Origin: Nemertoderma westbladi
Lineage: Eukaryota > Animalia > Xenacoelomorpha
NCBI GenBank assembly: GCA_032718475.1
Contig: JAUCBJ010007531.1
Coordinates: forward strand, 1-59,778
Length of the DNA stretch: 59,778 bases
Direction of reading: 5' to 3'
How positions within the stretch are numbered: position 1 is the first letter of the stretch; each line of letters opens with the position of its first letter. Both the position numbers and the translations under genes were made by a program. A model generated the notes under the pieces. That model was not told where the DNA came from and did no database searches. It was given only the letters and a program-made list of their open reading frames with translations. Of the stretch, positions 1 through 59,778 are shown one piece after another.

Positions 1-28
<28 letters not shown>
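1..28. repeat. (AG)n microsatellite, truncated by the window edge
   Basis: Pure AG dinucleotide run. Confidence 0.95.
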
Positions 29-31
<3 letters not shown>

Positions 32-1917
32 TATCCAACTGGCAGTTGTGCTAACATTTGGCTATCAAAAATGGCAGTTGTGGTGACAAAAAAATAGTGG
101 TAACAAGTTGAGCTGACATTTGATCAGGGACATGTGTCCGACGTTTTGATCGGGTCCCCATGTACTCTTTGTAATGTTAGCACAAGTGCCACTTTGCAAT
201 ACCTGAAATGTGAGGGAAAAAAATCGTGTATCCCTTTAGCGTCCTCTTCTTGAACATTCAAAAATCATTGACTAGAGTTCTGCTAACATGTAATAGTTGT
301 GCTAAAATCAAACAAATGACACCATCAATATTGATTAAAATTATCTCATGGAATTTATAACACAAGTTGTAGGAACATTTCTCCTCTGCAGTTAGGCAGC
401 GAATTCGTGCTGTCTATAAAATATTCTAGAACATTTAATTATTTACATGGAGTGAACGGCGATGCCATTGTTAGAGAAGGCAATATATCGAGCTTGAAGG
501 CGAATATATGTCTGCTGGCCAGACAGTAGTGTAGCTAATGCAATGGATGGGGAAGCCAGCCTGCGGCGATATTGATTTGTGATGTAAATAGGAAGGCCCT
601 TTGCCCCACAAATTCGGGTTCATAATAATTCGGGGTAATGTAAATTTATCTGTGAATATGAAGCACTACTGGAGGCAATATTAAGGGTACTCTTTCACTT
701 GCTTCCTTTTCTTGTATTTACGTACAAGGCAAGGGGGACTGGACTCCACACTAACTCCCACGGATGAACACAGAGGATGATCTCATATACATATTATATA
801 TTGTGCTGTGCGATGGCCGTATTTCGATTGTGAATCATGTTTTGCATTACAAACAAGATTTATTTATCCTTAATTAAATCAAATTGATTTTATGACCATA
901 TAGGTTTTTTGGGATGCTGATCACGAATATAACACTGAAATATATCGTACATTATTGATTAGGGAATTTATGGCTATGTACGTGTCAATGTGCAGCATGA
1001 AAAATACAAGTAGCACTAATTGGATAATACAAAAATGATTATCAAATCAACCTGATTTTATGACATTGTGGGTTTTCTGGGACGCTGATCACGAATATGA
1101 CATTCAAAAATATAGGATTATCGAACTAAATTCGATTTTTGGCGTTTGAAATTGTACGCCATTTGTATTTATCCGTCCCACCGGACAAGCAGCAAAAATG
1201 ATAGTTGCGTTAACACGAATGATTTTTTACGAGTTATATCGTAGTAATCAGCGACTTTGAAAACCAGTATACTGTGGATATTTATAACCAAAGTCAAAAT
1301 TTAACACTTTATAATTTTTTGCTACTTGTAGTTTTCGTTTTGGGGCACTTGAATGGCACCAAAATGGGATTTGCACATGCACATACCAGAAATATTTATA
1401 ACTAGTGTTATCCTGTTCAGCGACATCGAAAACCCGTATACCTTCAGAATTATCAAACCAAACACAACATTTTTCAGTTTGACATTTTTTACTTATAATA
1501 TTTTGAGTTTGCAGCTATATATATATATATATAGAGATGCTATATATAGAGTAGACTCAAACTTTTTGGACAAAAATAAAAAAATTGACAGTGGAAAATG
1601 TCAAAATTGAGAAATTGTGAAAAAATCTTGTTTTATATACAGAATCATGAATATCAGATAATGGTCCCCTTAATATTCGAAATCAATTTTAACAATGACG
1701 AGCCTTGGAAAAGCTAAAACAAAGAAAACTTGCGATTCTTTGCCTGCCTCTTATGGTGGAATTTCACAAGATGGGTACGATGCAGTGAGTGAAACAAATT
1801 GACGGAAGCCATTTCAATAATTAGAAAACCGTGACAGACATCATGGTCATTTATCATGATGGTATATGACTTCACTTGACTTTCAACACTTTTTAACAAT
1901 TTAAATTATTTGCCTTG

Positions 1918-2095
1918 ATATCACTTGGTTTTATGACACTTGACTTGACATCATTGGACTCGACATCACTTCATAATTAATGCCTTGATTGACATCACGT
2001 GACTTGATAGTAGTTTGACTTGGCGCCATACGACTTGACATACTGACTTGACATCACTTGACTTGACAAACTTGACTTGACTTGATAATACTTGT
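1918..2095. repeat. Degenerate short tandem repeat (GACTTGACATCACTT-like)
   Basis: Recurring ACTTGAC and GACATCAC motifs. Confidence 0.6.
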
Positions 2096-2448
2096 TATAT
2101 TATCAGCCTGATTTGTTGATACAGCTCGTTTCCTGCTTGTTTTATCCTCTATGCAAATTTAGGATGTAGGCCTGCCTTGTAGACATTTCCTGTTTCGAGA
2201 TATTATTATTAAATATTTGACTCAAAAATCTTTGAAATTCTCATTACAGTAGTACGGCAATTCAATTACTTTAAGTAGAGGACATATTACATTTCGTTTA
2301 CTCCTCCTGCGTCCTCCTCCTTTACTCTTTGCTCCAGGGAAAAAGCCATAAAATAATATTTTGTTTTATAATTTATTCAACATTTGTCTTACACGTGAAA
2401 CTTACAGGAAGTTTCCATCATATTTATAATATACTCTATCAAATTCAA

Positions 2449-3492
2449 ATACTTACCAGAACAGGCAATAGATATTTAAATACTTGCCAAAACAGGCAAG
2501 GTGTATTTATATACTTGCCAAAACAGGCAAGGTGTATTTATATACTTGCCAAAACAGGCAAGGTGTATTTATATACTTGCCAAAACAGGCAAGGTGTATT
2601 TATATACTTGCCAAAACAGGCAAGGTGTATTTATATACTTGCCAAAACAGGCAAGGTGTATTTATATACTTGCCAAAACAGGCAAGGTGTATTTATATAC
2701 TTGCCAAAACAGGCAAGGTGTATTTATATACTTGCCAAAACAGGCAAGGTGTATTTACATACTTGCCAAAACAGGCAAGGTATATATATACTCGCAAAAA
2801 CAGGCAAGGTGTATTTATATACTTGCCAAAACAGGCAAGGTGTATTTATGTACTTGCCAAAACAGGCAAGGCACATTTACATACTTGCCAAAACAGGCAA
2901 GGTATATATATATACTCGCAAAAACAGGCAAGGTGTATTTATATACTTGCCAAAACAGGCAAGGTGTATTTATATACTTGCCAAAACAGGCAAGGTGTAT
3001 TTATATACTTGCCAAAACAGGCAAGGTGTATTTATATACTTGCCAAAACAGGCAAGGTGTATTTATATACTTGCCAAAACAGGCAAGGTGTATTTACATA
3101 CTTGCCAAAACAGGCAAGGTATATATATACTCGCAAAAACAGGCAAGGTGTATTTATATACTTGCCAAAACAGGCAAGGTGTATTTATATACTTGCCAAA
3201 ACAGGTAAGGTGTATTTATATACTTGCCAAAACAGGCAAGGTGTATTTATATACTTGCCAAAACAGGCAAGGCACATTTACATACTTGCCAAAACAGGCA
3301 AGGTATATATATATACTCGCAAAAACAGGCAAGGTGTATTTATATACTTGCCAAAACAGGCAAGGTGTATTTACATACTTGCCAAAACAGGCAAGGTATA
3401 TTTATATACTTGCCAAAACAGGCAAGGCATACTTACATACTTGCCAAAACAGGCAAGGTATATTTATATACTTGCCAAAACAGGCAATGTAT
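2449..3492. repeat. 31-bp minisatellite ATACTTGCCAAAACAGGCAAGGTGTATTTAT, about 34 copies
   Basis: Visible tandem array. It accounts for the repetitive ORFs at 2329-3584. Confidence 0.97.
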
Positions 3493-3797
3493 ACATATAT
3501 ATATTCAGCCAAATGGAGATGTCTTGGTTTCGTACTGTAGACTGTTATAGTCTTCGTGGTTGGAACCTCTCTGCATCGTATTAAATTGAATTAAGATAGT
3601 TTATTATTTTGTAAGTAATATTGTGGTTTATGAATAATTTGACTGTTGACCGTTAGTTACGTATTATAGTGTTTATTGAAGTTTATTTATAGTTAAGTTT
3701 TACGCAGACGGGATCCCGAGAGTGATAATCCCGGTCCCGATGCCCGAAATCCCTCAAATTTGTGCTAACCAATTTACCCGAGTAAGACAGTAAGAGT

Positions 3798-3908
3798 AGG
3801 GCACGAGTCCAGTTTGCCCTTATCCGAGGCGCATCCCATTGCGTTCGTGGGTCACGCATCAAATGGAGAAGTGGGCTTGGACTGGAAGATGGTGCTGGGC
3901 TGCCATAA
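3798..3908 (+). mobile_element. 3' tip of a CRE-like (RLE-bearing) non-LTR retrotransposon ORF
   Basis: Manual translation RARVQFALIRGASHCVRGSRIKWRSGLGLEDGAGLP* resembles the C-terminal R.R..FA..R....C.RGSR motif of CRE-clade elements. Confidence 0.55.
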
Positions 3909-6095
3909 GGCCAGACAGGATAGGAACGTCATATGCAGCAACTAGCTAATTAATCTACATCGCCTCTTCTGTACTTAACTCTATTTTATAATTTTTAACT
4001 GATATTTGTGCTGTGTGGTGGGTTTCTCTATAGTTCTCTACCTATTAATTATCAGTAAATGTTTGTCTCTATACTTTTAATTAATAGGGTACTATACCAT
4101 TAATAGTGCCGGTGTGTCAATTTTTGTATTAAATGTTCCAGAATTTTTAGCACCACCCATGAAACTTTCTACTTTTTTATATTTTATTAATCAAGACATG
4201 ATTGGAGCAAAAAAATTGTTTTCATGTATTGGGTAACATCCTTTGTTAAAGGTAATATTTAGTATTAAATAAATAATTAAATAGCATTTATATTAAAAGC
4301 CACCCATTTACCCGAGTAAACAATCTAATTAAAATTATAACATTATTATTACTAATGAGGTGTATTCTTAGAAGTAATACTATATTACAGAAAGGTGAAA
4401 GTTCTTCCTAATAAAATTACAGATTATTAAATATAAGAAATAATTGTATATTATTATTAAGAATCAGTGCATTAAGCAATATCGAAAGGGGTACATAGAT
4501 TACACTTTGATTGCCTATTCCTATATGAGACTGTGTGAGACTTGATTTGATTTTGCTGGACTATATGCATGCAATATAAGCAGCCAGAAATTTGTATAGC
4601 AAATTATATTTATATTATATTTAATATATTTTTTATGCAATATGCTCTTATGTCTATCACAACATTACAATCTTCATGTTTACGAATATGGCAACGAAAT
4701 TCTATCTCAAACTATTATTAAATTTTAAGAAAGTAAGTGCAGCCCTTTGTGTACCAAAGATAAATTACGTAAATTTTTACTTTCAAGAAAGTATATTTGA
4801 TCGTACCAAGGTTTATTTTGTTGTTATATATAAAGAGGATAACCATATTATTACTTATCCTACCCTCAAAGGCGGCACACTTCCGCCTTTAACCATTTTC
4901 GAAATTTATAAATCTTTCATTTGAACCCCGGGGGGCACACTGCAGCCTTAATCATTTGTAACATAATTATTGGCTAAATTGAAATTAATTTGCATAAACT
5001 ATGTAATTTAAAATTAATCAAACCAACAGGAATCCCTTCAAGCAATAAATTAATTTTTCTAGACCAGTTTTTCCTGCACAACACGAATATGAGCTCCATT
5101 TATCCGCCCCAATAGTAATAAGAAAGTTATAAGAGGTTTTAAATAGAGGCGGCACCCTGTCGCCCTGGGAGTCAGGATAATATACAGTATGTAAAGGCGG
5201 CACTCTGCCGCCATGAGGGTTAGGTTATAATTATATAAAGGCGAAACACTGCTACCCTGGGGATCAGGATAATATTATATATATGTAAAGGTGGCACTTT
5301 GCTGCCATGGGGGTTAAGTTATAATTACAGTATTTAAAGGAGGCATTATGAGCATTATCATGAATTATGAACACGAGTACGTGTCGTGACAATACGTGTG
5401 ATGAACTCGTACCGTGTTGGTACGCAAAGTGTTAAAGGCAAATAGGTCTATGATACAGTTGCTGAAGTTAATCACGTTGTAGCAGGACGATATAGCTGGT
5501 TTTCTGCTTTTGTATCTGGGTCAGTTCAAAACGAAGACCAAGGACGTACAAAACTAAGAGGTAAAGTAGCGTTAGGTCCCAAAGAGCGTTAGGTCTCATT
5601 GGCATTTAAAGGAGCAGGTTAGTAAAGGAGCAGGTTACATAGTCATAGTTGGGGGAACCAAAACAATAAACGAAAGTTATCACATGTGTTTCGTACAGGT
5701 CTTAAGTTTTTGGGTCTTGTGTATTTGTTTTGTACTCACCCTTTTGTAATTATTATTGCACGCTTGTAGCAAATTCTTATTGCCAATCTGTTGTTCTATG
5801 TACTAATACCGTTGTGGAAACCCAAGAGTCTATAGATCGGATTAGAGACCAAGTTTATTTTGCAAATTTTTTGACAATAATGCATTACGTGCTACGAGAT
5901 GGGGGAGGCATGATTATACGAGATAGGGTGTTAAAAGATTGGATGTTACGATATGGAATAAAACGAAATATTACAATAATCCTTTTCTTTTATTTCGTGA
6001 AGCAATGATTCAAATTTCTAATGCCCTGCTGCGCTGTACATTCAATATAGAAGAAATGTAGAATTCACAGCTCTTAACAAGTACATTTGTTGGGT

Positions 6096-6260
6096 GAATT
6101 CTTAGCCCGTGAGTGTTCTTAGCCCGCGAGAATTCTTAGCCCGCGAGTTAGTAAAGGAGCAGGTTAGCGTTATTGTTTCGCGGGCTAAGAATACCCATGG
6201 GCTAAGAATGCAAGGCTAAGAATACCCACGGGCTAGGAATACTCGCATGCTAAGAATTCC
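6096..6260. repeat. Small inverted cluster of TTCTTAGCCCG / GGGCTAAGAAT subrepeats (MITE remnant)
   Basis: Three direct copies followed by about four inverted copies around an AAAGGAGCAGGTTA core. Confidence 0.55.
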
Positions 6261-6716
6261 TGAGACCGTACATTTACAAAGAAATTGAGCCTGGAAATTG
6301 CTTTATCGACCACCTTATAATAAAAATATAATAAGAATAATTTCCCATTCAGCATTCATATAATTTGTTCAACAACTTATACAATTAAAAATTAGTGATA
6401 TTCGATGTTTCATTAAAAGCACTATAATATAACATCGCGATCTTAAATATTCAATTTGTTATTCCCCTCAATTATACACGATATATGATGTTTCCGGACA
6501 CCAAGTTGTGCCTACAATCAAAGAAACTTAATATCAGTAAATAACCAAAGACGAAAAAGCAATATCACACTCCCTCACATTACCCTCACATTATACACCA
6601 CACCCCCTAGTGGTAGCACAGGAATTGATGTCACCACAACTTTCAAATAATCAGTCCCACTGAAAGGGCACAACTCTGAACAAATAGTGCGTCGGCACAA
6701 CTAGCAATCGGCTATC

Positions 6717-6782
<66 letters not shown>
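6717..6782. repeat. (AG)n microsatellite
   Basis: Pure AG run of about 33 units. Confidence 0.97.
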
Positions 6783-6785
<3 letters not shown>

Positions 6786-7916
6786 GCTGAGATTTGGTAA
6801 ATTTTGTTTAATTTAATTTGTATCTCATAACTTAGCCTCGTGCTGCGCGAAGGCCCCACGAACTTTTTGTTGACCGTAACAAGTGCCCAGCATTTGGGAG
6901 TATATGCCATCCAAGGTTTTGTGCACTCTGCAGGAGCGGGGTCTAGAGGAGAAGGACCCCTCAGCTTCCATGCAATATAATGAAATTACTGAATTACGGC
7001 TACGGGGAATTGTGACTAGACAACGACAGAGTCGGCAATAGTTTCCATAAATCATGTCATTACGTCAATACTTGAAATTTGTCAAATAATATTTCGAAAC
7101 TCACTATAAAACAGTTATTATGTTAACGTGAGGCGGTCGCCATTATTTAGTAAGTATAATATGGCGTACCCGATCCCCTTGCCAGCATGGCGTCATTTAT
7201 GGGTTCTTTTGAAACGATAATATTATTCATATAGGATGAAGGTCATATTTCTTACTCCCCCCATGCATTCTTAGATATGTTATATTTCGTTGGCAGAGTT
7301 TGAAAACGAATTATGATAGCAATAATTAATATAATATAATACAAAACTCTTTTAATCCTCCAATAACTGGGGGTGTCTCCAAAAAGGTAAGCAAGCACCC
7401 CCCCCCCCCCCCCCCCCCCTCCCCTGTAAACGATAAAACACCAAGAAAATATCTAAATCGCTAAAATCTTAAGACAATATCAAAACATATAAAATAGCAC
7501 ATTAAATAACTTTCTAATCAACCCGTCACCAATTCACCTAACCTTCTGAACTCTCCTCTCTCTTTCATCCACACATACCCTTACACATACAATCAGGTAT
7601 TTCTCCAACCCAGCTGAATCACACAAAACCAATCTCACACAAAAGGCACCACAAAAAGCATAATAACAATCAATCAACTCATAAATAATAACACTACACC
7701 CCCCTTAACCTCAAACCGCAACAAGAAATCATTGCAATCACTTTCAATATAAAAAAAACATATGAATTTTAGATTTTATTAAAATTTTATTTTAAATTTC
7801 ATTTTTATTTTTATTTAATTTTATTGCGTTTTTTGTCCGCTTTTTACGAATACTGCATTAAATTATTATCCGTTTAATGACTTTTTTATGTCCGTTATTT
7901 CTTCTTTTTAGTACAC

Positions 7917-8290
7917 CTGTGGGGCTCTAACTGGAGAGGATACCAAATCTCTGGATGGCACTTTCACAAGAATGTTGCGCCGTGTTTATTGTTAAGTACA
8001 ATGAACACATCTCTAATCAAACTCTATACAACGTTGGAGGTATTTCATTAGTCTCCCCTAGCTTGCTTGACACTTGAGCAGAACCGCCTCCGCTTTGCAG
8101 GACATTGCTTTCGCCGTGAGGACCAGCCAGTGCATAATCTTGTGCTTTTTTGGCAGCCTCATGGAGTGAACAAGCATGGTGGACATCCCATGACTTTCTT
8201 GAAACGCATCTTATAGGACACTGGCCTTGAAGATGCGGATGATCTAGCAAATGTCATGGGTGATAGGGAGTTGGGCGGTGCAATTCTCTT
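7917..8290 (+). mobile_element. Degraded RTE/RTE-X-like LINE 3' fragment
   Basis: Reverse-complement match to 53750-54120 (ACCAAATCTCTGGATGGCAC..TTCACAAGAATG; GGCCTTGAAGATGCGGATGATCTAGCAAATGTCATGGGTGATAGGGAG). Confidence 0.8.
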
Positions 8291-9122
8291 TCGACAAGAA
8301 CAAGACTTAACACCTGCATAGAATTTTTAATGCACGCTGCATTACATCAAGCCAATTGTATTTTGCATGTTGGTGGCACAAATTTTTTTGTTAAGCCATC
8401 ATAATATGGTGGCTTAACAAAAAAAAATTGGTGCCACCACCATCTCAATGTGCAGTTTCTAGTGTTAAAAACGTTTGAGATAAATATCGCTGCCACTCTT
8501 TTCGGATGACGTGCATGATACACTGCTGATCGATTGTAGCAGATGAACCACCTAGATATGAACCAACCATAATACAGTATCTCCTTTACTTTATAATAAC
8601 TGCCCAATAGTAAAACAATCTGTGTTTTTGCACCAATGGGTTGTCCTCTTATTGGGTGAAATTAGGGCGGAGTTATAAGAAATGCAGTTAGTAGCTGCAG
8701 GTAGCCAAGGAGGATTAATTAAGGAGAGGGTAGCCCAAACTTCCTCACGTAGTGACATTCAGATCATTGCACTGAAACGGTATATAACAGGCCTACCTCT
8801 CTATTCAGCTATTTGATTACTGATTGTGATTACTAAGCCCTTATTATGTTTTGTCTCACTACATTACAGTATTAGTATTTTTCTTTCTCTGCAGTTTTTC
8901 TTATTTCAGTACCGGTAATACTGTAATACTTTAAAGTTTAAACACATGCTGGCAGGGTTTCGGAGTCGTGAGTCGAAGATCTTAAAAAACGTACATGACA
9001 AGATCAGATGAGTACGAACAGACGAATCCAAAATTCAGTAGGCCCATTACTTCTTTATTTAAACCAAAATTATCTGATTATAGTTTCTTCAAATAGTATA
9101 GTTTCTAATAAATTGTTTAAAA

Positions 9123-10207
9123 CCCTTCCCCGGTAACGTGGGGTAAAATAATACCCCAAGCTGCCAAGGGATTAATTTTGATATTTTTCGACAATCTCTC
9201 ATATTATGTATGTCCAGCTTCATAGTATCTTCTAAAAAACTTGTAATCTAACGATTGTGTGGGTCAAACCCATAAAATTTTGTTTAGGAAAAATGTTATG
9301 GGCCTTTAATTTGAAAACAACTTAGTTAGGTAAGATGGGGTATAAAAATACCCCATAACGTTATGGTGCTGGTTTAGTGGTACTTTGTAACTCATTTTGG
9401 TGTCATTGGAACCACAATGGTCGATTTAGTTGTACTAGACTGCTAGACAGTTAGAGGCATGTTTTAACTTTGACTTTTTAAGACCAAATTATCAGTATTA
9501 TGAAGCTACTGTCTGACTGTATTCTGGTATTGTGTATGGCCTGTATTTCACAAGCCAAGACTTCGGCCTAATCGCGATATGCGATAGATTGCTAAGTATA
9601 TGTGAATAATTCTTATTGTAGGCTTTCTTAGTGGTGTTCTGTCCTTTTGGGTCTCATTATGGGTTCATTGTAACTGCAATAATGTATAATTTAGTTGGAC
9701 AATAATCACATTTAATGACCAAATCATCAGTACTTTTGCAGTCATGGTGTAAATTTCATATTACAATTCAAGATCTTCTGCTATTGCGAGGTGATATAGG
9801 GCCTATCTGTATATATATATATATTTCACCTTGTTGACTTTCAGTGGTGGTATTTGACTCATTTTATGCTTCTTGGAATGTGGAACTGCAATGGTATACT
9901 TGACCCATAACACCACTAAAAAACCTAAAATGAGAAACACTCTCACACAGCTAATGCTTCACTATGATAGTATCTTGTTGCAAAACGCCCCATCGCGCGT
10001 TAACGATGATCGCGATTGTAGTGGGATAACTTTTGTGGCATTGAGCGTTGGGTAGACTTCAACCAAATTGAAAAAACAAATTCACAACTTATTTTTTCAC
10101 CATTTGGCAAATTCTGGGAAGGGGATTGCAAGTGTTTTTCTGTTTAATGTTACTTAAAATGTCTTATCAATTTGGGGTATAAAAATACCCCACGTTACCG
10201 GTGAAGG
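9123..10207. mobile_element. Non-autonomous DNA transposon, piggyBac-like ends
   Basis: Terminal inverted repeats CCTTCCCCGGTAACGTGGGGTA / TACCCCACGTTACCGGTGAAGG. TTAA-like flanks are degenerate, and a second possible end (GGGCAGGGTTAA) lies at about 10238. Confidence 0.5.
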
Positions 10208-10663
10208 ATAATTTTTCACCATACCGGGGCAGGGTTAAATTAAGCCAACGTCACATGCTGACACCTGACACATGACAATGCTGACATGGGTTGATTTAAA
10301 AAAAAAATTTAAATAATTTGATAATAGGCCTAGTGGAGCGGTACCGGTCAGCCGGTAGCGCGGTAGGCTTAATTTTGGTTTTGGAAAAATATATTAGTTT
10401 GTTAGTCCGAGTCGGATTCTAATTTATTTTTAATTTTGGATTCAGATTCAAAGTTCAAAGTCCTCCCACTTCAGCACTTTGTCAGGTCAGGACTCCCCGT
10501 AACCCTGCTTTAACCAGTTAACAGCAACTTTTAACTCTAGGCCTATAGGCTACAGCTACCGGTATAGCCCTAATTAATTATCTAACCCACATTTAATTCC
10601 CGCTACCGTAATCCCGGACGTCCGCAGTCCGGTTTATGGTTTATCAACTTCGCATTTACGCTA

Positions 10664-12478
10664 GGGTCATTCCATGCTAATTCGACCAATCGGTGTGGCA
10701 AGGGTCGGAAATTTTTGACGAAATTTTAACCACTTACCGGTATCAATTCTAGTGAAAAAACGATGTGGTGAAAATTTCAGCCGATTTGGTTTAGCCGTTC
10801 TCGAAATATTGATGTTTTAAATTTGGCGAAATACCAAAAACCAGTGAAGTACATTATTTGAAGTGGTGTCTACAGTTGATCTGATTATCAGTTTAATGTT
10901 AATTGTATGTGATTCTAAATAAACGATGCCTGAACTTCAATATTTTTATTACTAAATGAATAAACTATTAATCAGAAAGTTGTCAGACGATTTCAAAGTT
11001 GCCTCAAAAATGCGAATTTTTGAAAAATGTCCCCATTTGAGCCCTCAGTACATTAGTCTGACAACTAGTTTATCTGTTATTTTAGTTTTCCCTGTTAGAG
11101 TGACTCATAATGATTCGAATCATATAACTTTAGTAGGTAAACTGATAATCAGATAGTCTGTATGACTGAATATCTGGGTGAAGAAACAGAAAAATGTCAA
11201 AAAATGCAATATTGGAGGCTCTGGTGGAGAGCTCTGATTATAGCTATGTTCATGAGCTTTTTTACCTGACATCTTTGACACAAAATGAGCGCCATGACAA
11301 AATTTGAAGACTAAACTAGATGTTCTAGAGCGTGTATGACTCATTTTAAAATTCTAATAAAATAAAATTTTAAATGGTCCTCAAGGTGGTCTGACAATTA
11401 GTTTTTTGATAAAAATACATTTTATCAAACGATATCCGGGCAGAAGACTATATTTCAAAATTTAAAGCAAAAACTAACAGTCAGACCCATTATCTGACCT
11501 ACTATTGAATTATTTCGAGTAAGTATCTGATCACGTGCTGCTCAAATTCTCGCTCGCTCAATATAAATCGATTTTATCCAACTACTATTATAATATAACA
11601 GTATAAAAATACATTAATTCGAAATATAAATCAAAACAGCCAGACAAACAAAGTATAATTCGTTTTGATGTTAAGTAATAGTAGACCAAATAATAATTAA
11701 AATTAATTAAAAATGCCGCAATACGGCAAGTTTTGGTAAACGGGTAAAAATTGTCAGACCACCTTGAGGACCATTTAAAATTGTAATTTATTAGAATTTT
11801 AAAATGAGTCATACACGCTCTAGAACATCTAGTTTACTTTTCAAATTTTGACATGGCGCTCATTTTGTGTCAAAGATGTCAGGTAAAAAAGCTCATGAAC
11901 ATAGCTATAATCAGAGCTCTCCACCAGAGCCTCCAATATTGCATTTTTTGACATTTTTCAGATTCTTCACCCAGATATTCAGTCATACAGACTATCTGAT
12001 TATCAGTTTACCTACTAAAGTTATATGATTCGAATCATTATGAGTCACTCTAACCGGGAAAACTAAAATAACAGATAAACTAGTTGTCAGACTAATGTAC
12101 TGAGGTCTCAAATGTGGACATTCTTCAAAAATTCGCATTTTTGAGGCAAATTTGAAATCGTCTGACAACTTTCTGATTAATAGTTTATTCATTTAGTAAT
12201 AAAAATATTGAAGTTCAGGCATCGTTTATTTAGAATCACATACAATTAACATTAAACTGATAATCAGATCAACTGTAGACACCACTTCAAATAATGTACT
12301 TCACTGGTTTTTGGAATTTCGCCAAATTTAAAACATCAATATTTCGAAAACGGCTAAACCAAATCGGCTGAAATTTTCACCACATCGTTTTTTCACTAGA
12401 ATTGATAAGTGGTTAAAATTTCGTCAAAAATTTCCGACCCTTGCCACACCGATTGGTCGAATTAGCATGGAATGACCC
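10664..12478. mobile_element. Non-autonomous long-TIR DNA transposon, Sola2-like
   Basis: Near-perfect TIRs of about 735 bp (10664-11399 and 11749-12478), GGG...CCC termini, 4-bp TSD GCTA (10660-10663, 12479-12482), no transposase. GRG termini, long TIRs and a 4-bp TSD fit Sola2; the superfamily is inferred. Confidence 0.85.
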
Positions 12479-12542
12479 GCTACCGGTCAGCCGGTACCGA
12501 TACCGGTAGGCCTATTCGTTACCGGTAATTGTTATCCCAACG

Positions 12543-12998
12543 ATGAATCTTTCCCGATCTGTGTCGGCACTCGGGTTCAGACGACCCGTGTGTCTGACAG
12601 CATTCAACCGGACCCCGAACCGCACCCCCACACTAACCCCTATGACGTCACTACCACTTTACTCCACCTCAACGGAATCTCCCGCAGAAACTCTAAAACG
12701 CGAGCGAATAGCCGCGGATGATGACGGTGAATTCTCCTCGATGGTGGACACCTACTTCGAGAAAGCGCAGCGCCTCCTAACGGCACAACTGGTTAACTCA
12801 ATGCCGGGCCAGCTGAGTGAAACACAACGCCTCCAGCGGGTGGAAGGGACATTTAAGATAATAAGACCTGTTAACAACGCTATTCAGTTAAACTTTCCGT
12901 TACTTCGAGATAATGGCGAGACGGAGATTATTACTGGATATCGGGCGCAGCACTCCCATCATAGGAGGCCTTGTAAAGGGGGAGTCCGTTACTCACAG
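12543..12998 (+). CDS. GLUD1: Glutamate dehydrogenase exon 1 (includes putative mitochondrial transit peptide)
   Basis: N-terminus rich in R, S, T and L; FPLLRDNGETEIITGYRAQHSHHRRPCKGGVRYS is the GDH N-terminal signature; donor CAG|GTAAAA at 12999. Confidence 0.95.
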
Positions 12999-13303
12999 GT
13001 AAAAGGGGAGTTCCCCATCCCATCCCCAACCTCCCTCATAATTATGCTAAAATTTAAGTGAACATATTTCGATATTCAGATATTCAACTGATCTGAATGA
13101 ATTTTTTGATAAGATTCCAACCAAATAGGTTTTACTTTTTCACAATGTTTACACCAATGTAGCCGGGCCGGTGGTATCGGGTTGCGTGGTGCAGTGATTT
13201 TACCCCGAATATAAACTATAATCGTAAAGTTTAAGTTAAACTGGTTTTTATTCGCTGCCTTTGTATTAAAATCACTTATTTGTTTATATTATTTCACCCA
13301 CAG

Positions 13304-13487
13304 GACGTTGACCTAGACGAAGTGAAGGCTTTGGCGGCCTTGATGACCTACAAATGTGCGGTGGTGGATGTTCCTTTTGGGGGCGCCAAGGCCGGGGTTA
13401 AAATCAACCCGAGACTTTATTCAGAGCACGAGTTGGAGAAATTAACGAGAAGATTTACAGTGGAACTCAGCAAGAAGGGTTTCATAG
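13304..13487 (+). CDS. GLUD1: Glutamate dehydrogenase exon 2
   Basis: [27 protein letters not shown] includes the catalytic Lys motif GGAK; acceptor CACAG, phase-1 donor ATAG|GTGGGT. Confidence 0.97.
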
Positions 13488-14720
13488 GTGGGTTAATTGG
13501 GTTAATTTGTGGGTTAAATGGGTTCATTGGTGGGTTAAATGGGTTAATTTGTGGGTTAAATAGGTTAATTTGTGAGTTAAATGGGTTCGTTGGTGTGTTA
13601 AATGGGTTCATTGGTGGGTTAAATGGGTTAATTTGTGGGTTAAATAGGTTCATTTGTGAGTTAAATGGGTTCGTTGGTAGGTTAAATGGGTTCATTGGTG
13701 GGTTAAATGGATTAATTTGTGGGTTAAATAGGTTAATTTGTGAGTTAAATGGGTTCGTTGGTGGGTTAAATGGGTTCGTTGGTGGGTTAAATGGGTTAAT
13801 TGGTGGGTTAAATGGGTTAATTTGTGGGTTAAATAGGTTAATTTGTGAGTTAAATGGGTTCGTTGGTGGGTTAAATGGGTTCATTGGTAGGTTAAATGGG
13901 TTCATTGGTGTATTATAAAAATGGATTCATTGGTGGGTTAATTGGTTTAATTTGTGGGTTAAATGGGTTCAATGGTGAGTTAAATGGGTTCATTGGTGGG
14001 TTAAAGAGGTTCATTGGTGGGTTAAATGGATTAATTTGTGGGTTAAATAGGTTAATTTGTGAGTTAAATGGGTTCGTTGGTGGGTTAAATGGGTTCATTG
14101 GTGGGTTAAATGGGTTCATAGGTGGGTTAATTGGGTTAATTTGTGGGTTAAATAGGTTCATTTGTGAGTTAAATGGGTTCGTTGGTGGGTTAAATGGGTT
14201 AATTGGTGGGTTAAATGGGTTAATTTGTGGGTTAAATAGGTTAATTTGTGAGTTAAATGGGTTCGTTGGTGGGTTAAATGGGTTCATTGGTAGGTTAAAT
14301 GGGTTCATTGGTGTATTATAAAAATGGATTCATTGGTGGGTTAATTGGTTTAATTTGTGGGTTAAATGGGTTCATTGGTGAGTTAAATGGGTTCATTGGT
14401 GGGTTAAAGAGGTTCATTGGTGGGTTAAAGAGGTTCATTGGTGGGTTATAAAAATGGGTTCATTGGTTTATTATAAAAATGGGTTCATTGGTGGGTTAAT
14501 TGGGTTCATTGGTGGGTTAAATGGGTTCATTGGTGAGTTAAATGGGTTCATTGGTGGGTTAAAGAGGTTAATTGGTGGGTTAAATTGGTTCATAGGTGGG
14601 TTAAATGGGTTCATTGGTGGGTTAAATTGTTTCATGGTTGGATTCAATGGGTTAGTTGGTGGGTTAAATGGGTTCATTGGTGGTTTAAATGTGTTTATTG
14701 GTGTATTAATTGGGTTCAGT
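13488..14720. repeat. 21-bp G-rich minisatellite GGGTTCATTGGTGGGTTAAAT filling GDH intron 2
   Basis: Visible tandem array. A variant block recurs 403 bp apart (GTGTATTATAAAAATGGATT at 13908 and 14311). Confidence 0.95.
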
Positions 14721-14742
14721 ATGTCCCACTTATCTTCTATAG

Positions 14743-15089
14743 GTCCCGGTATGGATGTCCCCGCACCGGATATGGGTACCGGAGAACGCGAGATGTCCTG
14801 GATGGCAGACACCTACGCGATGACTCTGGGTCACTACGATATCAGCGCGTCGGGTTGCGTTACCGGTAAACCGATAGCGCAAGGCGGCATCCACGGCAGG
14901 ATTTCGGCGACCGGGCGGGGGGTCTTCCACGGTCTAGAGAACTTCGTCGATGATCCCTACTATATGAGCAAGGTCGGATCCACCACCGGGTTCAAAGATA
15001 AGACGGTTATCATCCAGGGATTTGGTAACGTTGGTCTGCATACCATGCGGTATCTGTACCGTCATGGGTGTCGTATTATCGGGATACAG
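14743..15089 (+). CDS. GLUD1: Glutamate dehydrogenase exon 3
   Basis: [35 protein letters not shown] and the NAD-binding QGFGNVG motif; phase matches exon 2; donor CAG|GTATGT. Confidence 0.97.
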
Positions 15090-15124
15090 GTATGTTAAGG
15101 TTACAGGTAAGATTACAGGTTATC

Positions 15125-18100
15125 TGTACCACAATGTACCACGGCGACTGTACCTCAATGTACCACGGCGACTGCACCACAATGTACCACGGTGACTGTA
15201 CCATAATGTATCACGGTGACTGTACCACAATAAACCACGGTGACTACCACAATGTACCACGCCAACTGATTATACCACATTGTACCACGGTGACTGTACC
15301 ACAATGTACCTCGGTAATTATACCACAATGTATCACGGTAACTGTACCACAATGTACCGCGGTGACTGTACCACAATGTACCTTGGTGATTATACCACAA
15401 TGTACCACGGTGATTATACCACAATGTACCACGGTGATTATACCACAATTTACCACGGCGACTGTACCTCAATGTACCACGGCGACTGCACCACAATGTA
15501 CCACGGTGATTATACCACAATGTACCACGGTGATTATACCACAATATACCACGGTGAGTGTACCACAATGTACCGCGGTGACTGTACCGCAATGTACCAC
15601 GGTGACTGTACCACAATGTACCACGGTGACTGTACCACAATCATCGGCGACTGTACCATAATGTACCACGGTGACTGTACCACGGTGATTATACCACAAT
15701 GTACCACGGTGATTATACCACAATGTACCACGGTGATTATACCACAATGTACCAAGGCGACTGTACCTCAATGTACCGCGGCGACTGCACCACAATGTAC
15801 CACGGTGACTATACCACAATGTGCCTCGGTGACTGTACCACAATGTACCACGGTGACTTGACTATACCATAATCTACCACGGTGACTGTACCACAATGTA
15901 CCACGGTGATTATACCACAATGTACCACGGTGACTGTACCACGGCGACTGTACCACAATGTACCACGGTGATTATACCACATTGTACCACGGTGACTGTA
16001 CCACAATGTACCACGGTGATTATACCACAATGTATCACGGTGACTGTACCACTATGTACCTCGGCGATTGTACCACAGCGTGACGGCGACTGTACCACAA
16101 TGTACCGCGGTGACTACCACAATGTACCACGGTGATTATACCACAATGTACCACGGTGACTGTACCACGGCGACTGTACCACAATGTACCATGGTGATTA
16201 TACCACATTGTACCACGGTGACTGTACCACAATGTACCTCGGCGATTGTACAACGGCGTGACGGTGACTGTACCACAATGTACCACGGTGACTGTACCAC
16301 GGTGATTATACCACATTGTACCACGGTGACTGTACCACAATGTACCACGGCGACTGTACCACATTGTACCACGGTGACTGTACCACAATGTACCACGGTG
16401 ACTGTACCACAATGTACCACGGTGACTGTACCACAATGTACCACGGTGACTGTACCACAATGTACCACAGTGACTGTACCACAATGTACCACGGCGACTG
16501 CACCACATTGTACCACGGTTACTGTACCACAATGTACCACGGTGACTGTACCACAATGTAACACAGTGACTGTACCACAATGTACCACGGCGACTGTACC
16601 ACAATGTACCACGGTGACTGTACCACAATGTACCACGGTGACTGTACCACAATGTACCACGGTGACTGTACCACAATGTACCACAGTGACTGTACCACAA
16701 TGTACAACGGCGACTGTACCACAATGTATCACGGTGACTGTACCACAATGTACCACGGTGACTGTACCACACTGTACCGCGGTGAATGTACCACAATGTA
16801 CCACGGTTACTGTACCACAATGTACCACGGTGACTGTACTACAATGTACCACGGTGACTGTACCACAATGTACCACAGTGACTGTACCACGGTGACTGTA
16901 CCACAATGTACCACAGTGACTGTGCCACAATGTACCACGGTGACTGTACCACAATGTACCACGGTGACTGTACCACAATGTACCACAGTGACTGTACCAC
17001 AATGTACCACGGTGACTGTACCACAATGTACCACGGTGACTGTACCACAATGTACCACGGTGACTGTACCACAATGTACCACGGTGACTGTACCACAATG
17101 TACCACAGTGACTGTACCACAATGTACCACGGTGACTGTACCACAATGTACCACGGTGACTACCACAATGTACCACGGTGACTGTACCACAATGTACCAC
17201 GGCGACTGTACCACAATGTACCACAGTGACTGTACCACAATGTACAACAGTGACTGTACCACAATGTACCATGGTGACTGTACCACAATGTACCACGGTG
17301 ACTGTACCACAATGTACCACAGTGACTGTACCACAATGTACAACTGCGACTGTACCACAATGTACCACGGTGACTGTACCACAATGTACCACGGTGACTG
17401 AACCACAATGTACCGCAGTGACTGTGCCACAATGTACCACGGTGACTGTACCACAATGTACCGCAGCGACTGTACCACAATGTACCACGGTGACTACCAC
17501 AATGTACCACGGTGACTGTGCCACAATGTACCACAGTGACTGTACCACAATATACCAAGGCGACGGTACCACAATGTACCACAGTGACTGTACCACAATG
17601 TACCACGCCGACTGTACCACAATGTACCACGGTGACTACCACAATGTACCACGGTGACTGTACCACAATGTACCACAGCGACTGTACCACAATGTACCAC
17701 GGTGACTACCACAATGTACCACGGTGACTACCACAATGTACCACGGTGACTGTACCACAATGTACAACAGCGACTGTACCACAATGTACCACGGTGACTA
17801 CCACAATGTACCACTGTGACTACCACAATGTACCACGGTGACTGTACCACAATGTACCACAGTGACTGTACCACAATGTACCACGGTGACTACCACAATG
17901 TACCACGGTGACTGTACCACAATGTACCACAGCGACTGTACCACAATGTACCACGGTGACTACCACAATGTACCACGGTGACTACCACAATGTACCACGG
18001 TGACTGTACCACAATGTACCACGGTGACTGTACCACAATGTACCACGGTGACTGTACCACAATGTACCACTGTGACTGTACCACAATGTACCACGGCGAC

Positions 18101-18221
18101 TGTACCACAATGTACCACAGTGACTGTACCACAATGTGCCTCGGTGACTGAAGTAAAATGTACCACGGTGACTACCACAATGTACCACGGTGACTGTACC
18201 GCAATGTACCGAGGTGACTGT
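15125..18221. repeat. 24-bp minisatellite TGTACCACAATGTACCACGGTGAC in GDH intron 3
   Basis: Tandem array of about 3.1 kb; the unit is built from two TGTACCAC subunits. Confidence 0.97.
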
Positions 18222-19182
18222 ATTTATTTAGCGGGCCCCCTACGCCTACATACAACTTTACCAAGGTGTTTATTTTCTATTGTGTATATAATTTTCATGA
18301 GAACACTGGCATAATTAATGAGAGACGAGTAGGTGAGCTGGATTAGAGGGCCTTCAGCTGTTCTTTGATGTGCTTTGATTTGATCATAAATTATGGTACG
18401 GTATAAAGGAATAATTATTTGTATCATTGGTGAAATTATTTAGAAATTAATATGCCAGAAATTATTAATAATGGCGGTTAATTAACTTCAATGCAATGGA
18501 GATCAAAGTTTATTAACTTAATTTTATTAGCCAACCCAATCTGCTACACCTTTCTAGATGATCGAGTTTACTTTGTAGACTTTTGGAATAAAATTCATGA
18601 ATATAATAATTACAAGTTACCGGGGTGAAATGTAGAACTTAAGTTTTGAGTTGTGAAGAACTTTTAGTATCATTTAATTTTAGCTTTTAACTTTTAGTAT
18701 CACTATAGTAAAAGTATAATATTTATTTTATATATTTATTTATTTTAATAACGGTTTTTAAAGACGGATTTTATTATATATTTTCGGATACGGATTTTTA
18801 TTTTATTACGGTAGAGTTTCCGTAGTTAGGTTCATTAGGTACCAGAGCCACTGAAGAAGGCCTGTTTAATTGTATTTATCCACATTTACAATTTTTGGTT
18901 GATATATCTGGCATTTCTATAATATAATTACAGCGGCACCTAAAGATCACTTTATCCTTCCTTTATTATAATAACGGTTTTTCTAATTAATCTCGCTTCG
19001 CTGAAACTGCTACCGTGCTATTATTGACGCCAGTTTATTGTTTTGGTTAGAATAGCATGCCACTGTAACCTACTCCTAATTGATGATTAATGATATTAAT
19101 TCGCATGAGATGGGTTGCCCCCCCCCCACCCCCACCTGCGTTATTCCAATTAATAATTATTTATTAATATAAACAATTTCAG

Positions 19183-19350
19183 GAAATCGACGGCGCTATT
19201 TGGAATCCGGCTGGAATGAACCCAAAGGAACTTGAGAACTGGCACATTAAGCACGGAACCATTACCGGGTTCCCGGCAGCTGAACCATACACCGGGGAGA
19301 ATGTCATTTACGAACCTTGCGATATACTGGTTCCCGCGGCCATGGAGAAG
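19183..19350 (+). CDS. GLUD1: Glutamate dehydrogenase exon 4
   Basis: EIDGAIWNPAGMNPKELE...EPCDILVPAAMEK; acceptor TTTCAG, donor AAG|GTGAGT. Confidence 0.96.
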
Positions 19351-21955
19351 GTGAGTTATAGACGAACCATGCGATATATTGGTTCCATTATAGACGGACC
19401 ATGCGATATACTGGTTCCGTTATAGACGAACCATGCGATATACTGGTTCCCGCGGCCATGGAGAAGGTGAGTTATAGACGAACCATGCGATATATTGGTT
19501 CCATTATAGACGAACCATGCGATATACTGGTTCCATTATAGACTAACCATGCGATATACTGGTTCCTTTATAGACGAACCATGCGATATACTGGTTCCTT
19601 TATAGACGAACCATGCGATATACTGGTTCCATTTTAGACGAACCATGCGATATACTGGTTCCTTTAGTCGAACCATGCGATATACTGGTTCCTTTATAGA
19701 CGAACCATGCGATATACTGGTTCCATTATAGACGAACCATGGGATATACTGGTTCCTTATAAACGAACCATGGGATATACTGGTTCCTTTATAGACGAAC
19801 CATGCGATATACTGGTTCCTTTATAGACGAACCATGCGATATACTGGTTCCTTTATAGACGAACCATGCGATATACTGGTTCCATTATAGACGAACCATG
19901 CGATATATTGGTTCCATTATAGACGAACCATGCGATATACTGGTTCCTTTATAGACGAACCATGCGATGTATTGGTTCCTTTAGTCGAACCATGCGATAT
20001 ACTGGTTCCTTTATAGACGAACCATGCGATATACTGGTTCCATTATAGACGAACCATGCGATATATTGGTTCCATTATAGACGAACCATGCGATATACTG
20101 GTTCCTTTAGACGAACCATGCGATATACTGGTTCCATTATAGACGAACCATGCGATATATTGGTTCCATTATATACGAACCATGCGATATACTGGTTCCA
20201 TTATAGACGAACCATGCGATAATATTGGTTCCATTATAGACGAACCATGCGATATACTGGTTCCATTATAGACTAACCATGCGATATATTGGTTCCATTA
20301 TAGACGAACCATGCGATATACTGGTTCCTTTAGACGAACCATGCGATATACTGGTTCCATTATAGACGAACCATGCGATATATTGGTTCCATTATAGACG
20401 AACCATGCGATATACTGGTTCCCGCGGCCATGGAAAAGGTGAGTTATAGACGAAACATGCGATATACTGGTTCCCGCGGCCATTGAGAAGGTGAGATAGA
20501 CGAACCATACGATATACTGGTTCCATTATAGACGAACCATGCGATATACTGGTTCCTTTAGACGAACCACGCGATATACTGGTTCCTTTATAGACGAACC
20601 ATGCGATATACTGGTTCCATTATAGACGAACCATGCGATATATTGGTTCCATTATAGACGAACCATGCGATATACTGGTTCCTTTAGACGAACCATACGA
20701 TATACTGGTTCCTTTAGACGAACCATGCGATATACTGGTTCCGTTATAGACGAACCATGCGATATATTGGTTGCATTATAGAGAACCATGCGATATACTG
20801 GTTCCATTATAGACGAACCATGCGATATACTGGTTACATTATAGATGAACCATGCGATATACTGGTTCCCGCGGCCATGGAGTAGGTGAGTTATAGACGA
20901 ACCATGCGATATATTGGTTCCATTATAGACGGACCATGCGATATACTGGTTCCGTTATAGACGAACCATGCCATATACTGGTTCACGCGGCCATGGAGAA
21001 GGTGAGTTATAGACGAACCATGCGATATATTGGTTCCATTATAGACGAACCATGCGATATACTGGTTCCATTATAGACGAACCATGCGATATACTGGTTC
21101 CTTTATAGACGAACCATGCGATATACTGGTTCCTTTATAGACGAACCATGCGATATACTGGTTCCATTATAGACGAACCATGCGATATACTGGTTCCTTT
21201 AGACGAACCATGCGATATACTGGTTCCTTTATAGACGAACCATGCGATATACTGGTTCCATTATAGACGAACCATGCGATATATTGGTTCCATTATAGAC
21301 GAACCATGCGATATACTGGTTCCTTTATAGACGAACCATGCGATATACTGGTTCCATTATAGACGAACCATGCGATATATTGGTTCCATTATAGACGAAC
21401 CATGCGATATACTGGTTCCCGCGGCCATGGAAAAGGTGAGTTATAGACGAAACATGCGATATACTGGTTCCCGCGGCCATTGAGAAGGTGATATAGACGA
21501 ACCATACGATATACTGGTTCCATTATAGACGAACCATGCGATATACTGGTTCCTTTAGACGAACCATGCGATATACTGGTTCCTTTATTGACGAAACATG
21601 CGATACTGGTTTCATTATAGACGAACCATGCGATATATTGGTTCCATTATAGACGAACCATGCGATATACTGGTTCCTTTAGACGAACCATGCGATATAC
21701 TGGTTCCTTTATAGACGAACCATGCGATATACTGGTTCCATTATAGACGAACCATGCGATATACTGGTTACATTATAGACGAACCATGCGATATATTGGT
21801 TCCATTATAGACGAACCATGCGATATACTGGTTCCTTTAGACGAACCATGCGATATACTGGTTCCTTTATAGACGAACCATGCGATATACTGGTTCCATT
21901 ATAGACGAACCATGCGATATACTGGTTACATTATAGACGAACCATGCGATATACT
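19351..21955. repeat. 32/52-bp satellite (TTATAGACGAACCATGCGATATACTGGTTCCN), left part, GDH intron 4
   Basis: Tandem array starting at the donor; the long variant includes CCGCGGCCATGGAGAAGGTGAG. Confidence 0.97.
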
Positions 21956-23177
21956 TGTTCGCGCTTTCGAAGACCTTTAGCAGTTTAACCTGCCAAAATT
22001 TATATGTCTTTTCGTTAATTAAAACCACTTTAGCATACGACAATAATTTATGCTAATACGCAAAACATTAGCCGAAGTCAGCCCATGCGCGATCATTCAC
22101 CCGATGGATCTACACCCGGGAGACTGAATTCGGATGCTTGAATTGTATTATTACAGTGTAAGGTTGCAGTGTATACCTAATGTATTATTCGATAGATCGT
22201 TAATAATTAATCTCTGACAGATATTATTGGCTTTCGGGAAATATTAACAGTTCCTTTAGGACGTGGCGCTTTATCTATTTAAACAGAACTAAGACTTATA
22301 CTAAACGCAACGATACTGCCTATGATTAAAGTATAAAACGTATTCTTTAGGAAATACTTTGTTACCAATCACAATCATACACACTATTCTGCCGACAGTC
22401 AGTACATTTGATCACACATAAAGAGAGCAGTAATTGACTCACGTAGGGTCTGCTAAATAACATTGGATTCAATACACACCACATTAATATAAATCGCAAT
22501 TGTTATGTATAGCCGGTCTCTCTAACCTGTAGTGTTATCAAGAAATTGGGAATTGGGTGATTTATCCGTATTATCCAAATAGCAATATTTCCATCAACAA
22601 ATATTTACAATTAATAACTGACGGTAAAATAACAGTACAAACAATATGATTAATGAGTTAGGTGATATTCGATTCGGTAACAGTTTATACTTTCGATAAT
22701 TCAAGCAGTTTACGGTACAGCAGTATCTATCCAAAAATGCCGGTGTTTCTGGCTTAGACAGCAATAACAACAAAGTATCAACTCTAAAACAGTAAGACTG
22801 AACACTCTCCTTATGATCGGCAGGAAAGCTACACGTCGACAGGAAAAACCGCCCTGATTGGCCCAAGCCAAACAAAGAACCACGCGGCCAATGGCTGTTT
22901 CCATGTCAGCAACCAGCTGCTAGATGTCGTAATATGAATCATCACGGCTAAGCTGTGAAAGGTGGTTGGTGCATTACAAGTTTTTTGTCTTACCATGTCC
23001 ACTAAAACACGTATATAGCAGAATTACTTTTATGTCCGTTAAAACCCCTGTAAAGGTACCTTGCGGGCGAGGGGAATATATATACAGCTAGAAAACCTTT
23101 TTTAGAGTATTCCAGCGCCTGGGGGGGAACTGGCCAGCAAAGGCAAACGTATCAGTTATCCCACAAAAGCTTTTACA
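21956..23177 (-). repeat. 3' LTR (1222 bp)
   Basis: Direct repeat of 33510-34730. The only difference I could see is in a G-run (GGGGGGG versus GGGGGT). Confidence 0.95.
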
Positions 23178-24146
23178 CCGCTCCCAGAAAATGGGATTTA
23201 AGTCTATAAAATATACAAAATCACAGTTTCTAAAATACAAAAATACTCTAAACAGTTAGTCTTTCTTGCGCGGACGGCGTTTACGCAGTTTTTTGAAGCT
23301 AGCAAGAGTCCTTTTCTCTTTGGGGCGAGCCACTTTACTAGGAGGGCTATAACTCCTGGGTGAAGGGTGCAATATGATTGCATCAGAAGGTATGGGATTG
23401 CGATCGGTATATCCGCCGGTCGAAGTACCGGGTTGATTAACATCAACGTCCGGGGAGAGGGGTCTAACGGCTTTGAGAGCTCGTTTCAAGACAGCCGCTC
23501 TTACGGGTCCTTTACGAGTGGTCTGAACGAGGGCCGTGGGTGGACCATAGGCAGTTAGAAACTTCCTTGGTTTAATGGTTCTTTCTAACTCGCGTTCGCG
23601 GGCTCGATACTCGTAAGGCCGTCGATATACTTCTTGTAACTCGATATGCGTGATTTCTGTTCGACAGAAGCGAATAGATAAGGATGGAACGCATAAATTC
23701 CTTCGTAAGCGCGTCCAGGATAATAGCGATGGCGCGAATCACGATGTAAATCAGCGTTCGCTTCCCAAGCTCTAATGTAACGTAGTGTGATCATTTCATC
23801 TACGCTTTCCAAATCGCGATTAAAAAGGGCAATCGAAACTGGCGTGTCCCTTTAGTTGACAGTGGTGACATTGAGTCATAAATTGAGGGCAAACCGCAAA
23901 AATATGCAAATTATTAAATCTGCAATACGCGCAATAAATTTCCATCGCCGGTTGTTCGTGGAAATAGGAACAGCGGACGTTTGTGTCCATGGGCGTAACA
24001 TGGTCTCTCGATGCGCATAACCGACAACGTTGCCGAGAAACATAGTTGGCATGGCGATAATCGTACGCAGTGAGACACTGTGGACCTTGATACCATTCTA
24101 GGATGTAATCGTTGTCGCTGTTCCGAGCGCGATAGGCTGAATCTCT

Positions 24147-24545
24147 TCAGATTCCAGACATATTGGTTCGTCTTCCCAGTCTGTTACGAATAGAATTTTC
24201 GTGATCTATTCTCGGTGTATCGTTACGACGCCGCTGGGTATGATATTTAAATAGAACCATTTCCCTTTCAGTGTCTACATCGTCCGTATCATGTAAATCG
24301 ATAGGATGGCCGGTAGTTAAGAAGTCCATATACGTACCATTACGATGCGTATAGCGAGCGGTGAATTTTCTATAGTCCGCTTCGCGCGTAAGTTGTTCCT
24401 GGGACATCGGCGGTTCGATATAACGACCATCGTCCTCCGTAATAGTCGGATCAGCTTCACCGCGTATCAAGCTATCCACAAACGCTTGTAAAGGTAGAGT
24501 ATATCGCTCTCTAATACCAAGGTCATCTTCTATCAATTCCGTCAT
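24147..24545 (-). CDS. Hypothetical accessory ORF or exon of the BEL element (132 aa)
   Basis: Open frame with coding-like composition, preceded by an in-frame acceptor-like AACTCAG|ATAGCAGATATG. No recognisable family. Confidence 0.4.
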   Translation of the reverse strand: MTELIEDDLGIRERYTLPLQAFVDSLIRGEADPTITEDDGRYIEPPMSQEQLTREADYRKFTARYTHRNGTYMDFLTTGHPIDLHDTDDVDTEREMVLFKYHTQRRRNDTPRIDHENSIRNRLGRRTNMSGI

Positions 24546-26162
24546 ATCTGCTATCTGAGTTTGTTAATATCAATATAAGTTAATATTTTAGGCAAGCGGG
24601 CGTCGCTTCCTACTAGGCTTTTTGCCCCCGGACAGTGGGTTTCTCAGCGCCGATGTACCGCTGTCGCAGTGTTTACGCCAACATGTAGCACAGCACGACA
24701 ACGATAACCGGCACAAGTCCCACCACTGTCCGTCCCAAAGGCTTGAATCCACTTGAGGTTATCTCGGTAGAGTTAAGGCTATTTTACAATTGCGATTAGC
24801 TACTGTAAACACACTTTAGTAGTAACATTCACCTATAAACGCACAAATTCCATACAATCATTACTTACTGCACACATGCATACCATTTGTCCGTTAGTCA
24901 GTGTCTTCCAGAATGTCACGTATTTACTATGTATCCTTGGATACTAATAGTGCGCTATGTATACTCTTATGCTACGCAATGGGGCAAGCTTTTATTGTTC
25001 TTTTAACTTGCTTCTAATTCTAGCGTGGGTGTTGCCAGGGTGACATTATGGAAAACTAGCGGTAGAATTAGGGCAATCCTCATGCATACAGATCTGGGAT
25101 GTTATTTAATAGTAATTCTTTAATTGTCAATATCCTCTTTATGCATGATTTTATAAATTTTATCGGCTATTGACTATATGTTGGAGATTCTCACACTCTA
25201 ATACACTCAATATGAATCTCCGCTCCCATGATCTATTAATTACTGGAATTTTGGGAATGTTATAAATTGCACAAAATGACAATTTATGAAATTCATTTAA
25301 ATATGAATTTAATTTATTCCCGTGAATTTTATTATTTGATGTTAAATTGACATAAATTTTATTCCAGAGCAAGTCTGGGGACATAAGATCCTTAATTCTA
25401 TGAAGTTTGTCTTTTAAGAGTATCGGTAAGTGCTACGATATCTTAATCGACTAGAATTGTTAACGGATCTGAATTTTTAAAGATTTTAATAAATATTAAA
25501 TTAATATTTAGGATGGGCACCGATTTATTCCAGAACTTGTCTGGGGACGTTAACCACTGATTCTAGAATTTGTCTTTCAAGTATATCGGTGGGTGCCACG
25601 ATATCTTAATCGACTAGAATTACAGATGGTCAAAGTTTAACAGATTTATTTGCGATTGACGCTACTGTTAGAGGGACATCACGCTACTATATGTATTATT
25701 TGTTATAAGGTAGAAGAGCAATATCGCACGAAGCAATGTCAGTGTGAAGAGGCAAGTCGTTTCCAAGGTCTACCCAGAGCTTGGTTTAGCCGAGACACGA
25801 GGATCTGAACTTTGCATTCCTAATACTCTGCCTACCAATAATACTTAAATATAGTAGTGGCTTTACTGTACTTTAAGAAGTACTGACATGTCATCTTACT
25901 ATAGTCTCGCATTTATAATATAATACGGACAGTAAGGAAAGAGAAAATAATTACTTCTTGCCGTCACACTAAATATATATTATAAGTAATTATGTACGTA
26001 ATAAACACTAATATATTGCACTAATCTACTAACATTCTAAAATAACATTTTACTAAATAGAATTAAATAAAAACGATTATAATAAAGTACATAATAAAGT
26101 TCGCATATAAAATGTAATAAAATAGATAAAATAATATAGTCATACACCCACTCCAAATGCGA

Positions 26163-29100
26163 TCACGTTATGGAGTCCCTAGATATTTGCCGGAGTAGGG
26201 AAGTAGTCGTAGGAAGAGTATCTTGCCTTCCATAGTTTTCGGACAGTTTTCGGTCTCTTTCCAGTAAACATAAACGACTAGCTGGGCGATTGAGTTGTTG
26301 TGTTACTTTCTCCGCTCCCTTGGCCTGTCTAATTTCTGCCGTGGTAAGATGAGGAGGCCATTCTTCTTCTTCTTTACTTAAGGAGTCGGATCCACCTAAC
26401 CAGCCTGGAGTATCTATCAGTTCTTGAGGAGTTGCTCCTCTGGAAGCGATGTCGGCTGGATTAATCGTCCCAAGGCAATGTCTCCATTGATCTACATTGG
26501 AGTTAATATCGTCATTATCTGAGGAGTATGGTGTTCCCTCAGTTGGGTCGTCCACATCACTGCTCTCCACTTCCCCCTTTACTTGGTATACCTGTTGTTG
26601 AGGTAATCTCTCTTTGAGAGTTCTACGGGAAGGGCCAGTGAAGTACCAACCTACTCTAGTTCTTACCGCATAAGTTTGCAGTGGCTGCGGTTGAGCAGGC
26701 CGTTTCTCCAATGGCTCGAGCGCCTCATGCGCGTTTTGGCCGATGAGTATTTGCACTCCAGGATAATCTGTCTGGAATCGAGGTATCTTAAGATGTTGGA
26801 TGTTCTCATCCTCGTCCCAATTATAAGGTTCTGCTTGAGTAGTAGCAAAGTTCTTTATAGCCACCATTTTTACTGACCTTATACTTTGTGCTCCTAATTT
26901 ATCCTGGGGGGTGGACAACGCACCTACATAGTAATCTGCCGTTAGGGTAGATTTCCAAACCTGCATAATTCCTGACATATTCAATTTAGTCCGGAACTTG
27001 GGTTGTCCAGCAAAGATATCTTCGGCTAGTTCTTGATCGATGAATGTTCCTGTGCTGCCGGAGTCAAGTAGGGCGTTCACTATGTAACTCTTGTTGGGAC
27101 CATGAACTCGAACTTGCACTACAGGAAATTCTCTTATTCCTATGTTGGAAGTTGGAACTTTCCAAGATGGTTGTTTGTCAAAAGGAGTTGGAGTAAACTC
27201 GTCAGTGTCCTTTTCATCCGTAAGTGCTCGATACACTGTGGTATTTATTAGATAACAGGATTCGTTGGCATCGGAGAATTCGTCTGTATAGAATCCTTCC
27301 CACTCAGAACCTTGGTCAGTGTCGTTCACATCACTGAATTGGACATGTAGTTCGGGCTCACTTACCTGACTCGGGTTGTCTCGTTCGAACTCACTGTGTA
27401 ACAAAATGTGATGTTTCGCGCCACACTTTGCACACTTTGCGTCGGAGTAACAGGTTCGCCGTTGGTGTCCTGATCTGAGGCAATTATAGCATAACCGCTT
27501 ATTCCACAGGACTGTACGTCTGTCTACAGGGGATTTCTTTAGAAATTCAGCACACGCACTCAAACGGTGAGGCCCGTCGCACAGCGCACATTTTGGTTTG
27601 ATGTTACTCACCTTAACTTGGTTAACGTTATGCACTCTCGTTCTTTCTTCGGGCTTTCTTCCGTGAATTCTCTTAGGAGACGTAGGAGGAGTTGTTGTTA
27701 CCTGTTCTCTCCTGTCACTGGTTCGAGACTTGTATTTACTTACGTCTTTATAGGTCTTGTTGTCATAGTAAGATTTTGCTGTGTCTTTCCCGCTGTCCTC
27801 TTCTTGAGAAGCTTGGCTCTCGCCGTCGTCAGTATAACACACTGGTATTATCCTTCTCCTAGAATCGGGTTTCTCACTTACCTTATTTTTCGATGTTTTC
27901 TCTCTGGACTGCCTTATGAGTTGTAATTTTACTTCACTATCTAAGAAAGACATGAGATCAGCCATGGTAGGACTTCGTCGTTGTTGTTCATTCATGTACA
28001 ACACTTTCTTGTCCCAGCGTGTACATACTCCACCCTTTGGTAAAGTAGAGACTACGGCTCCAATAACCATGGAACTCTGATATTCATGCGACTTACCTAA
28101 CCAGTCCAGTTGTCTACAGATCTCTTGAATTTCATCGGAAAACTCTATAATCTCGCTACTAAGGAAGTGTCGGGGGGCTACTAATTTTGCATACAAATAC
28201 TTAGCTATGTTATCCTTGTTACCATACCTGATGTTTAATGTATCCCAAACTTGTCTTAATCCATCTGGATGTCCAATAAACTTTAACGCCATTAACTTGG
28301 GAGGTCCTTCCAAACACTTGATGAGGAACCTAAGTTTCTCTCCGTTAGATAGTACAGAGTTCTGTATGCTATCTTTGTAATATTCGTTGAAAGGTAACCA
28401 TTTCATCTCATCTCCATTGAATTTGACGATCTCTCCCACTTTGACCGCTTGGCGGGCTTCTGTTCTAGCCATCTGACGCGTAAAGCTTTCTTGGGCCATC
28501 GTGTTATTTAATATCGAATTATCGGTATATAAATTTCTTGGATCATTATCAGGTCTATAGGGAATATCATTAATAACAGGTCTATAATCACCCTTAATAG
28601 GGTTTGCTATAGGAGTTTCAACTTCACTAGCAGTATAGATGCGTGTAGGCTCCACACCTTGCGCATGTGATACTTCAGACCTAACGGGTTGACTCAATGT
28701 TACCGGGGGCATTGGTATGCCTTTTTGTATATTGACTAATTTGTCGCGTTCTAGCGCGATACTTTGCTGCACTTCTTGCAACTCTGCTCTACTTTCCCTC
28801 ACTGTTCCCTTAAGTTGGTGGACAGTCTCCTGCATCTGTCCTAGCAGGAGATTCATCCCCCGCCGTCCCTCTTCCACCCACTCAACCGCCGAAGCGGGAG
28901 TCGCTAACATAGTAGCGGGCTGACGCGGGACGACGGGAGACAAATTATTGATTTCTCTCTCTGCTATCTGGACAGGGGTATTTGCATGGACTGTTCCGCC
29001 GGGTACAGGTAGTGTAGTGCTATGTAAAGGGAATTTAGAGTTAAGCTCTGGAAGTGCAGGGGTCTCTAGCACAGAAGTGACTTTGGGAATTACAGGCCTA

Positions 29101-30806
29101 ATTATTTCAGGTTCATCGACTATAGTAGGGAGTCTTTTGACCTGGATAAATTGTTCTATAGGTTCTGCCCTACCTAAATCTGTGCTAGTTAGCTGTCTTT
29201 TAACAGCTGGGGGTAAATCAGGCAATTTACGACGGTAATATGTTTTTCTACGCCTACTTAGATGAGATCTATCTCCTCCGCCTTCAGGGTCTGTAGTATC
29301 GCCTTCCTCCGATGATGTGTACCCTTGGCGCTTGGGAGTAGATTTTCTCATCATCTGCATCTGATTAGCAGTATACTGTTTATTTATACTGTCTTGTGTC
29401 TCTTGCAGATTTTCTAACTCCAGTTGGGTAGTCTGCTCAGATGCTCTCCTTTCTGCTTCTGCCACTGCCTTTGCCACTTTTCTTTTTGCTTCTACTTCTG
29501 CCTCTGCCTCTGCAGCCGCTGCCTTTCTTTCTGCTTCTGCATTTGCCTTTGCCACCGTCTTTGCTGCTTTACTTTCTGCTTCTGCCTCTGCTATAGCCGC
29601 CGCCATAGCCGCCGTTTTTTGTTCCTCTATCCTTCTTTTCTTTATTTGTTCTTCTCGGACTCTAGTGAGACGGAGTTTTTCATCACATTCAGCTTGGTTT
29701 GCAGCTATCATTTCAATATCGATCGCGTCCAGTATAAGCTTGGTTCCTTCACTACTAGGGGAAAGTCCATGTAGCCGTCTCCTCAACTCTTCGTCTCCTA
29801 GGAATCGCTGATAGTCGGACAAATAAATGTCGATAGCGTCTCTAGTTTGCGGTTTCTCGGCGGCCTCTTCGCTTTTCGCTTGAGCAAGGGTGACATCAGT
29901 TGGTTCGGTGACATCAGTTGGTTCCTCATAGGTTGATCTCTCAGCCAGTTGGGATTTCCAATGGGCTGTTTCCTGTATTTTGAGATCTACCCGATGTAGC
30001 CAAGTTTTGACAGCAACCTGCAGCGACGTGTCCTGTCTTCTTTTGGAAGTTTCCTCAAAGGCTGAGAGGATTAGTCGAATGCGTAGGGTTCTTTCGCGTA
30101 TTTGATATAGCAGTTCTTCCTGCTCTTGAGGTCCGTGAGGTTGTCGAAACAGCTGCCCTTCCAATCGCTCCAAGGATCCGAAGAATCCCTGCACATATCC
30201 TGCTGCCGACCTCTTCCAAACAGCTGGATCCATTGTATCTTTTGCCACTCCCATCCTGTGTATATCTTCCCAAGTAGCCTCAGACAGGTCCAACGGGAGT
30301 CCGAGTCCGGGAAAGTTCCATTGTGATTCAACAACAGATATCAATTCTTCCCTGGCGTATCCCGCGTAATCATCTTGGGTCGCTTGCTTATTCTTCGCCC
30401 AGTCGGCTTGATGTTCCTCCACCGCAATGAGTATAGTAGTTAGTACTGCAGCAGGAAGAGTAAGAAGGGGGTCCGAGTAGACTGTATCAGCCATCTGCAC
30501 TCCATGTTCGGGAGTCAACTCTACAGTATCCGAACTGCTGGAGCTATCCGGTCTCTGGGAAGTAGGTTCTTGACCAAGATGTTGCTGCGATAGGACAGCT
30601 GCCTCTTGGTCCCGTTTTACCTGTGCCCGAGTGCCTATGATGGACCTATGGTGGACTAGCCTAGGGTCTGATACTACTGGAGGGATGACCTTTTTTACAG
30701 TAGGAGGTGAGCCGAACTTCTCTATTATTCGCTCCACTCTCCTATCTGAATCACAGATAGTGGTCTCGATCAGACTGTCCGACAGGTTTTGCTGAGTGTC
30801 AGACAT
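26163..30806 (-). CDS. BEL/Pao Gag-protease polyprotein with internally deleted Pol (1547 aa)
   Basis: Pao gag region (IVKFNGDEMKW..F...LSNGEKLRFLIKCLEG), three BEL Cys/His knuckles (CALCDGPH..C, CYNCLRSGH...C, CAKCGAKHHILLH), protease ALLDSGS / ILIG / TRVGW. After that only the RNase H tail WRH....NPADIASRG and the integrase tail RPASRLCLL remain; no RT core. Confidence 0.93.
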   Translation of the reverse strand: MSDTQQNLSDSLIETTICDSDRRVERIIEKFGSPPTVKKVIPPVVSDPRLVHHRSIIGTRAQVKRDQEAAVLSQQHLGQEPTSQRPDSSSSSDTVELTPEHGVQMADTVYSDPLLTLPAAVLTTILIAVEEHQADWAKNKQATQDDYAGYAREELISVVESQWNFPGLGLPLDLSEATWEDIHRMGVAKDTMDPAVWKRSAAGYVQGFFGSLERLEGQLFRQPHGPQEQEELLYQIRERTLRIRLILSAFEETSKRRQDTSLQVAVKTWLHRVDLKIQETAHWKSQLAERSTYEEPTDVTEPTDVTLAQAKSEEAAEKPQTRDAIDIYLSDYQRFLGDEELRRRLHGLSPSSEGTKLILDAIDIEMIAANQAECDEKLRLTRVREEQIKKRRIEEQKTAAMAAAIAEAEAESKAAKTVAKANAEAERKAAAAEAEAEVEAKRKVAKAVAEAERRASEQTTQLELENLQETQDSINKQYTANQMQMMRKSTPKRQGYTSSEEGDTTDPEGGGDRSHLSRRRKTYYRRKLPDLPPAVKRQLTSTDLGRAEPIEQFIQVKRLPTIVDEPEIIRPVIPKVTSVLETPALPELNSKFPLHSTTLPVPGGTVHANTPVQIAEREINNLSPVVPRQPATMLATPASAVEWVEEGRRGMNLLLGQMQETVHQLKGTVRESRAELQEVQQSIALERDKLVNIQKGIPMPPVTLSQPVRSEVSHAQGVEPTRIYTASEVETPIANPIKGDYRPVINDIPYRPDNDPRNLYTDNSILNNTMAQESFTRQMARTEARQAVKVGEIVKFNGDEMKWLPFNEYYKDSIQNSVLSNGEKLRFLIKCLEGPPKLMALKFIGHPDGLRQVWDTLNIRYGNKDNIAKYLYAKLVAPRHFLSSEIIEFSDEIQEICRQLDWLGKSHEYQSSMVIGAVVSTLPKGGVCTRWDKKVLYMNEQQRRSPTMADLMSFLDSEVKLQLIRQSREKTSKNKVSEKPDSRRRIIPVCYTDDGESQASQEEDSGKDTAKSYYDNKTYKDVSKYKSRTSDRREQVTTTPPTSPKRIHGRKPEERTRVHNVNQVKVSNIKPKCALCDGPHRLSACAEFLKKSPVDRRTVLWNKRLCYNCLRSGHQRRTCYSDAKCAKCGAKHHILLHSEFERDNPSQVSEPELHVQFSDVNDTDQGSEWEGFYTDEFSDANESCYLINTTVYRALTDEKDTDEFTPTPFDKQPSWKVPTSNIGIREFPVVQVRVHGPNKSYIVNALLDSGSTGTFIDQELAEDIFAGQPKFRTKLNMSGIMQVWKSTLTADYYVGALSTPQDKLGAQSIRSVKMVAIKNFATTQAEPYNWDEDENIQHLKIPRFQTDYPGVQILIGQNAHEALEPLEKRPAQPQPLQTYAVRTRVGWYFTGPSRRTLKERLPQQQVYQVKGEVESSDVDDPTEGTPYSSDNDDINSNVDQWRHCLGTINPADIASRGATPQELIDTPGWLGGSDSLSKEEEEWPPHLTTAEIRQAKGAEKVTQQLNRPASRLCLLERDRKLSENYGRQDTLPTTTSLLRQISRDSIT

Positions 30807-32095
30807 GTTTAGTTATACAGTTGAATGTCTACTACTATAATTTCAGTTAAAGCAAATCTAGTAATTCAGTATGACCGCAAGCCTAGCGATTTATTACCGG
30901 TACCGTTACTCAGTGGAACGTGATATATATACAATATATTAGAATACCGGTATGCTTATAATATATAAGTATTATTACAGACTAGATTTGTCACAGAGTA
31001 CCGGTATATAATTTTAGCACAAATATATATATATATAGTAGGCCTATAATGAATACCGGTATACAGCTTACACTTATAGTATATAAGTATAATTCTGGAC
31101 TAGAATTAATTACAGAGTACCGGTATGATTTCAGCTCAAATTTATAGAAATAAATATAATAAGCCTATGGTAAGTACCGGTATGTCAATTATTTTTAGAA
31201 TAATTGAATTTCTGAATATTTTGGGGTTACTTCGTTACTTTAACTTACTTTATTACCGTTATTTAAGCAGTAGTCCAACTGACAGTGAGACCTAGTCGTT
31301 GTATGGCAGGCCTACTATTTATAAATCGTTTGAGTTGATTTATAATAGATATATACCCGTTTAAAAGGGTTTTTGACAATGTTTGAAATAAATGTTATTA
31401 TTTCTGGGGAAGTCACTACACAGAAGCTGAACGCTTCTCAGTGAAGTGCTATTTATTTGACACTAAAACTGATAATTCTAATTTACCTAAGTTACTTAAT
31501 ACTACGAATTACTTACGATACGGGTGAGATTAATTCTCTAATTAAACACAACAAAATATTACGTACGAAATTTTTAGGGTAATTTTACAGGAAGTCTACA
31601 AACCAGTCCAACAAAGGGTTAGATTTCTGGCTATTACAAAGGACAGAGTACTACGGTGTTTAAAATAATAAGTAGTAGTAAATATATTGTACTGTCCAGA
31701 TAGGAAAATACCACCGCCTGACGACCTATAACCGTATCGCTATAGGTACTACGTTATGTATCACGGATTGTTCCTATCCAGAAGTTAATAGAGCTAACGA
31801 ATGTGCCTATCAACCACTTTACAATACAAAAATACTGCCTACACTAATTACTTCGGAAGGCACTGTACTCTAAACCCTAAATTAGGTACAAGTACCGGTA
31901 TAACAAATAATCAGTAGTTAAATATACTTGAACAGTTAAAAGAACCACGGCATCTGCTGGAGTGACCGAAGCACAAAGTCGTCAGTCTTTACCTACGCCA
32001 AGCAGCCCTGATGTAGTACCGGGGTTAGTTTAACTATAACGGTATGTATAACAAGCACAATTACTGTAGGAATAAACTTGGGGACATGAATGTTG

Positions 32096-32477
32096 GGGGC
32101 CGTCCAAGTATGACGTCAGCACTTTAGGGGGGGGAGGGGGGTTGGGAAAATCTGATGACGTGCTGATGAGGGGAGGGGAGGGGGTCAGCCAAAATCTGAC
32201 GTCAGCATGTTCATTTATAGGTGCTAGAAGAGATATAGCAGAAGAGTAAATAGCTTGCCTATTTTAATTGTTCGAAGCCCCCGAAGGCCCGTAGCACGAC
32301 CTTCTGTTTCAGTTACCAGTCACCATGTTTCAGTGATTAGGACGCGAAATTTTTTTTAATCTGATTTAGGGGAGGGGGGGGGGGGGGGGTCAACGCCTAT
32401 CTGATGACATCTGATTTAGGGGAGGGAGGGGGTCAACATTTTGGGGAAAAGTGCAGACGTCATACTTGGACGGCCCC
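32096..32477. mobile_element. PIF/Harbinger-like MITE nested in the LTR-element leader
   Basis: TIR of about 29 bp GGGGCCGTCCAAGTATGACGTC(A/T)GCACTTT at both ends; 3-bp TSD TTG (32093-32095, 32478-32480). Confidence 0.85.
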
Positions 32478-32552
32478 TTGCGAATAATCGCATAAACTCT
32501 GAATAATAAATATTACGCTACCCGTACAGAATACTCAAACAAATACAAACCA

Positions 32553-33070
32553 AACGCTGGCAGACTACTATCAAGCCTAAACAAACTACTGTATGTGCAG
32601 ATTCTGAAACTGTTAGTTAGTATGCGTGCTAACACGGTAGTACGACTTACTCTTTAAGAGGGGATTGACCTTACAGTTATGACTGCCCCAACTTACTAAC
32701 GGCACTTGATCAGACCAACTCTACACACGCAGCAATCCCTTCAGACCTAAAAATAGCTAGACAACAATCCAGCCTACAAAATATCTGAGTAATAACTATT
32801 ACGGTACCTGAACAGACCACACAAACAAACACAGGCTAAAAACACTGGCAGACTACGATCAAGCCTAAATAAACTACAGTATATGCAGACTCTGAAACTG
32901 TTAGTTAGTATGCGTGCTAACACGGTAGTACGACTTACTCTTTAAGAGGGGATTGACCTTACAGTGTTGACTGCCCCAACTTACTAACGGCACTTTATCA
33001 GACAAACTCTACACACGCCGTAATCTCTCCAAACCCAACCACAGTCAGACAGCAGCTCAGCCTACAATTA
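32553..33070. repeat. Direct duplication with about 288-bp period in the LTR-element leader
   Basis: CTGGCAGACTAC...GGGATTGACCTTACAG occurs at about 32553 and 32841. Confidence 0.85.
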
Positions 33071-33509
33071 TCTGAACAATCTGAGCAGGGTCACACGCCT
33101 TCTGCTCAATATTAGCCTACTAGTAAATAAAACTGACAGAAATAGACCTAAGTAAAATCCCAATAAAAACCAGGCGTCCCCGATTTAATATCGAGACCTA
33201 CCGGTGTACAATAATCAAAATCGAATAATACTAATGTACTTGTACAGCAGTACCGGTACCGGTGATGACAGTTAGGCCTACTGACCTACAGAAGCACCGG
33301 TTCAGTTTTACCAGTCACTACGGTATTTTGCAACCTTATTGCCTACTGCAATAAGATTGTAAACCGTTACTGTTCTCCAGAACAGTATTAAACTGTATTT
33401 AATGCTTACACTTGCAACCTTATTGCTTACTGCAATAAGATTTATAAACTGTTACTGTTCGCCAGAACAGTATTCAATACCTACACTGCAATACAAGATA
33501 AACTGTTAC

Positions 33510-34730
33510 TGTTCGCGCTTTCGAAGACCTTTAGCAGTTTAACCTGCCAAAATTTATATGTCTTTTCGTTAATTAAAACCACTTTAGCATACGACAATAA
33601 TTTATGCTAATACGCAAAACATTAGCCGAAGTCAGCCCATGCGCGATCATTCACCCGATGGATCTACACCCGGGAGACTGAATTCGGATGCTTGAATTGT
33701 ATTATTACAGTGTAAGGTTGCAGTGTATACCTAATGTATTATTCGATAGATCGTTAATAATTAATCTCTGACAGATATTATTGGCTTTCGGGAAATATTA
33801 ACAGTTCCTTTAGGACGTGGCGCTTTATCTATTTAAACAGAACTAAGACTTATACTAAACGCAACGATACTGCCTATGATTAAAGTATAAAACGTATTCT
33901 TTAGGAAATACTTTGTTACCAATCACAATCATACACACTATTCTGCCGACAGTCAGTACATTTGATCACACATAAAGAGAGCAGTAATTGACTCACGTAG
34001 GGTCTGCTAAATAACATTGGATTCAATACACACCACATTAATATAAATCGCAATTGTTATGTATAGCCGGTCTCTCTAACCTGTAGTGTTATCAAGAAAT
34101 TGGGAATTGGGTGATTTATCCGTATTATCCAAATAGCAATATTTCCATCAACAAATATTTACAATTAATAACTGACGGTAAAATAACAGTACAAACAATA
34201 TGATTAATGAGTTAGGTGATATTCGATTCGGTAACAGTTTATACTTTCGATAATTCAAGCAGTTTACGGTACAGCAGTATCTATCCAAAAATGCCGGTGT
34301 TTCTGGCTTAGACAGCAATAACAACAAAGTATCAACTCTAAAACAGTAAGACTGAACACTCTCCTTATGATCGGCAGGAAAGCTACACGTCGACAGGAAA
34401 AACCGCCCTGATTGGCCCAAGCCAAACAAAGAACCACGCGGCCAATGGCTGTTTCCATGTCAGCAACCAGCTGCTAGATGTCGTAATATGAATCATCACG
34501 GCTAAGCTGTGAAAGGTGGTTGGTGCATTACAAGTTTTTTGTCTTACCATGTCCACTAAAACACGTATATAGCAGAATTACTTTTATGTCCGTTAAAACC
34601 CCTGTAAAGGTACCTTGCGGGCGAGGGGAATATATATACAGCTAGAAAACCTTTTTTAGAGTATTCCAGCGCCTGGGGGTAACTGGCCAGCAAAGGCAAA
34701 CGTATCAGTTATCCCACAAAAGCTTTTACA
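33510..34730 (-). repeat. 5' LTR (1221 bp)
   Basis: Direct repeat of 21956-23177. Confidence 0.95.
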
Positions 34731-37700
34731 ATACTGGTTCCCGCGGCCATGGAAAAGGTGAGTTATAGACGAAACATGCGATATACTGGTTCCCGCGGCC
34801 ATTGAGAAGGTGAGTTATAGACGAACCATACGATATACTGGTTCCATTATACGAACCATGCGATATACTGGTTCCCGCGGCCATGGAAAAGGTGAGTTAT
34901 AGACGAACCATGACATATACTGGTTCCATTATAGACGAACCATGCGATATACTGGTTCCCGCGGCCATTGAGAAGGTGAGTTATAGACGAACCATACGAT
35001 ATACTGATTCCATTATACGAACCATGCGATATACTGGTTCCCGCGGCCATGGAGAAGGTGAGTTATAGACGAACCATGACATATACTGGTTCCATTATAG
35101 ACGAACCATGCGATATACTGGTTGCCGCGGCCATTGAGAAGGTGAGTTATAGACGAACCATACGATATACTGGTTCCATTATACGAACCATGCGATATAC
35201 TGGTTCCCGCGGCCATGGATAAGGTGAGTTATAGACGAACCATGCGATATACTGGTTCCGTTATACGAACCATGCGATATACTGGTTCCCGCGGCCATGG
35301 AGAAGGTGAGTTATAGACGAACCATACGATATACTGGTTCTATTATAGACGAACCATGCGATATACTGGTTCCCGCGGCCATGGAGAAGGTGAGTTATAG
35401 ACGAACCATGCGATATACTGGTTGCCGCGGCCATGGAGAAGGTGAGTTATAGACGAACCATGCGATATACTGGTTGCCGCGGCCATGGAGAAGGTGAGTT
35501 ATAGACGAACCATGCGATATACTGGTTGCCGCGGCCATTGAGAAGGTGAGTTATAGACGAACCATACGATATACTGGTTCCATTATACGAACCATGCGAT
35601 ATACTGGTTCCCGCGGCCATGGAGAAGATGAGTTATAGACGAACCATGACATATACTGGTTCCATTATAGACGAACCATGCGATATACTGGTTCCTTTAT
35701 AGACGAACCATGCGATATACTGGTTCCCGCGGCCATTGAGAAGGTGAGTTACAGACGAACCATACGATATACTGGTTCCGTTATACGAGCCATACGATAT
35801 ACTTGTTCCGTTATACGAACCATGCGATATACTGGTTCCGTTATAGACGAACCATGCGATATACTGGTTCCGTTATAGGCGAACCATGCGATATACTGGT
35901 TCCTTTATAGACGAACCATGCGATATACTGGTTCCTTTATAGACGAACCATGCGATATACTGGTTCCTTTATAGACGAACCATGCGATATACTGGTTCCT
36001 TTATAGACGAACCATACGATATACTGGTTCCGTTATACGAACCATACGATATACTTGTTCCGTTATACGAACCATGCGATATACTGGTTCCGTTATAGAC
36101 GAACCATGCGATATACTGGTTCCGTTATAGGCGAACCATGCGATATACTGGTTCCTTTTTAGACGAACCATACGATATACTGGTTCCGTTATACGAACCA
36201 TACGATATACTTGTTCCGTTATACGAACCATGCGATATACTGCTTCCGTTATAGACGAACCATGCGATATACTGGTTCCTTTATAGACGAACCATGCGAT
36301 ATACTGGTTCCGTTATAGACGAACCATGCGATATACTGGTTCCGTTATAGGCGAACCATGCGATATACTGGTTCCTTTATAGACGAACCATGCGATATAC
36401 TGGTTCCTTTATAGACGAACCATGCGATATACTGGTTCCTTTATAGACGAACCATGCGATATACTGGTTCCTTTATAGACGAACCATGCGATATACTGGT
36501 TCCGTTATAGACGAACCATGCGATATACTGGTTCCTTTATAGACGAACCATGCGATATACTGGTTCCGTTATAGGCGAACCATGCGATATACTGGTTCCT
36601 TTATAGACGAACCATGCGATATACTGGTTCCTTTATAGACGAACCATGCGATATACTGGTTCCTTTATAGACGAACCATGCGATATACTGGTTCCTTTAT
36701 ATACGAACCATGCGATATACTGGTTCCGTTATAGACGAACCATGCGATATACTGGTTCCGTTATAGGCGAACCATGCGATATACTGGTTCCTTTATAGAC
36801 GAACCATGCGATATACTGGTTCCTTTATAGACGAACCATGCGATATACCGGTTCCTTTATAGACGAACCATGCGATATACTGGTTCCGTTATAGACGAAC
36901 CATGCGATATACTGGTTCCGTTATAGGCGAACCATGCGATGTACTGGTTCCTTTATAGACGAACCATGCGATATACTGGTTCCTTTATAGACGAATCATG
37001 CGATATACTTGTTCCGTTATACGAACCATGCGATATACTGGTTCCGTTATAGACGAACCATGCGATATACTGGTTCCGTTATAGGCGAACCATGCGATAT
37101 ACTGGTTCCTTTATAGACGAACCATGCGATATACTGGTTCCTTTATAGACGAACCATGCGTTATAGACGAACCATGCGATATACTGGTTCCGTTATAGGC
37201 GAACCATGCGATATACTGGTTCCTTTATAGACGAACCATGCGATATACTGGTTCCTTTATAGACGAACCATGCGATATACTGGTTCCTTTATAGACGAAC
37301 CATGCGATATACTGGTTCCTTTATAGACGAACCATGCGATATACTGGTTCCGTTATAGACGAACCATGCGATATACTGGTTCCTTTATAGACGAACCATG
37401 CGATATACTGGTTCCGTTATAGACGAACCATGCGATATACTGGTTCCTTTATAGACGAACCATGCGATATACTGGTTCCGTTATAGGCGAACCATGCGAT
37501 ATACTGGTTCCTTTATAGACGAACCATGCGATATACTGGTTCCATTATAGACGAACCATGCGATATATTGGTTCCATTATAGACGAACCATGCGATATAC
37601 TGGTTCCTTTAGACGAACCATGCGATATACTGGTTCCATTATAGACGAACCATGCGATATATTGGTTCCATTATATACGAACCATGCGATATACTGGTTC

Positions 37701-40700
37701 CATTATAGACGAACCATGCGATAATATTGGTTCCATTATAGACGAACCATGCGATATACTGGTTCCATTATAGACTAACCAATAACCATGCGATATATTG
37801 GTTCCATTATAGACGAACCATGCGATATACTGGTTCCTTTAGACGAACCATGCGATATACTGGTTCCATTATAGACGAACCATGCGATATATTGGTTCCA
37901 TTATAGACGAACCATGCGATATACTGGTTCCCGCGGCCATGGAAAAGGTGAGTTATAGACGAAACATGCGATATACTGGTTCCCGCGGCCATTGAGAAGG
38001 TGAGATAGACGAACCATACGATATACTGGTTCCATTATAGACGAACCATGCGATATACTGGTTCCTTTAGACGAACCACGCGATATACTGGTTCCTTTAT
38101 AGACGAACCATGCGATATACTGGTTCCATTATAGACGAACCATGCGATATATTGGTTCCATTATAGACGAACCATGCGATATACTGGTTCCTTTAGACGA
38201 ACCATGCGATATACTGGTTCCTTTAGAAGAACCATGCGATATACTGGTTCCGTTATAGACGAACCATGCGATATATTGGTTGCATTATAGAGAACCATGC
38301 GATATACTGGTTCCATTATAGACGAACCATGCGATATACTGGTTACATTATAGACGAACCATGCGATATACTGGTTCCCGCGGCCATGGAGTAGGTGAGT
38401 TATAGACGAACCATGCGATATATTGGTTCCATTATAGACGGACCATGCGATATACTGGTTCCGTTATAGACGAACCATGCCATATACTGGTTCACGCGGC
38501 CATGGAGAAGGTGAGTAGTTATAGACGAACCATGCGATATATTGGTTCCATTATAGACGAACCATGCGATATACTGGTTCCATTATAGACGAACCATGCG
38601 ATATACTGGTTCCTTTATAGACGAACCATGCGATATACTGGTTCCTTTATAGACGAACCATGCGATATACTGGTTCCATTATAGACGAACCATGCGATAT
38701 ACTGGTTCCTTTAGACGAACCATGCGATATACTGGTTCCTTTATAGACGAACCATGCGATATACTGGTTCCATTATAGACGAACCATGCGATATATTGGT
38801 TCCATTATAGACGAACCATGCGATATACTGGTTCCTTTATAGACGAACCATGCGATATACTGGTTCCATTATAGACGAACCATGCGATATATTGGTTCCA
38901 TTATAGACGAACCATGCGATATACTGGTTCCCGCGGCCATGGAAAAGGTGAGTTATAGACGAAACATGCGATATACTGGTTCCCGCGGCCATTGAGAAGG
39001 TGATATAGACGAACCATACGATATACTGGTTCCATTATAGACGAACCATGCGATATACTGGTTCCTTTAGACGAACCATGCGATATACTGGTTCCTTTAT
39101 TGACGAAACATGCGATACTGGTTTCATTATAGACGAACCATGCGATATATTGGTTCCATTATAGACGAACCATGCGATATACTGGTTCCTTTAGACGAAC
39201 CATGCGATATACTGGTTCCTTTATAGACGAACCATGCGATATACTGGTTCCATTATAGACGAACCATGCGATATACTGGTTACATTATAGACGAACCATG
39301 CGATATATTGGTTCCATTATAGACGAACCATGCGATATACTGGTTCCTTTAGACGAACCATGCGATATACTGGTTCCTTTATAGACGAACCATGCGATAT
39401 ACTGGTTCCATTATAGACGAACCATGCGATATACTGGTTACATTATAGACGAACCATGCGATATACTGGTTCCCGCGGCCATGGAAAAGGTGAGTTATAG
39501 ACGAAACATGCGATATACTGGTTCCCGCGGCCATTGAGAAGGTGAGTTATAGACGAACCATACGATATACTGGTTCCATTATACGAACCATGCGATATAC
39601 TGGTTCCCGCGGCCATGGAAAAGGTGAGTTATAGACGAACCATGACATATACTGGTTCCATTATAGACGAACCATGCGATATACTGGTTGCCGCGGCCAT
39701 TGAGAAGGTGAGTTATAGACGAACCATACGATATACTGGTTCCATTATACGAACCATGCGATATACTGGTTCCCGCGGCCATGGATAAGGTGAGTTATAG
39801 ACGAACCATGCGATATACTGGTTCCGTTATACGAACCATGCGATATACTGGTTCCCGCGGCCATGGAGAAGGTGAGTTATAGACGAACCATACGATATAC
39901 TGGTTCCATTATAGACGAACCATGCGATATACTGGTTCCCGCGGCCATGGAGAAGGTGAGTTATAGACGAACCATGCGATATACTGGTTGCCGCGGCCAT
40001 GGAGAAGGTGAGTTATAGACGAACCATGCGATATACTGGTTGCCGCGGCCATGGAGAAGGTGAGTTATAGACGAACCATGCGATATACTGGTTGCCGCGG
40101 CCATTGAGAAGGTGAGTTATAGACGAACCATACGATATACTGGTTCCATTATACGAACCATGCGATATACTGGTTCCCGCGGCCATGGAGAAGATGAGTT
40201 ATAGACGAACCATGACATATACTGGTTCCATTATAGACGAACCATGCGATATACTGGTTCCTTTATAGACGAACCATGCGATATACTGGTTCCCGCGGCC
40301 ATTGAGAAGGTGAGTTACAGACGAACCATACGATATACTGGTTCCGTTATACGAGCCATACGATATACTTGTTCCGTTATACGAACCATGCGATATACTG
40401 GTTCCGTTATAGACGAACCATGCGATATACTGGTTCCGTTATAGGCGAACCATGCGATATACTGGTTCCTTTATAGACGAACCATGCGATATACTGGTTC
40501 CTTTATAGACGAACCATGCGATATACTGGTTCCTTTATAGACGAACCATGCGATATACTGGTTCCTTTATAGACGAACCATACGATATACTGGTTCCGTT
40601 ATACGAACCATACGATATACTTGTTCCGTTATACGAACCATGCGATATACTGGTTCCGTTATAGACGAACCATGCGATATACTGGTTCCGTTATAGGCGA

Positions 40701-42084
40701 ACCATGCGATATACTGGTTCCTTTTTAGACGAACCATACGATATACTGGTTCCGTTATACGAACCATACGATATACTTGTTCCGTTATACGAACCATGCG
40801 ATATACTGCTTCCGTTATAGACGAACCATGCGATATACTGGTTCCTTTATAGACGAACCATGCGATATACTGGTTCCGTTATAGACGAACCATGCGATAT
40901 ACTGGTTCCGTTATAGGCGAACCATGCGATATACTGGTTCCTTTATAGACGAACCATGCGATATACTGGTTCCTTTATAGACGAACCATGCGATATACTG
41001 GTTCCTTTATAGACGAACCATGCGATATACTGGTTCCTTTATAGACGAACCATGCGATATACTGGTTCCGTTATAGACGAACCATGCGATATACTGGTTC
41101 CTTTATAGACGAACCATGCGATATACTGGTTCCGTTATAGGCGAACCATGCGATATACTGGTTCCTTTATAGACGAACCATGCGATATACTGGTTCCTTT
41201 ATAGACGAACCATGCGATATACTGGTTCCTTTATAGACGAACCATGCGATATACTGGTTCCTTTATATACGAACCATGCGATATACTGGTTCCGTTATAG
41301 ACGAACCATGCGATATACTGGTTCCGTTATAGGCGAACCATGCGATATACTGGTTCCTTTATAGACGAACCATGCGATATACTGGTTCCTTTATAGACGA
41401 ACCATGCGATATACTGGTTCCTTTATAGACGAACCATGCGATATACTGGTTCCGTTATAGACGAACCATGCGATATACTGGTTCCGTTATAGGCGAACCA
41501 TGCGATGTACTGGTTCCTTTATAGACGAACCATGCGATATACTGGTTCCTTTATAGACGAATCATGCGATATACTTGTTCCGTTATACGAACCATGCGAT
41601 ATACTGGTTCCGTTATAGACGAACCATGCGATATACTGGTTCCTTTATAGACGAACCATGCGATATACTGGTTCCTTTATAGACGAACCATGCGATATAC
41701 TGGTTCCGTTATAGACGAACCATGCGATATACTGGTTCCGTTATAGGCGAACCATGCGATATACTGGTTCCTTTATAGACGAACCATGCGATATACTGGT
41801 TCCTTTATAGACGAACCATGCGATATACTGGTTCCTTTATAGACGAACCATGCGATATACTGGTTCCGTTATAGACGAACCATGCGATATACTGGTTCCG
41901 TTATAGGCGAACCATGCGATGTACTGGTTCCTTTATAGACGAACCATGCGATATACTGGTTCCTTTATAGACGAACCATGCGATATACTGGTTCCTTTAT
42001 AGACGAACCATGCGATATACTGGTTCCGTTATAGACGAACCATGCGATATACTGGTTCCGTTATAGACGAACCATGATGGTTCC
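34731..42084. repeat. 32/52-bp satellite, right part, GDH intron 4
   Basis: The same unit resumes exactly after the TSD. Confidence 0.97.
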
Positions 42085-42810
42085 AGAATACCTTCAGACA
42101 TTTAGCTATCTTGCGGAGGAGAGTAAAATTTAAGAACTCTGCCTGTTTATAAACTGTTGAACCTTTTTCATATACCAGTCCTACCAAATTTTAATTTAAG
42201 AGAGCGGAGTGGAGATTTACAGATAAACTTTCAATTTTTTATTCAGACCGACACTATTAACCTCGTATATTAATTGCACTGGAACTGCAATGAACTGTGT
42301 AAATTAAAGGATTTTATACAACTGCCATTGGAGTTGCCGCTTATCTCAATGTGAGTTGATTCATATTACAGACACTCAACCTAGGCCATGTGTTCAGGTT
42401 CACACTGTGATTTTGAATTCAAGTATGAAATAACCCTCGACAAAGAAGTGGGGTAAAATCTGGACTAGCGAAATGGAGTTCTATAATACCAAAACTGGTA
42501 AAATATATAATTTGCATAGCAATATTGGGCTTGTGTCGATATTATAATAATATTCACTTGGGTTTGTTTGTATTTCATTTTCCTATCTATTCATACTGAC
42601 AAGGCAATTACGATGTTATCAGTAACTTATTCTTTGTCTATTTGTGTCGATGTTTGTCTATCATTTAGTTCGGTAAAATAATACATTTTATTCATCTTAT
42701 TGAGTTGAATGACATATTGGAATTAACGAACATCGAATTATTAAGAGTTTGTGAGTTCGAATACTCAGATACACACTGATTATTATTTGACTTTCCGCGC
42801 AAAAATAAAA

Positions 42811-43559
42811 TTTGAATTGTATGCCCTTAACAACCAATAGTTTGGCCCTTAACAACCAATAGTTTGGCCATTAACAACCAATAGTTTGGCCCTTAACAAC
42901 CAATAGTTTGGCCCTTAACAACCAATAGTTTGGCCCTTACCAACCAATAGTTTGATTTGTATGCCATTAACGACCAATAGTTTGGCCCTTAATAACCAAT
43001 AGTTTGGCCCTTAACAACCAATAGTTTGGCCCTTAACAACCAATAGTTTGGCCCTTAACAACCAATAGTTTGGCCCTTAACAACCAATAGTTTGGCCCTT
43101 AACAACCAATAGTTTGGCCATTAACAACCAATAGTTTGATTTGTATGCCATTAACAACCAATAGTTTGGCCCTTAACAACCAATAGTTTGGCCCTTAACA
43201 ACCAATAGTTTGGCCCTTAACAACCAATAGTTTGGCCCTTAACAACCAATAGTTTGGCCCTTAACAACCAATAGTTTGGCCCTTAACAACCAATAGTTTG
43301 GCCATTAACAACCAATAGTTTGATTTGTATGCCATTAACAACCAATAGTTTGGCCCTTAACAACCAATAGTTTGGCCCTTAACAACCAATAGTTTGGCCC
43401 TTAACAACCAATAGTTTGGCCATTAACAACCAATAGTTTGGCCTTTAACAACCAATAGTTTGGCCCTTAACAACCAATAGTTTGGCCCTTAACAACCAAT
43501 AGTTTGGCCTTTAACAACCAATAGTTTGGCCCTTAACAACCAATAGTTTGGCCCTTAAC
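42811..43559. repeat. 22-bp minisatellite CCCTTAACAACCAATAGTTTGG
   Basis: Tandem array of about 30 units with a recurring TTTGATTTGTATGCCA variant. Confidence 0.96.
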
Positions 43560-43723
43560 CCTTTAGTTTTAGAGGTGTTAAATATATTCATTTTTTGATG
43601 TGTGTGTGTCATATAGAACTGAAAACAACACGAACATTTACACATTTTTTAGGTTTCCATTGTTTTTTATCTCTATTACCGATGAACTTTTTTTCGTTAA
43701 TAATAATATTCTAATAAATCTAA

Positions 43724-44022
43724 AGGCCCGTTTCCGCGCTGCTTTTTTATGAGCATGTATTCTGAGCTTTTTTTCAAGCTTGTTAGTTATGCCTTTTATA
43801 ACGTTCAGTTACAATTAAGATATAATATGAATGTTCTAGAATTATGATATTCGACCCTGCTTTTTTGGGGTTTTTTTCTAGTTTTTTTGGAGCTTTATTT
43901 GATATTTTAGGTTTTAACATTCCAAATTTCTCAGATTTATCTTGAACCAATGTATTTCAAGAAATTGTTTTAACTAAAAGAAGGTGAAATAAAGCTCAAA
44001 AAAGCAGCACGGAAACGGGCCT
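43724..44022. mobile_element. Tourist/Harbinger-like MITE (299 bp)
   Basis: TIR AGGCCCGTTTCCG(C/T)GCTGCTTTTTT; TAA TSD on both sides (43721-43723, 44023-44025). Confidence 0.85.
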
Positions 44023-44176
44023 TAACCCGCATTTAGGATAAGTATTTATCCATCAATTATTTGTTTTTTGCCACTATTTAACTATTTAACTTCCACGAAA
44101 TTATTTACTAGCTATTTATTTTATATTCATCGGCAAATCAATATTTGGCCTAAATGTTAAATTATCAATAATTTAT

Positions 44177-44323
44177 GGAAAGGAGCAGGTTACAGTGGCA
44201 CATTATTCTAACCTAAATAAGAAACTAAACACAATAGAACAGGTTACAGTTTTATTTTTGACAGCAATCAGCTGTTAATCAGCTGTTATTTGTGTCGATT
44301 TTACACTGGAGAGGGATGAATAT
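44177..44323 (+). repeat. Transposon-end-like repeat, inverted partner of 45766-45902
   Basis: GGAAAGGAGCAGGTTACAGTGGCAC...AATAGAACAGGTTACAGTTTTATTTTTGA; the same end motif also occurs near 5608, 6153 and 19060. Confidence 0.75.
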
Positions 44324-44637
44324 CCGGCCGGATATTATAAATTACTAAACAAGATAAAAAGTCGCTTGTAATTTGAGCTTTATGACTAGAGTTTATGTAT
44401 CACCGTTTAGAATTTCCTATATAAATTCTTTACTATTTTTATAATCATATAATTATTGATTAATTAATTAATGACAACAATATATTTTTTGCTTTTTCGA
44501 AAAAAATTAATATATTTAGACTTATTTCTTCTTACCGGCTATTTACATCATGATAAAAGTAGAATAAATTATACGGCGATTCCGGACACCGGATGTCCGG
44601 TACACCCCTAACCCATTATTATTTTATTCCCGTAAAG

Positions 44638-45147
44638 GTAATCCACAGGGGCAATGCGGATCGAATTCAGTGCAAAATCATCGGAGAGGCGGCGAACGGG
44701 CCGGTAACCTGCGAGGCAGATCGGTTACTCCGCGAGCGAAACATCCTGATAATCCCGGATCTATACCTCAATGCCGGGGGCGTCACTGTCAGCTACTTCG
44801 AGTGGCTTAAAAACTTAAACCACGTGAGTTACGGCAGGTTGACCTTCAAGTACGAGAGAGATTCCAACTTGCATTTATTCGAGAGCGTTCAACAGAGTTT
44901 GGAGGCGGCGTTGGGTCGTTCTGTCCCGATAACTCCGTCTCCGGCGTACAACGAGCGGATTAGCGGCGCCTCCGAGAAGGATATTGTCCATTCCGGTCTC
45001 GCCTACACGATGGAGCGTTCGGCTAAGCTGATCGCGGCCACGGCGGCCCAGTACGATCTCGGGTTGGATCTACGGACCGCGACATTCATTGTTAGTCTCG
45101 ATAAAGTCTATAATGTTTACTCCAGTGCTGGTCTCACCTTCAGTTGA
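44638..45147 (+). CDS. GLUD1: Glutamate dehydrogenase exon 5 (terminal)
   Basis: [40 protein letters not shown], antenna region and [12 protein letters not shown]; acceptor TAAAG. The spliced CDS is 1665 nt (554 aa plus stop) with no frameshift. Confidence 0.97.
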
Positions 45148-45336
45148 TAATGTTCTAGAACTCGTTTTTATGGTGACACGAATTAGTCTGCGTTTTCTGT
45201 TGCTCTAATAATTATCTTCTAACATAATTACTTTCTGTTTTATTTTGTAAATGAAACAACACTTTCAAATCACAAATTCCCTGATCTAAGTCTTTCTTAT
45301 TTTATTTACCGGTAAATATAAAAAAGTATCATATAA

Positions 45337-45493
45337 AATAAAATATGAAGTTTTGTTTATAGATGGTATTTATTCATAGAAATACATCGGTAGTAGAAAA
45401 CAAATAAATTGTTCTATAAGAAGATGCGTAAAGTTCGCTATTTAATTGTGATTCTACTTCCGTTTGATATTTTATTTAAAACTCTTTAATAAA
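45337..45493 (+). promoter_or_regulatory. Candidate GDH polyadenylation signals
   Basis: AATAAA at 45337 and 45488, downstream of the stop. The AT-rich context makes this weak. Confidence 0.35.
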
Positions 45494-45765
45494 TAATATT
45501 TGATGAAATTATAATTGATTATTTTGTGTTTGAAAATCTTATTAATAAATTTGTTTGTTATTCAATGTCAACTAATTATTCTAATAAGTAAAATATACTC
45601 GTGGCGAGGCGATGGCTTTCTTTCTGGAATGGCTTCATTATTGTGGGGCGAGCCACGAAAGTAAGCGAGTCTGTCAGGCGGGTTTCACTATCACAACTGG
45701 AGCTGTTGAACAACATATTCACAGATAGGGGGGGGGGGGGGGGGGGGGGGGGACTGGATGCAATA

Positions 45766-45902
45766 AAAATTCATCCCCCTCCAGGAGAAATTGGACGCAA
45801 ATAACAGTTGGTTTCTCTCAAAAATAAAACTGTAACCTGTTCTATTATGTTTAGTTTATTGTTTTGGTTAAAATAACGTGCCACTGTAACCTGCTCCTTT
45901 CC
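45766..45902 (-). repeat. Transposon-end-like repeat, inverted partner of 44177-44323
   Basis: TCAAAAATAAAACTGTAACCTGTTCTATT...GTGCCACTGTAACCTGCTCCTTTCC. Confidence 0.75.
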
Positions 45903-46271
45903 CTAAATTGAGAATTTATCATTGAGGCGGGATATTAATTCGCCAAGGCGGGTTCTGCGTCGAGTCTCCCCCCCCCCCCCCCCCCCCCTGTCTCCATATT
46001 CAAGTAGTGAAACGACAATTGCATATATTTCTGAGTCACATATTTATAAAACAAGAGTGTGTAAGCCCTTTCTAATGCTGAGCCTCGAAATAGAGGTTGC
46101 TAGGCAATGATCAAAACAATCAGATTATTACTGATTTACTGTACGCAGTTTACTATACTGTACGTATTCTTAAATAAATACTTGTAGGCCTACTTCTGGC
46201 ATATTTATTTGTGGAAAACATTAAAGTTCTACAATAATAATAATTATTATACATTTATAGAAATTAATAGT

Positions 46272-46745
46272 TTAGTTTTCTTGCACCATAGAACTGATTT
46301 GCCAGCCACTCATACCAGACTCGTATCTAAACCCCAACCCCCGCCAGGAGTGACGGCCACCCCAGAGGCGGAGGGAATTGGACTGGGGAAGTGCGAGCAG
46401 CCGCCGGGGCCGGCGAACACCCCCCAGCACGCACGCGAGACCTCTCTCATGCATACTGCCCCGTCTTGACACGAGTGTCTCAACGAGATGCCGTATAATA
46501 ATCTGGGCCTCGGTACACCAGACACCATCGGTGGTGCCGACCAGAAGGGTGAACGTCATCCTCCGCTCCTCGCAGACTGTTCGGTAGTGCAGCTTCATCT
46601 GTAGGCAGCGCTGCTCGATGATGGACTCTGTGGATCGGTTGGTCTGGGTGTAAGAGTTGTCGTCTGCGTTTATTATCGCGATATCGAACGATGCCACTCT
46701 CTTGTTCGCCAACTCCCTGTCCAGGTAACCCCAGGACTGGGTCAC
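46272..46745 (-). mobile_element. CRE-like non-LTR retrotransposon fragment (restriction-like endonuclease region)
   Basis: ASFDIAIINADDNSY...HYRTVCEERRMTFTLLVGTTDG...EA matches the FD...N.D..SY / CE.R..TF..LV..TDG pattern of CRE-clade RLE domains. Confidence 0.7.
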
Positions 46746-47194
46746 ATCCCGTTCAAAACGGTCGATGCCTCGAACGCATAGTTAGTTGGTCTTAAAAATG
46801 GTCTATGTAAGGTTATAGTCAGTTGTCCATGGCAATATATTCCTACGTGTGGTTGCCAGATAAATAGATCTGTTATGACCTCGTCTTAACTTGTCCAGCA
46901 GTGCCCACTGAATCGTAATTTTCGTTCACCGAGGGTAGTTTTGATACAGGTGGTGGTTATTGTAACATCGCCAAGCTCGGTGTTTGTCTCCTGTTGTCTG
47001 CAAAATAATGGTGTTTTGTGCTGCCCTTAATGGTCTTGGGTAACAACTTGTGTGACTTTGAATGGAGTCGAACGTATATTTGAAGTCCACAGAGCTAGAG
47101 GTCAGAACTGCAGGAACGTTCTTTGAATAATTTCACTTTAATACATTTGTGCCAACACCATATAATGCAGCATTCAGAAAGTTGTGTGCCGGCT

Positions 47195-47544
47195 TATTGT
47201 GCCGCCACAACTCCCTATCCCCAATAACTTTCTTTATCGGGATTATCAACATCTTCAAGGCCAGTTTCCATTAAGATGAGCCTCTACTACTGTACTACTA
47301 GTATCGGCATGCTGCATTGCAGCTGCATTTTTAAGAATGCTGTGCCGGCTTGTCGACAAAATTTCGCCGCCACAGCTCCCTATCACCCATGACATTTGCT
47401 AGATCACCTCCAATGTTATATAGTGTCTGGTTGGAGATGTGTGCATTGTACTTGACACAATGAACCCGGCGTAGCATTCTTGTGAATGTGCCATCCAGAG
47501 ATTTGTTGTCCTCAGCGCAGTTAGAGCCCAGCATGGAATCCCAT
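47195..47544 (-). mobile_element. RTE/RTE-X-like LINE fragment with internal deletion
   Basis: KSLDGTFTRMLRRV and DLANVMGDRELWRR are shared with the 53680-54460 copy. Confidence 0.8.
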
Positions 47545-49858
47545 GGTCAATTCCATAAGAAACTGAATTACACGGAATAAATTGATGTTTTCGGTATCAA
47601 TATCAAGGTTATCTATTACTGCATCAATTAAGCTATTACAAAGAGGTAGTGCATACTTGCTTAAATAAACTCTTGTAAATTTCACAAACGTCCGACACTT
47701 TTTTTCACAGTTTTCTTTCTATTTACACGGCCAATCAAATAGGGTTGGTTTTGTGGAAGTTATTGAAGTGCCGAACTGAAAGCCTCTGCTATTGGTTGTT
47801 GCTCTTGGCAACAGGCATGTACAGAAGCCCAGAATATGCACCTTTGTTTGACAAACGTCCGACACCTAAAATGTAACTGTAATGTGATTGGATGTAAAAC
47901 ATGATTAGATGGCTTTACCCGGCATTAAAATGTCACATACAACAATAGTTAATTCCAGCAAGTAGTAGCCAATTTGTTCCGGGGAAGGGCCAGGATCCGT
48001 AGTACATACCGTTTCGAGATTCCCACGTTTGAAGGTCTACCAAACTAATCTACTGAATCCATAGGGTAACCGGCAATGAACAACAATTTAATTATAAATC
48101 GATAAGCATGTCGAATAGTCGGTTGGTATTACCATCACTATTACTATTTGACTGTTTCGTTAGGCCAATGATTTGGCTTTCCTGATGGGTCATTGTTATA
48201 AATGTTGTCGCACTCAAGACTTAAGTAATGTTACCCCCTCCCCCCCTCCCTCCCCCATTCCTGTTATGATCCAATGTATATAATTGTATTATTACTCATT
48301 TCCCTCATTTTATAACATCATTGCTTATTATTACCGTCTCCATAACTTGCTCTTTTCCCCAAATTGGTAACATCTGCTTATTGTTTTGGAGAGAAAAATA
48401 ATAGTATGTTTTTGCTTATCAGTAATCTAGATTGAAACATTTTGAAATATTGTATGTGTTTGGTGGGTGGGGGAATGGGGGATGTTGGAATGAATGGATG
48501 ATGGGGAATGGGATAACAGGAATGGGGGTGGGGTGGGGGGGGGGGGGGGAATCGCTAAGTGCGACGGTGGGAGGGGGGTAACAGCACGGGACGATACTTC
48601 CATTGATTTATCCACATTAGTACAAATATAAGAATCTGGATAAGTATGTTATAATTGGAACGTCCGACACCATAATTCCGACACAAAACGTCCGACACCA
48701 TTTAATTTACAATCAAACTGCAAAAACTGTGCGTTAGATTGGTGATATTACAAAAGTTTGATATATATTAGTTAAACACATAGTTCCAGATAATTGTGGT
48801 TAACCATAATTTAACCATTTAGCACCACATAAAAAGTTTTCGAGAAATAAGTGATTAAAAAATGTACAGTTCGATAAACATGCCATAGTTTGAAAAGTTG
48901 TGAACGAAATTATTTTATTTTTCTACCCCCGTAAAGCAGAGATGTTGTTTAAGACAAAGCGAATATGAACCCTCGCATTAATTACCAACAAAGTACAAAT
49001 AAAAGAACCTGGATTAGTGGGCAAATCCAAACGTCCGACACCAAACGTCCGACACCAAACGTCCGACACCATTTCAATTCCAATCAAACTACAAAAACTG
49101 TATGTTAGATTTAGGATATTACAAAGGTTGGATTAATAATATGTAGCCAAATAGTTGCTGATCGCTGTGGTTAGCCAAAATTTGCAAAAGCTCACATCGG
49201 CACTGTTACACGAATGTTTTAATTTTTAGCCAAAAATTACTGTCCCAAAACTCAAACGTCCGACACCCACTTTTTAAACTCGAATTTCTAGAACTCTAGT
49301 AGTTTTCAGTGGACTCATTATGTGTTCTCATATAGAGCTTCGAATTTGGGGTAGTATAAGCATTACTCTGATTGACCTTGAATTAACGACTTCCTACAAA
49401 TAGTAAAAAACAACCGTTCACCCAGCAAGGAGGAGGGCTGTGAAACTATATCTCTGTTTCGAATTTCGTGCAATCTCAATAAGATTTGTAAAAAAATTTG
49501 TAGGATAATTTCCTTTACATAGAGCCAATAACAGTCGATTTATTTGTGGCCTTGTGAACGACACATAATAATCTCCCATATAATATGATGAATACGGATA
49601 CTAGGATTTCATTTTCGGTCGATATTTTATTAGTATTTGATGCATGGAGAATTTTTTTATATTTATCCTAATTTATAACAGTTATTTCTATATTAGCTCT
49701 ATATATGCTCTATATATTTGTGACGGCACAGTGGTCAGAGGGTTCAATGCTGGCTATAGGCTATACCTACTAACCATCTGTGCATTTATTGTCGATGTAA
49801 TAATCTTTTGCGTATACAATGTTATCAATTATATTTACATATTATTATTATGTGCCTT

Positions 49859-50117
49859 TCTATCCAAAATAATAAGCTTATAATATATATGTAATGGTTA
49901 AAATATAGAAATAACTTTTTTGACTGATTTTTTTTTATTATTTATTGCAAACTATTAATTGTTTGCAATAAATGAATTAAATTATAAAAATTAAAACTTT
50001 ATGTCATTATTTTATATAGTTAATTTGCAATAAATAATTAAAAAATCAGTCAAAAAAGTTATTTCTATATTTTAACCATTACATATACTGTATTATACGC
50101 TTATTATTTTGGATAGA
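49859..50117. mobile_element. AT-rich palindromic MITE-like element
   Basis: Inverted arms of about 95 bp (TCTATCCAAAATAATAAGC...TTATTTATTGCAAA and its reverse complement); no clear TSD. Confidence 0.65.
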
Positions 50118-50424
50118 TACAGCCCTCCTGTAACCTGGGTTTTTAGTTAAAAAGTGGCATTCTTCACATGGGGGGTAATAAAGTCCAAATTCAAATATTA
50201 CAGCAGATAGTCTAGTAAACTTCACATAGTTATATATTTAGGTATATATATATATAATAACAGTTGTAAACTCTGACAATTTATTTAAATTACAACATAA
50301 ATCATTTAATAACAATATATACTACAAATATATATATATCTTAATATATAATATCTTAATATTTATATCTTATATATAATATCTATATATATTTATCTAT
50401 AAACTACTAATTTATTTATATGTT

Positions 50425-51177
50425 ATGGCAGAATCAAATTCATATAAAATTACAGGAGATGGTAAACAATTATGTCTGATAATAAATATTACAGATTATC
50501 GCGGTACTAACTATGATGATAGAGGAAAAGGGTCTTCGCATGATGTTCAATACATTAAGGAAATATTTGGAGGCAAGTTGGGTTGCGAGATAGCAGAATA
50601 TACAGATGAGAAAGGTGAAGTGAAGAAGAACATAACAGATGCTGAGTTGATACAATTCCTAACTGATTTTCGTAATCAGAAAGAATTAAAAGACATCGAG
50701 TGTCTTTTTGTATTCCTTATGAGCCATGGAGTTGAGGATTCGCTTGTTTGTTCTAACAAAGTAACAGTTCCTATAAAAGAAATTGTGGAACTATTTTCAA
50801 CAGAATGTTTGGCACTAAGTGGTCCGATAGCACAACCTCGGATATTCTTTATAGAAGCTTGTCAATCAAATGATTATCCAGACTTCGAATTAAATTTGAC
50901 TGATCGTAAATTTGAACATACAGCTGTAGCAATCGGTTGCAGTCCAGGTGAGACGTTACCAATCTACGAAGACCAAGGGTCGACTTTCATACATTATGTT
51001 TGTAAACTAGTTAACAATATCCTAAATAAAAAAACAGCTGGGGATGATGTTAAAGTGGATTTATTACCAGTGTTGAGGAATTATAACATAGCGCATCAAG
51101 GTACTCAAGAGAGTTCAATTGTTTCGCGACCACAAGTATTTGACAACTTGTCGTTTGGGAGTTGGTCCTGGTGGTGA
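50425..51177 (+). pseudogene. Caspase-like (peptidase C14) domain, N-terminal part of a disrupted Apaf-1-like gene
   Basis: LCLIIN, G...D, CLFVFLMSHG (catalytic His), PRIFFIEACQ (catalytic Cys), and p10-like PG......GSTFI and RPQV. Confidence 0.85.
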
Positions 51178-52360
51178 AAATATCATCCTGCAGAAAATGA
51201 AAGAAATGTGTTTATTGTTAGATGAAACGAGTTCTCAATTAGTCAGCCAGTTGTTCAGTATTGAAAGCTGCAAAAATGCATTGAATAAAATTATTCACAA
51301 GCATCCCCCAAAACGATTTTTGATAATTTTGGATGATGTTTGGGATGAATTTGTAACAGAAGCTTACGATCTAAATTGCAAAATCATGCTGACAACACGT
51401 GATAAGATGTGTATTTATGCTGATTGCTCTAATGTATCTGAAATTCATGTTGCGGCTGGGTTGAGTAAACCCCAATGTTCTGAATTACTTGGAAAATGGC
51501 TCGGAGATGGAGAAATTTCCAAGATGGCGGAAGTTAAACATTTAATTTCTAAATGCCATGGCTCACCTTTAGCAGTCAATGTAGTAGGGGCCATAAAGAA
51601 ATACAATCCTCAAGTTACATGGAAAAATATTGAAGATCGTCTATGTCAATTAGATGCGAGAAAAATGTCTAAGTTGAAATATAACAATTCAATAAACTCC
51701 ACAATCGAACTCAGCATTGAATATCTGCCCGAAACACAGAGAGAACTCTATTTTCAGTTGGCTCTTTTTTCACAAGTAGGGTGTCAAGAATTTCAAAAGG
51801 AAATTGTTGCGTTTATATGAGATTTCAATATTTTTGACACAACAATGACTTTGAATGATTTGGTTAGTAAATCTCTTCTTTCCTATAATTCCAATCTAGA
51901 ACTTTGGTTTTTACACCCATTGTTGACAGAATTTGTTATTGATAAACGAAGAGATTCAGTTGAGAATCATCGACTCTTAGTAGAAAAATATGAAATAAAT
52001 CAAATAATATCTGGAGATGAACCTCAGGAATTAGATAAATATATGATTGATTTCCTTGCTGATCATATGGCTAAAGCAAATCTCTGGGTAGAAAGACATG
52101 AACTTCTAACTGACATTATGTGGATTAAATCAAAGATTGAGTTCAGTGGACCTGCGAATCTCATAGCTGATTACGATTTGGTAGACCATAAACATTCTGA
52201 AGACCAAAAATCAGAACTGAACTATTACTGCGCCGTCATAAAATACGCTGCCAATTTAAGAGGAGAAGCGTCTTGCGATATTATTCAAGTTGGTTTCATG
52301 ACCTCCAAATCTTCGGATTTTTACAAAAAGGCACTGGAATTTGCTGTTCGAGATAAGTAA
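51150..52360 (+). pseudogene. Apaf-1-like NB-ARC plus helical domains, disrupted
   Basis: Walker B LIILDDVWD, sensor-1 CKIMLTTRDK, CHGSPLA (GxP), LVSKSLL and LHPLL. Walker A is absent, the frame differs from the caspase ORF, and there is an in-frame TGA at 51818-51820 where Trp is expected. Confidence 0.85.
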
Positions 52361-53679
52361 CTTTTATTCAAAAATGTGGGGTGAACTCTCAGTTCACGCA
52401 ATTACATTAGGCCTATTCTTTTGAAAACATTTAAATTAATTATCATATGATCTCTTTTGCAGGTTTTCTGACCATATAATACTGTATTAACTTTATAACT
52501 CTCTCACACACAATGATAGGAGTCAGTCAACTTTGTGCAACCTTGTCGGATTCTGGAATGACTTATCCTCCCAGATAGATCATCTCTGGATCTCAAATTT
52601 ATACGAATTAGGGAACTTATGAATGAAAAAAGATATATGAACTGAAAGTTAGTTAGAAAAACAAGTGCATATCTGTCATAATCATTGCCAAAATTGTCAA
52701 TAATGTTATGGCAACATTATTACTGTGAATGCACCACATAAGTCTGTAAGTGCTAACGCGGGATTTCCTTGGTAAAGTGGCACCATAACAGTGATTTCTG
52801 AAAGTACCAATGTGCTATCTCAGTAACAGACTTTAGCAACATTTAGCAACACAAATTCTGCACCACCCGCAAGAGGGCTCAACAGTTCTAAAGTGCTAAC
52901 TTACTAAAAACACCAATAACAATAGGAATATTAGCAAAGTTAGGAGTTTGAAGTGATGGTATCTGTAAATCTTGAAAGATAATGATTAGTTGTTTTTGTG
53001 CTGAATATTTCAAGACACCACACATCATAAAATGCTAACTCGTTATTCGTTCTTTTCTTTGGGATGTGAATGGGTATTGAATTATATTATAATAGGCCTA
53101 AATTTTTAATCATTTGTTTCAAAAATATCAATATTTATTTAGTTTCAACAACGTCAAGAGAATCAAGATATTTATATTAAAATTTAAGTAACATTACAGA
53201 ACATAGTTTTTCTAATGTTTCTTATAGTGTTATGGATTGTTTGAAAATCAAGATGTTCAGAATAAATTTAAATTACATTATTTGAACGTTACAAATTGGT
53301 TGGTAACATTATTTCAACGTTTCAAATTGGTAGGTAACGGAATTGGGGAGTGGGGGGTGTACACACCAAATTTTATACTACCAAGTTTTTGCTAATTTTA
53401 TTTATAAAAATGTTCTCAAACATAAAATATATTAAATTAAAATATATTATATCGTTCTATATTTTTCGTTTTCAAAATAAATAAAGAATGTTAAAAAATG
53501 TTCTCTTTTTTAAACAATAGAACATTTCTGCATTTCCAATCGCTAATTTCTCCTTCTACCAAAGGGGGTCAGAACCTTGATGCGCATATATGACAATGAA
53601 TGCTTGTATCTATGGATGTATGTTACCACTATATAATTTCTGCTGATTGGAATTATCACATTGTCATCTATATTGTGAT

Positions 53680-54460
53680 CTATGGTTGATTAAAAAGCAA
53701 TAAATGCAAGCAATAAACGCAATAAATAGAATGATGTACCGGCTTGACGACAAAATGGCGCCGCCACAACTCCCTATCACCCATGACATTTGCTAGATCA
53801 TCCGCATCTTCAAGGCCAGTGTCCTTTAAGATGCGTCTCAAGAAAGTCATGGGCTGTCCACCATGCTTATTCGCTCCATGAGGCTGCCAAAGTACAAGAT
53901 TATGCACTGACTGGTCTAAACGGCGAAAGCAATGTCCTGCAAAGCGGAGGCGGGTTTGTTCTAGTGTCAAGCCTAGGGGAACCAATGAGACACCTCCAAT
54001 GATATATAGTGTCTGGTTGGAGATGTGGGGAATTTACTTGACACAGTCAACCCGGCGTAGCATTCTTGTGAATGTGCCATCCAGAGATTTGGTGTCCTCA
54101 GCAGTTAGAGCCCAGCATGGACTCCCATAGAGGAGTACTGGAACTACTGCTGCTCTAAATAATCGGACCTTAAGTTTCCGATTAATTCTATGTGACTTCC
54201 AAATCCTGGAAAGCCTATTCAAGGCTGCCCATGCCTTTTCCTTACGTATTCGAAGGTCTTCAACTGACCTACGGATCCATGAACCCAGGTAACAGAAGTC
54301 GTCCACATGCTCAAGCACTACTGTCAAAATTTTGGTCCTTTTATGGAGCTAATAAAAAGACCAACACTAGAAGCAGCCTGTTATAATGAGCTGAGGAGCC
54401 GTTGGACTCCCTCTAGTAATTCTGAGAGTACTCCTAAGTCATCAGCAAAAGTCTAGATGA
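53680..54460 (-). mobile_element. RTE/RTE-X-like LINE 3' fragment (RT end and C-terminus)
   Basis: Frameshifted LDF/ADDL at about 54436-54457; FCYLGS, KAWAALNRLSRIWKS, VLLYG, LDGTFTRMLRRV, RLRFAGHCFRR. Confidence 0.88.
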
Positions 54461-54764
54461 GTTAGCTTGTTTGTTAACTATAACTTTTGTTCAACTATTA
54501 TGTTGCAAATCTTTTATACATTCTTAGCCTGTGCAAGATACAGTATATAAGTATAAGTTGTGTTACAGATACAAAGTTAACTGACACTCAGATTTTGTAA
54601 CAGAACACAGATTTGTATTCAGGTACTCAATTATTCGTAACTGGGAATGCCAATTCGTAACCAGGCGCTCAGATCCGTAACTCAAATTCATAACCGCTAC
54701 CAGTTAACTGTTTTTTATGAATTAAATAATACAGGCATAGAAGGCCCTTATCGGGCCTTCTATG

Positions 54765-55630
54765 GGATAGGTATTTTTACAGAACACAAGCGAACACCCC
54801 CAAACACACCCGAACACAATCCAAAAACTACCGAACACAATCGAACACAGTCGAAAATAGAAAGAGCACAAAAAAATAACACCGGGTACCAACTTTTAGA
54901 TAAAATTAGCCACGCGTTGCTTTTCGATAAGAAAATTTCCGAAATTATTGAATAAAATTGTCGCGAAATTAAATATTCATTTCTTATCAGGTAGGCCTAT
55001 CATTTGTTGTGTACTGCTATATTGTATATCAAAATACAGTATGTAGGGAAGCCTACTGGGTTCCGTACCTGTCATATAATTATAGTAATAGCGGGTTAGC
55101 TACAGTAATAGGCCTGTGTGTACTGGAATAGCTTGGTCTGGGACTGATTGCTGATGATATGAATTAGGAAGTTAGGCCCGTTACCGTACGTAATGTACAG
55201 CACGTCGGTACAACATAGGTACCGGTACCGGTACCTACCTGCCTACTGCTACTGCTGTACTTGAATATAAAGAGCTGGGTCCCGGTTAGGTACCTACCGT
55301 GGCAGGTACCGGTACCGGTAGGGATCTCTGTCCCGGTGCTAACCACAGAACCACACATAACTTAGGCCTACTACTATGTTAAATTATTAGTTGTCGGCTT
55401 AGGCTAGACTTGATCTGATAAGAAATTAATATTTAATTTCGCGACAATTTTATTCAATAATTTCGGGAATTTTCTTATAGGCAAGCAACGCGTGGCTAAT
55501 TTTATCTAAAAGTTGGTACACGGTGTTATTTTTTTGTGTTCTTTCTATTTTCGACTGTATTCGTCAGTTTTTGGAGTGTGTTTGGGGGTGTTCTACTGTG
55601 TTCGCTTGTGTTCTGTAAAAAGATCTATCC
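54765..55630. mobile_element. MULE-like non-autonomous element (866 bp)
   Basis: TIRs of about 220 bp starting GGATAG; flanking 9-bp duplication CCTTCTATG / TCTTCTATG with one mismatch. Confidence 0.75.
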
Positions 55631-55740
55631 TCTTCTATGCCCGTCACTATTAGCAAGAATATTATAAAATATTGGATAGCAAATTATTAGTACCGGTAGT
55701 ATAATATCCCTCTCTGTTTAGTTTATCTTATTATTTGCAG

Positions 55741-58031
55741 AAAATAAACTTTATTTCGATCTCAGTAACTCAATGAATAGAACAGGATATGAAACAGATG
55801 AAACCTTATCGATAAAGTTACTGGAGGATTACGAGACCCGGTTAACATATGGAATTCAGTTTTCTGCTGATGGAAAAAAGATTCTTGTACACGTCGATAA
55901 TAAGTTAATGATTTGTGATGCTGCCCGTGGCAAAAAGATTCTTACAGAAGATAAAATTAATATAAATCCGTCGCTATATATATATGATGCAAAATTATCG
56001 GCGGATGGAAGAAGAATATGTTACCGAACTCTAGAAGGTTATATTTATATTAGGAATGCAACTGATGGAGAATTAATATTCCCCCCTTTTGATTCCCATT
56101 CAGTAATAAAGGAGGAAGATATAATCAATATAACATCACCGATACTCACAAACAGTATAAATTTCCATCCAATTGATTCAAATATATTATGTTTCTCGTC
56201 CCACAACGGGACTATCAGTTGTATCAATACGAAGGTCCCTGACTCCCCTATAACTTGGGAGGCCCACTCTCCTATCAGCCTCCCGCTAATTCCTCCAGCT
56301 GATCCGGATCTGAACTATTATCAACTACGTAACCTCATTGTCCCCTTTCGAATTTCATTCTCACCTTCTGGTAATTATTTACTTAGTTTTTCAAATGTTC
56401 ATAAGGAGATTAAACTTTGGGATTTTATGAATTTTTTATCGTCAATACAGGTACCAATTAAAGTCTATGAGTTCAGCCAATTTTGTATAGAAGGTCTCGA
56501 TTGGGTGGCAGACGATAGAATGATTATAGTATACAAAGATAATGTTGAGTCAAAGGGGGTCGAAATAGAATGTCGGAACGTATTGGATGGGCAGCGGATG
56601 TGGGGGAGGGGATCTACCAACGAGGACTACAACCTCCACCTACAAGGAATTAAATACCTCGGAGCGGTGGATCGCGTTCTTATAATATGCGGATATCCAT
56701 TGGGGCGATCGGTTACAGCATTTTTCGACGGAAAAACCGGAAAACTAAACCACGCAATGGAAATCGGTTCAACCGAACCGGTTAAGTTGATGTCCATCCC
56801 CGCTGATCTTTCTCCATCTGGTAAGTTTATGTGTTACTGTACCGTTGGGCCCCATACTGTAACACTAAACGTTAACAGATTAGGTACAGAATCGTCCAGC
56901 GGTGGTAAACCAACTGGATACTGGAGGGTTCGAGCTGTTCTGGATACGGACCCGGTTACCATAGCAGCGGATACGTGGTACTCCCTCCATATAATGGATA
57001 TGGAAGGGAATATTAAACTGAATAAAGACGAAGAGAGTCCGATATCTTCTTTAACTGGAATAGAAAACCAACCGGTTTTCGCTTACGGGTGTGACAATGG
57101 AATTTTACGGGTTTATTATAAAAATAAATTAATTACTTTACCAACAACGTCTACTGAATGTGTAGAGGGATTAGTTTTTGTTGCTCCATCGAACTATTTA
57201 GTTAGTATAGCGGCTGGTGTGGAGTTATAAAGAGTCGGCTGATTCAGGTTTATTTGGAAAATTGTATAAATGGTTTTTTGAGAAACCGGGTAAATTACTC
57301 CGTAGTTTAGTTCCAAATCCGGGGTCTAAGATTATGCAGTTAGTAGCATTAAACTGTAACAATACAGTAGCAACTCTAGATGAGAGCGGTAAATTAGTTC
57401 TTACCGATATATTAACTGGGAATCATTCGGTTGTTGGTGAATTCCCAGTGGGTTGTGGGTTGGAAGTTTTACCTGATTCTAGAATTATTCTTATTTATGG
57501 GTTTAGTAATAAGTTATTCAGTTGGATATTAAAAGTAACTGATGACGGATTCCCAGTTACTGAGTTAGGAAGTTTCAGTTTATCAGGAATTGAAGTCTCC
57601 CCCAACAGTTCCTATATAGCCGTAGGAAAGGGTTCAGTTGTATTAGTTTATACTAAAGACGGAATTCCGTTTCCTATAAATAATACAACTTTAAATGAAA
57701 ATGAGTTAGATTTTATTAACGAAGCGAATAATTGGATTAATAAATTAGCCAATATTACTGAGTATAATAATTACCAACCTACGGCTATAATAAACACTGT
57801 AGAGGGGGTCAGAGGGGTGGACTTTGTAAACAAAGATTGTGATACGATTATTATTAGAGGCGATTTAAATATTTCGATATTTTCAGTTATAGGTGAATTT
57901 TTACAAAGAATTCCTGTAAGAGTTGGACCTGCTTCATTCAACATCAGCTTTTAAACTCATTGAAATTTGTAGTTGTTGGTGATGATCGTAATATTTATAT
58001 ATTTAAACAATTAAATAGGTTAATTAATTAA
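55741..58031 (+). pseudogene. WD40/beta-propeller C-terminal region of the Apaf-1-like gene, frameshifted
   Basis: Acceptor TTTGCAG at 55740; WD-like motifs IQFSADGKKI, LSADGRRI, ISFSPSGNYLLS...IKLWD, FAYGCDNGILRVY. Frameshifts near 57220 and 57952; the tail reads LNSLKFVVVGDDRNIYIFKQLNRLIN*. Confidence 0.8.
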
Positions 58032-58679
58032 CTACTATGTTATTTTTATATCTATTGACATTTGATACTAAGTTTTTCGCTGGAAGATATAAACTTTCAA
58101 TGCAAATAACTCGGAATAATAATTTATCATTATTGTGCAAATCCAAATGCCAATTCAAATTTTTAACTAATATAATAAGTAAGCCAACGTACTGATGCTT
58201 TAATTATTATATTTAATTGCTATAAATATATTAATTTGTTACAATAATTTAACATTTCAGTCCCAACAACTGGACATTAAATATGGGTATATCAACAGGC
58301 CAGGAAAAGTTTTTTTAAGAGTCCTGTCAAATAATTAGGATAGTTTTCTATGGATATATTACTCATTTCAACGGTAGATAACGTACACTTTATATTTTGG
58401 CATAATGGGAGGTATTTATATTAAGTATTGAACATTTATATATTGTTATGGATAATATTAAATATTTGGATAATTTTCGATAATTTATATTCAATTATTT
58501 TTTTCTACCAACTAATATTTACTGGAGAATTCATTTGACTGGGATTCATTAAACTGGAGAATTTTGTAAGATTTAATAATGAATTTATTTTTAAAATTTA
58601 CATTATTACCGCTCAGTCAATGGGCTAGCGGTAAATAAGATTTGCGAATTATTGCTCTTGAATCAGCCAACTTTGTAGG

Positions 58680-59012
58680 CCCTACTCTAATAAATACAGC
58701 CACATTCTACCTCTTAATCCACTATATAAACATCAACTAGCGCTCTTCATGTATGACATAAATAACTCTCTATCCGGAACTACTGATATAGGAAATTTTT
58801 TTAGAAAAACTGAATCAATACACAGGTACCCTACTCGCTCTTCCTCTCGCGGTGATTATTACATACAAACTGCCCGACTCACGTCTACCCAACAATCCGT
58901 GAGCTTCCAAGGCCCCCTGATCTGGAATGTCATCCCACCCTATATCCGGGAAAGGAAATCCAAAGTTTCATTTTCCCGAACTTACAAAAAATTACTGTTC
59001 TCTCAAATATAA
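58680..59012 (+). mobile_element. 3' end of an L2/Crack/CR1-type LINE ORF2
   Basis: FMY....HRYPTR...SVSFQGPLIWNVIPPYIR...SF..YK is a typical C-terminus for these clades. Confidence 0.75.
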
Positions 59013-59778
59013 TAGGTCTCCACTAATTCCATATACTCAAAAAATCCTTTACTATATCCTTCCCTCACTCTATCTTATTGTATTCAAATTGAAAAAATAA
59101 ATCCAAAATATTTTACTTCATGTCTGTCTCGCTAAATTCTAACAGATTAGACGAAATCCACAGGAAAAATTTTAAATTCTAAAATACTGTTATCTAAAAT
59201 ATTAGTAAATTTTACAACTCTAAAGTATTGTCTTTTTATTTTTCAACAATTATAGAAACCAAACACGTTTTTTTATTTCATTGTTCTACCGGTGCACAAA
59301 AGTTGCCAAATGGTAAAAAAATAAGGAAAAAAAAATTCTTTAAATTTCGTCGTAAACTTCACGGATCCCAAGGGGGTTGAAATTGTGTGCCATCGCGATG
59401 CACCATAATGAAATTTATAACAATATAACACATTGATGAAAGATCAATGACTCAAGAAATAACTTCCTGCATGCATCAAATGTCATCAAATGGGTCCAAA
59501 CTTAGTTAGATACAAAAATTTTAATTTTTGGATCAAGGGAACTAGTGCCACAGGCACATGGACAGAACCTACCATTTGGCGCAAGTGATGATAATTCTCA
59601 ATTTTCGCGATGGCCAACTTTGAGTTCTCCTACTGCATTAATATTATGCTCATTAGAACCGCAATGGCCGACTTAATGGGGGTAGACACCTTGAATACAA
59701 ACGTAGAGCGAATAGTTCTTGAGATATCGAAGAAAATGTGAAGCCCGGCACAAGTCTACATTACCACCTTGACGCGAT

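Follow-up and report, generated by a model that had tools for sequence, protein, structure and literature searches.

A broken copy of a multi-copy gene family in Nemertoderma westbladi that carries a caspase domain directly ahead of an Apaf-1-type body

The locus described here belongs to an animal gene family with several copies, whose members place a caspase domain directly ahead of an Apaf-1-type body, and this copy is broken. It lies on the plus strand of a 59,778 nt stretch from Nemertoderma westbladi (the window, by which the whole stretch is meant), where caspase, NB-ARC, helical domains, an intron and WD40 region follow one another, the body being colinear with Apaf-1. That caspase, NB-ARC, helical and WD40 parts share one strand had been claimed in a first-pass annotation, and Pfam, PDB and profile alignments place all of them at the positions claimed. 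Intact members of the family probably carry the caspase in frame before the NB-ARC-helical-WD40 body in one chain of about 1,500 residues (243+93+401+767), which is predicted to act as a self-contained sensor-protease. The window copy itself is a pseudogene. NACHT or LRR domains as in animal NLRs are absent, with NB-ARC and WD40 in their stead (Pfam). The features are as follows.

50425..51153, plus strand: caspase-type protease domain, 243 aa, ATG at 50425, without a prodomain
51150..51156, plus strand: site where 278 nt are deleted out of frame (roughly 93 codons, comprising linker and NB-ARC start with Walker A)
51155..51817, plus strand: remainder of the NB-ARC and helical domain 1, with Walker B (LDDVWD), sensor-1 (TTRD) and GxP (GSPL) present
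51818..51820, plus strand: premature TGA stop, TGG (Trp) in other copies
51821..52356, plus strand: end of the winged helix and Apaf-1 helical domain 2 (APAF1_C; Apaf-1 profile positions 407-578)
52357..55740 (ends approximate), plus strand: intron of about 3.4 kb, from splice phases
55741..57216, plus strand: first part of a divergent WD40 beta-propeller region that is colinear with Apaf-1
57216..57217, plus strand: 11-nt deletion (frameshift); 11 added bases bring both WD40 frames into register
57217..57951, plus strand: WD40 region, second part, weakly recognised (hhalign, Atlas)
57951..58031, plus strand: C-terminal strand in a third frame, TAA at 58029-31 (hhalign and frames)

The N-terminal domain is matched by Pfam Peptidase_C14 over caspase residues 15-198 (E 2.8e-21; 76.7 bits against a cutoff of 21.4), and the intact His-Cys dyad can be read directly as His101 in SHG (50725-27) and Cys146 in IEACQ (50860-62), the two motifs that had been claimed. 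The best PDB matches are effector caspases (the best at 44 bits) and the nearest Atlas clusters are caspase-3/7-like, with Eukaryota at 100%. The small subunit alone gave no PDB match in a pairwise search, and a single-sequence AlphaFold model of the domain had a pLDDT of 36.5. The Asp-specific S1 pocket (Arg, Gln, Arg) appears incomplete: the first Arg aligns (PDB alignment), Glu144 stands where QACxG has Gln (read directly and in the PDB alignment), and the second Arg, that of the small subunit, was not found in a by-eye alignment to the usual caspase layout. With Glu in place of Gln ahead of the catalytic Cys, and without a recognisable second Arg, the P1 pocket is predicted to be altered, and cleavage after Asp, as in classical caspases, may not be what this protease does.

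Two pocket residues out of three look changed, which would also suit a domain that does not execute cleavage itself but serves for docking or as a decoy, either pairing with another caspase or being cut by one or by a protease of a pathogen. The lack of a prodomain, the short linker (about 19 aa) that leads from the catalytic Cys to the strand of the small subunit, and the strong divergence of the domain, seen in its best PDB score of 44 bits and the absence of a word-index match, point the same way. However, the dyad and its motifs are intact, no change at the dyad occurs among the best-supported rows of copy differences, and the amphioxus receptor-caspase fusions retain their active site according to the accessible text of PMC2575513. 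We consider a decoy role unlikely, and prefer an executing enzyme with an altered pocket.

For the second domain (frame 51092-51817), Pfam NB-ARC matches with E 7.7e-20 at model positions 89-247 only, so that the window copy has no Walker A. Its best solved-structure match is Apaf-1 (PDB, E 3.6e-23), and positions 181-384 of the Apaf-1 profile match the NB-ARC remainder with 149 bits. Pfam APAF1_C covers the following helical domain almost end to end (51821-52357, E 4.6e-19, model 5-134 of 135), and the MHD-type motif reads LHP in the window copy.

What is missing at the junction can be deduced from the paralogs, several of which are contained in same-species DNA runs. One paralog contig joins 51082 to 51156 via 351 letters where the window has 73, and hence the window lacks 278 nt, or about 93 codons. 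The paralog spacing (record positions 233 to 584) is exactly 117 codons and in frame, judged by length and frame; by chance, such a spacing would be in frame in 1 of 3 cases. This joint is seen in runs X1, X2 and X3 (two samples, two studies), and only one paralog type bridges the junction among the rows listed. The X1 joint contig has 112 letters on its short side and a depth of 31.9, similar to the 36-37 of near-identical contigs, while that of X2/X3, both runs being from one sample, has 43. The bridging records measure 1081 nt in X1 and 1931 nt in X2. In addition, a contig from X4 extends 330 letters beyond 51104 without rematching, the predicted gap being 329 letters. No contig spanning a whole gene is among the rows listed.

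An out-of-frame deletion near 51150 in a fused gene, as the first-pass annotation had postulated, is thus measured at 278 nt relative to an in-frame paralog. It had been described as reaching from the last caspase strand through Walker A. The start of the NB-ARC with Walker A is indeed gone; the last strand, however, was probably kept, as RPQVFDNL, which we take to be that strand by visual comparison with the usual caspase layout, is seemingly retained, and one paralog contig aligns gap-free with the window up to 51155, across the caspase end. The deletion has therefore probably removed the caspase tail or linker together with the NB-ARC start and spared the last strand. In intact paralogs, the 351-letter joint would have room for Walker A. 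Paralog likeness, as read from an X3 record, begins 10 nt upstream of the caspase ATG. A junction at about 51116, which had been suggested by Apaf-1 likeness in a shifted frame, was rejected: in the loose paralog ends, the codon pattern of the caspase frame persists, by visual reading, up to about 51135, and colinearity with one paralog extends to 51155.

The length of the joint also bears on whether the two parts were ever separate. In 10 of 12 Apaf-1 proteins, 70 residues lie between the NB-ARC start motif and the point where the window resumes (71 in one; one was not measurable). Subtracting about 70 from the roughly 93 missing codons leaves about 23, too few for a CARD. Pfam finds no CARD at the locus, so the claimed absence of a CARD between caspase and NB-ARC is upheld on both counts. 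The first-pass annotation had named as its alternative a deletion that joined two neighbouring genes. In this scenario, caspase and Apaf-1-like body would be two linked genes, or would be separated by a small intron and an adaptor exon, and be joined in the window copy only. The joint is known by its length and frame, and no RNA run was among those listed, which leaves some room for such an arrangement, but 69 nt would hardly accommodate a CARD, or a stop, a promoter and a new start, and the spacing is in frame. We regard it as very unlikely, and favour the single reading frame.

The window copy is broken at four places, three of which are seen as lesions against other copies. Besides the 278-nt deletion, these are the TGA stop, where A>G at 51820 takes all depth in X2, X3 and X4 and 31.1 of 68.5 in X1, and the frameshift at 57216, where 11 additional nt are carried by 1526.5 out of a depth of 1632.1 in X2 and by the full depth of 29.8 in X4 (no entry is listed for X1 and X3) and correct the frame offset from 1489 to 1500. 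A check of raw reads had been proposed at 51818 and 57220, among other places; other copies have TGG at the former and, close to the latter, 11 extra bases at 57216. A further frameshift near 57950 is inferred from the three frames and is absent among the read rows listed; the break claimed at 57952 is present, although it is not a plain stop and follows this frameshift. The intact paralogs that had been thought possible are partly in evidence, as there are copies that lack the 51820 stop and copies that lack the 57216 frameshift, although none is whole in one contig among the rows listed.

Errors of assembly in a gene that is whole in the animal are an extremely unlikely cause of the breaks. 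Two findings are as such errors would predict: no near-identical contig (best 32 of 142 rows) bridges the deleted junction of the window copy, and sample S2 has TGG at what is seemingly the same locus. However, the 51820 stop lies within a stretch over which one X1 contig matches the window letter for letter, three runs have near-identical contigs that start at 51152, as they would at a real branch point, and the copy has four distinct lesions, of which two are deletions of several bases. We thus retain the interpretation as a pseudogene.

The propellers are colinear with Apaf-1, strongly in the first part and weakly in the second. Against an alignment of 21 Apaf-1-type proteins, hhalign placed the first part (55722-57215) at columns 589-1007 with a probability of 97%, and the second at columns 1014-1150 with E 0.0098 and a probability of 4%. 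The first part has weak Pfam WD40-clan matches and no PDB match at E 0.01; the second has no Pfam match, and its likeness to WD40 in the Atlas falls short of the threshold for recognition. The propellers overall have no PDB match. The last short frame weakly resembles the final Apaf-1 strand (columns 1213-1230, E 0.023).

Synonymous changes are over-represented among the differences between copies. Of 65 listed differences, which are the best-supported rows and not an unbiased sample, 34 are at third codon positions (p 0.001), and 29 are synonymous, compared to 21% expected (p 2e-5). A synonymous difference at 57965 lies in the third frame.

Neither the protease nor the STAND part scores as metacaspase or prokaryote type (PDB, Atlas, profile scores). 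The animal Apaf-1 profile scores 149, 92 and 28 bits for three parts, compared to 98, 75 and 6 for a prokaryote-type profile of equal size, and 9 of the 10 top database matches are named animal Apaf-1. In the NB-ARC tree, the locus forms a long branch outside 30 animal rows (97/95) and outside 16 prokaryote-type rows (100/99), the rows nearest by path being animal; AU tests reject neither nesting in animals (p 0.318) nor nesting with four prokaryote-type rows (p 0.131). The latter value, the small number of introns, the existence of metacaspase-STAND-WD40 fusions in prokaryotes (PMC3501461, from its accessible text) and the CHAT or trypsin domains found at the caspase position in prokaryote-type relatives would accommodate horizontal transfer of an already fused gene from a bacterium, followed by expansion in the animal. 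We consider this highly improbable, because the caspase is nearest to animal effector caspases, the animal profile leads in all three parts, and APAF1_C is matched over 5-134 of 135 positions, compared to about 1-107 at most in the prokaryote-type rows listed. An animal origin of both parts remains our preferred reading.

Fused relatives were sought in several databases. Word-index searches with the caspase returned nothing, either among longer proteins (774 candidates) or near its length (190 candidates), and the search with the NB-ARC returned 4 Apaf-1-type proteins. HMMER against 1.84 billion representatives gave no close relative among the 150 best of 1474 listed (identities 23-33%). None of 154 database proteins had both caspase motifs, a check that metacaspase-type domains could escape. 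One protein (P0013) with a lone weak caspase score (E 0.005) proved to be an ordinary Apaf-1 with a CARD-sized start. In 29 of the matches with long N-termini, Peptidase_C14 was not among the best 25 Pfam families per protein; the domains recognised were CHAT, trypsin, TIR, SIR2, PNP, kinase and SEFIR. Two metagenome scans (46 and 220 candidates) confirmed none. An animal caspase-Apaf-1 fusion was not found in the literature text, most subscription papers and the architecture figures (Fig. 4 of PMC10959488, Fig. 2 of PMC2246300) being outside our reach.

The family shares with animal Apaf-1/Dark/CED-4 (CARD-NB-ARC-WD40) the order and spacing of NB-ARC, helical domains 1 and 2, winged helix and WD40, and these gave the best database and PDB matches. 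It differs by a catalytic caspase domain instead of a CARD, by an identity of at most about 33%, by its multiple copies with strongly diverged propellers, and by LHP at the MHD-type motif in the window copy. Apaf-1-like paralogs have also expanded in amphioxus, sea urchin, Nematostella and placozoans, with replacement of the N-terminus on an Apaf-1 body (double CARD, DD, DED, TIR); these N-termini are described as interaction domains, and no caspase domain is named in the accessible text (PMC2246300; PMC10959488; PMC6321704). The amphioxus TNFR-caspase and LRR-caspase proteins likewise join an animal sensor directly to a caspase but, as far as their description is accessible, lack a STAND ATPase switch and retain QACxG (PMC2575513). 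The order protease-STAND-repeat is known from prokaryotic metacaspase-NACHT-WD40, Chloroflexus metacaspase-NB-ARC and CHAT- or trypsin-NB-ARC-WD40 proteins (PMC3501461; PMC8195603, both from accessible text). Judged by the in-frame paralog spacing, protease-STAND-WD40 in one chain would probably apply to the present family as well. Here, however, the gene is a spliced one in an animal and both of its parts have animal-type scores; the resemblance is likely convergence, even though the tree rejects neither nesting.

In the animals studied, apoptosome scaffold and caspase are separate proteins, linked by CARD contacts. By analogy with Apaf-1 and initiator caspases, the WD40 propellers of an intact member would at rest keep an ADP-bound NB-ARC closed; a ligand on the propellers would trigger ATP exchange and ring assembly; and the ring would crowd the tethered caspase domains, which would dimerise and become active without a CARD or a separate caspase-9. 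Such oligomerisation, with each protein switching on its own caspase, is likely in intact members. The ligand would probably be something beyond cytochrome c alone, because the propellers have diverged strongly and the copies have multiplied, fitting an immune-receptor role. We tentatively propose, as an idea that may well prove wrong, that single-chain apoptosomes have been assembled anew in an animal lineage from the caspase and the Apaf-1 which it already possessed, and have expanded into a family of immune receptors, in which variable WD40 regions sense different ligands and a built-in, re-tooled caspase cuts a non-classical target without CARD or caspase-9, convergent on the prokaryotic protease-STAND design. 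If so, Apaf-1 would here serve as a variable immune receptor, and the altered substrate pocket would imply a new downstream target. Such a natural fusion offers a direct test of induced proximity, namely whether ring assembly alone can activate a tethered caspase without a CARD disc. The value of the window copy is that it points to the family and documents its birth-and-death turnover.

Finally, the intron separating helical and WD40 regions contains a LINE remnant (DUF6451, E 9.9e-7) and an inverted-repeat element. Paralog likeness stops at 52366, and two splice pairs fit: GT 52357 with AG 55764-65, and a weak GT 52346 with AG 55720-21.

On a single strand and in order, the locus carries a caspase domain, an Apaf-1-like NB-ARC, helical domains and WD40-like frames, an arrangement proposed in the first-pass annotation and borne out by Pfam matches and by a profile built from 21 Apaf-1-type proteins:

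50425 (ATG) onward, + strand: caspase ORF (Pfam Peptidase_C14, E 2.8e-21)
second frame overlapping the caspase ORF, + strand: NB-ARC, model positions 89-247 (Pfam E 7.7e-20)
51818-20, + strand: stop codon TGA, read in the window sequence
3' of TGA 51818-20, + strand: APAF1_C (Pfam E 4.6e-19)
between APAF1_C and the WD40-like frames, + strand: repeat-laden intron of ~3.4 kb
3' of the intron, + strand: WD40-like frames

Profile positions 181-384 and 407-578 match the locus in order, positions 589-1007 are matched with a probability of 97%, and weak matches follow in the same order (1014-1150 and 1213-1230), so that Apaf-1 beyond about residue 180 is wholly present and colinear. The caspase occupies the place expected for the CARD and the start of the NB-ARC. 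The MHD-type motif (51914-51919) reads His-Pro in the window versus His-Asp in the profile; loss of this Asp renders plant NLRs auto-active.

The region is present in four DNA sequencing runs (X1-X4) of one species, from three samples and three studies; no RNA run was among those listed as containing it. A bridging contig type (depth 31.9 in X1, 74.2 in X2 and 24.4 in X3, the latter two being one sample) matches 50971-51082 with its letters 122-233 and 51156-51345 with its letters 585-780, giving a spacing of 351 letters between the blocks versus 73 in the window. As a caspase codon begins at 51082, an NB-ARC codon begins at 51155, and the record span (584 - 233 = 351) is 117 codons, the two domains are in frame in this paralog. 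Relative to it the window is short of 278 nt, or ~93 codons, which substantiates the proposed out-of-frame deletion near 51150. In 10 of 12 Apaf-1 proteins, 70 residues separate the NB-ARC start motif from the point where the window resumes, so that the caspase tail and linker together are left with ~23 codons, too few for a CARD of ~90 residues. The spacing agrees with an ancestral caspase-NB-ARC gene devoid of a CARD, as had been suggested. The annotation's alternative, a deletion fusing two neighbouring genes, would confine the gene boundary to 69 nt, which is implausible. We infer that the 351-letter stretch of the paralog includes Walker A and keeps an open frame. A contig of X4 extends 330 letters past 51104 without matching again, in agreement with the bridging spacing, and near-identical contigs of X1, X2 and X3 start at 51152, suggestive of branching at the breakpoint. 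No contig bridging the window's own deleted junction was found among the 32 rows listed of 142.

Two other lesions were likewise recovered when copies were compared. Position 51820 is G (TGG) at full depth in each of X2, X3 and X4; in X1, G accounts for 31.1 out of a depth of 68.5. The TGA at 51818-20 is real in the X1 sample because an X1 contig is identical to the window there; the stop may mark a null allele that is segregating, or else a duplicate of very recent origin. A contig of sample S2 (51725-52428; 8 differences in 704 nt) spans 51820 and reaches the intron; the whole depth of S2 at this position is TGG, the TGA form occurring in X1. Near 57220, a point flagged for a check of raw reads, other copies possess 11 extra bases at 57216 (1526.5 of 1632.1 of the depth in X2, 29.8 of 29.8 in X4; none listed for X1 or X3), which bring two WD40 frames into register. 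The frames point to a fourth break near 57950. The copy in the window is a broken one.

The gene family is multi-copy, with a copy number that is not derivable from depth. Besides near-identical contigs, many are 80-95% alike over the coding parts: across 50930-51860, contigs with a likeness of 99+, 95-99, 90-95 and under 90% number 9, 1, 5 and 15 in X1 and 6, 13, 15 and 20 in X2. A single caspase position is covered by at most 10 contigs and a single tail position by at most 12, and paralog likeness runs from ~10 nt 5' of the ATG to 52366. Among 65 distinct coding differences, the best-supported of those listed from a longer full set, 34 affect the third codon position and 29 leave the residue unchanged, versus 21% expected; for these best-supported rows, the excess of synonymous changes indicates that purifying selection has acted on the family. 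Differences are clustered in the first propeller (56041-56131), where 8 of 9 listed rows, taken singly, change a residue, versus 18 of the 34 from the NB-ARC and helical region; this biased set of rows hints at a variable sensor surface.

The HMMER search returned no close relative, the best 150 matches being 23-33% identical. Named animal Apaf-1 proteins made up 9 of the top 10, and 6 of 10 further rows checked in the animal group were named animals. In the other group 2 of 10 checked rows were named bacteria, the remainder being unnamed or unlabelled, so that the label prokaryote-type rests partly on architecture (N-terminal CHAT, trypsin, TIR, SIR2, PNP or kinase). In a fast tree, built from the window and 151 of the 154 proteins, and in a careful one of 47 hand-chosen rows (30 of the 36 in the animal group and 16 of the remaining 115), the window sits between the two groups at the end of a long branch, animal rows being nearest by path. 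AU tests rejected neither its nesting with sponges (p 0.318) nor its nesting with four prokaryote-type rows (p 0.131). Equal-size profiles of three parts scored 149, 92 and 28 bits for animals versus 98, 75 and 6 for prokaryote-type proteins. For the caspase, the nearest clusters are eukaryotic ones of the caspase-3/7 type, and the nearest PDB entries are effector caspases. We read the locus as a fusion of animal parts, for which the tree is not proof.

Domain order, in-frame spacing (in the paralog) and the catalytic dyad were observed in the sequence, and a caspase-Apaf-1 fusion within the family is very probable. Apaf-1 and initiator caspases act through ligand-triggered nucleotide exchange, ring assembly and proximity-driven caspase dimerisation. 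By analogy, ligand would bind the WD40 propellers, nucleotide exchange and then ring assembly would follow, and the tethered caspase domains would dimerise by proximity; this full sensor-protease mechanism we consider reasonably likely. The fused protein would work like an apoptosome equipped with its own caspase and, at the same time, like a protease-STAND receptor of prokaryotes; it differs from strict Apaf-1 in having no CARD. Nor is its caspase clearly one of the Asp-specific caspases. In an alignment with PDB effector caspases Glu144 replaces the Gln preceding the catalytic motif, whereas the first Arg of the pocket has its counterpart; the small-subunit pocket Arg was not found by eye against the usual caspase layout. 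As an acidic residue at the place of Glu144 is typical of para- and metacaspases, which cleave after basic residues, the specificity is predicted to differ from the classical one.

Earlier work describes Apaf-1-like proteins of animals that bear a double CARD, DD, DED or TIR (PMC2246300, PMC10959488, PMC6321704, PMC11747288), TNFR-caspase and LRR-caspase fusions in amphioxus (PMC2575513), and, in prokaryotes, metacaspase-NACHT-WD40 proteins and two metacaspase-NB-ARC proteins of Chloroflexus (PMC3501461, PMC8195603); the protease-STAND-repeat design is already known from prokaryotes. The portions available of PMC4715348, PMC3879445 and PMC4986451 make no mention of a caspase-Apaf-1 fusion, and none in animals was found in the searched literature, with figures and most subscription papers outside reach.

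Elsewhere in the window, glutamate dehydrogenase gene pieces (Pfam ELFV) are spread over ~33 kb (12510-45147, + strand), separated by long tandem-repeat stretches and ending 5.3 kb before the start codon of the caspase. Amid them lies an open frame of 1549 codons (26163-30812, - strand; DUF1759, E 3.5e-12), presumably a BEL/Pao-type retrotransposon gag-like ORF. A 116-codon frame (58662-59012, + strand) without a Pfam match resembles, we presume, a LINE reverse-transcriptase tail. The locus intron holds a LINE-like remnant (53600-54450, - strand; DUF6451) whose depth exceeds that of the flanking DNA by a factor of thousands, and a MITE-like inverted-repeat element (54752-55643; 199-nt arms, 85%). 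Another MITE-like element, with perfect 48-nt arms (49859-50117), lies ~340 nt ahead of the caspase start codon.
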